A stretch of DNA of 64,000 nucleotides, taken from NCBI GenBank assembly GCA_951406725.2, contig OX597815.1:28644001-28708000 (forward strand). Reading direction: 5' to 3'. Below, piece by piece: positions 1 through 64,000 of this stretch (positions are counted from its first letter, which is position 1; each line of letters starts with the position of its first letter). This DNA comes from Octopus vulgaris (taxonomy: Eukaryota). The notes beneath the pieces were generated by a model. It saw only the letters and a list, made by a program, of their open reading frames with translations, had not been told where the DNA came from and did no database searches. The position numbers and the translations under genes are program-made.

Positions 1-685
1 CAGAAATATTAGTAGCATTTCATTCAGAAATTTCCAACAAAAATGCTAGTAACATTTCTTTTAGCTCTTTACTTTCTGACTTTGAATTCCACCAAGGTGG
101 TCTTTGCCTTTTGTCCTTTCAGGGTTGATAAAATAAGTATCAGTTCAGCACAGGGGTCTATGTAATTGACTAAACCCCTCTCTCTAAAACTGCTAGTTTG
201 TGCCAAAATTTGAGATCATTGTTTATTTAATTTGCTGAGAGATGGAATGACAAAATTCTTAGAATGTTGGAGAAAATGCCTTACAGTATTTTTTCTGGCT
301 GTTTGTTTCAGGTTTGAATCTCAATAAGGTCAACAGTGCCTTTCAACTTCTTAAAGATAATAAAACAGAGTACTGGTCAAGTATTGGTACCAATACAATT
401 GACTATTCTTTTCCCCCAAAATTTCAGGCCCGGTGCATGTAATAGATATGTTCTTGTCCGATTTATGCAATGAAATAGCTTCTACTGAGAAGTGAAAATA
501 GGAGTTTTCCACCATTCTATGATGTTTACACGTGCCAAAAATAAGTATATTTATAATAACTAGTGGGACCCATGAATATTTCACAAAATTAATGGTAAAC
601 TTGTAAGATTATTTCTGAAAACTTAATCCAAAAAACCTGAAAGCATAACCTGTGTTCTGTCTGTATCAAAAGATAGTCACTCGTC

Positions 686-1135
686 TGCTAATCTCTCCCT
701 ATCTCTCTTCTCTCTTTCTTTCTCTCCCCTTCCTCTCTCTCTCTTTCTCTCTCCCTCACTTTCTCTTTCTCTCTTCCCACTCTCTTTCTCTCTCCCCTCT
801 CTCTTTCTCTCTCCTTTATTTTTCTCTCTCCCTCTATCTCTTTCTCTCCCCTCTCTCTCTTTCTCTCTCCCTCTTTCTCTGCCTCTCTCTTCCTCTCCCC
901 TCTCTTTCTTTCTCTCCTCTCTTTTTCTCTCCTTCTTTATCTCTCCCTCTCTCTCTTCCTCTCCCCTCTCTTTCTTTCTCTCCTCTCTTTCTCTCTCAGT
1001 CTCTCGTCTTCTCTCTCACCCTCCCACTTTCCCCCTCTCTCTTTTTCTCTTACCTCTCTCTCACTCTCTTACTCCCCTCTCTTTCTCTTTCCTCTCTCTC
1101 TTCTCTTCCCTCTCTCCCTCCGCAGCTCCCTCCTC
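686..1135. repeat. CT-rich polypyrimidine low-complexity tract
   Basis: Directly visible. Explains the spurious 191-aa ORF. Confidence 0.95.
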
Positions 1136-1597
1136 AATTCTTAGACCATTCTGTGCATACTTTTAATAAACAGTGGTTATCCCTTTGTGTTCCCAATTCA
1201 TCCATTTCTTTATTCTCCTTCCCTTAATATTTCTTCCCAATTTCACTAACATGCAACAAAAGATAAGAGGTTGAAGTTAACCAGAGAATTTCAACCAATC
1301 AAAATAGTCTATTGCTATAAATTCAAACAAAACATACCCAAATGAAGTTAAGAACCCATTGAATAACTTTCTGTTTTATCCCCTTTTCGATATAATTCCA
1401 TCCGGTCACTGCTCCCTGCAAGCTGGCTAGGCTAGTCTCAGTCACTCTTAGCTCACTTTTCTCATCTTTCCCCCCAGTCTACCACATTTTGTTTTACATC
1501 CCTGCACCATGCATAAAACCCAATTCTTCATCCTCAGAACATTGACACTCCCTAACTTTCTCCCTATATTTCCATGCAAGTGTTGACTTGTGTCAGT

Positions 1598-1812
1598 AAA
1601 CGTTAGCACGCCGGGCGAAATGCGTAGCCGTATTTCGTCTGCCGCTACGTTCCGAGTTCAAATTCTGCCGAGGTCGACTTTGCCTTCCAGCCTTTCGGGG
1701 TTGATAAATTAAGTACCAGTTACGCACTGGGGTCGATGTAATCGATTTAATACCTATGTCTGTCCTTGTTTGTCCCCTCTGTGTTTAGCCCCTTGAGGGT
1801 AATAAAGAAATA
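1598..1812 (+). mobile_element. Family-A tRNA-derived SINE (Deu/Nin-like core); older decayed copies at about 5-440, 10107-10495, 10555-10770, 17485-17700 and 21180-23390
   Basis: B-box gagttcaaatt, core gcctt.ca.cctttcgggg.tgataaat.aagtaccag, tail taaagaaata. Confidence 0.85.
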
Positions 1813-1948
1813 AGTTTATGTAAAATGTTAATGATGTCAACTGTACCAATCCCTCGAAGGAATTTCAAAAGCTATAAGCACTTCTTCCTTCAGACCCAGC
1901 AATTAAAAAGTAATTTTTGCAAAGTAAATAACTTTATTTTATTTTTAG

Positions 1949-2046
1949 TTTACGGAACAAAACAAGGAACTTCACCGGAAAATTAGAGTCCTGGAACAAA
2001 GTCGCATGATTGAACCAAGAAAAAAATATAAAATTTTGAAGGATAG
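1949..2046 (+). CDS. Gene A (unidentified protein, 5' end outside window), internal exon a: FTEQNKELHRKIRVLEQSRMIEPRKKYKILKD
   Basis: Acceptor tttatttttag at 1938-1948 and donor gtacat at 2047. Open in phase 0, ends in phase 2 matching exon b. Coiled-coil-like composition. Confidence 0.75.
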
Positions 2047-2388
2047 GTACATTTCATTCTTTAACTTCATTAGCATGAAAAATTATTTAAATTTTTTTAA
2101 ATAATTTATCACTTGTTTTCTTTATTTTTCACATTGCTGTTAATCGTGAAGTTCTTTCAATGTAGGAGAATATGAGTGGTTGTATGTGACCATTGGTATG
2201 GCTAATACAACAATTAGCAGTTAGTGTATCATTGGAAATACAATAAGGGATAGAAAGTTCCGTAATCACTCAGACCTTATAATGAAGAGTTTATATGTAA
2301 TAAAGGATTTATATGTAATAAAGGATTATTAGAAGTGCAAGATTTAAAGTGATGGATTCATCAACAGGATGGCATAAAATTCTACCAT

Positions 2389-2561
2389 TATACATACATA
2401 CATACATACACTCATACATACATACATACATACATACATACATACATACATACATACATACATACATACATACATACATACATACACTACATACATACAT
2501 ACATACATACATACATACATACATACATACATACATACATGCATGCATACATACATGCATG

Positions 2562-2617
<56 letters not shown>

Positions 2618-2662
2618 TACATACATACATACATACATACATACATACATACATACATACAT
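2389..2662. repeat. (CATA)n/(CA)n compound microsatellite
   Basis: Directly visible. Confidence 0.97.
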
Positions 2663-2730
2663 AAATAAATATGACACCTGAGAGCTTGCATTTTTGAGGT
2701 ATTATTGCATTTATTCTTATTTACAATCAG

Positions 2731-2851
2731 CTTCATTCATCTCTGTAAAAATCTCTATACAAAGATTCCAACATCCTTTTACAATTTCCGAAAACTATCA
2801 ATGTGGAGAAGTAGTTCACAATGGCAAAGTAAAATAATCTGGTTTCTTCAG
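2731..2851 (+). CDS. Gene A exon b: (S)FIHLCKNLYTKIPTSFYNFRKLSMWRSSSQWQSKIIWFLQ
   Basis: Acceptor ttacaatcag and donor cag|gtaaga. Only one frame is open and it fits the phase-2 intron from exon a. Ends in phase 0. Confidence 0.75.
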
Positions 2852-3398
2852 GTAAGATTAGGTGCTATTGCATCTGAAACTGTGGTATGTGTCTTGTGGG
2901 TTATATTCTTCCACCAAAGTTTCAATTTAAAATTCATATAAAAGGATAATAATAATAATAATGAAATTATTGTATACAGTGCTCAGGTGCATCACAACTT
3001 GTCAAAAGTGCATATAAAGCATATGCAGTAATGTACAAATGTCTGGAAGGTGAACAGTGTATGAGTCAGATACATGCTTGCGTGTGTATGGAGGGGAGAA
3101 AATCAGGTGTAGTGTTGGCGAATCTCAGGAAGCATGGAAGTTTTGAAGGATGCAGTGCTCCGACAACTAACAACTGATGCCAGCAATATTTTTTATTGAA
3201 TATAAAGTAATGAAATTTTAAACAATTCATAACAAAAAATTTCTTTTTTAAATCTCTTTTACAGTACATTTGCTGATATACCGGATATAGGGTATAGCAA
3301 AACAAACTTCTATGAGAAAAAGATCCAAATTCTCCAACATAGGTATACTTGAGACTATTTTCTTAAGCTTAAAAGTTTCAGTTTAATTATATTTCCAG

Positions 3399-3457
3399 TA
3401 TGACCATTACGAATTGGTACTTGTTATTGGTATCTTGGGATTACAATATATTCCTTG
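3399..3457 (+). CDS. Gene A exon c: YDHYELVLVIGILGLQYIP(C), hydrophobic segment
   Basis: Acceptor atttccag and donor tg|gtgagt. Phase 0 to phase 2 fits both neighbours. Confidence 0.7.
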
Positions 3458-4387
3458 GTGAGTGAAATATGCACTCAAATTTTGATTCCTAGTTGAAATA
3501 ACTTTACTAACAATACTAATACACTTCAGAAAGATATGAATTCTATGTAATGCTTTCTAGAATCCAAGATTGTCACCAAATGGATTTAAGTAGCACATAG
3601 CAGCCTCTGCTTTCGTTACCGTATTTATTTTGAGATGCTCTGGGTTTCTTTCAATTAATTGTAAATATAACGAAGAATTTAATAAAATAACTTACTTATC
3701 ATTCAGCTACTGTTAGGATCATAAATTGTGACTAAGGTTTGGTGGTATATTTTAATTCAAAACTTATGAAAACAAGACATTTATACTACAGAGCCAGAGC
3801 CAGTTTTGGCCGGGTTAGTATCAAAAGGGTTAAGATACTGGCTTCAGCTTTCTTCACTCTGAGTTTAAATCCCACTGAGATCAACCTTGTCTTTCCTTCT
3901 CTGGTAGTCACTAGATAAAGTGTCAGTCCAGAGGTGAATTTGATTCTTTTCTCTCTCTCTCTCTCTTTCTGCCTGAATTGTGCCTGTAATTTCAGAGGTC
4001 AAGCCTTGCAACATCACATCATGCTGAGTGCATCAGTCTAAGAATTGTGTTTAAGGTACACATAGCTGTGGAATACTCAGTTGTTAACACATTAATTTCA
4101 CAAGTAAAAACATAATTGGTTAAAAATCACATCTAGCCCGAATAATGAATTTCTATGCAGTTTCCTTTCACTAACTTCTCTCTAAACAGCGCAAATGTTT
4201 CTGTTGGCTTTAGAAGCTTTGGAACTTAGATCAAAAGTGAAGAGAAGTGAGTGTAAAAAATGCTCTTTTTTCTATTTAGCACTCCATCATCATGTGCTTG
4301 AAAAGAGGAATATTTACTCAATTTTGGAACACCATAAAGAACAGCCATAAAGGAAGAATGGCGCTACAAAATATCATAAAACATTAA

Positions 4388-4787
4388 CTCTTTTACTCTT
4401 TTAATTGTTTCAGTCATTTGACTGCGGCCATGCTGGAGCACCGCCTTAAATCGAGCAACTCGACCCCAGGACTTATTCTTTTGTAAGCCCAGTACTTATT
4501 GTATCGGTCTCCTTTTGCCGAACCGCTAAGTAACGGGGACATAAACACACCAGCATCGGTTGTCAAGCAATGCTAGGGGGACAAATACAGACACACAAAC
4601 ACACACACACATATATATATACATATATACGACGGGCTTCTTTCAGTTTCCGTCTACCAAATCCACTCACAAGGCTTTGGTCGGCCCGAGGCTATAGTAG
4701 AAGACATTTGCCCAAGGTGCCACGCAGTGGGACTGAACCCGGAACCATGTGGTTGGCAAACAAGCTACTTATCACACAGCCACTCCT
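4388..4787 (-). mobile_element. Family-B tRNA-derived SINE (CORE-like accttgggcaa, internal TA/TG microsatellite, AAAAGAG tail)
   Basis: On the minus strand: A-box tggctgtgtgataa and B-box gggttcagtccc. Aligns with the other family-B copies. Confidence 0.9.
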
Positions 4788-5384
4788 TACGATAAAAATA
4801 TTTTTTGTGTAGTTCCACAAGCTATAAGCAGGAATGAAGCTTTATTTTTCAACCTTATTACAACATGAGCAGTTCATACATAAAAAGAAAACATGTTATG
4901 AATTACAGAATTTGTTAGGGGATTTGTTTGAAATTTATGGTTAATTAAACCCATTTTTCATATTCTCACCACCCATATATGACCAATACACCAACCAAGG
5001 ATTATTTTGTGGCATGTAACCCAGTACAATCTGATTCACAGCTAGGTGGTTGATGACAAAATTGGTACCCTCCACCCAATTTGCTACATGAGTAGGGTTT
5101 ATGGGTGCCAAATAGAACTTAAAATAAAATCTGTCAAAGGGCAGAAGAGCTTGCAGAGAAGCCAAAAAAGGCAATAGCTAGAGAGGAGATAGATTCCACT
5201 AGGTATACTGTGAACCTACCAGCCACCCTGGGCCATAGGACTTCAATGGATGGATAGAATTTATAGGGCATTGTATATAATGATCATTGGGTGGGGTTGT
5301 TGTTTATTTTTAAATTTGTATAGGTTTTGAAATATTGATGTTAAATAAATTCAACTACCTTCTCTTTCTTCTTCTGATGTATAG

Positions 5385-5472
5385 CTACAATGCCCTTAGG
5401 AATGAAATGTACACACGCCAAACTCTACAAAGACAGTCATGCTTGATGCACCATGCAGGAATAACTTATAAA
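5385..5472 (+). CDS. Gene A exon d: (C)YNALRNEMYTRQTLQRQSCLMHHAGITYK
   Basis: Pyrimidine tract followed by gtatag, donor aaa|gtaagt. The only fully open frame matches the phase-2 intron. Confidence 0.7.
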
Positions 5473-5949
5473 GTAAGTCTTTCTCTTTATTTCACCTCTA
5501 ACATTGTAAGCTGTAGTAGTTAATTTGTGTTTTGACTATATCATGTTCTGTATTCTGTAAGAGCCTTTGACTCTCTTCATTAATTGTTGAAACTGGCTCC
5601 TTTAACGGGATGGTAATGTATTTACCAAGTTGATGGTTTATACCATTATCAATTGCACAATGCTTATTGTGTTCATGGTAAGAACAAGTAACTCTCAACA
5701 GTTCAATGCATCTATCTCTAATAGGAATGTTGTTAAGGTACACTTCACAGCTATTGAGTCCAGAAGGATTGCAAATTTGACAAATATTTCATTATCTTAT
5801 TATAATGAATTCAGATCTTAAATCCGTTTGTGAATCTGGTAAAATTTCTAGAAACTTCTCCACTGTATTTAGTTTCTAAACACTTAGAACAAAATGTTGA
5901 TGGTATTAGTGCTTTCCTTTGGCCTATAAAGTGTTAAGATTCAGCAGTA

Positions 5950-6138
5950 TTGATTAATGGAGATGTACTTGCATAGCAAGTGACCTGATCTGAGATCATG
6001 TGCTGGAATGAAAACAAGTGCAACGTGGAAGGTGTTTATAAGTCGTTTAAGAAACACACAAAAACCGTTAGATTCACTTCAACATTTAAATTTAATTTGT
6101 CAAAGTATTTTCGTCGCTTTGAGACCGCGACCTGTTCA
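5950..6138 (-). mobile_element. Penelope-like terminal repeat fragment with a truncated hammerhead-like motif
   Basis: Minus strand TGAACA-g-gtcgc(9 nt)gcgac-GAAA-atacTT-tgacaaa, the same architecture as the other motifs. Confidence 0.4.
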
Positions 6139-6933
6139 GATCTATTTATTCATTTGCATTCAGGGAAACAACAATTCTTTTTTTCTTTTGGTATATTACA
6201 AGAAAGGTAGAAGAAAGCAATAAAAATTTCATTATTCATAATAAAAGTGGTGTAGCTATAGATGAAATATCATAAGTTCACATCTCAGGACATATCAGGA
6301 AAGAACACTTTACTTCATATGTTTCATTTCCAGAGCTTATTATTCTATAAATGTCAATTATTCTTAATACATTAGTTAAAAGATTAAGAACAGAGCTCTG
6401 GACCATTACAGGCTCTCAGGCAGGTGAGATTGAAGTGGTTGATGCCCACCCAAGCTAAACATCTCTGCAAGTTTATGTATGTAGGAAAAACCAAGGACAG
6501 AAAGTGGTAACTGGGGTGATGGTCCAGATTCTTGCAACAAGGTGATCTTTGCCAAGAACATTCAAAAAGTATACTGTCATAGACTAGTGTCTGAGCCAAG
6601 AAGATATTTATCTTTCACCCACTTTGAAGAGGTCAGAGTTAATCTCTTGTCTTATGAACAACTTCTTTTTTATAGATCCTGAGGACATTTACTTTTTATA
6701 TTTCTAGTGTCTAGTATTAAATGCTGTGGTGGTCAGGTGTATTTTAACCTGTCATTATGAACTTAAACCCTCCAATGACATATGTGTTAAAAGGGAGGTA
6801 CTACTTCTTTTATGATCTACAAAGAATGTCCAAAGAATTTCTTGCTGAGTTATGGAAGCATTAAATTAATCAATTTATTGAAATAAAATGCCACAATTTA
6901 TTGATTTCCTCTTTCTTTTTATTTAAATTCCAG

Positions 6934-6984
6934 ATAAATAACCCACTTCCTACCAAAGAGCAGCCTATGCAAGTCAAATTATGT
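6934..6984 (+). CDS. Gene A exon e: INNPLPTKEQPMQVKLC
   Basis: Strong acceptor (ttcctctttctttttatttaaattccag) and donor tgt|gtaagt. 51 nt, phase 0-0. Confidence 0.7.
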
Positions 6985-7128
6985 GTAAGTATTTTTGAAA
7001 TTTCAGTTTAATATATAGTGATGCTTCTCTTCACAAAATGAATTAAGAATGAATCTATATATTTAAGGAACAGTTTAAGTTTCAATATTCCATCTACCAG
7101 TTGCTTGAAAAATTGTATCAATACATAC

Positions 7129-7346
7129 TTAGCCCTTTCATTACTGTATTTATTTTGAAATTCTCTGTGTTTCTTTCAATTACTTTAAATATAACAAAGA
7201 ATTTAGTAAAATAACTTAGTTATCATTCAGTTAGTGTTAGGAACATAAATTGTGACTAAGATTTGGTGGAAGATTTTAATTCAAAACTTATGGAAACAAG
7301 ACATTTGTACTCAGAGCCAGAGCCGGGTTGGTAACAAAAGGGTTAA
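7129..7346. mobile_element. piggyBac-like MITE; second copy at about 3609-3833
   Basis: tta(g)ccctt...aaagggttaa termini. The two copies align over ~210 bp. Confidence 0.65.
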
Positions 7347-7389
7347 TATTTTATAACACAGTTGGACATCTCCAAAATTTTGGCCAATG

Positions 7390-8596
7390 TACAAGGGTCA
7401 GCTGGAAAGTTCACAGGCTGACCAAAATACTCTCATAAAATGTGACCAAATGAGGTTTATTTTTCAACATAATCTTTCTTGTGGTCTGCACACTTCTTCC
7501 ATTGGCGTTGAATTACTTGGATCCCATTAGTGAAGAAATTTTCATCTTGTTGATCAAAAAAGTCATCAATAGCAGACATGACATCATCACTACTGTGATA
7601 CTCATTCCCAGCCAAAAGTTTTTTCATGTTGGGGAAATGGTTGATAGTCAGACGGAGCCAAATAAGGAAGCTGATTAGCCAGTTCAAAGCCACAGTTGTG
7701 CACTGTAGCCATTGAAAGCAAGGATTTGTGTGCTGGAGCATTGTCCTCACAAAACAAGACCCTTTCATCAGTTCTCCTGGGCGTTTGGTCTTGATAGCCC
7801 ATTGTAACTGCCTCAGCAAATTACCATAGTATTCTCCATTGATAGTTTGGCCCTTTTGAAGATAATCAATAAACACAATGCCTTTTGCATCCCAAAAAAA
7901 CTGAGGCCAACACCTTCCATGACTTTAGCCTTCTTTGGAATTGGTGAGGAGGGTTGTTTCTACTACACGGATAGTCTCTTTGCCTCTGACTCAAAGTGAT
8001 GAAGCCAACCCTCATCCTGAGTTAGGAATAACTCAAGGAAACCAGCTGGAGTTGCCTCAAACAATATCAGATTTTCTCCTGTGATGTGATCAACCTGATG
8101 GGCTTTTGATCAGGTATCAGAAAACATGGCACCCACCAAGCAGAATATTCTCAACTCTCTCATGAGATATGCTAATAATATTGACTATTTGATTTATAGT
8201 CAAATGCTGTTATTCATCATCACCATGTGGTGAACACAATCAATGTTTTCCTTGGTGGTGGCAGTTGTAGGACGTCCAGACCTTGAGTCATCTTCAAGAC
8301 TGATGCTTCTCTTAATTCAGCTGCTCACTTTTCCACTGTTGATAAAGCTGGAGCATTCTCCCTTAATATAGCAACCATGTCAGCATGAATGCCCAGGTAC
8401 TTGATAACACCATGATGCCAAAATTTGTCCATTTTCAAGAGAAGTGACTACTAATTACTTTTGAAGTGTTCTTTACCTGGAAGGAAACAATGCAATTATT
8501 AATAAGAAAAGTTAAGATTAGTAAATGCCAAGTTTCACAATTCTAACATCACTCTTTCATAGTCAGCTTATGAACTTTTCAGCTCACCTTCATGTA
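7390..8596 (-). mobile_element. Near full-length decayed mariner (Tc1/mariner, DD34D) transposon
   Basis: Degenerate ~30-bp TIRs with TA ends (tacaagggtcagctggaaagttcacaggctgac / gtcagcttatgaacttttcagctcaccttcatgta). Frameshifted transposase motifs LEDDSRSGRP, DYLQKGQTINGEYY, DNAPAH, LAPSDY and WKKC..DYVEK. Confidence 0.9.
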
Positions 8597-8822
8597 TAGT
8601 CTGTTTAATTGAGTTCAGTACTAGGGTAGTACCTATTTTAACGGTCCCAGAAAGATGACTGACAAAGTAAGAATTGAACTAAAAATTAAATGCATGTATT
8701 TAATCCACCACTATATTGATTTTGCCATCCACTGCCTTAATTGCCCCTTATTTTGACACAAGACCAGAAATTTTAGGGAAAGGTTAGTCAATTGAATTGA
8801 TTCTAATCTTGACTGGTATTTT

Positions 8823-9202
8823 ATGAGGACAGCTGCATTGTGTATGGATGAGGACAGCTACGCAAAGAAGTGCTGAGCTTTAATTGTGGAGGGCACCCAG
8901 GAAGACATAGGATAAAGTGGTGAGAAAGGATCTTTGGATGCTGGGCCTCACTGAGGAAATTTTAAGGGACCAGGAGATGTGATTTGCTGTACTTGATAAG
9001 ACATATCAAGCTAAGTAAAATCACTGTCTTCCACACATACACGTTTGTCCTGTCAGGTGCCAGTGCCACTTAAAAAGCTCATGTGCTAGTGCTACATTAA
9101 CGCACCATATCAGTGCTGCCTAAATGCACCCAGAGGGGCATCCAACCATAGAAACCATGCCACAACAGACAGGACATTGAATGATGATGGTGATAATGAT
9201 GA
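8823..9202 (+). mobile_element. Old RTE LINE 3' end running into family-D repeat sequence
   Basis: MDEDSYAKKC..IVEG..RKT*DKVVRKDLWMLGLTEEILRD, then decayed gggcatccaaccatagaaac and (TGA)n. Confidence 0.5.
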
Positions 9203-9438
9203 AAGTATGGAAAGGTAAGTTGACCTCAGTGGGATTTGAACTTAGAACATAAATAACCAGAATTAATACTACAAAGCATTTTTGCCCACATTCTTTGCAC
9301 AAGACCACAAATTTTCAGAGGAAGGATCTGGAGGGGTACCAGTGGAAATTAAATATAATTCAAACCAAAGATTACCTACAGTTTTATTTTTTTCATTTGA
9401 AAATAGCATAAAAGGAATCAAACAGTCTTTGCTGTATC

Positions 9439-10104
9439 ATGGATTCATCAAACTTAAGTAATTCTGAAATACCAATTTTAATGAAAAGATGCAAAAGCTA
9501 TGCTGAATTTTTGTGTGGTTATGGTGCTACCTTTATCAACATTACTGTCACATTTCCCATTTGCCAGCCTTGCCTGGCCCCCATGATGGTGGCACGTAAA
9601 AAGCACCATCCGTCCGTGACCGTCTGCCAGCCCCGTCTGGCACCTGTGCGTGTGGCATGTAAAAAGCACCCACTACACTCACGGAGTGGTTGGTGTTAGG
9701 AAGGGCATCCAGCCATAGAAACACTGCCAGATCAGACTGGGCCTGGTGCAGCCTTCAGGCTTCCCAGACCCCAGTTGAACCGTCCAACCCATGCTAGCAT
9801 GGAAAGCGGACGCTAAATGATGATGATGAAGGTGACATTTCGTCAGCAGCGCTATGGTGTAAGTAGTGAGACTGCTTATAAACAAATATATCATGAAGGT
9901 CTATGCCAATTATACTGTGAGCTTCTGCCTCCTTTGTTACAAAAGTCAACGTCTGTTGCAGCTATGTTTGGAATTTATCAGAGTTACAATGAAATACTCT
10001 TGAGGAAAACTAATCTGCCAAAAGATGTCAGGAAAGGCACTGCTGCATGTTTTGCTGGAACTACAGAAGCTATTTTGACACCTTTTGAGCGCATACAGAC
10101 ACTT
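9439..10104 (+). pseudogene. SLC25A51: Truncated SLC25A51/MCART1-like mitochondrial NAD+ carrier copy, interrupted by a retroposon insertion (9560-9828)
   Basis: Two in-frame pieces, ...EFLCGYGATFINITVTFPI and KVTFRQQRYG...LLPPLLQKSTSVAAMFGIY...AACFAGTTEAILTPFERIQTL, match the SLC25A51 motifs TFPIxKVxFRQQ, PPLxQK and AGTTEAIxTPxERxQTL. The insertion carries in-frame stops, the C-terminal half is absent, and LYRG has decayed to LYCE. Confidence 0.88.
9560..9828 (+). mobile_element. Family-D retroposon (RTE 3' UTR or MetaSINE-like) inserted in the SLC25A51 copy
   Basis: ggcacgtaaaaagcacc subrepeats, ttaggaagggcatccagc core, (ATG)n tail. Confidence 0.85.
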
Positions 10105-10219
10105 GGATTTATTACTTAACTGGTTCATATTTTATTGAGTAAAAAGGATGAAAGGAAAAGTCACCCTCAGTAGGAGATAACCTTAGAACTGTAAGGGATG
10201 TAACTGAATACGACAAACC

Positions 10220-10447
10220 TATTTCTTTACTACCCACGAGGGGCTAAACACAGAGGGGACAAACAAGGACAAACAAACGGATTAAGTTGATTATATCGAC
10301 CCCAGTGCATAACTGGTACTTATTTAATCGACTCCGAAAGGATGAAAGGCAAAGTCAACCTCGGCAGAATTTGAACTCAGAACGTAACGGCAGGGGAAAT
10401 ACGGCTACGCATTTCGCCCGGCGTGCTAACCATTCTGCCAGCTCGCC
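10220..10447 (-). mobile_element. Family-A SINE nested in an older family-A copy
   Basis: TSD tgaatac(g/a)acaaacc at 10205-10219 and 10448-10462. Confidence 0.9.
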
Positions 10448-10806
10448 TGAATACAACAAACCATTTAGTTGATTACTCTATCGATTCTACCTTCCACCAA
10501 TAGTAATTATTATTAATTGTTATGTTATTGTCTTTATTATTATCATCCTTATTAAGGTGGTGAACTGGCAGAATCGTTAGCATGCTGGACAAAATGCTCA
10601 ACAACATTTTTTTCTAGCTCAACATTCTGAGTTCAAATTCCTCCAAGGTTGTCTTTGCTTTTCAACCTTTCGGCATTAATAACATAAATAGCAGTTGACC
10701 ACTGGATCAATGTAATCAACTTGACCCCTCTCCCCAAATTTCAAGCCTTGTGTCTGTAGCAGAAAGAATTATTATTGTTAATGTTAGTACTAGCACATTA
10801 CTAAAC

Positions 10807-11080
10807 ATCATCATCATCATCATCATCTTCATCATCATCATTTAACGCCCGCTTTCCATGCTAGCATGGGTTGAACAATTTGACTGAGGACTGGCGAACT
10901 AGATGGCTACACCAGGCTCCAATCTGATCTGGCAGAGTTTCTACAGCTGGATGCCCTTCCTAATGTCAACCACTCCGAGAGTGTAGTGGGTGCTTTTATG
11001 TGCCACCGGCACAAGGGCCAGTCAGGCAGTACTGGCAACGGCCACACTCAAGTGGTTTTTTTTACATGCCACCTGCACAC
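10807..11080 (-). mobile_element. Family-D retroposon
   Basis: Reverse complement of the family-D core with a (CAT)n tail. Confidence 0.8.
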
Positions 11081-11508
11081 GTAAGGTGGCGTGTTTTATT
11101 GAATTTACAGAGTCCAATAAATGCATAAAAATTCAAAAATGTATATCATTGTCATCATCATCATCGTCATCACCATCACCACCTCCTCCTATCAATTTAA
11201 TGTCTGATTTCCAAGCTCCTTTTAGATAGATTTTTACCGTTGGTTTTCTTATTTATGAAATACCAGCTAAGTTCTAGTTGAACCACTTCACTGCACCAGA
11301 TTCTTCACTAGCTTGACACTACTTCATATACTATCTACTACCAACATGTAGCACAGTTTTTCCCAACATACACTATTCCTCCAAATTACATCTTCGTGGA
11401 TATGCAAATAATATACCAAAGTAGTTTAAGAAAAATTGGAAGTATGATTTTGATAAGTTTGTTCTGCTTAACTTTATTATAAATAATGTGTGCTCTTATT
11501 ATTTACAG

Positions 11509-11619
11509 TCAACAGACATTACATGTGATAAGGAAGGCAATATATTACCAAATGTCCATTATGATGTACCAACTGTTCCTTACCCAAGTTTTTCAGAAAT
11601 ATCTGCTACTGAAGCATGA
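11509..11619 (+). CDS. Gene A probable last coding exon f: STDITCDKEGNILPNVHYDVPTVPYPSFSEISATEA*
   Basis: Acceptor ttattatttacag. Open for 36 codons in phase 0, then TGA at 11617-11619. Could instead be an internal exon using a GC donor at 11537. Confidence 0.55.
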   Translation, partial: STDITCDKEGNILPNVHYDVPTVPYPSFSEISATEA

Positions 11620-11714
11620 TATTGAAACAAATACAAAGTTAGACCTTTTCATCAATCTATTTATCTTGTTTATCAAGTTAACATTCTGTTAAATATCCAT
11701 GTTACTTCTTATAT

Positions 11715-11736
11715 ATCTATCTATCTACCTATCTAC

Positions 11737-11791
<55 letters not shown>

Positions 11792-11839
11792 CCTACATAC
11801 CTACCTATCTGTCTCTCTCTCTCTTTCTCTTTCTCTCTT

Positions 11840-11915
<76 letters not shown>

Positions 11916-11950
11916 TATACATATATATGCACTTATATATATATATATAT
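11715..11950. repeat. (TCTA)n-(TC)n-(TA)n-(CA)n compound microsatellite
   Basis: Directly visible. Confidence 0.95.
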
Positions 11951-12150
11951 TAATGTTTGCTTTTATGTTCAGTTATAATAAAAACAATTTTACAGTATTT
12001 CGTTTTTAGATTTGGTTTGCAAGATTTTTTATATGAGTTCGTGTGTTGAAGCATATTCTGTTGTGTCTGGGGAGTGTCATTTTCTTTTTGTGCCTTTTAA
12101 TGTAACATACTCACCAGTAAACTTTCCAGTTTTTTCTTATTTTTATTTTC

Positions 12151-12187
12151 CTAAAATTTTCGTTGCGTCTTGCAACCTTTTCAATAG
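12151..12187 (-). ncRNA. Minimal hammerhead-like motif with U3-A8 covariant core, in a Penelope-like terminal repeat (about 11955-12190)
   Basis: cta-TTGAAAA-g-gttgc(aagac)gcaac-GAAA-at-TT-tag. A decayed sibling lies at 37412-37448. Confidence 0.5.
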
Positions 12188-14197
12188 TTTTTACAGTAAT
12201 CTGATGGGTTACCCTATACTTTTGTAGAGTACAAATTTATTATTTTTAAGCAAGAATTTTGTTAACAGTGACTTCGAAGCTATGGCCAACTAAGCCATCG
12301 TTAGAGTATGATGCATTAGAGATAGTCTTGCTTTTATATAGTCTCTGCTGAGTAAAAATCTTCCTTGGGTGTGTGGGTTTCAGTGGAATGGTAATTAGGT
12401 TTTTAAGGCTGGTTGTTATGGAGGGGTGTTTTAGAAAATTTTAATCGGTTTAACTTGGGCTTATGTTATTGTTTAGAATTTATTCCTGTATGTAGAACTT
12501 TGTAAGTGTTTTTCTTTTGTTAATTGGGCACAAGGTGTGACAGTATTTTTGTTGCATTTGGTATTATTGAATTTAAAACTTCTGATTTGACAATAGAAAG
12601 GTCAACAGTACAAAGTCCAATATCTAAGCACTTTGTATTTGGATATATCAACTTTTTTCAAAAGGATGTAGGTAGATGGCAAGTCCCATGGTGACTTAAA
12701 TGGCCAAAACTTTGAAGTCACTGTCAAAAGCATTCTTGTTTAAGAACTATATATTACTGAAATAGTATCAGAATCACTGAAAATATTTTGCTCCGTGGAC
12801 TTTAAACGATATTAAATCCTTTTGAATGTCCTTAATTTTGAAGTTCATGAATTCATCTGATGAAAGCGGTTTTTTTATCATGATGTAATGTTTTCATTAA
12901 TCAATTAAAAGAGTCATTAGAAATGGCTGTAATGGATTGACTAGTTCCTCTACTCTACCACAACTGTTACTAATTTATATATCTATATATATACATACAC
13001 ACATATATCACGTGATCACGTGACCGACCAAACTATCAGATGTTGCTACACATGCAATTGTTTTAGCCTTCAAATGAAACCAATGTTACTTATCCCATAG
13101 TTCTTACCAATACACCAAGGAAAATTGAAATAAAATACGTAAATATTTGCAATATTCACTTTGGAGATAAAACAGTGTTCAGTTTAACGTATAGGTGTCA
13201 ACATGTGGTATGTACTATGGAAGAGTACATTGTGCTTACCTTAATGTGAAAGTGTTTGAGAGCAAAAAGTTTAAGGTTAATTATGATGCCCAATTTACTG
13301 GAAGTTGTATATATTGTAGGCTGAACAGTTTTCCTTCATTTTATTGGCCTCATGACAATTTTGAAAAGGTTCACTGTGTTAAGATTCACTATCAATCAAT
13401 TTTCCTTATTTAGAAGAGACAGTCAACAGTTTTAACATCTCAGGACATTTGCTAGTGTATATGCATGTATATATATATATAGCCTTGTGAGTAGATTTGG
13501 TTGACAGAAACTGAAAGACGCAAGCCATAAATATATATATATATATGGCTTGCGTCTTTCAGTTTCTGTCAACCAAATCTACTCACAAGGCATTGGTCGG
13601 CCCGAAGCTATAGCAGAATAGTGCTGTACAGTGGGACTGAACTTGGAATCATGTGGTTGAGAAGCAAGCTTCGTACCACACAGCCATGCCTGCACCTATG
13701 ATTTTGTTATTTATTTTTATTACAGTAAAATATTTACAATAGCAATAATTTACAATAATTTTCTCTTATTGCAGCTCTGACTGTCTCCACTGAAGAACAA
13801 CTGATGTGAATTAAGAATCTACTCAAATATTATGTGAAAAATCATACATTGCCACTCATCTCGGCCAGATATAACGAAGATACATCAATCAATCTTGTGT
13901 TCTTCATGACTTAGCAATTATATATTTTGGATGGTACTTAGTGGACACACTGAAGAGACAGTGTAAATGCCAGATATTGTTTTCTAAAATATATATAAAG
14001 TACATAATATGTTTTCTAAATATGTGTCAAATATAGTAGATAAAAATTATTAAATATTTTTCATAACAAAATTCAGGACAATTTCTTTTTTGCTTTATTT
14101 TAGTATGGAATACTGGAATTTTGTGCAACATTTTATGTAATCATACACTAAGTAGACAACAAATTGCAAAGACTTATTGGAAGACTGATTCAATGTA

Positions 14198-14199
<2 letters not shown>

Positions 14200-14269
<70 letters not shown>

Positions 14270-14302
14270 ATGTATGTATGTATGTATGTATGTATGTATG
14301 TA

Positions 14303-14339
<37 letters not shown>

Positions 14340-14538
14340 ATGTATGTATGTGTATGTGTGTATGTGTGTATGTATGTATGTATGTATGCATGTATGCATG
14401 TGTGTATGTGTGCATGTATGTATGTATGTATGTATGTATGTATGTATGTATCTATGTATGTATGTATGTGTGTGTGTATGCATGTATGTATGTGTGTGTA
14501 TGTATGTATGTATGCATGTATGTATGTATGTATGTGTA

Positions 14539-14569
<31 letters not shown>

Positions 14570-14845
14570 ATGTATCTATGTATGTATGTGTGTGTATGTA
14601 TGTATGTATGTATGTGTGTATGTATGTATGTATGTGTATGTGTGTGTGTGTATGTATGTATGTATGTATGTATCTATGTATGTATGTGTGTGTATGTATG
14701 TATGTATGTATGTATGCATGTATGTATGTATGTATGTGTATGTGTGTGTGTGTATGTATGTATGTATGTATGTATGCATGTATGCATGTGTGTGCATGTA
14801 TGTATGTATGTATGTATGTGTGTATTTATGTATGTATGCATGCAT
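14200..14845. repeat. Long (TG)n/(TATG)n compound microsatellite
   Basis: Directly visible. Confidence 0.97.
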
Positions 14846-15199
14846 GTTTGCTTGCTTGCACACATGTATTAACGTTCAAATACATACATGCTCACATGTA
14901 TACATGTTTACACATCTAACATGCAAACATGCACACACATGCAAGATGCAAGCATGGATGCAATTGCATAAGTGAATCATATTACATGCTAAACTTCTTG
15001 TATCTTCTGCATATCTTTGACAGTGGCTTGAATAGCCTGTAAATGTAATCCTTTGATCTGGCATTTTTCTTTCAAGTTTTGTGAAACCCAACTTCATAGA
15101 TTGGTACTGAGTCTCTTAATCATGTAAACAACATTTTTAGTTATTGTAAATAGAAATCTGAAGCTATAGTCTGTAATGAGAAACTGCAGATTTCTCACC

Positions 15200-15880
15200 A
15201 TAGACATTTTTTTTCCTGCTAATCTTTAACATTATGTAAATATCAACAACACCAGTCTTAAGGAGTCTACTAGTCAACATAACTTGGGCATTATTGTCAA
15301 CAGCAATTAGCTTTGGACAAACCACATCTCTAAAATTGTCATGAAGGCTAAGGGGTTTCTTAGCATTACTCATAAAGACCTTTTAAGCTATCTTTTTAAA
15401 GCTGCATATGGCTATAGTACATTTATATGTAGAGTGTGTATCACCAATCTGGAACCCCTATCTAGCTCAGCTTATCAATCCCCAGGAAACTGTTCAGAAA
15501 CATGCAACCAAACAAATACCCAATGTCAGGCATCTGCTATATGCTGAATGCTTTGTTTTCCGAGGCATGGACACATTAACTCACCAAACATCTGGCAACT
15601 GACTTGGTAGGCACTCACTAGATTATCCACCATCTTTCCAACAACAACTTCGAGCACCTTCTTGAATTCCATGTCTAACACTCATGGACATGCTTACAAA
15701 ATCAAAAAACAACACAGCACCCATGACTTTCAGCACTCATTTCTTCATGCTCAGAATTGCTGAAGCATGGAATAAACTACCCACATCAGTTGTTAACTGT
15801 CAGGACACTACATCCTTCAAAACTTCCATGCTTCTTGAAATTCACCACCAGTACACCAGTACACCTGATGCCTACCTGCT
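15200..15880 (+). mobile_element. Decayed CR1/L2-clade LINE 3' fragment
   Basis: Motifs LGIIVNS..LWTNHISKIV, VECVSPIWNPYL..ETVQKHATKQIP and FFMLRIAEAWNKLPTSVV. Confidence 0.75.
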
Positions 15881-15900
15881 TCTTTTTTTCTTAAACAACT

Positions 15901-16135
15901 CTGTGCCGGTGGCACGTAAAAAGCACCATCCGACCGTGGCCATTGCCAGCCCCGTCTGGCACCTGTGCCGGTGGCATGCAAAAAGCACCTACAACACTCA
16001 TGGAGTGGTTGGCGTTAGGAAGGGCATCCAGCTGTAGAAACATTGCCAGATCAGACTGGGCCTGGTGCAGCCTTCTGGCTTCCCAGACCCCAGTTGAACC
16101 GTCCAACCCATGCTAGCATGGAAAACGGACGTTAA

Positions 16136-16168
<33 letters not shown>
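15901..16168 (+). mobile_element. Family-D retroposon
   Basis: Near-identical to 9560-9828. Confidence 0.85.
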
Positions 16169-16171
<3 letters not shown>

Positions 16172-16927
16172 TCATTCATACTTCACTTCCTATGCATTAC
16201 ACAATGTACAGTTTGTGCACTTTTGGATACTTTTTTTGATGAGTTAAGGTGCATGGCTCAGTGGTTAGAGTGTTGACCTCACAATCATAAGGTAGTGAGA
16301 TCGATTCCTGGACTGCATTGTGTGTTGTATTTTTGAGCAAGCACTTTATCTCATGTTACTCCAGTTCACTCAGCTGTAGAAATCAATGGCCAAATCAGGT
16401 GCCAAGCTGTATCAGCTTTTGCCTTCTCCTTGGACATTATGTGTACTATGCAGAAAGTCATAAAGGACTGCATTCAGCTTAAGTGCAGCAGGTTGCACAT
16501 GCTTGCACTAACTATAACCATGGTTTTTGAAGTTGCTTGATTAAGATGGACCCTTGTAGAGGGAACCATGTGGACAAATAGTCAATACAACCAATGGGTA
16601 CATAAATGTTTCAGTGAGATCTTGTGTAGATAGCAGTCTAATAAAAATTACAACGACAATCCCCACTGATATCAAAAACTAGATTTCTTCTGTTGACTGC
16701 AGCCAGGTGGGCTCTCACATTCTTGAAAATATGTTTGAGGTTAGAGATGCCATCAACATGAAAAGCAATAGTTAATATTTAATCCAGTGAACATCAAATA
16801 TATCACCACCACCACCACCACCACCATTTCATCATCATCATCATTTAACATTTTTTTTCCAAACAGGCATGGGTTGGACAAAAATTAAAAATACTTAATG
16901 CAGTTCGGAAAAGGCAACATTAATGCA

Positions 16928-17252
16928 ATCATCATCGTCGTTTAACATCCGTTTTCCATGCTAGCATGAGTTGGACGGTTCGACCGGTGTCTGGGAAGCC
17001 AGGAGGCTGCACCAGGCTCCAGTCTGATCTGGCAGTGTTTCTACAGCTGGATGCCCTTCCTAACGCCAACCACTCCGTGAGTGTAGTGGGTGCTTTTTAC
17101 GTGCCAGGCGAGGCTGGCAACGGCCTCGATCGGTTGGTGCTTTTTACGTGCCACCGGCACGGAAGCCAGTCAAGGTAGCACTGGCATCGGCCACGTTTGG
17201 ATGGTGCATTTTACGTGCAAGACGGCGCTGGCATCGACCACGTTCGGATGGT
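16928..17252 (-). mobile_element. Family-D retroposon
   Basis: Same core and subrepeats, reversed. Confidence 0.8.
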
Positions 17253-17727
17253 GTAATATTTTGATTAGTTCAGTAAGTATGGGAGACAACTCTAGGCTTG
17301 TTTAAGTTTTATTAATCATTCTGAGAGAAGCCTAGGCTTCAACATATTGTATTTCCATCCTATAGACAGTTAGTCTGATTTTATTAGAGCAATATTGAAA
17401 AAAAAAAAAAGAAAACACTCTGTTTATATAACTGTAATGTTTGCATAAATGCACGCAAGCACTGTATACAATAAGATCCTCATTAAGGCAGTGAGTTAGC
17501 AGAACTATTAGCACACTGGACAAAATGCTTGCCGGTATTTTGTATTTTGTTCATCTTTACATTCTGAGTCTGAATTCCACTGAGGTTAACTTTCATCCTT
17601 TCAGGGTTGATAAAATAAGTACCAGTTGAACACTGGGGTTGATGTAATAGACTTACCCCTCTCCTCAAAAATTGCTGGTCTTGTACCAAAATTTGAAGCC
17701 ATTATTATTATTAAGTTCATCAGTGAA

Positions 17728-18062
17728 GGCACATGGCTCAGTGGTTAGAGTGCTTGGCTCACAGTCACAATCTAGTGAGTTTGATTCCCAGACTGGACTG
17801 TGTGTTGTGTTCTTCAGCAAGACACTTTATTTCACATTGCTCCAGTTCACTCAGCTGCTGGAATGAGTTGCGACGTCACTGGTGCCAAGCTGTATCAGCC
17901 TTTGCCTTTCACTTGGATAAAACCAGTGGCTTGGAGAGGAGGGGGCTGGTATGCATGGGTGACTGCTGGTCTTCCATAAACAACCTTGCCCAGACTTGTG
18001 CCTTGGAGGGTAACTTTCTAGGTGCAATCCCTTGATCATTCATGACCGAAGAGGGTCTTTAC
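17728..18062 (+). mobile_element. Family-C tRNA-derived CORE-like SINE; partial copy at 16248-16437
   Basis: Head ggcacatggctcagtggttagag, B-box gagtttgattcc, core ttcttcagcaagacactt..tgctccagttcactcagctg. Confidence 0.8.
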
Positions 18063-18461
18063 ACTTTTTTACCTATCTGGAATTATATTATCCCCTGTAT
18101 TCTAAACAGTAGGTTGTAATTTGAGACAGATTTCACTCTTATTTGGTTAATCTAGAGCTATAACAGAAGACACTTACTAGGTTCCACGTAGTACCCAAAA
18201 CCATATGGTTTGGAAGCAAACTTCTTAACAACACAGACCTGCCGGTTTATTAACCATAGACTAGTTCACAGATTAAATTATAAACAGTGTCCAAAGTGTG
18301 ACATAAAGGAATAATGTTGAAATATATTAATGACATATCACATTATCATATACATGTTGCGTTTATTACAAAAATACTTCTAGATTTATTCATTCTTACA
18401 AAAGTTCTTTTGTTAGACTTACAACCTTAAGAATGTCATTTTATCATTATGTCATTTAAAA

Positions 18462-18682
18462 TTATAACTCTTTTTTCTGCAAGTCCTTCAGAAAGGATGT
18501 TACATTGAAATTCTTTACCATCTTCATTACTTTGTTCATATCTATGTTAGAGGCAACGTCCGAAATAAATTTTGAAGCTAGTTCCTTCCAGTTATTTTGA
18601 TCCAAAATTAATTTAAGTGGGTCGTCATTGAGTTGTTTTCCTTTTTTCTTGGCCTTCTCCTTTTTCAAACCATTGCAAAATA
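18462..18682 (-). CDS. Gene B last exon: small signal-peptide protein ending in KKEL, (V)FCNGLKKEKAKKKGKQLNDDPLKLILDQNNWKELASKFISDVASNIDMNKVMKMVKNFNVTSFLKDLQKKEL*
   Basis: Minus-strand acceptor tcttttgtttttacag at 18683-18698 and a 221-nt open frame to TAA. AATAAA signals on the minus strand at 18385-18390 and 18362-18367. Confidence 0.85.
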
Positions 18683-18894
18683 CTGTAAAAACAAAAGATT
18701 TTTTTTCTCAAAACAAGAAATTAATGTATATTCTTCACTTTTGTTTAAATTTCACAAATCTGTAAAACCAATATAATGGTTTTACTGACTTACACTCAAA
18801 ACACACATACACAAACACAAACACGTACACACACACACACACACATACCCTCACACACACACATGAGGTCTGATTAAAAAGTATTAGGACAAGT

Positions 18895-19248
18895 AACAAT
18901 AACTCTGAGCACCTTTTCAAACTCCACCTGCCTAACACCCATGGACATGTTTACAAAGTCAGAAAACAGCACAGCTCCCATGACTTTCGGAAACATTTTG
19001 CTGCCGGCATCAGTTGTTAGTTGTCGGAGCACTGCATCCTTCAAAATTTCCATGCTTCCTGAGATTCGCCAACACTACACCTGATTTTCTCCCCTCCATA
19101 CACACGCAAGTATGTATCTGACTCATACACTGTTCACTCCCCAGACATTTGTACATTACTGCATATGCTTTATATGCACTTTTGACAAGTTGTGATGCAC
19201 CTGAGCACTGTATACAATAATTTCATTATTATTATTATTATTATTATT
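18895..19248 (+). mobile_element. CR1-type LINE 3' tail with (ATT)n; reverse-oriented sibling at 2947-3186
   Basis: Homologous to the 3' end of 15200-15880. The two short copies are near-identical reverse complements. Confidence 0.7.
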
Positions 19249-19289
19249 TATAGGTACTACAAAAAAAAAACTACACCACACATCAACCT

Positions 19290-19600
19290 GGCTTTTAGTA
19301 ATTCCTTCTGAAGCCATACCAGCTTTGTTTCCATTCATGGAAGCATTCCCAGAACTTCATTTTTGGGATAGCAAGCAAGCTGCCTTGTAACATTTTCTTG
19401 GATTTCCTCACCATTTTGAAATCTTGTTCCTTTCAAGCCTTGGTTTCGGGCATTAGCCATAGACCTACAATTTGTCACCTCTTATGATCCTTTTTAACAT
19501 AATCAAGGAGACCCTGCTCATCAGAAACCCAATCTTCTTTTTGAAGTGACTACACTCTTCACACTTCACTTCCAAGCACTGCTATAAACAGCAGAAGTGA
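19290..19600 (-). mobile_element. Internally deleted mariner relic in the intron of gene B
   Basis: Minus-strand remnants resembling ITGDETWVYGYDPETK (IRGDKL*VYG..PETK) and RFQNGEEIQENVTRQL..IPK..FWECFHEWKQSW. Confidence 0.6.
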
Positions 19601-19750
19601 ACAAGAATGTTATAATTTAGTGTGCATGTGCAACAGAGTTCAAGGTCAATCTGTGCCAATTGGCTTCCCTCTGCTTACTTTAGCTTTGTCAGCACCTCTT
19701 CAGCAATTAGCTTATTAATATGATTCATTAATTCAGAGAAATATACTTAC

Positions 19751-19796
19751 CTGAAAATGTGATAAGAAGAAGCAGCATAAAATGTATAGACTGCAT
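19751..19796 (-). CDS. Gene B first coding exon: signal peptide MQSIHFMLLLLITFS(V)
   Basis: Exon 19751-19815 is bounded by acceptor ttatttgtttcag and donor cag|gtaagt. ATG at 19796 in acaATG context. The phase-1 intron joins in frame to the 18462-18682 exon. Confidence 0.85.
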
Positions 19797-20063
19797 TGTG
19801 TATGTTGATTATTACCTGAAACAAATAAGATAAATGTATGTTGATTTTATTCATTTATTTATTTTGATAGATCTGAGGGAGGGGCAGAACCTATATCTTT
19901 TGCAGGCACTCCAAGATTATTCGGTTTGACACAGCTAATCTTTCCTTTAAAATGTTGCAAGTCAGTGACTGCTATAAACATACGAGCAGAGAGATATTTT
20001 TAGAAGGAATACATTTTAGGGAGTAAGGACTTGTTTTAGTCGTTAGTGTATAACCCCTGTATA

Positions 20064-20612
<549 letters not shown>

Positions 20613-20618
20613 TCATAC

Positions 20619-20660
20619 CTTGGTACTACGGACCTTTCTTAAACTGATTTCGGAAGCAGC
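20619..20660 (-). promoter_or_regulatory. Candidate proximal promoter and non-coding first exon of gene B
   Basis: Minus-strand donor aag|gtatga at 20618, Inr-like TCAGTT at 20642-20647, ETS-like CGGAAG at 20651-20656. Coincides with the end of CpG depletion. Confidence 0.4.
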
Positions 20661-21810
20661 GGACAAAATCACAGCATATCAACAACATCTCTTAACCATC
20701 CATGGTAAGTCAGACTTTAAATTTAAAATGTTGAATTTACTGTTATTATAGTGTATATTTACAGTGTATAGGTATTTCACTGTCAGATTGGATAGCGTGC
20801 TTTATTAAAAGTACAGTACTGTATTTATTATTCTGTCTTTCGTAATGCAGTTGTTGATATTAGCCACTCCTAACGTAACTTAACCTTAGTGTCTATGCCT
20901 ACGATTAATCGGTTTCATCGAACCGATGATCCCTGCTTTTACTCAGTAGTACCGAGGTAGTGTACTCGCAGCTATTTGGTCGTCATTGCCATCTGTTGTG
21001 TCCGAGTTATCTCCCCTAGAATACTGCTTGCTTGTTGTATTAGGTCGAAAAAAGTAATTGACTTGATAAAATGTCTCGCTGTAATTAGTCACGTCCCTAT
21101 ATGCTATGTTTTTAAACCCTACCGAGTCGTCTTCATCTTTCGTCTTTTCAAAATTTTTTAAAATAAGTCCAAGGAATATACGGAGTCCGTGGTTGAATTG
21201 TTAGAATATTAGAGAAAATTACGGACTGTAATAAGTTATCTCCCTTTACGTTCTAAGCTCACATCCCGCTGATGTGAAATTTGCGTTTTAACCATTTTGA
21301 TGTTTATAAAATATAGTTGCAGTAAAGTACTGAGATTAATATATATTCTTATAATGTATCATCTATGTGAATAAAATGACAATAGATACAGTGCACTCCT
21401 TTAGACTGTGACTTTCGACATATAGAAGTCATTACTTCATAGAGTGTGATATCGTTCAAACAACGGTTTGTCAGGATGTCCTCTTTTTACATAAGTGTGA
21501 CAGCTTAAGTATTTTGAATTTCTTCTGTGTCGAGGAAACGATTAATTACTATATTATTAAAGGTGGTGATTTGGTATAATATTTGGTATAATATATACTA
21601 TCGAACTAGATGTCGTGCGGTATATAGTTGCGCTTTTTAATGTTCTGCTTTCGAATCCAGTTGTGGCTAACTTTGCCTTTCGTCCTTCAATGAAATAAAG
21701 AACCAGCTGAATACTGGATCGATATATCTAAACCAGTTCTTTAAATGGATTCCGAGGAACAGTGAAAGTAATCTGAGGCCCCGCTTGATATGGTGTCTTT
21801 TAATAAAACA

Positions 21811-22194
21811 TCTATATATATAAAGCTGAAGTTGTCTGTGTGTGGCAGGTTTGGTAGCCTTCAACTAACACTATCTCCTCCGAGACCCTGCGGCGCAAGT
21901 TGACCAAAATTGAGAGTATGATAGAAGAAGGCTTGCTCTTCCTTCCGTTGAATTCAAATAGGACCATGTTAACACCAAAAATTATTTACATCAAAAAGGT
22001 GCTTTATTTCCTATGAAAATCCCTGTTTTTTACGATTTTTTGACTGCTGTGTCGCCATTTTTCAGTGTATTTCAACCAGAAAAATGTCCACTTAAAGAAA
22101 ATAACAAGCTACATAAATAAAAAATTTTACTTTTCAAAAATTCCAATTCTAAAGGGTCGAAACAAACCCGAGCAACGCCGGGAGATAATGCTAG
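21811..22194 (+). mobile_element. Non-autonomous Helitron (interior type 1)
   Basis: A|TC 5' end, subterminal hairpin cccgagcaacgccggg, CTAG|T 3' end, no TSD. Confidence 0.85.
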
Positions 22195-23499
22195 TGTTTC
22201 ATAAAAAAAACATGTGGTATTTACCATTTTCGAAATAATAAGATATAATTTTTTTTTTCTTTTTGCATTTGAATAAATTCACTTTGTAAAATAGTTTTCA
22301 TCTCATATAATGTCTTCTTAAAATTAAGGTTGTGAGAGCAGTGACGTAGCTAGAACGTGTGTCGTCTGGGTCAGCCCTTGAGTTTACCGCCCCACCTCCC
22401 AAGTATGCAGGAGGTTAAAATGAATGAAATGTGGTAACATTTACATAAAAGGATCAATCAGAATGATTATGTAGATGTAGTTGATATAGTTTGAATTACT
22501 GTAGGTTGACGCCAGTATGGAAGACAAAGGCAAGGAGTAAGGTTTCGAGTGTTGGAGTTCGAAGAAGATGGACTGAGTAAATTATAATACAGAATTTGTA
22601 GAGAGGGGTACAAAATGAATGCTAAGAGGAGGGCCCATTGGATAACCAGTGGCAGGGTATGTATTTTCATAAGCCAAAGAAGCAGAAGACATTGTCGTAG
22701 CAGTAGAAAAGACAGGAACTGTGAATTAGTAATTGTAGAGTGTTGCTGAATAAATCCCTGCCAGTTAATCGATGTTGGGGATGTTCTAGAATGTTTGTGT
22801 TTATGTAGAGCAAAAACGAAGTTCCAGAAATAATTTGATTAGAATAATGTGATTTATATTTGAATTTTATCATTGCAGTTTGGTAGGGCGAGAAAAAACA
22901 GTTATTGGTTGGGGAAAGAAGCAAAGTGTAGAGTGAAATCTTGAGGGAAGGCATCGAGTCCAGTACTAGATTTTGTTGAAGAAGTCATATAATCAACATG
23001 TCAAAAGTGACTGAAACTGTCAGAAAAAGCAGATTTACGAAGGTGAAGAGTCTGTTTTATATTTGATTCAATTTACCACAATTGTGTTAGATAAATGAAA
23101 GCTAAACAAGAAATTAGTAATTTAAATTTGTTCTGGCTCTTTACGTTCTGAGTTCAGTTTCCACCGCGATCAACTTTACCTTTCATCCTTCTAGGGTCGA
23201 TAAAATAAAGTACTAAAAGTGCTGGCTTTGTGCCAAAGCTGAAACCACTATTTTAAATCTATCGTGTTATTTAATCGAACAGCAAGAGTTGTTAGAGCGT
23301 ATTTATTCCGATTTCTGGTGTTCTGAGTTCAAATTAAATCAAAGTTTACTTTGTCTTTTTTCGAGGGTTGATAAATAAAATACTTGTATGGAACAGGAGA
23401 CTACATGCGTGGCAGATTTAATCCGTCACCCAGTTTAGCACCACTATCAGGTCATTGGTGCCTTTATCGGAGTCCTTTCTGTTGCGAACAGTTGAACTA

Positions 23500-23745
23500 G
23501 GCGGCGAGTTGGCAGAAACGTTAGCACGCTGGGCGAAATGCTTAGCCGTATTTCGTCTGCCGTTACGTTCTGAGTTCAAATTCCGCCGAGGTCGACTTTG
23601 CCTTTCATCTTTTCGGGGTCGATAAATTAAGTACCAGTTATGCACTGGGGTCGATATAATCGACTTAATCCATTTGTCTGTCCTTGTTTGTCCCCTCTGT
23701 GTTTAGCCCCTTGTGGGTAGTAAAAAAAAATTTTTTTAATAGGTT
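23500..23745 (+). mobile_element. Family-A SINE
   Basis: Full head ggcggcgagttggcagaaacg, core and tail. Confidence 0.9.
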
Positions 23746-24052
23746 TCCGGTTTGCGGATATTTTCTCTCCTTCCTATCCATCAGCCCCCAAGATTATGTG
23801 AAAGTTCATAGCAACCGTCCTTCCTTCTGACTAAGCAAAAGAAAATATTTGGATGAAAGATAGATTAATTCCGGAGTGATTTCGACTCAAAATCACAAGA
23901 TACCAAACTAATTTTGCACACTGTTTTATTATTAAAAATAATACAATAACGCCATTAACCTGCCAATTCTAAAGACTAGAATTTATTCACTAATGAATAT
24001 AATAACCAATCACCAAAGTTCCATGAAAAAAAAGTTTAAAAGTTCTACTCAC

Positions 24053-24150
24053 GTTCCGCAGTATGTGTATTGTCTTTGTTGGTTCCTGACTGAATATGCT
24101 CCGGTTTAGCATAAAAACGAGTCAGCGCCCTTGTCATCTTAATGACGTGG
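24053..24150 (-). promoter_or_regulatory. Candidate distal promoter and non-coding first exon of gene B, with UPRE-like site
   Basis: Minus-strand donor aac|gtgagt at 24052, Inr-like TCAGTC at 24088-24093, TGACGTGG (UPRE consensus) at 24143-24150. Confidence 0.4.
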
Positions 24151-24843
24151 GCCTCAAATGTTATGACAGTAAAATAAGTGTTATGACAGTTTTCTTCTGT
24201 CATCCTGTTTAACATTTTGTTTTTATCAGCTATTGTTCGACATCTTATCTTTTATTTTTTTCAGTCACTGAACTGTGGCCATGCTGGGACATTGCTTTGA
24301 AGGGATTAGTCGAATAAGTCGACCGTTGTACTTATTTTTTAAAAGTCTAACACTTATTCTATCCATCTCATTTTGTTAAACCGCTATGTCACGGGGACGT
24401 AAATAAACCAACACCAGTTGTCAGGCGGTGGTAGGAGACGCACACACTTACTTTCTCACAGTTTCTGTTTACCAACTTCACTCACAAGGCATTATTCACT
24501 CAAAATATTTATGTAAATCGCTCAAGCATCTTCGATCTGACAAGTATTGCTAAAACTATACCGCGCTGAGGAGATCTAATAAGCCCAAAACATGTTCGGA
24601 GTTGTCACTGAACTTGCCAAACATCAGATTCGCGCCTCATTACATGACCTCGTTCATTTTGTGATTGTTTTTAACTAATATAAGTTCCAAAGTTGTCTTC
24701 CCAGCCCGTTCTGCTCAAAATCAATCAATAAAATAATATCTTTTCAATCGATCACAACATTGATTAATTGACTTACACTTATTTTTTATTTTTTTAGGTT
24801 GCTACGTTAAATATCTGAAGACTCAATCTCGAACATAATAACC

Positions 24844-25074
24844 TATTTCTTTATTACCCACAAGGGGCTGAACACAGAGGGGACAAACAAGGACAGACAT
24901 AGGTATTAAGTCGATTACATCGACCCCAGTGCGTAACTGGTACTTAATTTATCGACCCCGAAAGGATGAAAGGCAAAGTCGACCTCGGCGGAATTTGAAC
25001 TCACAACGTAACGGCGGTCGAAATACCGCTAAGCATTTCGTCCGGCGTGCTAACGATTATGCCAGCTCGCTGCC
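24844..25074 (-). mobile_element. Family-A SINE
   Basis: TSD tcgaacat(a/g)ataacc on both sides. Confidence 0.9.
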
Positions 25075-25975
25075 TTGATCGAACATGATAACCAATGATG
25101 AACTGGGAATAAAATGTTTTGTATAGTGAACAAAGGTGAGTTTTTTTTTTATTTAAGAATCAAGAAAATTTCGCCATCAGTACCATTAGTAGAGGATTTA
25201 AGATATTTTGATATATAGCAGACTTTCTACCAACTCAAATTTAAGTATATATACTTTGCATCTAATCAACATTAGGTATGCAGATTTTATATGACCAGAC
25301 TCCAAAGAGACTGGATGTAGGTCTGCAGCAAGAAGACTTGTGTTATTTAATAAAATCGATAACAAGAATACAGTGAACTTACCGTGTAGAGTGAAAAATT
25401 TGACATTTCGGATAGAGTCCTTCTTCAGGGAAAAGGTGACGAGAGAGAGAGAAATTAATGACAGGCAGTACAGTTTTAAATTTTTCTAAGCTAATAAGTG
25501 ACTGTAACTCGTAAAGGCTTTACTACCCTGTCTCAAGGAAACCAATATTTGCAGAAAATTGGATGCTGAAGCGAATGGGAAAAGTGAATGGAATGAAAAA
25601 GCTAGAATAAGTAATCAAAACGCGATCACAACTTAGGTTTTCTATTTTTATAGCATTCACTCTATGCAAGACTTAGAATTTCTTCTTGCCAAGCTGTATA
25701 AAACAAGTCTAAAGTCAGATGAGACGAACAGCCGTTTGGCGTCCGAATTAAGTATATGATACGAGTACTAGTTGAATAATTTTCAGAGTCGAATCCAAAT
25801 CTAACCATTATATTTACCTAGATGACAAAATTAGTCATTAATTTGTACCCTAACCGATTAGTATTATGAAAACTGTTTGGTTTCACGAACAAAAATAAAG
25901 TATGCATTATTTTTTTTATTTCACACAGAAACAGTTATTGATATTAGATTTATTACTCGAACGTAAGACAACAAA

Positions 25976-26375
25976 TCTTTATATATAAAAGTGAAGTTGT
26001 GTGAGTGTCTGTCTCCTACGATTTAGATTCTTAACTACTCCCACATTTTGCGGTGCAGTTTAACCAAAACCGGGTATCTTATAGTCGTGATTCATATCGA
26101 GCCCTTCTGGGTATTAGCGCGCGTCTACGATGAGTCTACGATTTTAAAATAATTTACCAACATTTTTTCCCATTTTAATACATTTTTCGCTATTATATAA
26201 GGGAAGTAACTCTCTAAAAATGTCTACGATGAGTCAACGATTAAAAAAAAATTTACCATCATTTTTTTTCCATTTTTGATGCATTTTTTTTGCTATTTTT
26301 TGGCTATAACTCTCTAAAAATGCTTATATAGTTATTTCCCTTACAAACCCGAGCAACGCCGGGCAACACTGCTAG
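25976..26375 (+). mobile_element. Non-autonomous Helitron (interior type 2, internal tandem duplication)
   Basis: A|TC...cccgagcaacgccggg...CTAG|T. Confidence 0.85.
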
Positions 26376-26741
26376 TTTATTATGAAAAAGAATCAGATTG
26401 TGCTACAGTTATGCGTTTTCAAGACAGAGCATCTCAAGTAGGTTTATTTGGTTTCAAACAGGAATAAAATCTACTCAGATGTGTTCACAATTTGTGTTTA
26501 TAGAGTATTTAGTTATCTATGATAATAGTACGTTCCATTTACATAGTCTCAGCGTGAAGTCCATTATACAACGAATGATATACTGTTGCCGGCCGTCAGA
26601 CAAAAAGTGACAGAATGATTGATTGCGTAATTAGCACAGTGTAAGCACGCTGAAGCACCAGCATACACACGTGTGTGTGTGTGTGTATGCATATATATAT
26701 ATATATATACATACATACATACATACATGCATATATATGTA

Positions 26742-26793
<52 letters not shown>

Positions 26794-26848
26794 AGTATTT
26801 ATGTATGTATAAATGTGTGCAGACAACTCCAACACACGCGCAAGCACG

Positions 26849-26911
<63 letters not shown>

Positions 26912-27120
26912 ACATCAGCGCCAAAAATTCTCTCTTATGGTAAGCCGTGTAAAAGCACTATATTTCTCCGATGCTTCCCTGACCATATGCTTCCCTTATC
27001 ATATTCCCAGACGGCCGTTTCTAGCTTTTTTAGCTTTCCTTAATTGGAAATACCTAAGAGATGACCCTGGGCAGATCCAAAGCCGTGGATTTAACTAAAA
27101 AGAGTCAACATCAGTGACTG

Positions 27121-27820
27121 ATTTTTAGGTTGGTTTGTGACATATTTTAACTTCTCATGGCACACTGCAGTTACCGCGAAGAAAATATCCTCTCTTGTGG
27201 TAAAAGTTGTAAAAAAACACTGTAACTTCCCAGTGCTTCTCACCTATCGTTTCTGACAATTTAGCCTTCCTCAATGGGGAATACCGAAGAGAGAAAACCC
27301 TAGGCAGATATGGCGTTTTTACACCTTTTTACCATGAGAGAGAATTCCTTCTCCACAGTAACTGCAGTGTATTTACCTTCTGAAGTTAAAATGTCACAAT
27401 CATATCTTTATATATAAAAGAGAAGTTGTGTGTCTGACTCCTACGATTTAGATTCTTAACTACTCCCACATTTTGCGGTGCAGTTTAACCAAAACCTGGT
27501 ATCTTATAGTCGTGATTCATATCGAGCCCTTCTGGGTATTAGCGCGCGTCTACGATGAGTCTACGATTTAAAAAAAAATTTACCATAATTTTTTTCCATT
27601 TTAATGCATTTTTTTCGCTATTATATAAGGGAAGTAACTCTCTAAAAATGTCTACGATGAGTCAACGATTTAAAAAAAATTACCATCATTTGTTTTTCAT
27701 TTTTAATGCATTTTTTTGCTATTTTTTGGCTATAACTCTCTAAAAATGCTTATATAGTTATTTCCCTTACAAACCCGAGCAACGCCGGGCGATACTGCTA
27801 GTGTTAACTAACCTAAAATT
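27121..27820. mobile_element. Foldback/MITE-like element with ~100-bp degenerate inverted arms
   Basis: The left arm (attttaggttggtt..tgtgaca..ttttaacttc..cactgcagttac..ggtaaaagttgtaaaaa) is complementary to 27316-27404 plus 27802-27820. Confidence 0.55.
27405..27801 (+). mobile_element. Non-autonomous Helitron (interior type 2) nested in a foldback element
   Basis: Near-identical to 25976-26375, with A|TC and CTAG|T ends. Confidence 0.85.
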
Positions 27821-27892
27821 CGTGTCTGTCTGTCTGTCTGTCTGTATGTATGTATGTATGTATGTATGTATGTACGTATGTACACACACATA

Positions 27893-28080
27893 CATGAGGA
27901 TGTGCTAAAAAGTCCCTGGTTTTGGATAAAGGAAAATACAGGAGGATTAGTTTATTATGATTTTATTGAACATATCGCCCTCACAGGTTCACACAATTAT
28001 TGCAGCGGTACTTCAGTATTTCTAAGCCCTGCGAAAGAACTCGGAAAGTTGAGCCTTCAACCAGGTCTTTCGTGATACCC
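27893..28080. mobile_element. Mariner-type terminal fragment
   Basis: catgaggatgtgctaaaaagtccctgg resembles a mariner TIR and is followed by a typical reversed transposase 3' end. Confidence 0.4.
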
Positions 28081-28108
28081 TTAAATTTTCACAGTAAGCT
28101 AATTGAAC

Positions 28109-28141
28109 ATACACACATACATACATACATACACACATACA

Positions 28142-28175
<34 letters not shown>

Positions 28176-28303
28176 CATACATACATACATACATACATAC
28201 ATACATACATACACACACACATACATACATACATACATACATACATGCATGCATACATACATACACACATACACATACATACATGCACAAACACATACAT
28301 GCA

Positions 28304-28337
<34 letters not shown>

Positions 28338-28496
28338 CATACATACACACACACACACACGTACATACATGCATACATACATACATACATACAAACATAC
28401 ATACACACATACATACACACACACACACGTACATACATACATACATACATACATACATACATACATACATACATACATACATACATACATACATAC
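28109..28496. repeat. (CATA)n microsatellite
   Basis: Directly visible. Confidence 0.97.
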
Positions 28497-28559
28497 GTTC
28501 AATTAGCTCTTACCGTGAAAATTTCAGTCTGAAGAAAACAATGAAATCTTAAACAATAC

Positions 28560-29411
28560 ATGCCCTATTTATTTCTTTTTTCATCACAGGTGGGCATTCT
28601 GGAGTGGGAAAGGGCACGACAAAAATGTCTCGTTGACATCGTTCGGTTTCCCTTCGGGATAAAGAGACGGTACGGATCTCGGGCATAAACGTTTCTTCCT
28701 ATTCATTCCGAACTCCTTCATAAGCGAATATTACACTTCAAAACAGTGTGGATTAAAATTTTCCGAACAAACCACACTGTACTGTAAGGGTCCAGATCAC
28801 TCTGCTCTGGCAAGCTTCACAAACCGAATCCATGCTGCTCGCTGTCGCTCGTCCTTGAGAAAAACGTGCATAGAAACATTGTCCGATTGTCTATTACTAC
28901 ACTCTCGAGCTGGCAGAAACGTTAGCACGCCGGGCGAGATGTGTAGCCGTATTTCGTCTGTCGTTACGTTCCGAGTTCAAATTCCGCCGAGGTCGACTTT
29001 GCCTTTCATCCTTTCGGGGTCGATAAATTAAGTACCGGTTACGCACTGGGGTCGATGTAATCGACTTAATACGTTTGCCTGTCCTTGTTTGTCCCCTCTG
29101 TGTTTAGCCCCTTGTGGGTAGTAAAGAAATATATTACTACACTCTGGAACTCATAATAAACGGTAATACTCTAGAAGTCCTCACTCATTCAACATGGAAA
29201 ATTGTGCCAATGCTGTGACGTCATATCCGGTATTCTGGTTTTAGCCTCGTTTTCAATTTTGTAAAGGTGTATAAATGAGAAAAAGTCGCTGTTTGACTGA
29301 TTTCTCGTTTATCGACGAGTAAATTTTTGTAACTATGCATCCGATCGAATTTATTATATTTATAAATTCATACAAAATAACTTCCATTTGTATTGTGGGC
29401 TCACTGACACT
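28560..29411 (-). mobile_element. Kolobok-like DNA transposon relic with a THAP-domain pseudo-ORF, interrupted by a SINE
   Basis: With the SINE removed the minus strand reads VPECSNRQSDNVSMHVFLKDERQRAAWIRFVKLARAE*SGPLQYSVVCSENFNPHCF...RLCPRSVPSLYP (decayed THAP with AVPS-like box). Terminus TTAA|AG at 29410-29415 and a TGACGTCA motif at 29216. Confidence 0.7.
28906..29131 (+). mobile_element. Family-A SINE inserted in the THAP pseudo-ORF
   Basis: Perfect 14-bp TSD tattactacactct at 28892-28905 and 29132-29145. Confidence 0.92.
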
Positions 29412-29667
29412 TTAATATAATAGAATAAAGGTACAAACGAGCAAAGAACTGCTATCGGGTCAGATTATGATATTAATGTATTTCAATTTGACGTGACTTG
29501 ATAATAGAAATGAATGTTAAAGTAGTTTAGATCACAAGAGTTCTCTTGTGATATACACTTCTTTAGCATTCATTTCTACTACGAAGTTTTATTAATGTAG
29601 GATTATATTAATCTTCATAATCTGACTTGACACCGGTTGTTTGCCAGTCAATACCTTTATTCTATAT

Positions 29668-30043
29668 CTAGCAGTATCGCCCGGCGTTGCTCGGATTTGT
29701 TTCGACCCTTTAGAATTGGAATTTTTGAAAAGTAAAAATTTTGCATTATTATAGCTTGTTATTCTCTTTAAGTGAACATTTTTCTGGTTGAAATACAACG
29801 AAAAATGGCGACACAGCAGTCAAAAAATCGTTAAAAATAGGGATTTTCATAGAAAAAAAGCCCCTTTTTGATGTAAATAATTTTTGGTGTTCACATGGCC
29901 CGATTTGAATTTTATCTTCTACGGAAGGAAGAGCAAGCCTTCTTCTATCATACTCTTAATTTTGGTCAACTTGCACCGCAGGGTCTCGGAGGAGATAGTG
30001 TTAGTTGAAGGTTACCAAACCTGCTATACACAGACAAGTTCAG

Positions 30044-30060
<17 letters not shown>
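29668..30060 (-). mobile_element. Non-autonomous Helitron (interior type 1)
   Basis: Reverse complement of 21811-22194. The 5' tip runs into (TA)n. Confidence 0.8.
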
Positions 30061-30078
<18 letters not shown>

Positions 30079-30246
30079 AATTCGATTGAAACACTTAACA
30101 CTTGTCTATAGACAATCTTCATTAGACAGATATAACATCTCGGTATTTATAATTGCAGTTCAAGCTGGTGCTTAAGCAAGTTGTCAACTTGAGCACTTAT
30201 TGTATGTACTTCTTAGCCTACGTCATCAGACGTAATATGACCTGAA

Positions 30247-30304
<58 letters not shown>

Positions 30305-30389
30305 CCTGCGCGCATATATGTGTATGTATGTGTCAATTATTTATCTTTCTTAATATAAATACCTTGCTGAAAAGCAGATTTACCGCAGT

Positions 30390-31488
<1,099 letters not shown>

Positions 31489-31919
31489 ATGTACAATGGG
31501 TTTCTTCGGGTTTCCGTCTACTAGATCCACTCGCAAGGCTTTGGTCTACACTACGCTATAGTAGAAGGCACTTGCCCAAGTTGCCACACAGCGGGACTGA
31601 ACGTGGAACCATGAGGTTGGGAAGCAAACTTCTTACCACACATCCACGCCTGCGCCTGCGCCTATCCACACACCCATGCCTATATATGTTTGTTTTTAAT
31701 GTCAAAATAAAAACGATTTTAAATTAAATTGAAGTTATTACTCAATGAATTTGGTACAGTACAACTTTATTATTCTTTAAGAATAGTATTGATAATGACT
31801 TCGAAGTTTCGGCCAGTAGCGGTGGCAGTTGTAATAGAATTAACGAAGATGCTGATGATAATGGTACTGCAAGTAGTTGTGGCGACGGGCAGCTGGCGCC
31901 GGCGGCGGCGGCGACGACT

Positions 31920-32290
<371 letters not shown>

Positions 32291-32759
32291 TTAATGGTGG
32301 AAGTGATAGAGGTGATGGGGAGCCATGATGGTAGCTTGCAGATAGCCTCAAGTCTCTTATGGCAGCAACTCTCAAATTCCATTTATTTTCAGTAATAGCT
32401 GTCCCTTACATTAAAGTGCATCCGTATCCCGCCTGAAAGAAGACCATATTATCCCCTTTATTTATTATCTCCCGACCGTACGTACGAAAGTGCAGAACTT
32501 GTTTTCTAACGATCTTTAGATCACTCCACTGCACAGTGGTCTTTTAATTAAATTAATTTCATGAGCTACTTCTATGATTTATGTTTAATTTCCTTCGGAC
32601 ACCTAATGTATGGAATATGCCGGCTGCATGGGCACGAGTAGAACACATACATATGAACAAATGCATATGAATAGATATATATACGCGTGCGCAAACGCAT
32701 AACTATATATAATAGACATACATATATATGTGTATGTATATGTATGTTAACACGCACAT

Positions 32760-33398
<639 letters not shown>

Positions 33399-33619
33399 CG
33401 TGGAATATTCCCATCAAAACTTCTGTCAAATGTAAACATAAGAAGCCGGATATTGTTATTTGAGACAGAGGGGCAAATGTATGTACCATCATAGAGGTCA
33501 GCTGCCCTGCAGATATAAATATCTCTTTGAAAATCCAAGAAAAATAAAATATCTATGGACAACTGCTTCGAAACCTCCAGCTTCTATATCCGAGCTGCTG
33601 ATATAATCCCCTTTTATAA

Positions 33620-34033
33620 GGCGGCGAGCTGGCAGAAACGTTAACACGCCAGGCGAAATGCTTAGCGGTATTTTGTCTGCCGCATCGTTCTGAGTTCAAA
33701 TTCCGCCGAGGTCGACTTTGCCTTTCATCCTTTCGGGGTCGATTAGATAAGTACCAGTTACGCACTGGGGTCGATATAATCGACTCAATCCGTTTATCTG
33801 TCCTTGTTTGTCCTCTTTGTGTTTAGCCCCTTGTAGGTAGTAAAGAAATGGGTATTTCGTCTGCCGCTACGTTCTGAGTTCAAATTCAGCCGAGGTCGAC
33901 TTTGCCTTTCATCCTTTCGGGATCGATAGATAAAGTACCAGTTGCGCACTGGGGTCGATGTAATCGACTTTATCCCTTTGTCTGTCTTTGTTTGTCCCCT
34001 CTGTGTTTAGCCCCTTGTGGGTAATAAAGAAAT
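33620..34033 (+). mobile_element. Family-A SINE dimer
   Basis: Second unit starts at ggtatttcgtc. A single TSD atataatc(c/t)cctttta flanks the whole dimer. Confidence 0.9.
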
Positions 34034-34080
34034 ATATAATCTCCTTTTAACTTGGAAGTAGGTACATCCACAGCAATATT

Positions 34081-34502
34081 CTTTTATTCTTTTTATTCTT
34101 TTTTACTTGTTTCAGTCATTTGACTGCGGCCATGCTGGAGCACCGCCTTTAATCGAGCAACTCGACCCCGGGACTTATTCTTTTGTAAGCCCAGTACTTA
34201 TTCTATCGGTCGCTTTTGCCGAACCGCTAAGTAACGGGGACATAAACACACCAGCATCGGTTGTCAAGCAATGCTAGGGGACAAACACAGACACACAAAC
34301 ACACACACGCATATATATATATATATATATACATATATACGACGGGCTTCTTTCAGTTTCCGTCTACCAAATCCACTCACAAGGCTTTGGTCGGCCCGAG
34401 GCTATAGTAGAAGACACTTGCCCAAGGTGCTACGCAGTGGGACTGAACTCAGAACCATGTGGTTGGTAGACAAGCTACTTACCACACAGCCACTTCTGCG
34501 CC
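34081..34502 (-). mobile_element. Family-B SINE
   Basis: Full-length match. Confidence 0.9.
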
Positions 34503-35360
34503 TATATCATTATCCTTACTCAAGAAACATTCCTGTTATTTCTCATACTCCACGTGCACCCTACCCAATAACACACTTTACATGTCTTAAGCGCAACTAT
34601 TTTCGTGTAATCATATTTTTTACATTATTACAGTAAAATCATTTTTAATTTTCTTCTCTTGTTCGTTGTAAACCATACTAACCAGATTATCTTTGCGCCG
34701 AGTTCTTATTCTTCTTTATACCAGCCTCTTTCTTATTTATTCATATTTTTATTTCTTATATTTGAAAATATTATATTTCCACAAGCTCACTTTCTTTTAT
34801 CTCCCAGAAGCCTTCTTCCGTCTCACCATCTGTAGTTTATCTCTCTCTATAGTTAAGGCCTCTTTTTCCGTTTTATCTTTTGTACCTATTCTCCTTTTCC
34901 TTTTATTCCTTACTTTTCCACGTTCCTTTTTTTACTTTAATCTCCGATATCATTATCCTAATACTTCCTTACCTTATTTTATTCTTCAATTCTCTTCGTC
35001 TTCCGTTCTTCTTTGTCACCTCACCGTTTTATTCATTCATCTTCTCCATAAACATCTACACAGTCCAACAAAACCTCACCCGCACTTTCACTTTCATAAC
35101 AAGCAGCTTACCTGACTTGGCTTTCCCAATCGCACTTCTCATACCTTCTACTTCTTTCAACTTCCTGAATTCTTTCACATTCTTTCATCTTTAATAGCGA
35201 CTCTTAACCAGTCGTCAACCCCTCTCCCCCCCTTTTACCCGTCAACTGTCGACTTCTACGTAATAGAGTTTCATTATCTATAAATATTCTTCCCACAGCT
35301 TCTAACATCATCGTTAAACACCCATAACAACTAATCTCTCTTAATATCTATTTTGCTTAA

Positions 35361-35761
35361 GGCGGCGAGCTGGCAGAAACGTTAGTACGCCGGGCGAAAT
35401 GCTTAGCGGTATTTCGTCTGCCGTTACGCTCTGAGTTCACATTCCGCCGAGGTCGACTTTGCCTTTCATCCTTTCGGGGTTGATTAAATAAGTACCAGTT
35501 ACGCACTGGGGTCGATATAATCGATTTAATTCGTTTGTCTGTCCTTGTTTGTCCTCTCTGTGTTTAGCCCTTTGTGGGTAGTAAAGAAATAGGTATTTCG
35601 TCTGCCGCTGCGTTCTGAGTTCAAATTCCGCCGAGGTCGACTTTGCTTTTCATCCTTTCGGGGTCGATAAATTAAGTACCAGTTGCGTACTGAGGTCGAT
35701 CTAATAGACTGGCCCCCTCCCCCAAAATTTCGGATCTTGTGCCTAGAGTAGAAAAGAAAAG
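35361..35761 (+). mobile_element. Family-A SINE dimer with an alternative tail
   Basis: 17-bp TSD aatatctattttgctta at 35343-35359 and 35762-35778. Confidence 0.9.
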
Positions 35762-37102
35762 AATATCTATTTTGCTTATATCTTTATTTCATTTATTGTC
35801 ATATGCTAAATACCAGAAATTTTATACTTGAAATACTCTCTCTTATCTTACTTCCTTATCTTAATTCATTTTTCTTTCTTCCTTTTCTTTTTCTCCTCAC
35901 CAGCTCTTCTCCCCCATTCTCCTTAATTTCCGTCTCTATTTCATTCCTTCTTTTACAAACTACACTACTTCCAAGTCACAACCTCGCTACACCGCGCCCC
36001 ACACTTTCCTATGTGGTCTAACTTATAACACCCTTTTAAATTCCTTTCATGTTTTAACCTTTAACACCCATTCCTACCCTACCTTCTCTTTTCCTTACTG
36101 GTGCCATTCTACTCTTCATTTACCACTAAGGAGTTCTTTATTTTTATCTCCTAGTTTTTTTCCTATTTTTTATCTACATTTGTATTAAAAACTTATATTT
36201 TAATATTTCATTTACTTTATTTTTCTCTTACTTCCAATACAAATATCTTACAAATATCTTCTTTCCGAATAGCATTTCATCTTAAATTCATGTTGACTCC
36301 TATCGGGCACTTGATAAAAGGGAGATAATCATTTCTTTATAATATTTGGCAGGATTAGAAAATTGAAATAAGGAAAAGGGTGCATAGAATAGACGCTTTT
36401 TTCTTATCTCTTTCTTCTTTTTTTTAATGGTCGCACTATTTCATTCTTTTTAGAAATCGCCAACATTATATAACCTGAGATATACCATTTAAACATTTTA
36501 TAAGGAGTGATATTTCTTATCGATGGAAGGAGTTCAAGGAATGCTTTTCCTTTTTTTTTTTTTTCATTTTCTTCATAGAGCGATGGTAGTTTGGCAAGCG
36601 AGAGAAAAGTGTCTACACACAGGGTCACCGTTTCCAGAGAGTTCTACCTTGTGACAGTCTCTTAGAGTAGCAAATATTTTAGTTTAAACTGTTAACAAAA
36701 TTCACAAGCCGTTTACGATATATTCTTCGAGGTATAGATATTGGTTTCAAGCTGCTATTCCATAGTAGTAATCCTTCGTTATGTAATGGAAGAGGCATCT
36801 TTTTGTAAACATATCGCCTTGACGATCATCAATGGTTTAATAGAACCGTTTCGAATCAAAAGCTTTGCCGCTTATAAGACATTTATTACAAGAGAGATAA
36901 TCATTTTTTTCATTATATTTGATGGGATTAGAAATTTGAATTTGAAATTAAGAAATGAAAAAAAATGCGCATATTTCATTTCTCTTTTTCTTTTTGTTTT
37001 CATTTTTATTAATATCATAATTATTAGTATTACTATTATCTCTGCCACAATTGCTCTGTACTTCCCTCCATCCCATGCCTGTGTTTCATAATCACTCAAC
37101 AA

Positions 37103-37184
<82 letters not shown>

Positions 37185-37581
37185 AAGTAGTCAGAATTTG
37201 GATAAAAACTATTTATTTAGCGCATTCGTCCCTTTTAGAGATTCTTTATGAATGATTTTTACTTTGTTTTTGTATTTGGTTTGCAAGATTCTTTATGTGA
37301 ATTCGTGTGTTGAAGAATATTTTGTTGTGTCTGGTAAGAGTCAGCCTGTTCTAATGCCTTATTAATTAACACATTCAGCGGTTCGATTTCCACTCATTTA
37401 CTTATTTTTTTCTAAAATTTTCATTGCGTCTTGCAACCTCTCCAATAGTTGTTGGCTCTGTCCGTTATCAGAGCTGCGTTCTTTTTGCTTCTTTGTTTGT
37501 GTGCATGTGTGTGCGTGGGTGTGTGCGCATCAGCATGCATGTGCGTACACATATGTATGTGAGTGTATGCATATATATATA

Positions 37582-38095
37582 TCTATATATATAAAACTGT
37601 AGTTGTGTGAGTGTCTGTCCCCTTCGATTTAGATTCCTAACTACTCCCACATTTTGCGGTGCAGTTTAACCAAATTCGGGTATCTTATAGTCGTGATTCA
37701 TATCAAGCCCGTCTGAGTATTAGCGCGCGTCTACGATGAGTCTACGATTTTAAAAAATAATTTAACATCATTTTTTATTCCATTTTAATGCATAATTTTT
37801 CGTGTGTCGATGACGGCGGAGTTGGCGTCCATGGTCACATCTGCACCTGTTTGCTTCTCCCCCTTCTTCCCTCCCTCGTGAAGCTGTGGGGAAGGGAGTG
37901 TAAGGAAATCAACGTCGTAAAGCGTTGTCAAGGAGACCAGCGTTCTTTTAGAACAACGACTTCATGGCTTGAAGACACCAAAACAGAAATGGCTAAGAAA
38001 GCCCGAATTGGCATCTATAAGGGAAGTAACTCTCTAAAAATGCTTATATAGTTATTTCCCTTACAAACCCGAGCAACGCCGGGCGATACTGCTAG
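37582..38095 (+). mobile_element. Non-autonomous Helitron (type 2 ends plus an extra ~210-bp interior)
   Basis: A|TC start, hairpin and CTAG|T end. Unique GC-richer segment at 37802-38014. Confidence 0.85.
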
Positions 38096-38467
38096 TATAT
38101 ATATATATATACGTATGCTTGTGCGTACGTTTGTATGTATGTATTCTGCATATTCATGTGTTTGTCTGTGCATGTTTGTGTGTTTGTATGTGTGTGTGTT
38201 TGTGTGTGTGTGTGGGGGGGGTGAATGTGTGTGTACCTCTGTCTCCTTGTGTGTGCGTGTTTGAGTGTCTATGTGTATGGGTTTGTGTGACTATGTACGC
38301 GCGTCTGTTATGTATGGATGTGTGTCTCCATATGTCTTTGTGTGTGTATATGGTCATGTGTTTCTATCTCCTTTTGTGTGTGTATGTGTGTTCTTGTCTG
38401 TCCGTAATACCTATGTACCTATCTATCTACTTACCTATCTACTTACCTACATATCCATTTACCTACC

Positions 38468-38539
<72 letters not shown>

Positions 38540-38639
38540 CCTACAAAACGGCCGACTAACAAATCTACCTGTGTATGTATATACTGTGGGTATTGGGGTA
38601 TCACTACGTTCTACGTGTGATGGGTCTGAGTGATGGTTC

Positions 38640-39595
38640 CTTCGGGTGCTTGGATAAAATGTAGATGTCAAGTCGGCCAAGTGTGTCTCCATGTTAGTCT
38701 TTAGCATGTTGATAGAGTATGGAGGATTGTTTTTTGTCGTCATATTGTCTCTAATGTTTATTTAATCTCTCCGCAATGCTTCTAGATGTCGCACCAGTTT
38801 ATGTCATGTTCTGGTCTCTGCAAGCATCCTCTATGCACCTTATACTGTAGACTACAGTTCTAGTTCTACAGTTAATACCAGAGTTAATCTTACCATGCAG
38901 TTCTCATTGGTGCATGTGGTATTCTCGAAGAGGTACGTCTTTCATAACTGTGATCTGATGGAGTTCTCTGGCTTTTCAACGATCTTAATATTGAATTTGG
39001 TCTCCTTCGGAGCTTTTCTAAATCTACGTACTAGTTCATTGTGAGTTGTGGCCTCTACAAAGATCACTCCTTGATATTTGTCAGCCTTTTACCATGTGCT
39101 CACCTTGTTTGCTGTGTCACAAACTCTCTGTATCCTATTCCAGTCTTTACCTCTGTATCTAGAGCAGGTACCACTGCTTTCATTACATATAATGCTAACT
39201 TCTTCCTAGCTCCCCTGTATACCCGAATCCTATCTTTCTGGTCATATCCAGAGAATTGCATGCGGTGCATGAAGTTCTATACATATTTCTTTGTTTCATA
39301 TGGTTGGCATAGGGGGGACATGTTATTCATTATCCAAACTAAGTCTGCTATTAGTATGTTGATTTTCATGTTGTGTGTCAAAACTGAGTTCTTGTGAAGC
39401 TATGGGCTTCATGTAATAGGAGTGGAGGAGCTGCACTTTGTTGTTCACAGTCTCTAACTGTGTCTATTGTTAGGGTGCCTAGTGGGGTAATCTATAATTA
39501 CCTTGATATTTTGGTGGATGGAGTTAGCTATGTGCTGGATGTTCTCCATTATGCTCTTCTCGGTTTCTACACTACAGTTACTAGAGTTTGTCCTA
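38640..39595 (-). mobile_element. Degenerate Penelope-like retroelement (RT C-terminus plus GIY-YIG endonuclease)
   Basis: Minus-strand translation gives IANSIHQNIKVIIDYPTRH, FMHRMQFSGYDQKDRIRVYRGA and VVYSIRCIEDACRDQNMT*TGATSRSIAERLNKH (GIY-YIG pattern VVYxIxC..C..YxGxTxR..ER..H), with stops. Confidence 0.75.
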
Positions 39596-39801
39596 GCTAG
39601 AATATTGATATCGATTTTTTAATTTAACATTCATATCTTTTATATAAATGTGAATTGGTCGAAAATACTCTTCCAGTAACTCACATACATACATACATAC
39701 ATACATACATACATACATACATACATACATACATGCACACATACACACATACATACATACATACATACATACAAACATACATACATACATACATACATAC
39801 A

Positions 39802-39833
<32 letters not shown>

Positions 39834-39987
39834 CACATACATACACACACATATATAATCATATATATATATGTATGTGTGTGTGAGTGAGTGGATGTAT
39901 CAATGTATGTGTATGTATATACACATGCGCATATATGCGCGTGCGCACACATATACAGACACACACATGCATATATATATACATATG

Positions 39988-40070
<83 letters not shown>

Positions 40071-40862
40071 AGAGAGAAAGAGAGACATGGGGTTAACAAT
40101 GGCGTGAGTTGTAGTTAAGCGAATTTTTTTAAATGATGTTATATAGACTGGAATGATATTATTTATTCAAAGCCGAGTCTCCATGAATCGTTTCTTAAGG
40201 TTTTTTATCGAGGTCTTCATTTGACTAGCGTTGTCACTTATATAGATAGCCATACATTAGTTCCGATCAAGTGACTAAGGAAAGAATATTGGCAGGATAA
40301 TTGTTTATACATTTATTTAAGTAAAAAAAAAAATACGTAGGGAAACGGAAGAGCAAAAGAAAAGGAAGAATAAGAAAGCAATAAAACAAAAATTGCGAGA
40401 ACCCAAAAGGATGAAAATGAATTAAAATCAGTAAGAAAATAAAGAAAAAGATTATAGAAAAACAAGGAGAAAAAAACAGAGAACAGAACATCGGAGGAAA
40501 AAAATTATAGAGGCTTAGAAAAAAAGATAAAGTAAAAGAAGCAAGTAAGAGCGGAGTGTCATTATTCCGAAAGAATTTCGGAAATGTTCAAATAGGTGAC
40601 ATTTTATACGGTTGCGAATACGTCTGCGTAAATGTGCGAGCAGGCATATTTGTAGATGTATACGTCTGACCTGTTTCACCTATGGCTCGAGAAAAGAATA
40701 TAATTTAACGCGTCTTGTTCATTTTCATGGTGGAAAAACTTGTAAAGTTTATAAAATATCCTTTGTTGATTTGATTAACTGGTTTACACTCTAGACGGGA
40801 ACCAGATTTGATCAAATGAAGGGCGATTATGTTGTTCTTCAAGCTTATAGTATATGTATTTT

Positions 40863-41295
40863 GGATCTTTTCGGTTTGAACGGCAGTTTTTAAAAATAGT
40901 TTCCACGTAGCTAAACACTTTTAAACTTCGTATACTGGTAGAATGTGTTTATAAAACATCTTTTTCTTTTGGCTTTATTGAGAAAATTCTATAGTTTGTA
41001 AGATATTTGTTGTTTTTTTTTTCTTCAATTTCTGTAATTTCAACCAATCGATGACGTCCATTGAGATGAAAACATTCTGTGCCGTATGAATATGTCCCAC
41101 GTTTAAGAAACAGATTGGGTTTATTTACATTTCTGAAGAAAAAAGATACCCTTCCCCCACCCCTAACCCTAGCCCTAACTAACCGTAACCCTAAAACAGA
41201 TTGAAATGCAATAGATCGATACTAGGGTCATAATTATGGGTGACAATTTCATATGACACCGCTAGAAAAAACTGCCGTTCAAACCAAAAAGATCA
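40863..41295. mobile_element. MITE with GG-start TIRs and 8-bp TSD (Merlin-like), with internal CCCTAA repeats
   Basis: ~28-bp TIR ggatcttttcggtttgaacggcagtttt. TSD tgtatttt at 40855-40862 and 41296-41303. Confidence 0.8.
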
Positions 41296-41374
41296 TGTAT
41301 TTTCAAAGTTAGCGTGTGTATATTAAGGAACCTCCTACAAGCACATGCACTCAGAAAAACGACATGCACACTTC

Positions 41375-41692
41375 ATCATCATCATCATTGTTCGACCGTG
41401 GTCGAGACAATGGAATTTACCATGCTACGCCAGACTTCACGGTCCATCATGGCATTACGGAGGTCCTGTTGCTGGATGCCTGTATCCCTGGAGATTACAT
41501 CAGGGTAGGAGAGTGTGCGCCCTCTGGTATTGCGAGTAGATGGCTTCCAGAGGAGCAGAGTAGAAATTACTTCTTTTTCAGCTCTACAACAATGTCCAGC
41601 AAACTGGACTCTCCTACTTTTCACAAGAGATGACACAGGTGGTAGTTTCCCATATATTTGCATTTTGGTTGGATGGTGCTTCCACGAGAGAT
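41375..41692 (-). mobile_element. 5'-truncated RTE-group LINE 3' end with (TGA)n tail
   Basis: LSWKHHPTKMQIYGKLPPVSSLVKSRRVQFAGHCCR...LLLWKP...RGR..SYPDVISRDTG..DREVWR followed by tgatgatga. Confidence 0.8.
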
Positions 41693-42514
41693 TTACACAC
41701 ACACACACATGTGCGCACACACGTACGAACACTCACAGACGCGCGCACACACACATTTATAGATACATATAACATACGAATATATAGATCAAGACAAATA
41801 TGTATAAACATGTTTTATCGTATTCATACATATTCATCTCCATACAGGCACACACTCACACACATATGTATACGTGAGTATATATACTCATGTATACATA
41901 AATGCACACTCACACATACACGCACACGCATTTATAGATACATTCATTTGATGCAACATTTGCTCACATATACACGTATTGATATAGACATATATAGATT
42001 CATACATATTCATAAATACATTTATTAACATACATATACGTATAATAAAGATTGTTTGGCAACATAACATGGCAGTCCTGGTTTAGGACTAATGTTGCTG
42101 TAATTTAGCCCCAGGAGACATCGTCTCCAGCAAGCTATACGACACTATCTGTGTCCTTATATTTTCGAACAAGGAAATCTAGCACCCCCTTTCATAATAA
42201 ATTCATAATACACACATGTAAATCTGTACAACTTCAGACACAGATTCAAAACAATATTATGAGTTTATTATATTTACATTATTATTATTAATACTAATAA
42301 TTATATACATATGTTTATGATAACCAGTTGATCTAGCAAGCGGGGCCTCATATCAGTGAGGGGGGCCGGTGCGCATTGATGCCGTCGAGAGGTAGGCCCC
42401 GAAACGGCGCGCATTCTCTCCTGATGACCCCATACACTTGCTGGCTTCCGGTATGCGGAGTTTTTGACTGGTAGCCCTTGCATGTGCAAGTTGTTGGCAA
42501 GACATTATTAATAT

Positions 42515-42559
<45 letters not shown>

Positions 42560-43146
42560 CATATATTTCCCATATTGTAATGAAACACTTGTAACACAGT
42601 ATTAAAATGGTACCACATACTCTAGGCACATATATATATATATGTGTGTGTGCTTGCGTGTATGTGTGCTTGTGTGTGCTTGTGTGTGTGTGTGTGTATG
42701 TGTGCGCGTGTGTGCTTGAGTGTGTGTGTATGTGTGTGTGTGCACGCGCGTCTATGTATATGTATATATGTGTTGATAAACATACATACATGCAAATATA
42801 TATTTGTGTGTGATTGAGTGTATGTTTATATTACAAAAGATCCGACCACGACGCTGTCAGTTTTGTTTTAAGTTAGTTCTGAAATAAGAAAACAATTGAA
42901 GCATTACTCGATGCAGAATTTCAACGGAAGTAAATTTATAGTTACGTATGAAGTCTTTCACTCCGACTCTGTTTACTCGACTGGCTCAATTTCTTTATTG
43001 CCAGGGTTAACTAGAAACGAAGCTGTATATTAGAATTAAATATCAACAGTAAGAGTTTGTGCTGTGGCACTCTCTCCTTGCATTAGAGGATAGTTCATAA
43101 ATACATTTAAAAGACTTAGTAGATACATACACACATAAGTATGTAC

Positions 43147-43245
<99 letters not shown>

Positions 43246-43247
43246 TT

Positions 43248-43279
<32 letters not shown>

Positions 43280-43410
43280 TAGATATGTATGTCTGTCTGT
43301 ATGTCTGTCTGTATGTATGTATGTATATATATATATATATATGTATGTATTTATGTATGTATGTATCTATTTATGTAAATATATATCTATCTACATACTT
43401 ACATGTGTGC

Positions 43411-43466
<56 letters not shown>

Positions 43467-44024
43467 ATGTATCTATTTATATATGTATATACGCACACAC
43501 GCGCGTGCGCACATACACATATACATACACTCACGGATAAATCGCGTTAGATTATACTAAACAAGGCAATTGCAGACACCCAACATAAATATGTTAATAC
43601 CCTTATTTAGTCACAAAGTGCAGTTTGCATGTATTGCAGAAAACATTATTACTTTCCCGGGTTTTGTTTTAACGACACCGTCGTCCCCGTTTTTGTTGCT
43701 ATTGTTGTATTTGTTGTTGTTATAGTTGTTGTTATTGTTGTCTAATGGCGTCGTTCTTGTACGTCTACGTTCATTTTTAATTATACGTTTCTAAACACAT
43801 GCTTTGGAGCAATTATATCCACGACACGTAAATATTTCCATTGCACTGAACTTATACTCACAAACACCACGCAGCTTCTTGGGAGATTTGATGTATCGTG
43901 CAGTTGAAATGAATGATTATGTACTCCAATGCTTGCTTGACCTTCTTTTTACGAATAAGTGCTCATATAAGCAAAATAAAATATATCAAAAGGCTATACT
44001 TCAGAATTGCCTGAACTGTGATAA

Positions 44025-44127
44025 CTAAACCAAACTAGAGAACTCAATTCCTTATAGCAAGTTAGACCAAACTATAGAACTCAATTCCTTACAGCAAGCT
44101 AAACCAAACTAAAGAATTAAAGTCCTT
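44025..44127. repeat. 37-bp minisatellite, about 2.8 copies
   Basis: ctaaaccaaactagagaactcaattccttatagcaag repeated in tandem with substitutions. Confidence 0.85.
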
Positions 44128-45011
44128 TCTGCGATCTGGCTGAATCAGTAGGAGGCTAGACGTCTTACATCATATTCAGCACTTCATGTTTTCTCAACGA
44201 TAATGTTTTGTACTTGTCTAAACATTAAATTATTACTGGTTCCAGCCTATTAACTAGCAAGCAAGTATCGTTGAGTCAGATATATAGTCAGAAGGAACCA
44301 TATCTATAAATAAATCTTGAAATGGGGCGTGTTTCTTTTGATTGTTTTAGATTTCCAAACCGCTTTCGATTCATCGTTCATTTGATTCTATATCTAATCG
44401 CTAGTGTCTTCTGCTTTATATTATAGTTTGGTTGAATGGATTACAAAATGGATAATAAACATAGGAGATTTGAATAAGCAACTATGCAATAACACCTGCT
44501 TAGGATTACTAAAATTTTCATGCCCCACTCTTAAACTTTTCCAGCGTTTTCCGAGTTCGTTGACCACAGTCATCGTAGACAGGCTATGTGGTTAAGGAGC
44601 TCGGGCTCAATCCTAGGTAAGTGTTTTCCACAATAGCGCCGACTGGTAAGTGAATTTGGGAAATAGAAACTGAGTGGAACTTCATTGTAATATAATAATA
44701 TATGTTAAATATATGAATATGTGTGCGCGTGTCTTTGTGCCTGTGTTTCTTCCACCCACCACTACTTGACAACCATTGTCGGTCTATGTCTCCATAACTT
44801 AGAGATTCAAGAAAAGAGACTTAAAAAAATGAATACTGGGGTCGATCTGTTTGACTCAAACCCTTCAATGCTGTGTCCCAGCGTGACCACAGTCCATTGA
44901 CTGTTACAATTGAAAAATAAAAAGATATATATTACATAGAAATGTCCTAATGTATAATAATATTCATGAAGAACATATCTGTTAGCAGAGCAGTTTTACA
45001 TGAATGATTAT

Positions 45012-45222
45012 AATTGCTGTTTATTCCAGGCCAGACAAGAAAACGTAGACCTACGATCAAAAGCGTTCCAGTCATGGCTAACCCGTCCTTTCCTAGGGTG
45101 ATGTACATCTATGACTACGTTATATAATATTCCCCCATTCTTTTCGAGACGGTAAGATAGAATTTGAGAGAGAGGTTTGGTTGCTATTTCTAGCAGGTCG
45201 AGCGAACACATAAAGACTCCAC
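45012..45222 (-). mobile_element. Family-E old SINE-like repeat; sibling at about 54612-54815 (+)
   Basis: Shared tagaaatagc..aaat....caaat core, ctggaa(t/c)gc.tttgatc.tag and an aacaac-type tail. Confidence 0.5.
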
Positions 45223-47167
45223 GTTGGCTCGCTAGAAACAACGTCGAATGTTCACAAGCGCCCAGCAAGTTGATTTTGCGACGCAGGCTCAGTTCTTGGT
45301 CGAGCAATTACATTTCACTTAACGTTTGCATCGGCGAGTTCCGATCGTAGTTTGTTTCTGTATAGGACTCAGCTGAAAAAAACAGTAACAGTCTGTAAGA
45401 AGATGAAGAAATCTCTTTGGGATTACAGATAAAAATTTTAAACCTTGCAAGTTTATAGGCTTGTCAGAGAAGATGTGAAATCAGTCACTTGCTTCCTTTA
45501 TAACACGAAGATATTTCTTACGTTGCAAATATCTTCTGACTAACCCATAATTCATATTATATCAATGAACAATAAAAATAATAATAATAATAAAGACACT
45601 GCAGAATGCTCGATGCATGAAACAAATCAAACAGAACAGTGACAATGACCAGAGATATTGATCGGAAACTGAATAACTAAAGTATTCCCTTCATCAGCTG
45701 ACAATCTGATACCTTCATGATCTCGACACCTTAAACCACGGTCTCTACCGCCATGTGTTTAGGTGGGAAACTTGAAATTTTAAATAAATATGGGGTAATA
45801 TCTTGTCTTCAGTTTAGCAAATATTTATAAGGATTTGTAAGGATTTACGTCACCAATATTGAGACAATTGAGAAAGTAGTAATTGCGCACTACGTCATCA
45901 ATATTTAGTTGGCCCTTTAAATTCTTGGTGAGAGAACCGCGTGTCTGATTAAACATGTAAGTGTTAATACTTGTAGTTTTATTATCTTTTAAACAGTTTA
46001 ATTAGCTTTAAACATAGCAAGGTTTATAATAATAGATAATTACAAGTACTTTTATTAGTTCCTATTTAATGAAATTTAATGTTTATATTAGCTACTGGTA
46101 ATTTATTATTATAGCTTGTAGTGGCGATATAGTAATGACTATGTAGTGTTTTATTATTAACTTTGAATGATGAAATAATGTATTTCACTCATAAAAATAT
46201 TAGTTTCAATCGTGTTTTGTTTTGGAGAGATTTTTATTAGGCTTTAACTTTCATTATAGTAGTATCTATAGAAGACTGGTAGGATTATTATTTGTAGGGA
46301 TTTAAATATTAGTCGCAGTTTAGCATATAATTTAGTTATTGCGGTTTATTATTAATACCGATACAATGTACATTGGTTTATATGTCTCTTTGTTGTAGTT
46401 TTATTAAAGTTACTGTTTAATCCCGCCTATATATTGATTGAAATAATGTGGTTATTAAGCGTTTGCTTTTATATTATACTACGGAAGACGGTAGGGATTA
46501 TAATTTTTGTATGACTTAATGGAGTTGTCGCTGTTTAGTTACGTATTTAAGAATAGTTGTAATTAACTTATTGGATTTATTTATCGATACGGTTGTACAT
46601 GGGGTAAATGTGTTTAAAAGTTGTGGTTTCTTTGGTTTGTTTGTTCCCGAACAGCACTTATTTTAGTGCTGTTGACACCGCCGGATTGAATGGTAGTGCT
46701 CAGGTACCGAAACCATAATGATATCTGTGGGGCAGCTGATGATGGAGGTATGTTGGATTGTTGGTATGGTTGTGGAATAATATTATAACACATCCTTTTG
46801 ATACATACATACATATATATGTCTGTGTGTGTATGTATGTATATGTGTATGTGTGTATATATATATATATGTATAAATAGGTGTGTGTGTGTAAGCGTGC
46901 GCGTGTATCTTGATAGCCAAGTGTATTTTATACTATGGCTAGAGAGTCTATTTTAAAGGTATATATAAATATATACATATAAATATATAGACACGTACAC
47001 ACGCACACACACATACTTGCATACATACAATATATATATATGTGTGTGTGTGTCTACAGATATATAGTTGAAATTTACAGGAAAACAAAAGACGAAGATA
47101 GTTGTATAAACGATAAGCAGGTGTATTAGTATATATACATACACGCATACATACACACACATACACA

Positions 47168-47232
<65 letters not shown>

Positions 47233-47693
47233 CGTACACACACGCATACATATATATATATATGCATGTATGTATGCATACATACATACATACATATATA
47301 CATTTTACATTTTTTTGCCACTTTAAATACATATATAACATACTATACATACTTTCGTCCGTGTATACCTATTTCTACATATACCATGCGTGTAAATATG
47401 AGCCGAAAGAATAAAATGTCCCTAAGAATGGGATGTGTGTATCTATAACATTTTATCAATCTTATGGATCGCCTTTTTGTAAATGATATGTTTATGATTT
47501 ATATACTCGTATATTTTTATCTTTTATGTTGGACAGCGATAACTAAATTGATTTAGATCTAAAACGCGACTATTCTTCATGTCAACATTCTTCATTTTTT
47601 TTTTCACCAATTTTTGTTCTTTGTATTGTCGTATTTCTTTCGCTTTTCTCTCTTTCCTTTGTTGTGAGTATGATGTATATACTCATACGCGCG

Positions 47694-47797
<104 letters not shown>

Positions 47798-47921
47798 TAT
47801 ATGTATATATACATATATACATAAATATATATGTATGTATATACATATATACATAGATTTATACTCCTATGTATATAAATATATACATTTGTTGATAGAT
47901 AGACAGACAGATAGATAAATC

Positions 47922-48004
<83 letters not shown>

Positions 48005-48526
48005 ATGTATAATTATATAATATACATACGCACATACATATACATGCATATATGTATATACATATATGCATATATGTATATACACATATAAACACACGAC
48101 GACACACATACAATAGATATTGTTTCTCATATCTAAATATATCTTGATTTAAGTCAAGTTATCTGATACATTGTATTATTTTCGTTATTCACATTACATT
48201 GTATTAAAAAGCGATAATTTACAGGCGTGATTCAGCCTCGAACACCGATGAAAACATAAATGAGTAGGGCCCCCACTGTACATGTCTGCGTACATTCGTG
48301 GCCATTTATTATTTCTCTCTTGTAGTCACGAATGAACATTGCGAAATTCAAAAGTGCCTATTTGGCGTTGACAAGTATGATTGATATATTATTATGGTTA
48401 AGGGCGATCGAAATAATAGCTAAAATATCCGTAAAATATCATCCTGCCATCCTAAAATAAAAGAGAACATTATATATCATATAACAAAGACGCACACACA
48501 TACGTTTTATATATATACATATACAA

Positions 48527-48722
48527 ACATCGCCATGATAGATCGTTAGCCACTACACACATTTTTTTTCTCTCCTTGTTTTTTCTGTATACCTTTCTGT
48601 AGAAGAGCGTAGGCTCGAAACGTAAAAGACTTTTTTCTATTCCTGAGCGTTATACTAATACATCTGTTTGTTTTGTACACCACCTGTCTTCGTCTTTTGT
48701 TTTTTTCGTAAGCTCTCCCTAT
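48527..48722 (+). mobile_element. Second short Penelope-like terminal-repeat family with a CTGTNGA hammerhead-like motif; sibling at 62675-62852
   Basis: The two copies align (catgatagatcg.tagccactacaca...gaagagcgtaggctcgaaacgt...gagcgttatactaatacatctgtttgtt...ctccc). Both are flanked by TA-rich microsatellite. Confidence 0.6.
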
Positions 48723-49782
48723 ATATATATATCATATGTATATATATGTATATATAAATGTATGTATATATATATATATGTATACATATATATATGTATG
48801 CATGTATTATGTATGTATACACGTATAAAAATTTATTTATATGTGTATATATGTTCACTTTCTTTTTTTAATTTTAGAGTAAATTTTGACCGGCCACCTG
48901 CTTGGTAGGTAGGTTGTGAAAGAAAGTATCTTGTTTTGATAATCTTACTGTAAATCTTAAGAACGTCTTTCAGATCCTTATAATCCCAGATACCATGAAT
49001 TTGCACTTTCTGTCCAAATGTATGTATGTATGTATGTATGTATGTATGTATGTATGTATGTATGTATGTATGTATGTATGTATGTATGTATGTATGTATG
49101 TATGTGTGTGTATGTATGTATGTATGTATGTATGTATGTATGTATGTATGCATGCATGTATGTATACTCTCGAATCGAACAATGAGTTCGTGTCCTCCAA
49201 ACCGCATTTGGTGGATAAATATTCTTTATTTGTGGATTAACAAGGCAACCAACGGTTTCATGCGGATAGATCGCCCATAATTTTCAAGCGAACCACTTGG
49301 AAATGTTAGTAATCATCTCTATTTTGGTGACTGAAGATACCCAAGGGTGTTGAATTAAATGCGGTGAAAGGCTAAATCTGCAGTTAACTTAACCCCTTCG
49401 CCAAAATGTATTGCTTTACGCCAAAGTTGAAAACAAAATAACCAATGTGGTTCAAAAGCCGTTTATTTACAAGCAAGGGCTCAAGCCTTCGGGTTAAATC
49501 AGATTTCTGTCACTAAACAATAAAAGCAATAGCATCAAAATTAAAATTATATTCAGGCCAACGAGGGAACTTATATAAAAAAAATGACTGTATTTGTTGC
49601 AGTGGACTTTACGTTCCGAGTTCAAATACCGCATTTCGTCTTTCCATGATCTGTAAAATAAGTATCTCTCATGTAATATTGACAGCGATTCCCTTCCAGA
49701 AATGTCAGTGCATTATACCTATTTCAGAAGTCGTTATTTTATTACAGTATTTGTATGTATGTGGAGTCGCGTGGCTTAGTGG

Positions 49783-50035
49783 TTAGGGTGTCAGCATCAT
49801 GATTGTAAGATTGTGGTTTCGATTCCTGGACCGGGTGACACGTTACGTACTTGAGTAAAACACTTCATTTCACGTTGCTCCAGTCCACTCAGCTGGCAAA
49901 AATGAGTAACGCTGCGATGGACTGGCGTCCCATCCAGCTGGGGAACACATACGCCATAGAAACCCGGAAACTGGGTCTATGAGCCTGGCTAGGCCTTAAA
50001 AGGGCACATTTATATTATTATTATTATTATTATTA
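49783..50035 (+). mobile_element. Family-C-related SINE with a different 3' half and an (ATT)n tail
   Basis: tRNA head gcgtggcttagtggttagg and the shared core ttgctccagtccactcagctg. Confidence 0.75.
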
Positions 50036-50109
50036 TTTTATTTGTATGTATGTATGTATGTATGTATGTATGTATGTATGTATGTATGTATGTATGTATG
50101 TATGTATGT

Positions 50110-50357
50110 ATCTGTCAGGCATGTGGAAGAGAGTGTAATTCGACAGGAGGACTTAAACGACATGTAAAGGTACATGAAGCCCAGTTACAACTACAGCCGG
50201 CTATTACTAGTAAAGGTTTTAGTTGCCAATTCTGTACAAGACATTGTAGATCTTTAGCTGGACTAAAAAGTCACATTCGATCACAGCACCAGTAACAGTT
50301 AAGCTTCGTGCAATGGCCATACTCGATAACAGGGGGCAGCCATCATGTATGTATGTA
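50110..50357 (+). mobile_element. 5'-truncated RTE-type LINE 3' end with two C-terminal C2H2 fingers and an (ATGT)n tail
   Basis: ICQACGRECNSTGGLKRHVKVH...FSCQFCTRHCRSLAGLKSHIRSQHQ*, a short 3' UTR, then atgtatgtatgta. No splice acceptor upstream. Confidence 0.65.
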
Positions 50358-50692
50358 CTTTTGTCCAGAAGCTGGATCTACCTCTACTAATTTCGAGTTC
50401 ATATCCCTTCTACGATAAAATGTACCGGTAATATAGGTTTTCATAATTGTATCGCCTACAAATAACCCTCATCTTCGTCAATTGGCTTCGTTTCTATGTA
50501 AGAAACCACCATTTTCTTTTCTGTCGGTCTTTCCTTTAATTTGCTGTTTTTCCTTCTTTTTCTTTCTGTTCTTGACAATAATTTCCGTCTTTTATTCAGA
50601 TTGTTTTCGTCTTTCGTTTTTATTCATTTAGTTGTTTCTTTACTCCAATATTTCTTGTTTTCTTTAGACTTTCCGTTCTCTATGCCCCTCAC

Positions 50693-50729
<37 letters not shown>

Positions 50730-51451
50730 GTCTTCTTCCTTCCATCTCCTCCTCCTCTCACACTCAATTACATGTTTGTCATACAGTCGGTCTGTTTCTC
50801 TTCATCTTATCAATGAACTTCCTGGAGAAGACAAGACAAAGCAGAGTGATTAGTGAGAAAGGTCTATTCGGTAGCTTCTAGTACATAGCCCTCATCTGTC
50901 CTTAAACAAAGAGATAAGATAGTCACAGGTTCTTGGCTCTTCACAATAGATTACGATTTCCTAATTATACACCTGTATATGTTGCAAAGGTGTTCTTTGC
51001 TTCAATGGTAGATGTTGCTGAAATTAAGGTAATATGTGAAACAGAGAGGCATTCTTGTAGGTACTTACATATGCTCAACCACACTTACACGTACACGCCG
51101 TCACACATACAGACAACAAAATATTAATACACACGCACACGTTCAAATATATACATGAACTTAGCCATGCATATACATGCACGCTGTCTCACATACAGGT
51201 GAGCAAGCGTCAACACACACGTATACTCGACCACATATACACGTTATACATTCAGACATCAACCTGCACGCACACACATTCCTAAAGCAGGGAGAACATA
51301 TATGATATCTACTTAGGTCCTCGTTAACCTCATTATAACAGGTATTTCATCTACAGCAGGCACCTGCCAACCTCATTGTAGTGAGCAATTCCATTATAAT
51401 AGGTCCCTTGAAAAGTAGCAACTCCAGGGAAAATGTATTAGAAGAAGAGCT

Positions 51452-51867
51452 GTTTCTTTTCGGTTTGAACGGCAGTTTTTAACATAATTTCTAGGTAACT
51501 AAAACACTTTTGAACTTCGTATACTGGTAGAATGTGTTTATAAAACATCTTTTTCTTTTGGCTTTATGGAGAACATTCTATAGTTTGTAAGATATTTGTT
51601 GTTTTTTTGTTCAATTTCTGCAATTTCAACCAATCAATTGCGTCCAATGAGGTAAAATCATTCTGTGCCGTATGAATATGTCCCTCGTTTAAGAAACAGA
51701 TTGGGTTTATTTACATTTCTGAAGAAAAAAAGATACCCTTCCCCCCACCCCTAACCCTAACTCTAAAACAGATTGAAATGCAATAGATCGATACTAGGGT
51801 CATAATTATGGGTGACAATTTCATATGACACCGCTAGAAAAAACTGCCGTTCAAACCGAAAAGATCC
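51452..51867. mobile_element. Second copy of the Merlin-like MITE
   Basis: Same TIRs and interior. TSD gaagagct at 51444-51451 and 51868-51875. Confidence 0.8.
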
Positions 51868-53120
51868 GAAGAGCTGGCTTTTTTTTTCTTTAACTTGAAA
51901 ACATGGTAGGATATTGTATTCAGCAATCTTCAACTACTGCTGATTAGACTTGTTGACTTCAGCTGATATAGAATCGATAGTTATAACGTTGATGAATTTC
52001 CAAAATATACTAAATCAACCAACCAACCAATTCGTTGGTGTTAGATTGACCCATTATTTCATAACCAGCGAGTTCTATATTCTTTAGTTTTGTTGCTGCG
52101 ATGTAAATAAGAAAATAATGAATCAGCGCCGGCCACGAATATGCCAGATAGAAGAAATAATGGAATGCGAATCTGAAACATTTTATCTGTGAATCTGGCA
52201 TTGATACATTATTTGCATTCACCACGTTTATGTACCAAACATTACATGATTAATTCTTTCTTTCTTATTTTAGTTGTCAGTAATTATTTATATCCTCTTC
52301 CTGAGTATGTATATACATCTATAAAAATGGTAAGTCTCTGATGTCTGTAAATTAACAGTGATATTCTTACCAAGCAGCGGGATGTGTAATTTTCTCTTTA
52401 TTTCTTATCATTTCGTGAGACAGCATGTCTGTTGAAGTTAGCAGGTATATTTTATTCTATTGACATTAAGACAGGTGAACAATCACATAATTTGTTGTGT
52501 TCACACTGTGCAATAACAACGATAACAACAAAAAACAGCTGTTGCAATAACATTGTCAATATGAAAACTACGTATGTGTAAAACAAAGCAAAAATATACC
52601 GTGTCGAGAAATTGGAGAAAATATATCTAATATTTTTAGGCGAGACTTGTTGAATACAAACAAAAGCCACAGGACACAAAATGAAACTGAGAAGGCTGAT
52701 AGTTGTTATGATAAAAATGTGATTAATAAGTTAGAAAGTCTTATTGTCATATTGTTTGACTTTCTAGGGCCTCCACGTAGCTTGAGTGGTTAACGGGGAT
52801 GGGATATTACACTTACCATGCTGTGTAGGTGGCGCTAGGTGCGGATCGCCGTATCAGCTATCGTAAACGAGGGGGTGGCTGGATGGCAGTAGTGTAGGAA
52901 ACAACAGCAAAAACAATAATTTGAACTAAAAAAAGGTAAAGAAACGCAAGTGAAATTTAAAAAAAAAAGACAAAATACGAAAGTAAAAAACAACAAACGT
53001 TGTAAGGATAAAGAATTTGTAATGATTGGATTACAAAAGTTGTTAATGGAATGTTTTATTTATTGGTGTCAGTATTTCGACTTGGTTTTTCGACCTCACA
53101 ACATCCTATATTAACGAAGA

Positions 53121-53186
<66 letters not shown>

Positions 53187-53562
53187 GTGGTGTGTGTGTG
53201 TGTGAAGATAATCTAGGGAAATCTCATGTGGATACGATTGTGTGTGATGTAGAGAAAGGTTACCGATGCGAATGCCATTGCAAGCATAGAATTCCCTTGA
53301 TAATTAAATCGTTCTCATTAAGGTTTCTCGTTAAATTATAAACACTCATTAAGATTTCTCGTTAAATTATAAACAATGTTCATATAGCTTGTTCTGACAA
53401 ATTTAATTTGTGGGTTAACTCTATCCCCTGGTTTCAGTGATAAGAATAATCTCCTATCCACATACACGAACCACACACTGATCTTCCAAATACCCTCGCC
53501 GTTCTTCTAACTTCTTAAGTTTACTTTGCTATCTAAATCTCTGGTCCAACTGATCACTACCT

Positions 53563-53792
53563 ATTTCTTTACTACCCACAAAGGGCTAAACACAGAGAGG
53601 ACAAACAAGGACAGACAAACAGAATAAGCCGATTATATTGACCCCAGTGCGTAACTGGTACTTATTTAATCGACCCCGAAAGGATGAAAGGCAAAGTCGA
53701 CCTCGGCAGAATTTGAACTCAGAACGTAACAGCGGACGAAATACCGCAAAGTATTTTGCCCGGCGTGCTAACGTTTCTGCCAGCTCGCTGCC
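53563..53792 (-). mobile_element. Family-A SINE
   Basis: TSD ctgatcactacct at 53550-53562 and 53796-53808. Confidence 0.9.
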
Positions 53793-54152
53793 CGTCTGAT
53801 CACTACCTACCAAAGCAGTTCATAGCAGCCAAATCTTCCTAAGAGTTTGTTAATGAGTGGACGCACTCGATAATGACATCTGAAATATAGCATCTGTAAA
53901 AAAAATGGTTACAGGAAGTTTTTGATCATAGGTCCCCTTGATCAAAGCTCAGAGTGCACACTAGCAAATGCGGAAGAACAATAACTCTATCGCTCCGACC
54001 AAGCCCATCTTGCAACACCCATTGCCATGCAAAGCTAGAATGGACAGTGGTTCGAAAACAATATACACGGATTGCCATACTGCACTCCGTATGATAAACC
54101 ACTTCATGTCTGAGTGTACGATGTACATGGGATATTTGGACCAAAAGATATA

Positions 54153-54361
54153 CTCTTTCACTTGTTTCAGTCATTTGACTGTGGCCATGCTGGAGCACCG
54201 CCTTAAGTCGATCAAATCGACCCAAGGACTTATTCTTTGTAAGCCTAGTACTTATTCTATCGGTCTCTTTTGCCGAACCGCTAAGTGACGGGGACGTAAA
54301 CACACCGGCATCAGTTGTCAAGCAATGCTGGGGGGACAAACACAGACACACAAACACACAC

Positions 54362-54457
<96 letters not shown>

Positions 54458-54608
54458 GACGCGCTTCTTTCAGTTTCCGTCTACCAAATCCAATCACAAG
54501 GCCTTCGACGAGGCTATAGTAGAAGACACTTGCCCAAGGTGCTACGCAGTGGGACTGAACCCGGAACCATGTGGTTGGTAGACAAGCTACTTAACACACA
54601 GCCACCCC
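54153..54608 (-). mobile_element. Family-B SINE; partial or older copies at 13544-13697, 24262-24492, 31495-31660 and 44583-44925 (+)
   Basis: Full-length match with an expanded internal microsatellite. Confidence 0.88.
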
Positions 54609-54993
54609 TAGATGCTTGCTCAACTTGTTAGAAATAGCTGTTAAATTTTCGAATCACACCCGCCCATCTTAGAAAAAAAGAACATGTTGGATAATAGGAT
54701 TTTTGATTTTCTGTGGATAGGAAAAACAGGTTGGTCACAGCTGGAATGCCTTTGATCTTAGATCTACTTGAAAAAGGCTAACTCGGCGCTAAATAACAAC
54801 AGCAATAGCAACAGCTGACTTACCATATATTCTTTTGATCATGGCTGACCTGGGCTGCGCAACAACAGCAACCCCCAACTCTAACTACCACCACCACCGC
54901 CACCACCATCACACATAATGTATTACTGACATCTCTTCCTTTGCTATTACGAGCATCATTAATTTAGACATAAAACCTGTTCGTCAATAATAT

Positions 54994-55794
54994 TTATTTC
55001 TTTATTGCCCACAGGGAGCTAAACATAGAGGGGACAAACAAGGACAGATAAAGGGTTTCAGTCGATTACATCGACCCAAGTGCGTATCTGGTACATAATT
55101 TACCGGCCCCGAAAGGATGAAAGGCAAAGTCGACCTCGGCGGAATTTGAACTCAGGGCGTAAAGACAGACGAAATACCGATTTCTTTACTACCCACAAGG
55201 GGCTAAACGCAGAGAGGACAAACAAGGACAGACAAATGGATTAAGTCGATTACATCGACCCAAGTGCGTTACTGGTACTTATTTAATCGACCCCGAAAGG
55301 ATGAAAGGCAAAGTCAACCTCGGCGGAATTTGAACGATTCTGCCAGCTCACCGCCCTACCTCTTCGTCAATAATGTTATCTAATTCTTTATTGCACACAA
55401 GGGGCTAAACATAGAGGGGATAAACAAGGACAGACAAATGGATTAAGTCGATTACATCGACCCAAGTGCGTAACTGGTACTTATTTAATCGACCCCGAAA
55501 GGATGAAAGGCAAAGTTAACCTCGGCGGAATTTGAACTCAGAGCGTAGCAGCAGACGAAATACCTATTTCTTTATTACCCACAAGGGGCTAAACACAGAG
55601 GGGACAAACAAGGATAGACATAGGTATTAAGTCGATTACATCGACCCCAGTGCGTAACTGGTACTTGATTTATCGACCCCGAAAGGATGAAAGGCAAAGT
55701 CGACCTCGGCGGAATTTGAGCTCACAACGTAACGCAGACGAAATACTGCTAAGCATTTCGCCCGACGCGCTAACGATTCCGCCAGCTCGCCGCC
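54994..55794 (-). mobile_element. Two adjacent family-A SINE dimers (54994-55355 and 55385-55794)
   Basis: Four core units. The first dimer is flanked by acct(g/c)ttcgtcaataat. Confidence 0.88.
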
Positions 55795-55802
55795 TTAACA
55801 CA

Positions 55803-55839
55803 CTACAGTGCTCCGCTCTACCAACTGAGCTATCGCGAG
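55803..55839 (-). pseudogene. tRNA-Tyr(GTA) 5' exon only (pseudogene fragment)
   Basis: Minus strand reads CTCGCGA TA GCTC AGTTGGTA GAGC G GAGCA CT GTA G, i.e. positions 1-37 with an intact D arm and GTA anticodon. It is followed by 8 nt and then a SINE head. No 3' half found. Confidence 0.7.
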
Positions 55840-55912
55840 ACCTCCGCAGAACTCACTTCACCATCACCACTACCACCACGCATCACGACCAATATCTCAC
55901 AACAACAACAAC

Positions 55913-56022
<110 letters not shown>

Positions 56023-57339
56023 CAGCAGCAGCAGCAGTAGTTGTTGTTGTATTAATAGTAGAAAAAAGGTATTCAATTGAAATTCTATATATCGGTAATT
56101 CAAAAAGTCTAATCAAAGGCTGCCAAGATTGAATATCTTAACATCTGAAATAGCTCGACCAGGAACACTTTACAGCTATAATAACGCTTTCTCTAGGTGG
56201 GAAATGTTTCTTCAGTCACTGGTGTAAAGTAATCAAACTTTTAAGCTTGCCGAGAAAAATATATTCATAAAAGTAAATTTTTCAATTTTGGTTTGAGAGG
56301 AGGAAGCAAAGAGAGAGAGAGAAACAAAATTGTAGCTTGGATGGAATAAACCATTTTACCTTCGAATAAAAGTGAAGTTAATTACGTATCGATCATATTG
56401 AAGGAGTATTCGAGAGGAGGCAATTAGTTCTACGAAGTCCTGACCTTCTGGTTTTGGATCATACGCAAATAAAACAAGGGGGAAGTAACTGAGAAATAAT
56501 TACGTTTGCTAATCGGAAACGTATTTACGTCAGTTGGATAGTGTGTCTCTGTAAGGGCTTATTAGTAATTCGCTCACAGCACTTCCAATGAAACGGGGGT
56601 AACGGAACGAAACGGTGAGGGTTAGTGGGTTGAGAAATAAAAAAAAAAAAGAAAAGAAGGAGGAGAGGAGGTTTAGAAGAAATAGATAAATATGTCTGTG
56701 TACGTGATGTAGTATGTGTGTATATGTATGTACTTGTGCGTGCATATATATATCTGGTGGTGTATATGCTCTGTGAGTGGCAGTTCGAGTTGACGATAAT
56801 ATTGTTGAAATGTCGCCGTTGGCAAGTGTGTTAATATATTTAAAATTAAGGTCACTAAGCGGTCAGTTGGCGCTTAATCAGATTCGCTCGCCTTGTTTGT
56901 TTCTTGTTCTTATTCTGTCTTCATCCTTCCTTCCTTCCTTCCTTCCTTCTTCCCTTCTTTTCCACATTCTTCAACTTATTATTTTCAATTCTAAACATAT
57001 ATTGGCGGCGCCTTTTGAAGACGTAAAGCAGAGTGAGCAGCAAAATGTCGTTTGATGCAGTCGAATAAACTGTCTCTCTTCTCTACGCTGCGTACGCCGT
57101 CTGCATGAGTCATCATCGCTCTAATTTTGATCGTTTCAAACCGAACTTCGTACCGGCATTTACTGCATGAAGCAACTCTTTAATTGCTCTTCTTCCATTC
57201 CAGTAAGAAAATAGCAGGGGCGAACTTTTTAATTTAGATCCTGTGAGTTAAATCAGAAAAAGTTTCCGATAAACAGATTTATACTCCCGAAAGTAATGAC
57301 GTTGATAACGATGTATATCACGAAAATGATGATGAAGAT

Positions 57340-58010
57340 TATTATTGTTGCTGTTGTTATTGTTGTTGTTGTTATTGTTGTTGTTGTTGTTGTTCTTCTT
57401 CTTCTTCTTCTTCTTCTTCTCCTTCTCCTTCTTCTTCTTCTTCTCCTTCTCCTTCTCCTTCTTCTTCTTCTTCTTCTCCTCCTTCTTCGTCTTCTTCGTC
57501 TTCTTCGTCTTCTTCTTCTTCTTCTTCTTCTTCTTCTTCTTCTTCTTCTTCGTCTTCTTCGTCTTCTTCGTCTTCTTCTTCTTCTTCTTCTTCTTCTTCT
57601 TCTTCGTCTTCTTCGTCTTCTTCTTCTTCTTCTTCTTCTTCTTCTTCTTCTTCTTCTTCTTCGTCTTCTTCTTCGTCTTCGTCTTCTTCGTCTTCTTCTT
57701 CGTCTTCGTCTTCTTCGTCTTCGTCTTCGTCTTCGTCTTCTTCTTCTCCTTCTTCTTCTTCTTCTTCTCCTTCTTCTTCTTCTTCATCTTCTTCTTCTCC
57801 TTCTTCTTCTTCTTCTTCTTCTCCTTCTTCTCCTTCTTCTTCTCTTTCTTCTTCTTCTTCGTCTTCTTCTTTTTCTTCTTCTTCTTCTTCTTCTTCTTCT
57901 TCTTCTTCTTCTTCTTCTTCTTCTTCTTCTTCTTCTCCTTCTCCTTCTTCTTCTTCTTCTTCTTCTTCTTCTTCTTCTTCTTCTTCTTCTTCTTCTTCTC
58001 CTTCTTCTCC

Positions 58011-58072
<62 letters not shown>

Positions 58073-58130
58073 GCTGTTGTTGTCGTTGTCATTGTCGTCA
58101 TCTTCATCATCATTATCATTATCATCATCA
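57340..58130. repeat. (GTT)n-(CTT/CGT/CCT)n-(ATT)n-(CAT)n compound trinucleotide tract
   Basis: Directly visible. The ~620-bp CTT-type core is almost purely polypyrimidine. Confidence 0.97.
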
Positions 58131-58537
58131 TTTCTTACATTGGTATGGACTCAGAATACATTTTTAGCGGAGGCAACCAGAAAGGTATAAGAGCTAGAAG
58201 AAAAAAATATTATTCAGTCACAAAACAGACTCGTTGTAAAAATATTTACGATGGTAACTTCACCGAAATATTAAAATTTGATAGTTAAACGGCTTAAAAA
58301 CCAACTAACATGAGTATGGTTAAAATTAAAGCTGAATTGAAGTATCTGACATGAAATTTTCCATTTACAAATGGATTTATGAAAGAAATTAATGAAAAAT
58401 ACAAAGAATAATACTGTGCGTCGCTCTATGGCACTTAATGTTGGAGTAACTGAGTGTTTCGATTTGTATAAATATGGTAATATTTTAAATAGATATAAGC
58501 ATCATATATCTAGAATATCAATATTCTGGATGTATAA

Positions 58538-59055
58538 GGCAGCGAGCAGTGAGCAGGCAGAATCGTTAGCACGTCGAGCGAAATGCTTAGCGGTATTTCG
58601 TCTGTCGCTACGTTCTGAGTTCAAATTCCGCCGAGGTCGACTTTGCCTTTCATCCTTTCGGGGTCGATTAAATAAGTACCAGTTACGCACTGGGGTCGAT
58701 ATAATCGACTTAATCCTTTTGTCTGTCCTTGTTTGTCCTCTCTGTGTTTAGCTCCTTGTGGGTAATAAAGAAATAGGTATTTTGTCTGCCGCTACGCTCT
58801 GAGTTCAAATTCTGCCGAGGTCGACTTTGCCTTTCATCCTTTCGGGGTCGATAAATTAAGTACTAGTTACGCACTGGGGTTGATGTAATCGATTTAATCC
58901 GGTTGTCTGTCCTTGTATGTCCCCTCTATGTTTAGCCCCTTGTGGGCAATAAAGAAATAATTAGAGGTATTTCGCACGTCACTACGTTTTGCATTCAAAT
59001 TCCGCCGAGGTCGACTTTGCCTGTCATCCTTTCGGAGTCGATAAAATAAGTACCA
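58538..59055 (+). mobile_element. Family-A SINE trimer
   Basis: One head unit plus two headless units starting at ggtattt. Confidence 0.85.
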
Positions 59056-59471
59056 AAGAAATGTTGGCGGAAATGTTGATCATTCCCAAGTAAATCGATC
59101 CTTCTTCCCTAATACGCTTTCTGGGTCCGTTGTTAGAATGGAAAATCTTCCGTTTGATCGCCGGTTCTATAGCCAGCACCTGATGAGGATAGATGGAAAA
59201 TTTTACTTTGCCAGTACACTAACATCAGCAACATACATGCGTCGGGCCACAATAGCTTAATGCCTTCCTTAGTTATTTAGATTGGTAAAGATAAGTATCT
59301 ATTTAGAGTGATAAATGGATTTAAGCACCGAGTGTTTAGTATGATAATACTCTGATCAAGATAATATATTTTTTGTCTTTTTCAGCGAGTTTTTTGTAAA
59401 TTCCTTTACACATGGAATATTTCTAGTTGTCCCAAGAGTTAGATTTCATTGTTAATCCGGTGTGTGTGTGT

Positions 59472-59534
<63 letters not shown>

Positions 59535-59535
<1 letters not shown>

Positions 59536-59722
59536 AATCTCTTGTTGCCCACCGTGGGACCTTTCTTTCCTCTCTCTTCCTTCTTTATGTTTCCGACGAA
59601 GAGCTCCGCTCGAAACGTCATACCTTCCTGCTTCCATCTTTCCTGAGCGCCTATTAATAATAATACTGTAATTGTTCCACGTGTTGTTGTTTTTTCTGTT
59701 TTCCCGTTTGGATTAAAATTAT
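59535..59722 (+). mobile_element. Short Penelope-like terminal-repeat element with hammerhead-like motif (59589-59623); related copies at 30902-31040 (-), 33130-33236 (partial) and 59820-59960
   Basis: Shared block tgagcg..aataa..ttgttccacgt..gttgttg..tttt ending in (TA)n. Motif CCGACGA-a-gagc/gctc-GAAA-cg-TC. Confidence 0.6.
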
Positions 59723-60054
59723 ATATATATATATATATGCGAGTGTATGTATATGTATATGTACTATATGCAAATGTATATATACACAGATACACGCGCA
59801 CGCACACGCATATAACACGTAAAATATCTGACATAGAGCCATGCTCGAAACGTTATACACCCACTCTTTCCTCTATCTTATACTGAGCGTTGACCTAATA
59901 CATTGTGTGACGTCCTATTCACTTTTGTTGTTTCGTTATTTTTAATTTTTGATTTGCCTATATATATATAAATAATATATATGTGTGTGTGTGTTTGTAT
60001 ATATGTATATTTCATATATGAATGTGTATGTTATATATACATATATATATAATG

Positions 60055-60373
60055 TATATAAATTAGAGAAAACCCACTATTATGTAATTCAAACAATGGT
60101 AGACATAAACCATATCATATAGAAAAATAAAATATATTATAAAACATATAGCTAGATCACAAAAGTACAAAAAATGAATAAACATATCTCTATGAGATAT
60201 TTAGAAATTTAATATTTCTGATTATATAAGTATTATATAATAAGTATTCATTTTTTTGTACTTTTTGTGATCTAGTTATATGTTTTATAATATATTTTAT
60301 TTTTTCTTTATGATTTGGTTTATGTCTATCATTGTTTGAATTACATAATAGTGGTTCTTCTCTAATTTATATA
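60055..60373. mobile_element. AT-rich foldback element with ~125-bp inverted arms
   Basis: 60055-60180 is the near-perfect reverse complement of 60245-60373. Flanked by TA. Confidence 0.75.
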
Positions 60374-60387
60374 TATTATATATTTAT

Positions 60388-60466
60388 ATTGTGAAATTTG
60401 ATTTAATACTAAATTGAATTTTTCCCTGTAAGTTTGGAGTTATACTCCCTAATACTATTGTTATCG

Positions 60467-60548
<82 letters not shown>

Positions 60549-61211
60549 TGTATTTATATATATATATATTAAAAATTGAGGATAAAATCTACCAGCAACG
60601 CAGGACGTTTCCACCATCGACGCCTTTCTCTGCTGTCGCCATCACCATGGTCGTCATTCAACTTCACGTCGTCTCCATCTCCGTCGCCTTCATCTCCAGC
60701 AACACCAATACGTACACAGCACTCGATCAGGTTTAGCTTTCTCGCTGTTGTGATACTCACCAAGGTTAACAACACTACCTGCAAGATTCCTGTATCAAGT
60801 AACCCGGCACGGCATAATAACCACAAATTCTGCCCGTGTAGTAACCGGACTGCTTCGTGACCTCAACCTCTTGTACAGGACTACAACTATTGTGTAACCT
60901 TACTACGAACTGGTATTTATCTCCATCTTCTCTGAAATATCATGAGAGATTCTTTTCTTATACTCTGTATTCTGTCTCACATGCATACAACTTGCTTGTA
61001 CTTATGTTATAACACAAACACTTGTTGCACGCACTTATGTTCACTCTTACAACGGACACACAGACACACATGCGCACGCACCCAGACACGACACTCTGCT
61101 AGCACCCATACACACTCTTATTGTACACATCTGTAAATAAAATCTTTAAATCGCCTACATGCTAGCCGTACTTAATTTTTAAAATATATTTATAATATAT
61201 CATTTCACTCA
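60388..61211 (+). mobile_element. Unclassified LTR-like or terminal-repeat element
   Basis: GC-richer block with an internal AATAAA (about 61136) and tgtgaaat...atttcactca ends. No TSD. Confidence 0.25.
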
Positions 61212-61483
61212 AACCAAAATTATTCACTGCTGAATTATATGGTTATTAACACGTTATCGAAATAAACGAAACCAGATTTTTGAATTTTTATTCTGTGTAT
61301 AAGTACGTACAGCGTATTTACGGTGTGTAGCTGTTTCTATTCCATGGGAATGTATTTTGTTCGTGTTTATTACACTGATGATAGAAAAAGAGATTACCCC
61401 CTTAATCTTGAAATCAATTGACATGTAATTGAACCGTTTCATGAATCTGTTTCGTTTATTTGGTAGTATTTAGACATTGGCAT

Positions 61484-61898
61484 TGTAGCGGCACAAGCCG
61501 TCAGCGCCATATTCGATGAGATCTCGCGGCAGCCATTGCCATCTCCGAGACTGGAGCGAGGCCTCACTTGCATCCATTTGCCATGCGCGAGATCACAACG
61601 AGGCTCGCGATGGCAAACTGCATATAAGGGCAAAACAGAAACAGATTCAGCCTTTTCCTTTCTGCCTCTTAGCAGCAGCGCTTGCTGACCTCACTCCATT
61701 GATTGGGCCTGTCTGTATGTTGTGCCTCCAGAGGCAATGTGCCCGCACTAACGGAGCTACTACACAACGCACACAGCTAAAGATGGTTGCTGAGAGCAGC
61801 ACACTTCACCATTCCTGTGAACCCTGTAAATAAACCAGTTGTAAATTGCATTTGTACTTGAAGTGTTCTCTCTTCGCCTGCCGAAAGCCTGAACTACA
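61484..61898 (+). mobile_element. Probable solo LTR of an LTR retrotransposon
   Basis: TGTAG...CTACA inverted termini, TATAA at about 61623, AATAAA at 61829. No TSD visible. Confidence 0.6.
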
Positions 61899-61995
61899 TG
61901 AAGAACAAAAAGAGATAATGGAGGAAGGCGATATTCTCCCGATATCGTAAACCTTGCTTTCCATTATAGCGTCTTCTTCTAGCATGTAGGCGACT

Positions 61996-62026
<31 letters not shown>

Positions 62027-62462
62027 CCCATTGGATGAGGCAGACACTAACTAAAAAGTTCCTGGTAGCTAGTTGCTCCTCTCTATTTTGAGCCGTGTAG
62101 AGTAGGTTGTTGATAACTGTAGAGAGTAACTGTAACGAAAAATTGGCTTAACTAACGTTACAATAAAGAAAATAACGGCTACGTATTTATATCTACTGCC
62201 CAGATGTTAAAATCATAATGATGTCCGTGGGGCAGCTGATGATGGAGGTATGTTGGATTGTTGGTATGGCTGTGGAATAATATTATAACACATCCATTTG
62301 TGCTCCAAATGAGAAGTTGATAGACAGCCAACATCTGATGAAGGGTCGTTCTTTATGTTACTTGTCCTGTTTTCCTTTTTTCTCTCTCTTTGTTTGCATA
62401 TTTAACTTGTTTGTTATTGTACTTCATGTTGTTTACAGTTGGTGATGTCCTGTACCCACATA

Positions 62463-62532
<70 letters not shown>

Positions 62533-62542
62533 TGTATGTATG

Positions 62543-62593
<51 letters not shown>

Positions 62594-62614
62594 ATATATA
62601 TATATATATGTATG

Positions 62615-62659
<45 letters not shown>

Positions 62660-63239
62660 TGTATATATATATACATGATAGATCGCTAGCCACTACACAT
62701 TCTTTATTTTCTCTGTATTCCTTTCTGTGGAAGAGCGTAGGCTCGAAACGTTAAAAACTTTTTCACTTCCAGAGCGTTATACTAATACATCTGTTTGTTG
62801 TCTCCACCACCTTTCTTCGTCTTTCGGGGGGTTTTTTTGTGAATTCTCCCTATATATATACATATATATACTACAAAGCGTTCACGTAGAACAGACACAG
62901 AAGGACCCTAATTCTTCATCAGTTATCGACCAAAAATGCTAATATTCAGTTTCGTGTCGCTAACGATATGACTTCGTATATCGGCGGCGCCCGCAGAATT
63001 TGCGGAGAATTAGGACTCGAGCAAACAAGACAATACAGGGTGGACGTACGAAAGTAAACAAATGTAATTTGAAACGATAGATGAAGACGGAATACAGCCT
63101 TTCGGCCAAACATGAGAGTGATGGGTAACGCTTAGAAGGAATCCTCAATGCATATTAAAAGAGAAATAGCAAGAAAGAAGAAAATGTTAACCGGCAGGCT
63201 AAGCGTCCGATGGCTATATATATATTACATATTATTGAG

Positions 63240-63655
63240 GGCGACGAGCTGGCAGAATCGCTAGCACGCCGGGCGAAATGCATAGTGGTATTTCGTTTGC
63301 CGTTACGTTCTGAGTTCAAATTCCGCCGAGGTCGATTTTGCTTTTCATCCTTTCGGGGTCGATAAATTAAGTACCAGTTACACACTGGGGTCGATGTAAT
63401 CGACTTAATACCTATGTCTGTCCTTGTTTGTCCCTTCTGTGTTTAGCCTCTTGTGAGTAATAAAGAAATAGAAATAGGTATTTCGTCTGCCGTTACGTTC
63501 TAAGTTCAAATTCCGCCGAGGTCGATTTTGCCTTTCATCCTTTCGGGGTCGATAAATTAAGTACCAGTTACACACTGGGGTCGATGTAATCGACTTAATC
63601 CTTTTGACTGTCCTTGTTTGTCCCTTCTATGTTTAGCTCTCTGTGGGAAATAAAA
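63240..63655 (+). mobile_element. Family-A SINE dimer
   Basis: Same junction gaaataggtatttcgtc at about 63471-63487. Confidence 0.88.
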
Positions 63656-63758
63656 TAGATATATATTATGTGTGTGTGTATGTGTGTATTTCATACAGGT
63701 ATGTGTATATGTGCGTGTGTGTGTGTATATATATAGATAGATAGCTAGATAGCTATAA

Positions 63759-63789
<31 letters not shown>

Positions 63790-64000
63790 TGTATGTATGT
63801 ATGTATGTATGTATGTATGTACGTATGTATGTATGTATGTATGTATGTATGTATGTTTGTATATATGTATGTATGTATGTACGTGTGTATGTATGTATGT
63901 ATGTATGTATGTATGTATGTATGTATGTATGTATGTATGTATGTATGTATGTATGCATGTATGTATATCTCACATCCATAATATAAACATACGTATGTGT

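What the first reader, a model, noticed from the sequence alone, without database searches (positions are those of the whole stretch)
18462..19815. Hidden 88-aa signal-peptide microprotein ending in KKEL
Seen: two minus-strand exons with strong splice sites join in phase 1 to give MQSIHFMLLLLITFSVFCNG-LKKEKAKKKGKQLNDDPLKLILDQNNWKELASKFISDVASNIDMNKVMKMVKNFNVTSFLKDLQKKEL. It has 16 Lys against 9 Asp/Glu, one NVT sequon, amphipathic-helix periodicity, and AATAAA sites 70-100 nt past the stop. The ORF track misses the signal peptide. Known: a signal peptide plus a C-terminal KDEL-like xxEL marks ER-lumen proteins, although KKEL is not a strict PROSITE PS00014 match. Inference: an unrecognised ER-resident microprotein or a secreted cationic amphipathic peptide. 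I recognise no family.
Basis: partly seen in the sequence, partly recalled or inferred. Interest (0 to 1): 0.75.

Follow-up and report, generated by a model that had tools for sequence, protein, structure and literature searches.

The report
Octopus ER microprotein ending in KKEL
A single-copy, spliced octopus gene encodes an 88-amino-acid protein of no recognised family, shared with the paper nautilus, that likely enters the endoplasmic reticulum through a predicted signal peptide and is likely held there, probably leakily, by its KKEL tail; its job there is untested.

Summary
The gene is real. The spliced 88-aa frame is exactly as reported. A contig from one run (RNA by guess) crosses junction 19751/18682, and a second run of the same study fits. 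One relative turned up among 1.84 billion proteins: an Argonauta hians hypothetical protein, 52 of 88 residues identical, with the same signal-like start, N-x-T sequon and terminal KKEL. Both coding variants seen are synonymous. The gene is single-copy, matches no family at any cut-off, and probably has a further upstream non-coding exon.

Best reading (0.6): a cleaved signal peptide, then a cysteine-free 68-aa lumenal protein of short amphipathic helices, retrieved by the KDEL receptor. Lys at -3 would face receptor Arg169, so retrieval is probably weak. Caveat: the last 28 residues are 79% identical anyway, so keeping KKEL is itself unremarkable (p about 0.3-0.4). A cationic antimicrobial peptide is disfavoured, because the charge sits in the least conserved segment. 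New rival: KKEL is also an exact dilysine (KKxx) motif, which would act if the N-terminus were an uncleaved anchor (0.1). Localisation and function are untested.

The parts
19751..19815 (-). Exon carrying 19 nt of 5' UTR (two in-frame stops at 19814-19809) and codons 1-15 plus the first base of codon 16; ATG at 19796; probably the second exon of the gene
   Evidence: acceptor ...TTTGTTTCAG at 19816; X2 contig loose end; X1 depth 0.97 in bin 19775-19917 fits 41 covered bases (0.975), not 50 (1.19)
18683..19750 (-). 1,068-nt GT-AG phase-1 intron; holds a CA microsatellite and a dispersed repeat (about 18790-19240)
   Evidence: skipped by the X2 contig
18462..18682 (-). Coding part of the terminal exon (codons 16-88 and stop)
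   Evidence: X1 contig covers 18459-18682 with one synonymous difference; single genomic copy
18669..18682 (-). End of the predicted signal peptide (residues 16-20); likely cleavage after Gly20 (Cys/Ser at -3, Gly at -1), alternatively after residue 18
   Evidence: Manual (-3,-1) check; apolar run 13 aa, 16 in Argonauta; SignalP not available
18630..18668 (-). Lys-rich segment (residues 21-33, net +6; +5 in Argonauta), low model confidence, sequence poorly conserved
   Evidence: 6 of 14 identical over residues 21-34
18471..18620 (-). Four predicted short helices (residues 37-42, 47-60, 64-72, 76-86), the last three amphipathic; hydrophobic pattern fully kept in Argonauta
   Evidence: 22 of 22 hydrophobic positions in residues 35-84 stay hydrophobic
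18498..18506 (-). N-x-T sequon (Asn75; NVT here, NLT in Argonauta); also the N-cap of the last predicted helix
18465..18476 (-). Terminal KKEL: a K-x-E-L (KDEL-receptor type) signal and also an exact KKxx dilysine motif
   Evidence: unchanged in DNA of organisms C and D
18362..18390 (-). Two AATAAA hexamers (18390-18385, 18367-18362); a third at 18251-18246; use not shown

Best explanation
[quoted passage not shown] Shown: gene structure, splicing, an orthologue, synonymous-only coding variation, and a KDEL receptor gene in the same genome that keeps the pocket residues checked. Predicted: signal cleavage after Gly20, the helices, glycosylation of Asn75. Inferred: retrieval and its leakiness. 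Most speculative (about 0.3 within this reading): it acts as a small non-enzymatic adaptor or escort that folds on a partner, laying its conserved hydrophobic faces on a client protein or on lipid, as RAP or MESD do for their clients (recalled analogy). It has no cysteine or other obvious catalytic motif in the mature chain.
For: Gene. Orthologue GAB1604872.1, E 9e-16, 52 of 88 identical, same start, same sequon, KKEL directly before the stop. Signal: the apolar run is 13 aa (16 in Argonauta) with small residues at -3/-1; Wahlberg and Spiess give 7-15 residues for cleaved signals and 19-27 for anchors, with short ones sending the C-terminus into the lumen (PMC2139883, abstract and introduction). 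Tail: a [KRHNFWY]-x-E-[LF] end arises in 0.33% (Octopus) and 0.19% (Argonauta) of composition shuffles, against 9.5% and 4.6% for a dilysine end, so the E-L is the improbable part. Raykhel 2007 tested all AKXEL variants and states that -3 accepts every residue but Pro; all 16 human proteins with non-Prosite motifs that they cloned were in the ER (PMC2140024). The genome's KDEL receptor keeps R47, Y48, D50, E117, W120, R159, Y162, W166 and R169 (R5 lies outside the exons read). Selection: exon 2 has 1 difference in 221 coding nt (synonymous) against 10 and 11 in 225 flanking nt in organisms C and D, Fisher p 0.011 and 0.006.
Against: Keeping all four tail residues has a chance of 0.32-0.38 at the local identity (0.12 at whole-protein identity), and only one distant relative was found. 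Gerondopoulos 2021 places the -3 Asp in a salt bridge with R169 and writes of a requirement for acidic residues at -2 and -3 (PMC8248988); Lys there is a charge reversal kept in both species. The actual AKKEL value in Raykhel's Fig. 3B could not be seen, and that paper reports that many motif-bearing proteins stay in the ER without the motif. The last predicted helix runs to residue 86-87, into the motif. The flanking charge difference (+4.5 and +3.0 on the C side) points to the opposite topology. The sequon may be a by-product of helix capping. The selection test weakens to p 0.088 with listed differences only; the position of the unlisted ones is inferred, and C and D share most differences, so they are not independent. 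The models have pTM 0.33. No client is known.
Confidence: 0.6

Rival explanations
1. It is a secreted amphipathic helical peptide (small apolipoprotein-like lipid carrier, surface-active or antimicrobial peptide), and KKEL is just the end of the last helix or too weak to retain it.
For: Signal peptide plus three amphipathic helices in both species; mature pI about 9.6-9.8; tail conservation no higher than its neighbourhood; Lys at -3 opposes receptor R169. Most small signal-bearing proteins are secreted (general knowledge).
Against: A receptor-type tail arises by chance in about 0.3% of shuffles and is kept with the stop in the same place. The charge lies in the least conserved part (6 of 14 identical); the conserved last 28 residues are net +3 and 0. 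The gene is single-copy with only synonymous coding variants, unlike the multi-copy, fast-evolving pattern usual for defence and venom peptides (recalled).
Confidence: 0.22
2. The N-terminal segment is an uncleaved reverse signal-anchor (N in the lumen, C in the cytosol); the helices lie on the cytosolic membrane face, and KKEL is read by COPI as a KKxx dilysine signal, so the protein is still ER-resident but as a membrane microprotein.
For: Lys at -4 and -3 in both species matches the strict KKxx rule (PMC3521961 passages). A +5/+6 cluster follows the apolar run directly and keeps its charge while its sequence drifts; charge difference +4.5 and +3.0. This explains why -3 is Lys rather than Asp.
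Against: The apolar run (13 and 16 aa) is short of the 19-27 aa usual for anchors, and short runs favour C-terminal translocation. The polar S/C-N-G c-region with a (-3,-1) site is conserved. A dilysine end is cheap by chance (5-9%), whereas the E-L (0.6-0.8%) is left unexplained. The N-x-T sequon is conserved.
Confidence: 0.1
3. It is a neuropeptide or hormone precursor that is cut at dibasic sites to release a helical peptide of the CRH/DH44/egg-laying-hormone type.
For: Signal peptide, probable non-coding first exon, KK pairs at residues 22-23 and 85-86 in both species, and a conserved helical core between them.
Against: No KR or RR site in the Octopus protein (no Arg in the mature chain). 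The one Gly-basic site is not conserved, and there is no C-terminal amidation glycine. No Pfam hormone family matched either protein.
Confidence: 0.04

Closest known systems
GAB1604872.1, hypothetical protein Ahia01_000768700 [Argonauta hians] (P0001)
   Same: Orthologue: 87 aa, 52 of 88 identical, same signal-like start, basic segment, helix pattern, sequon and KKEL end.
   Different: A gene prediction with no function; its cluster has 1 member; its C-terminal 28 residues are net neutral.
Small soluble ER proteins with non-Prosite KDEL variants (ERp18 EDEL and ERp27 KVEL, named in PMC2140024; AGR2 KTEL, MANF, MYDGF recalled)
   Same: Signal peptide plus K/R/H-x-E-L tail; a non-acidic -3 residue; partial secretion is known for some of these (recalled).
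   Different: No thioredoxin, saposin or other Pfam domain matched; no mature cysteine; 68 aa mature, shorter than those I recall; found only in octopods so far.
RAP (LRPAP1) and MESD, ER escorts of LDL-receptor-family proteins
   Same: Works-like analogy only (recalled): helical, Lys-rich, non-enzymatic, signal peptide plus xxEL tail.
   Different: No sequence match to these families; far shorter; the genome has a separate RAP-family match on C25, so this is not a replacement.
KKxx dilysine cargo of COPI (for example Wbp1 KKTN)
   Same: Lys at -3 and -4 of the free C-terminus.
   Different: Needs a membrane anchor and a cytosolic tail; the apolar run here looks like a cleaved signal.
Small exchangeable apolipoproteins (apoC-I type) and linear helical antimicrobial peptides (recalled)
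   Same: Size, signal peptide, no disulfides, short amphipathic helices.
   Different: No family match; near-neutral conserved core; retrieval-type tail.

Membership tests
KDEL-receptor-retrieved ER lumenal protein | Cleavable N-terminal signal peptide, no other membrane span | tested here: met
   Manual check only: 13/16-aa apolar run, (-3,-1) site, no second apolar run, both species. SignalP not run.
KDEL-receptor-retrieved ER lumenal protein | PROSITE PS00014 [KRHQSA]-[DENQ]-E-L | tested here: not met
   -3 is Lys (pattern as quoted in PMC2140024).
KDEL-receptor-retrieved ER lumenal protein | Experimentally widened motif K-[not Pro]-E-L at the free C-terminus, conserved | tested here: met
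   conservation is not above the local background; a later structural paper expects an acidic -3.
KDEL-receptor-retrieved ER lumenal protein | Motif-dependent ER localisation | not testable with these tools
   Needs cell experiments.
KKxx dilysine (COPI) membrane cargo | Lys at -3 and -4 | tested here: met
KKxx dilysine (COPI) membrane cargo | Membrane anchor with cytosolic C-terminus | tested here: inconclusive
   Apolar run shorter than usual anchors, but flanking charges favour this orientation.
RAP / MESD escorts | Sequence match to the family profiles | tested here: not met
   Pfam scans of both proteins: no family at cut-off; only DUF4100 at E 0.09, 13 bits against a cut-off of 27.9.
RAP / MESD escorts | Three-helix-bundle fold | tested here: inconclusive
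   Models have pTM 0.33; fold searches are uninformative at that quality.
Linear cationic antimicrobial peptide | Conserved net-positive amphipathic helix | tested here: inconclusive
   Helices are amphipathic; net charge 0, +3, +2 here and +2, +1, +1 in Argonauta; the main charge lies outside them.
Linear cationic antimicrobial peptide | Antimicrobial activity | not testable with these tools
   Needs an assay.
CRH/DH44/ELH-type neuropeptide precursor | Conserved KR/RR sites and a C-terminal Gly-basic amidation signal | tested here: not met
   (family features recalled).

The most novel reading that the evidence does not exclude
A dual-topology microprotein whose one KKEL tail serves two retrieval systems: the KDEL receptor when the signal is cleaved and the chain is lumenal, and COPI as a KKxx motif when the same N-terminus stays as a reverse anchor. 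This would explain why the short hydrophobic run, the +5/+6 cluster behind it, the -3 Lys and the E-L are all conserved together.
Probability: 0.06. Interest if true: 0.8.

Novelty: new variant of a known kind. Interest (0 to 1): 0.42.

Why it matters
It is a conserved protein-coding gene for which no Octopus protein turned up in a 5.8-billion-protein collection, so small spliced genes seem to be missing from octopus proteomes. If ER residence holds, a cysteine-free 68-aa lumenal protein limited to octopods would be a lineage-specific addition to the normally ancient ER folding machinery, and its client could point to an octopod-specific secretory product. It is also a natural test of a point on which two papers differ: whether the KDEL receptor accepts Lys at -3. 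There is no sign yet of new chemistry or a new pathway, so interest is moderate.

Tried and rejected
Homology: word-indexed searches with exon 2 found nothing at 39-126 aa (1 candidate) or 127-2000 aa (44 candidates); the two-sequence profile found only P0001 (1 of 8 candidates); shorter proteins were not searched. No match at cut-off in Pfam or NCBIfam. PDB sequence hits were chance-level (best E 0.19 and 0.71). Foldseek gave one row at E 6.7 and VIA-align had no Z of 5 or more among 48,161 chains; with pTM 0.33 this shows nothing about the fold. The ESM Atlas could not be searched. The homodimer prediction gave no answer (score 0.00, alignment not used) and counts neither way.

Paralogues: the only other genomic hit (C1, E 3.0, 32%) is treated as chance and did not recur with P0001.

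RNA: no listed holder is on record as RNA. X4 and X5 did not cover exon 2, which is no evidence of silence. I first read X7's depth in two bins as a second junction contig, but laid no X7 contig on coding exon 2, so I dropped it. X7's 3' UTR contig (18154-18399) is unspliced and could be DNA. A possible internal donor at 18519 is read through by both contigs.

Literature: KKEL with KDEL returned 0 papers; KKEL with endoplasmic reticulum returned 13 whose listings look unrelated; peptide fragments and the accession returned none (where the 9 rows were unrelated 'ahia01' string matches); no fragment was found in the one readable supplement of PMC7693380 (I did not check that it holds sequences). 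Two dilysine-rule papers were not held, and the Raykhel supplements could not be read. Earlier findings of this scan: none. The idea of a replacement for a lost RAP was rejected.

Full report
Source and setting. The window lies in a 2.8-Gb, 227-contig genome. The genome size (Octopus about 3 Gb in PMC12682272 passages) and the argonaut orthologue make it an octopod, most likely Octopus (inference). About 40% of the window is self-repeat, and a simple exon scan plus a Pfam check of 7 chosen frames found no other intact gene. The gene appears to stand alone.

Observation. Joining 19796-19751 to 18682-18462 gives the reported 88-aa protein, with all counts as stated. The donor CAG|GTAAGT is unique in the window. 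Only 18682 of the 12 acceptor positions tried follows an AG. Two in-frame stops precede the ATG.

Transcription. A 287-nt contig of run X2 covers 18489-18682 and continues with exon-1 letters. Its 30 shown loose letters match window 19758 onward, and only there; the aligner overshot by 7 letters because the intron end and exon 1 differ by one letter at that place. A 298-nt contig of X1 covers 18459-18682, stop included, then 74 letters elsewhere. X1's depth in the exon-1 bin (0.97) fits 41 covered bases (0.975) rather than 50 (1.19), so this contig probably leaves the genome at 19815 and an upstream exon probably exists (inference from arithmetic). X1 and X2 belong to one study and are RNA by guess only, but a contig that skips a GT-AG intron, with only one genomic copy found, is spliced RNA. 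Of the five guessed-RNA runs laid (X1, X2, X4, X5, X7; 5 of the 20 listed), two covered the coding exon.

Conservation. HMMER over 1.84 billion representatives returned one protein at E up to 0.001: GAB1604872.1 of Argonauta hians, 87 aa. Only exon 2 was the query, yet the hit's first 15 residues match exon 1 better than any other of 127,906 window 15-mers, which confirms the model independently. Identity is 52 of 88: signal 13 of 20, basic segment 6 of 14, middle 11 of 26, last 28 residues 22 of 28. All 22 hydrophobic positions in residues 35-84 stay hydrophobic. The paper describing that genome uses 29 Ma as the lower bound of the Argonauta-Octopus split (PMC12682272 passages). In DNA contigs of organisms C and D, exon 2 has one coding difference, synonymous, against 10 and 11 in 225 flanking bases (p 0.011 and 0.006; 0.088 with listed differences only; the two are not independent). 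The variant in X1 and X2 is also synonymous. No Octopus protein appeared in three word-indexed searches. I infer that the gene is unannotated in Octopus, but I could not check which proteomes the collection holds, and clustering at 50% could hide close relatives behind P0001.

Anatomy. The protein has a 13-residue apolar run (16 in Argonauta) with a likely cut after Gly20, a Lys-rich low-confidence segment, and four predicted helices (residues 37-42, 47-60, 64-72, 76-86), the last three amphipathic in both species. It has a conserved N-x-T, no mature cysteine, and KKEL before the stop (hydrophobicity scales recalled). Both AlphaFold models have confident helices but pTM 0.33, so no tertiary fold is claimed.

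The tail. KKEL fails PROSITE PS00014. Raykhel 2007 (passages and one results part read; Fig. 3 values and supplements not visible) screened all AKXEL variants and found any -3 residue but Pro acceptable. Gerondopoulos 2021 (passages and section 6) shows the -3 Asp bound to R169 and expects acidic residues there. The octopus receptor gene keeps R169 and eight other pocket residues. Together these suggest a working but weak signal (inference). A receptor-type tail is rare by chance (0.33% and 0.19%), but its retention between the two species is unremarkable given 79% local identity (0.32-0.38). The case therefore rests on a signal peptide combined with a rare tail, more than on conservation.

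The dilysine rival. KKEL also has Lys at -3 and -4, the strict COPI rule (PMC3521961, passages), and the charge behind the apolar run favours a cytosolic C-terminus. Against this, short apolar runs behave as cleaved signals (PMC2139883, abstract and introduction), dilysine ends are cheap in so Lys-rich a chain (5-9%) while E-L ends are not (0.6-0.8%), and the sequon is kept. Either topology would place the protein in the ER.

Mechanism. Most likely it is a lumenal, weakly retrieved, non-enzymatic microprotein that folds on a partner or lipid through its conserved hydrophobic faces (0.6 for residence; the adaptor role is a guess of about 0.3 within that). Rivals are a secreted lipid-binding or defence peptide (0.22), a dilysine membrane microprotein (0.1) and a neuropeptide precursor (0.04).

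Comparison and novelty. It works like small ER proteins with variant KDEL tails, and is not a member of any family tested. The RAP and MESD likeness is an analogy from memory, and the genome has a separate RAP-family match. Searches of the held library found no description; subscription journals and most supplements were not searchable. Other papers were seen only as passages (PMC9960064; PMC13220792), as a supplement search (PMC7693380) or as search listings. Verdict: a real, conserved, apparently octopod-restricted microprotein and a new variant of a known kind; interest 0.42.

Noticed in passing
window 9835-10104 (+): Truncated mitochondrial-carrier fragment (Pfam Mito_carr, E 1e-5), 88% identical to a 315-aa open frame at G000:C4:42930313-42930582; it lies among repeats and is probably a pseudogene fragment. 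It resembles SLC25A51 (name recalled)..
   Followed up: partly
window 7460-7924 (-): Fragment of a DDE transposase (Pfam Transposase_1, E 7e-14).
   Followed up: partly
window 49993-50292 (+): C2H2 zinc-finger-like fragment next to a microsatellite; all Pfam scores are below their cut-offs.
   Followed up: partly
window 33667-34033, 54995-55746, 58592-59055, 63287-63654: Head-to-tail arrays (2-4 copies) of a 184-190-nt unit of the common dispersed repeat, which I recall as an octopus SINE.
   Followed up: no
window 41163-41194; 57393-58012: Short CCCTAA telomere-like repeat; 620-nt TTC microsatellite.
   Followed up: no
window above 19815 (-): A probable upstream non-coding exon was not located; the X1 and X2 contigs carry 9 and 28 letters beyond the ATG exon.
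   Followed up: partly
   Followed up: no
L005, L006 (G000:C3:74374932-74376356); L007 (G000:C25:4178496-4178699): One KDEL receptor locus with conserved pocket residues, and one RAP-family (Alpha-2-MRAP_C) match.
   Followed up: partly
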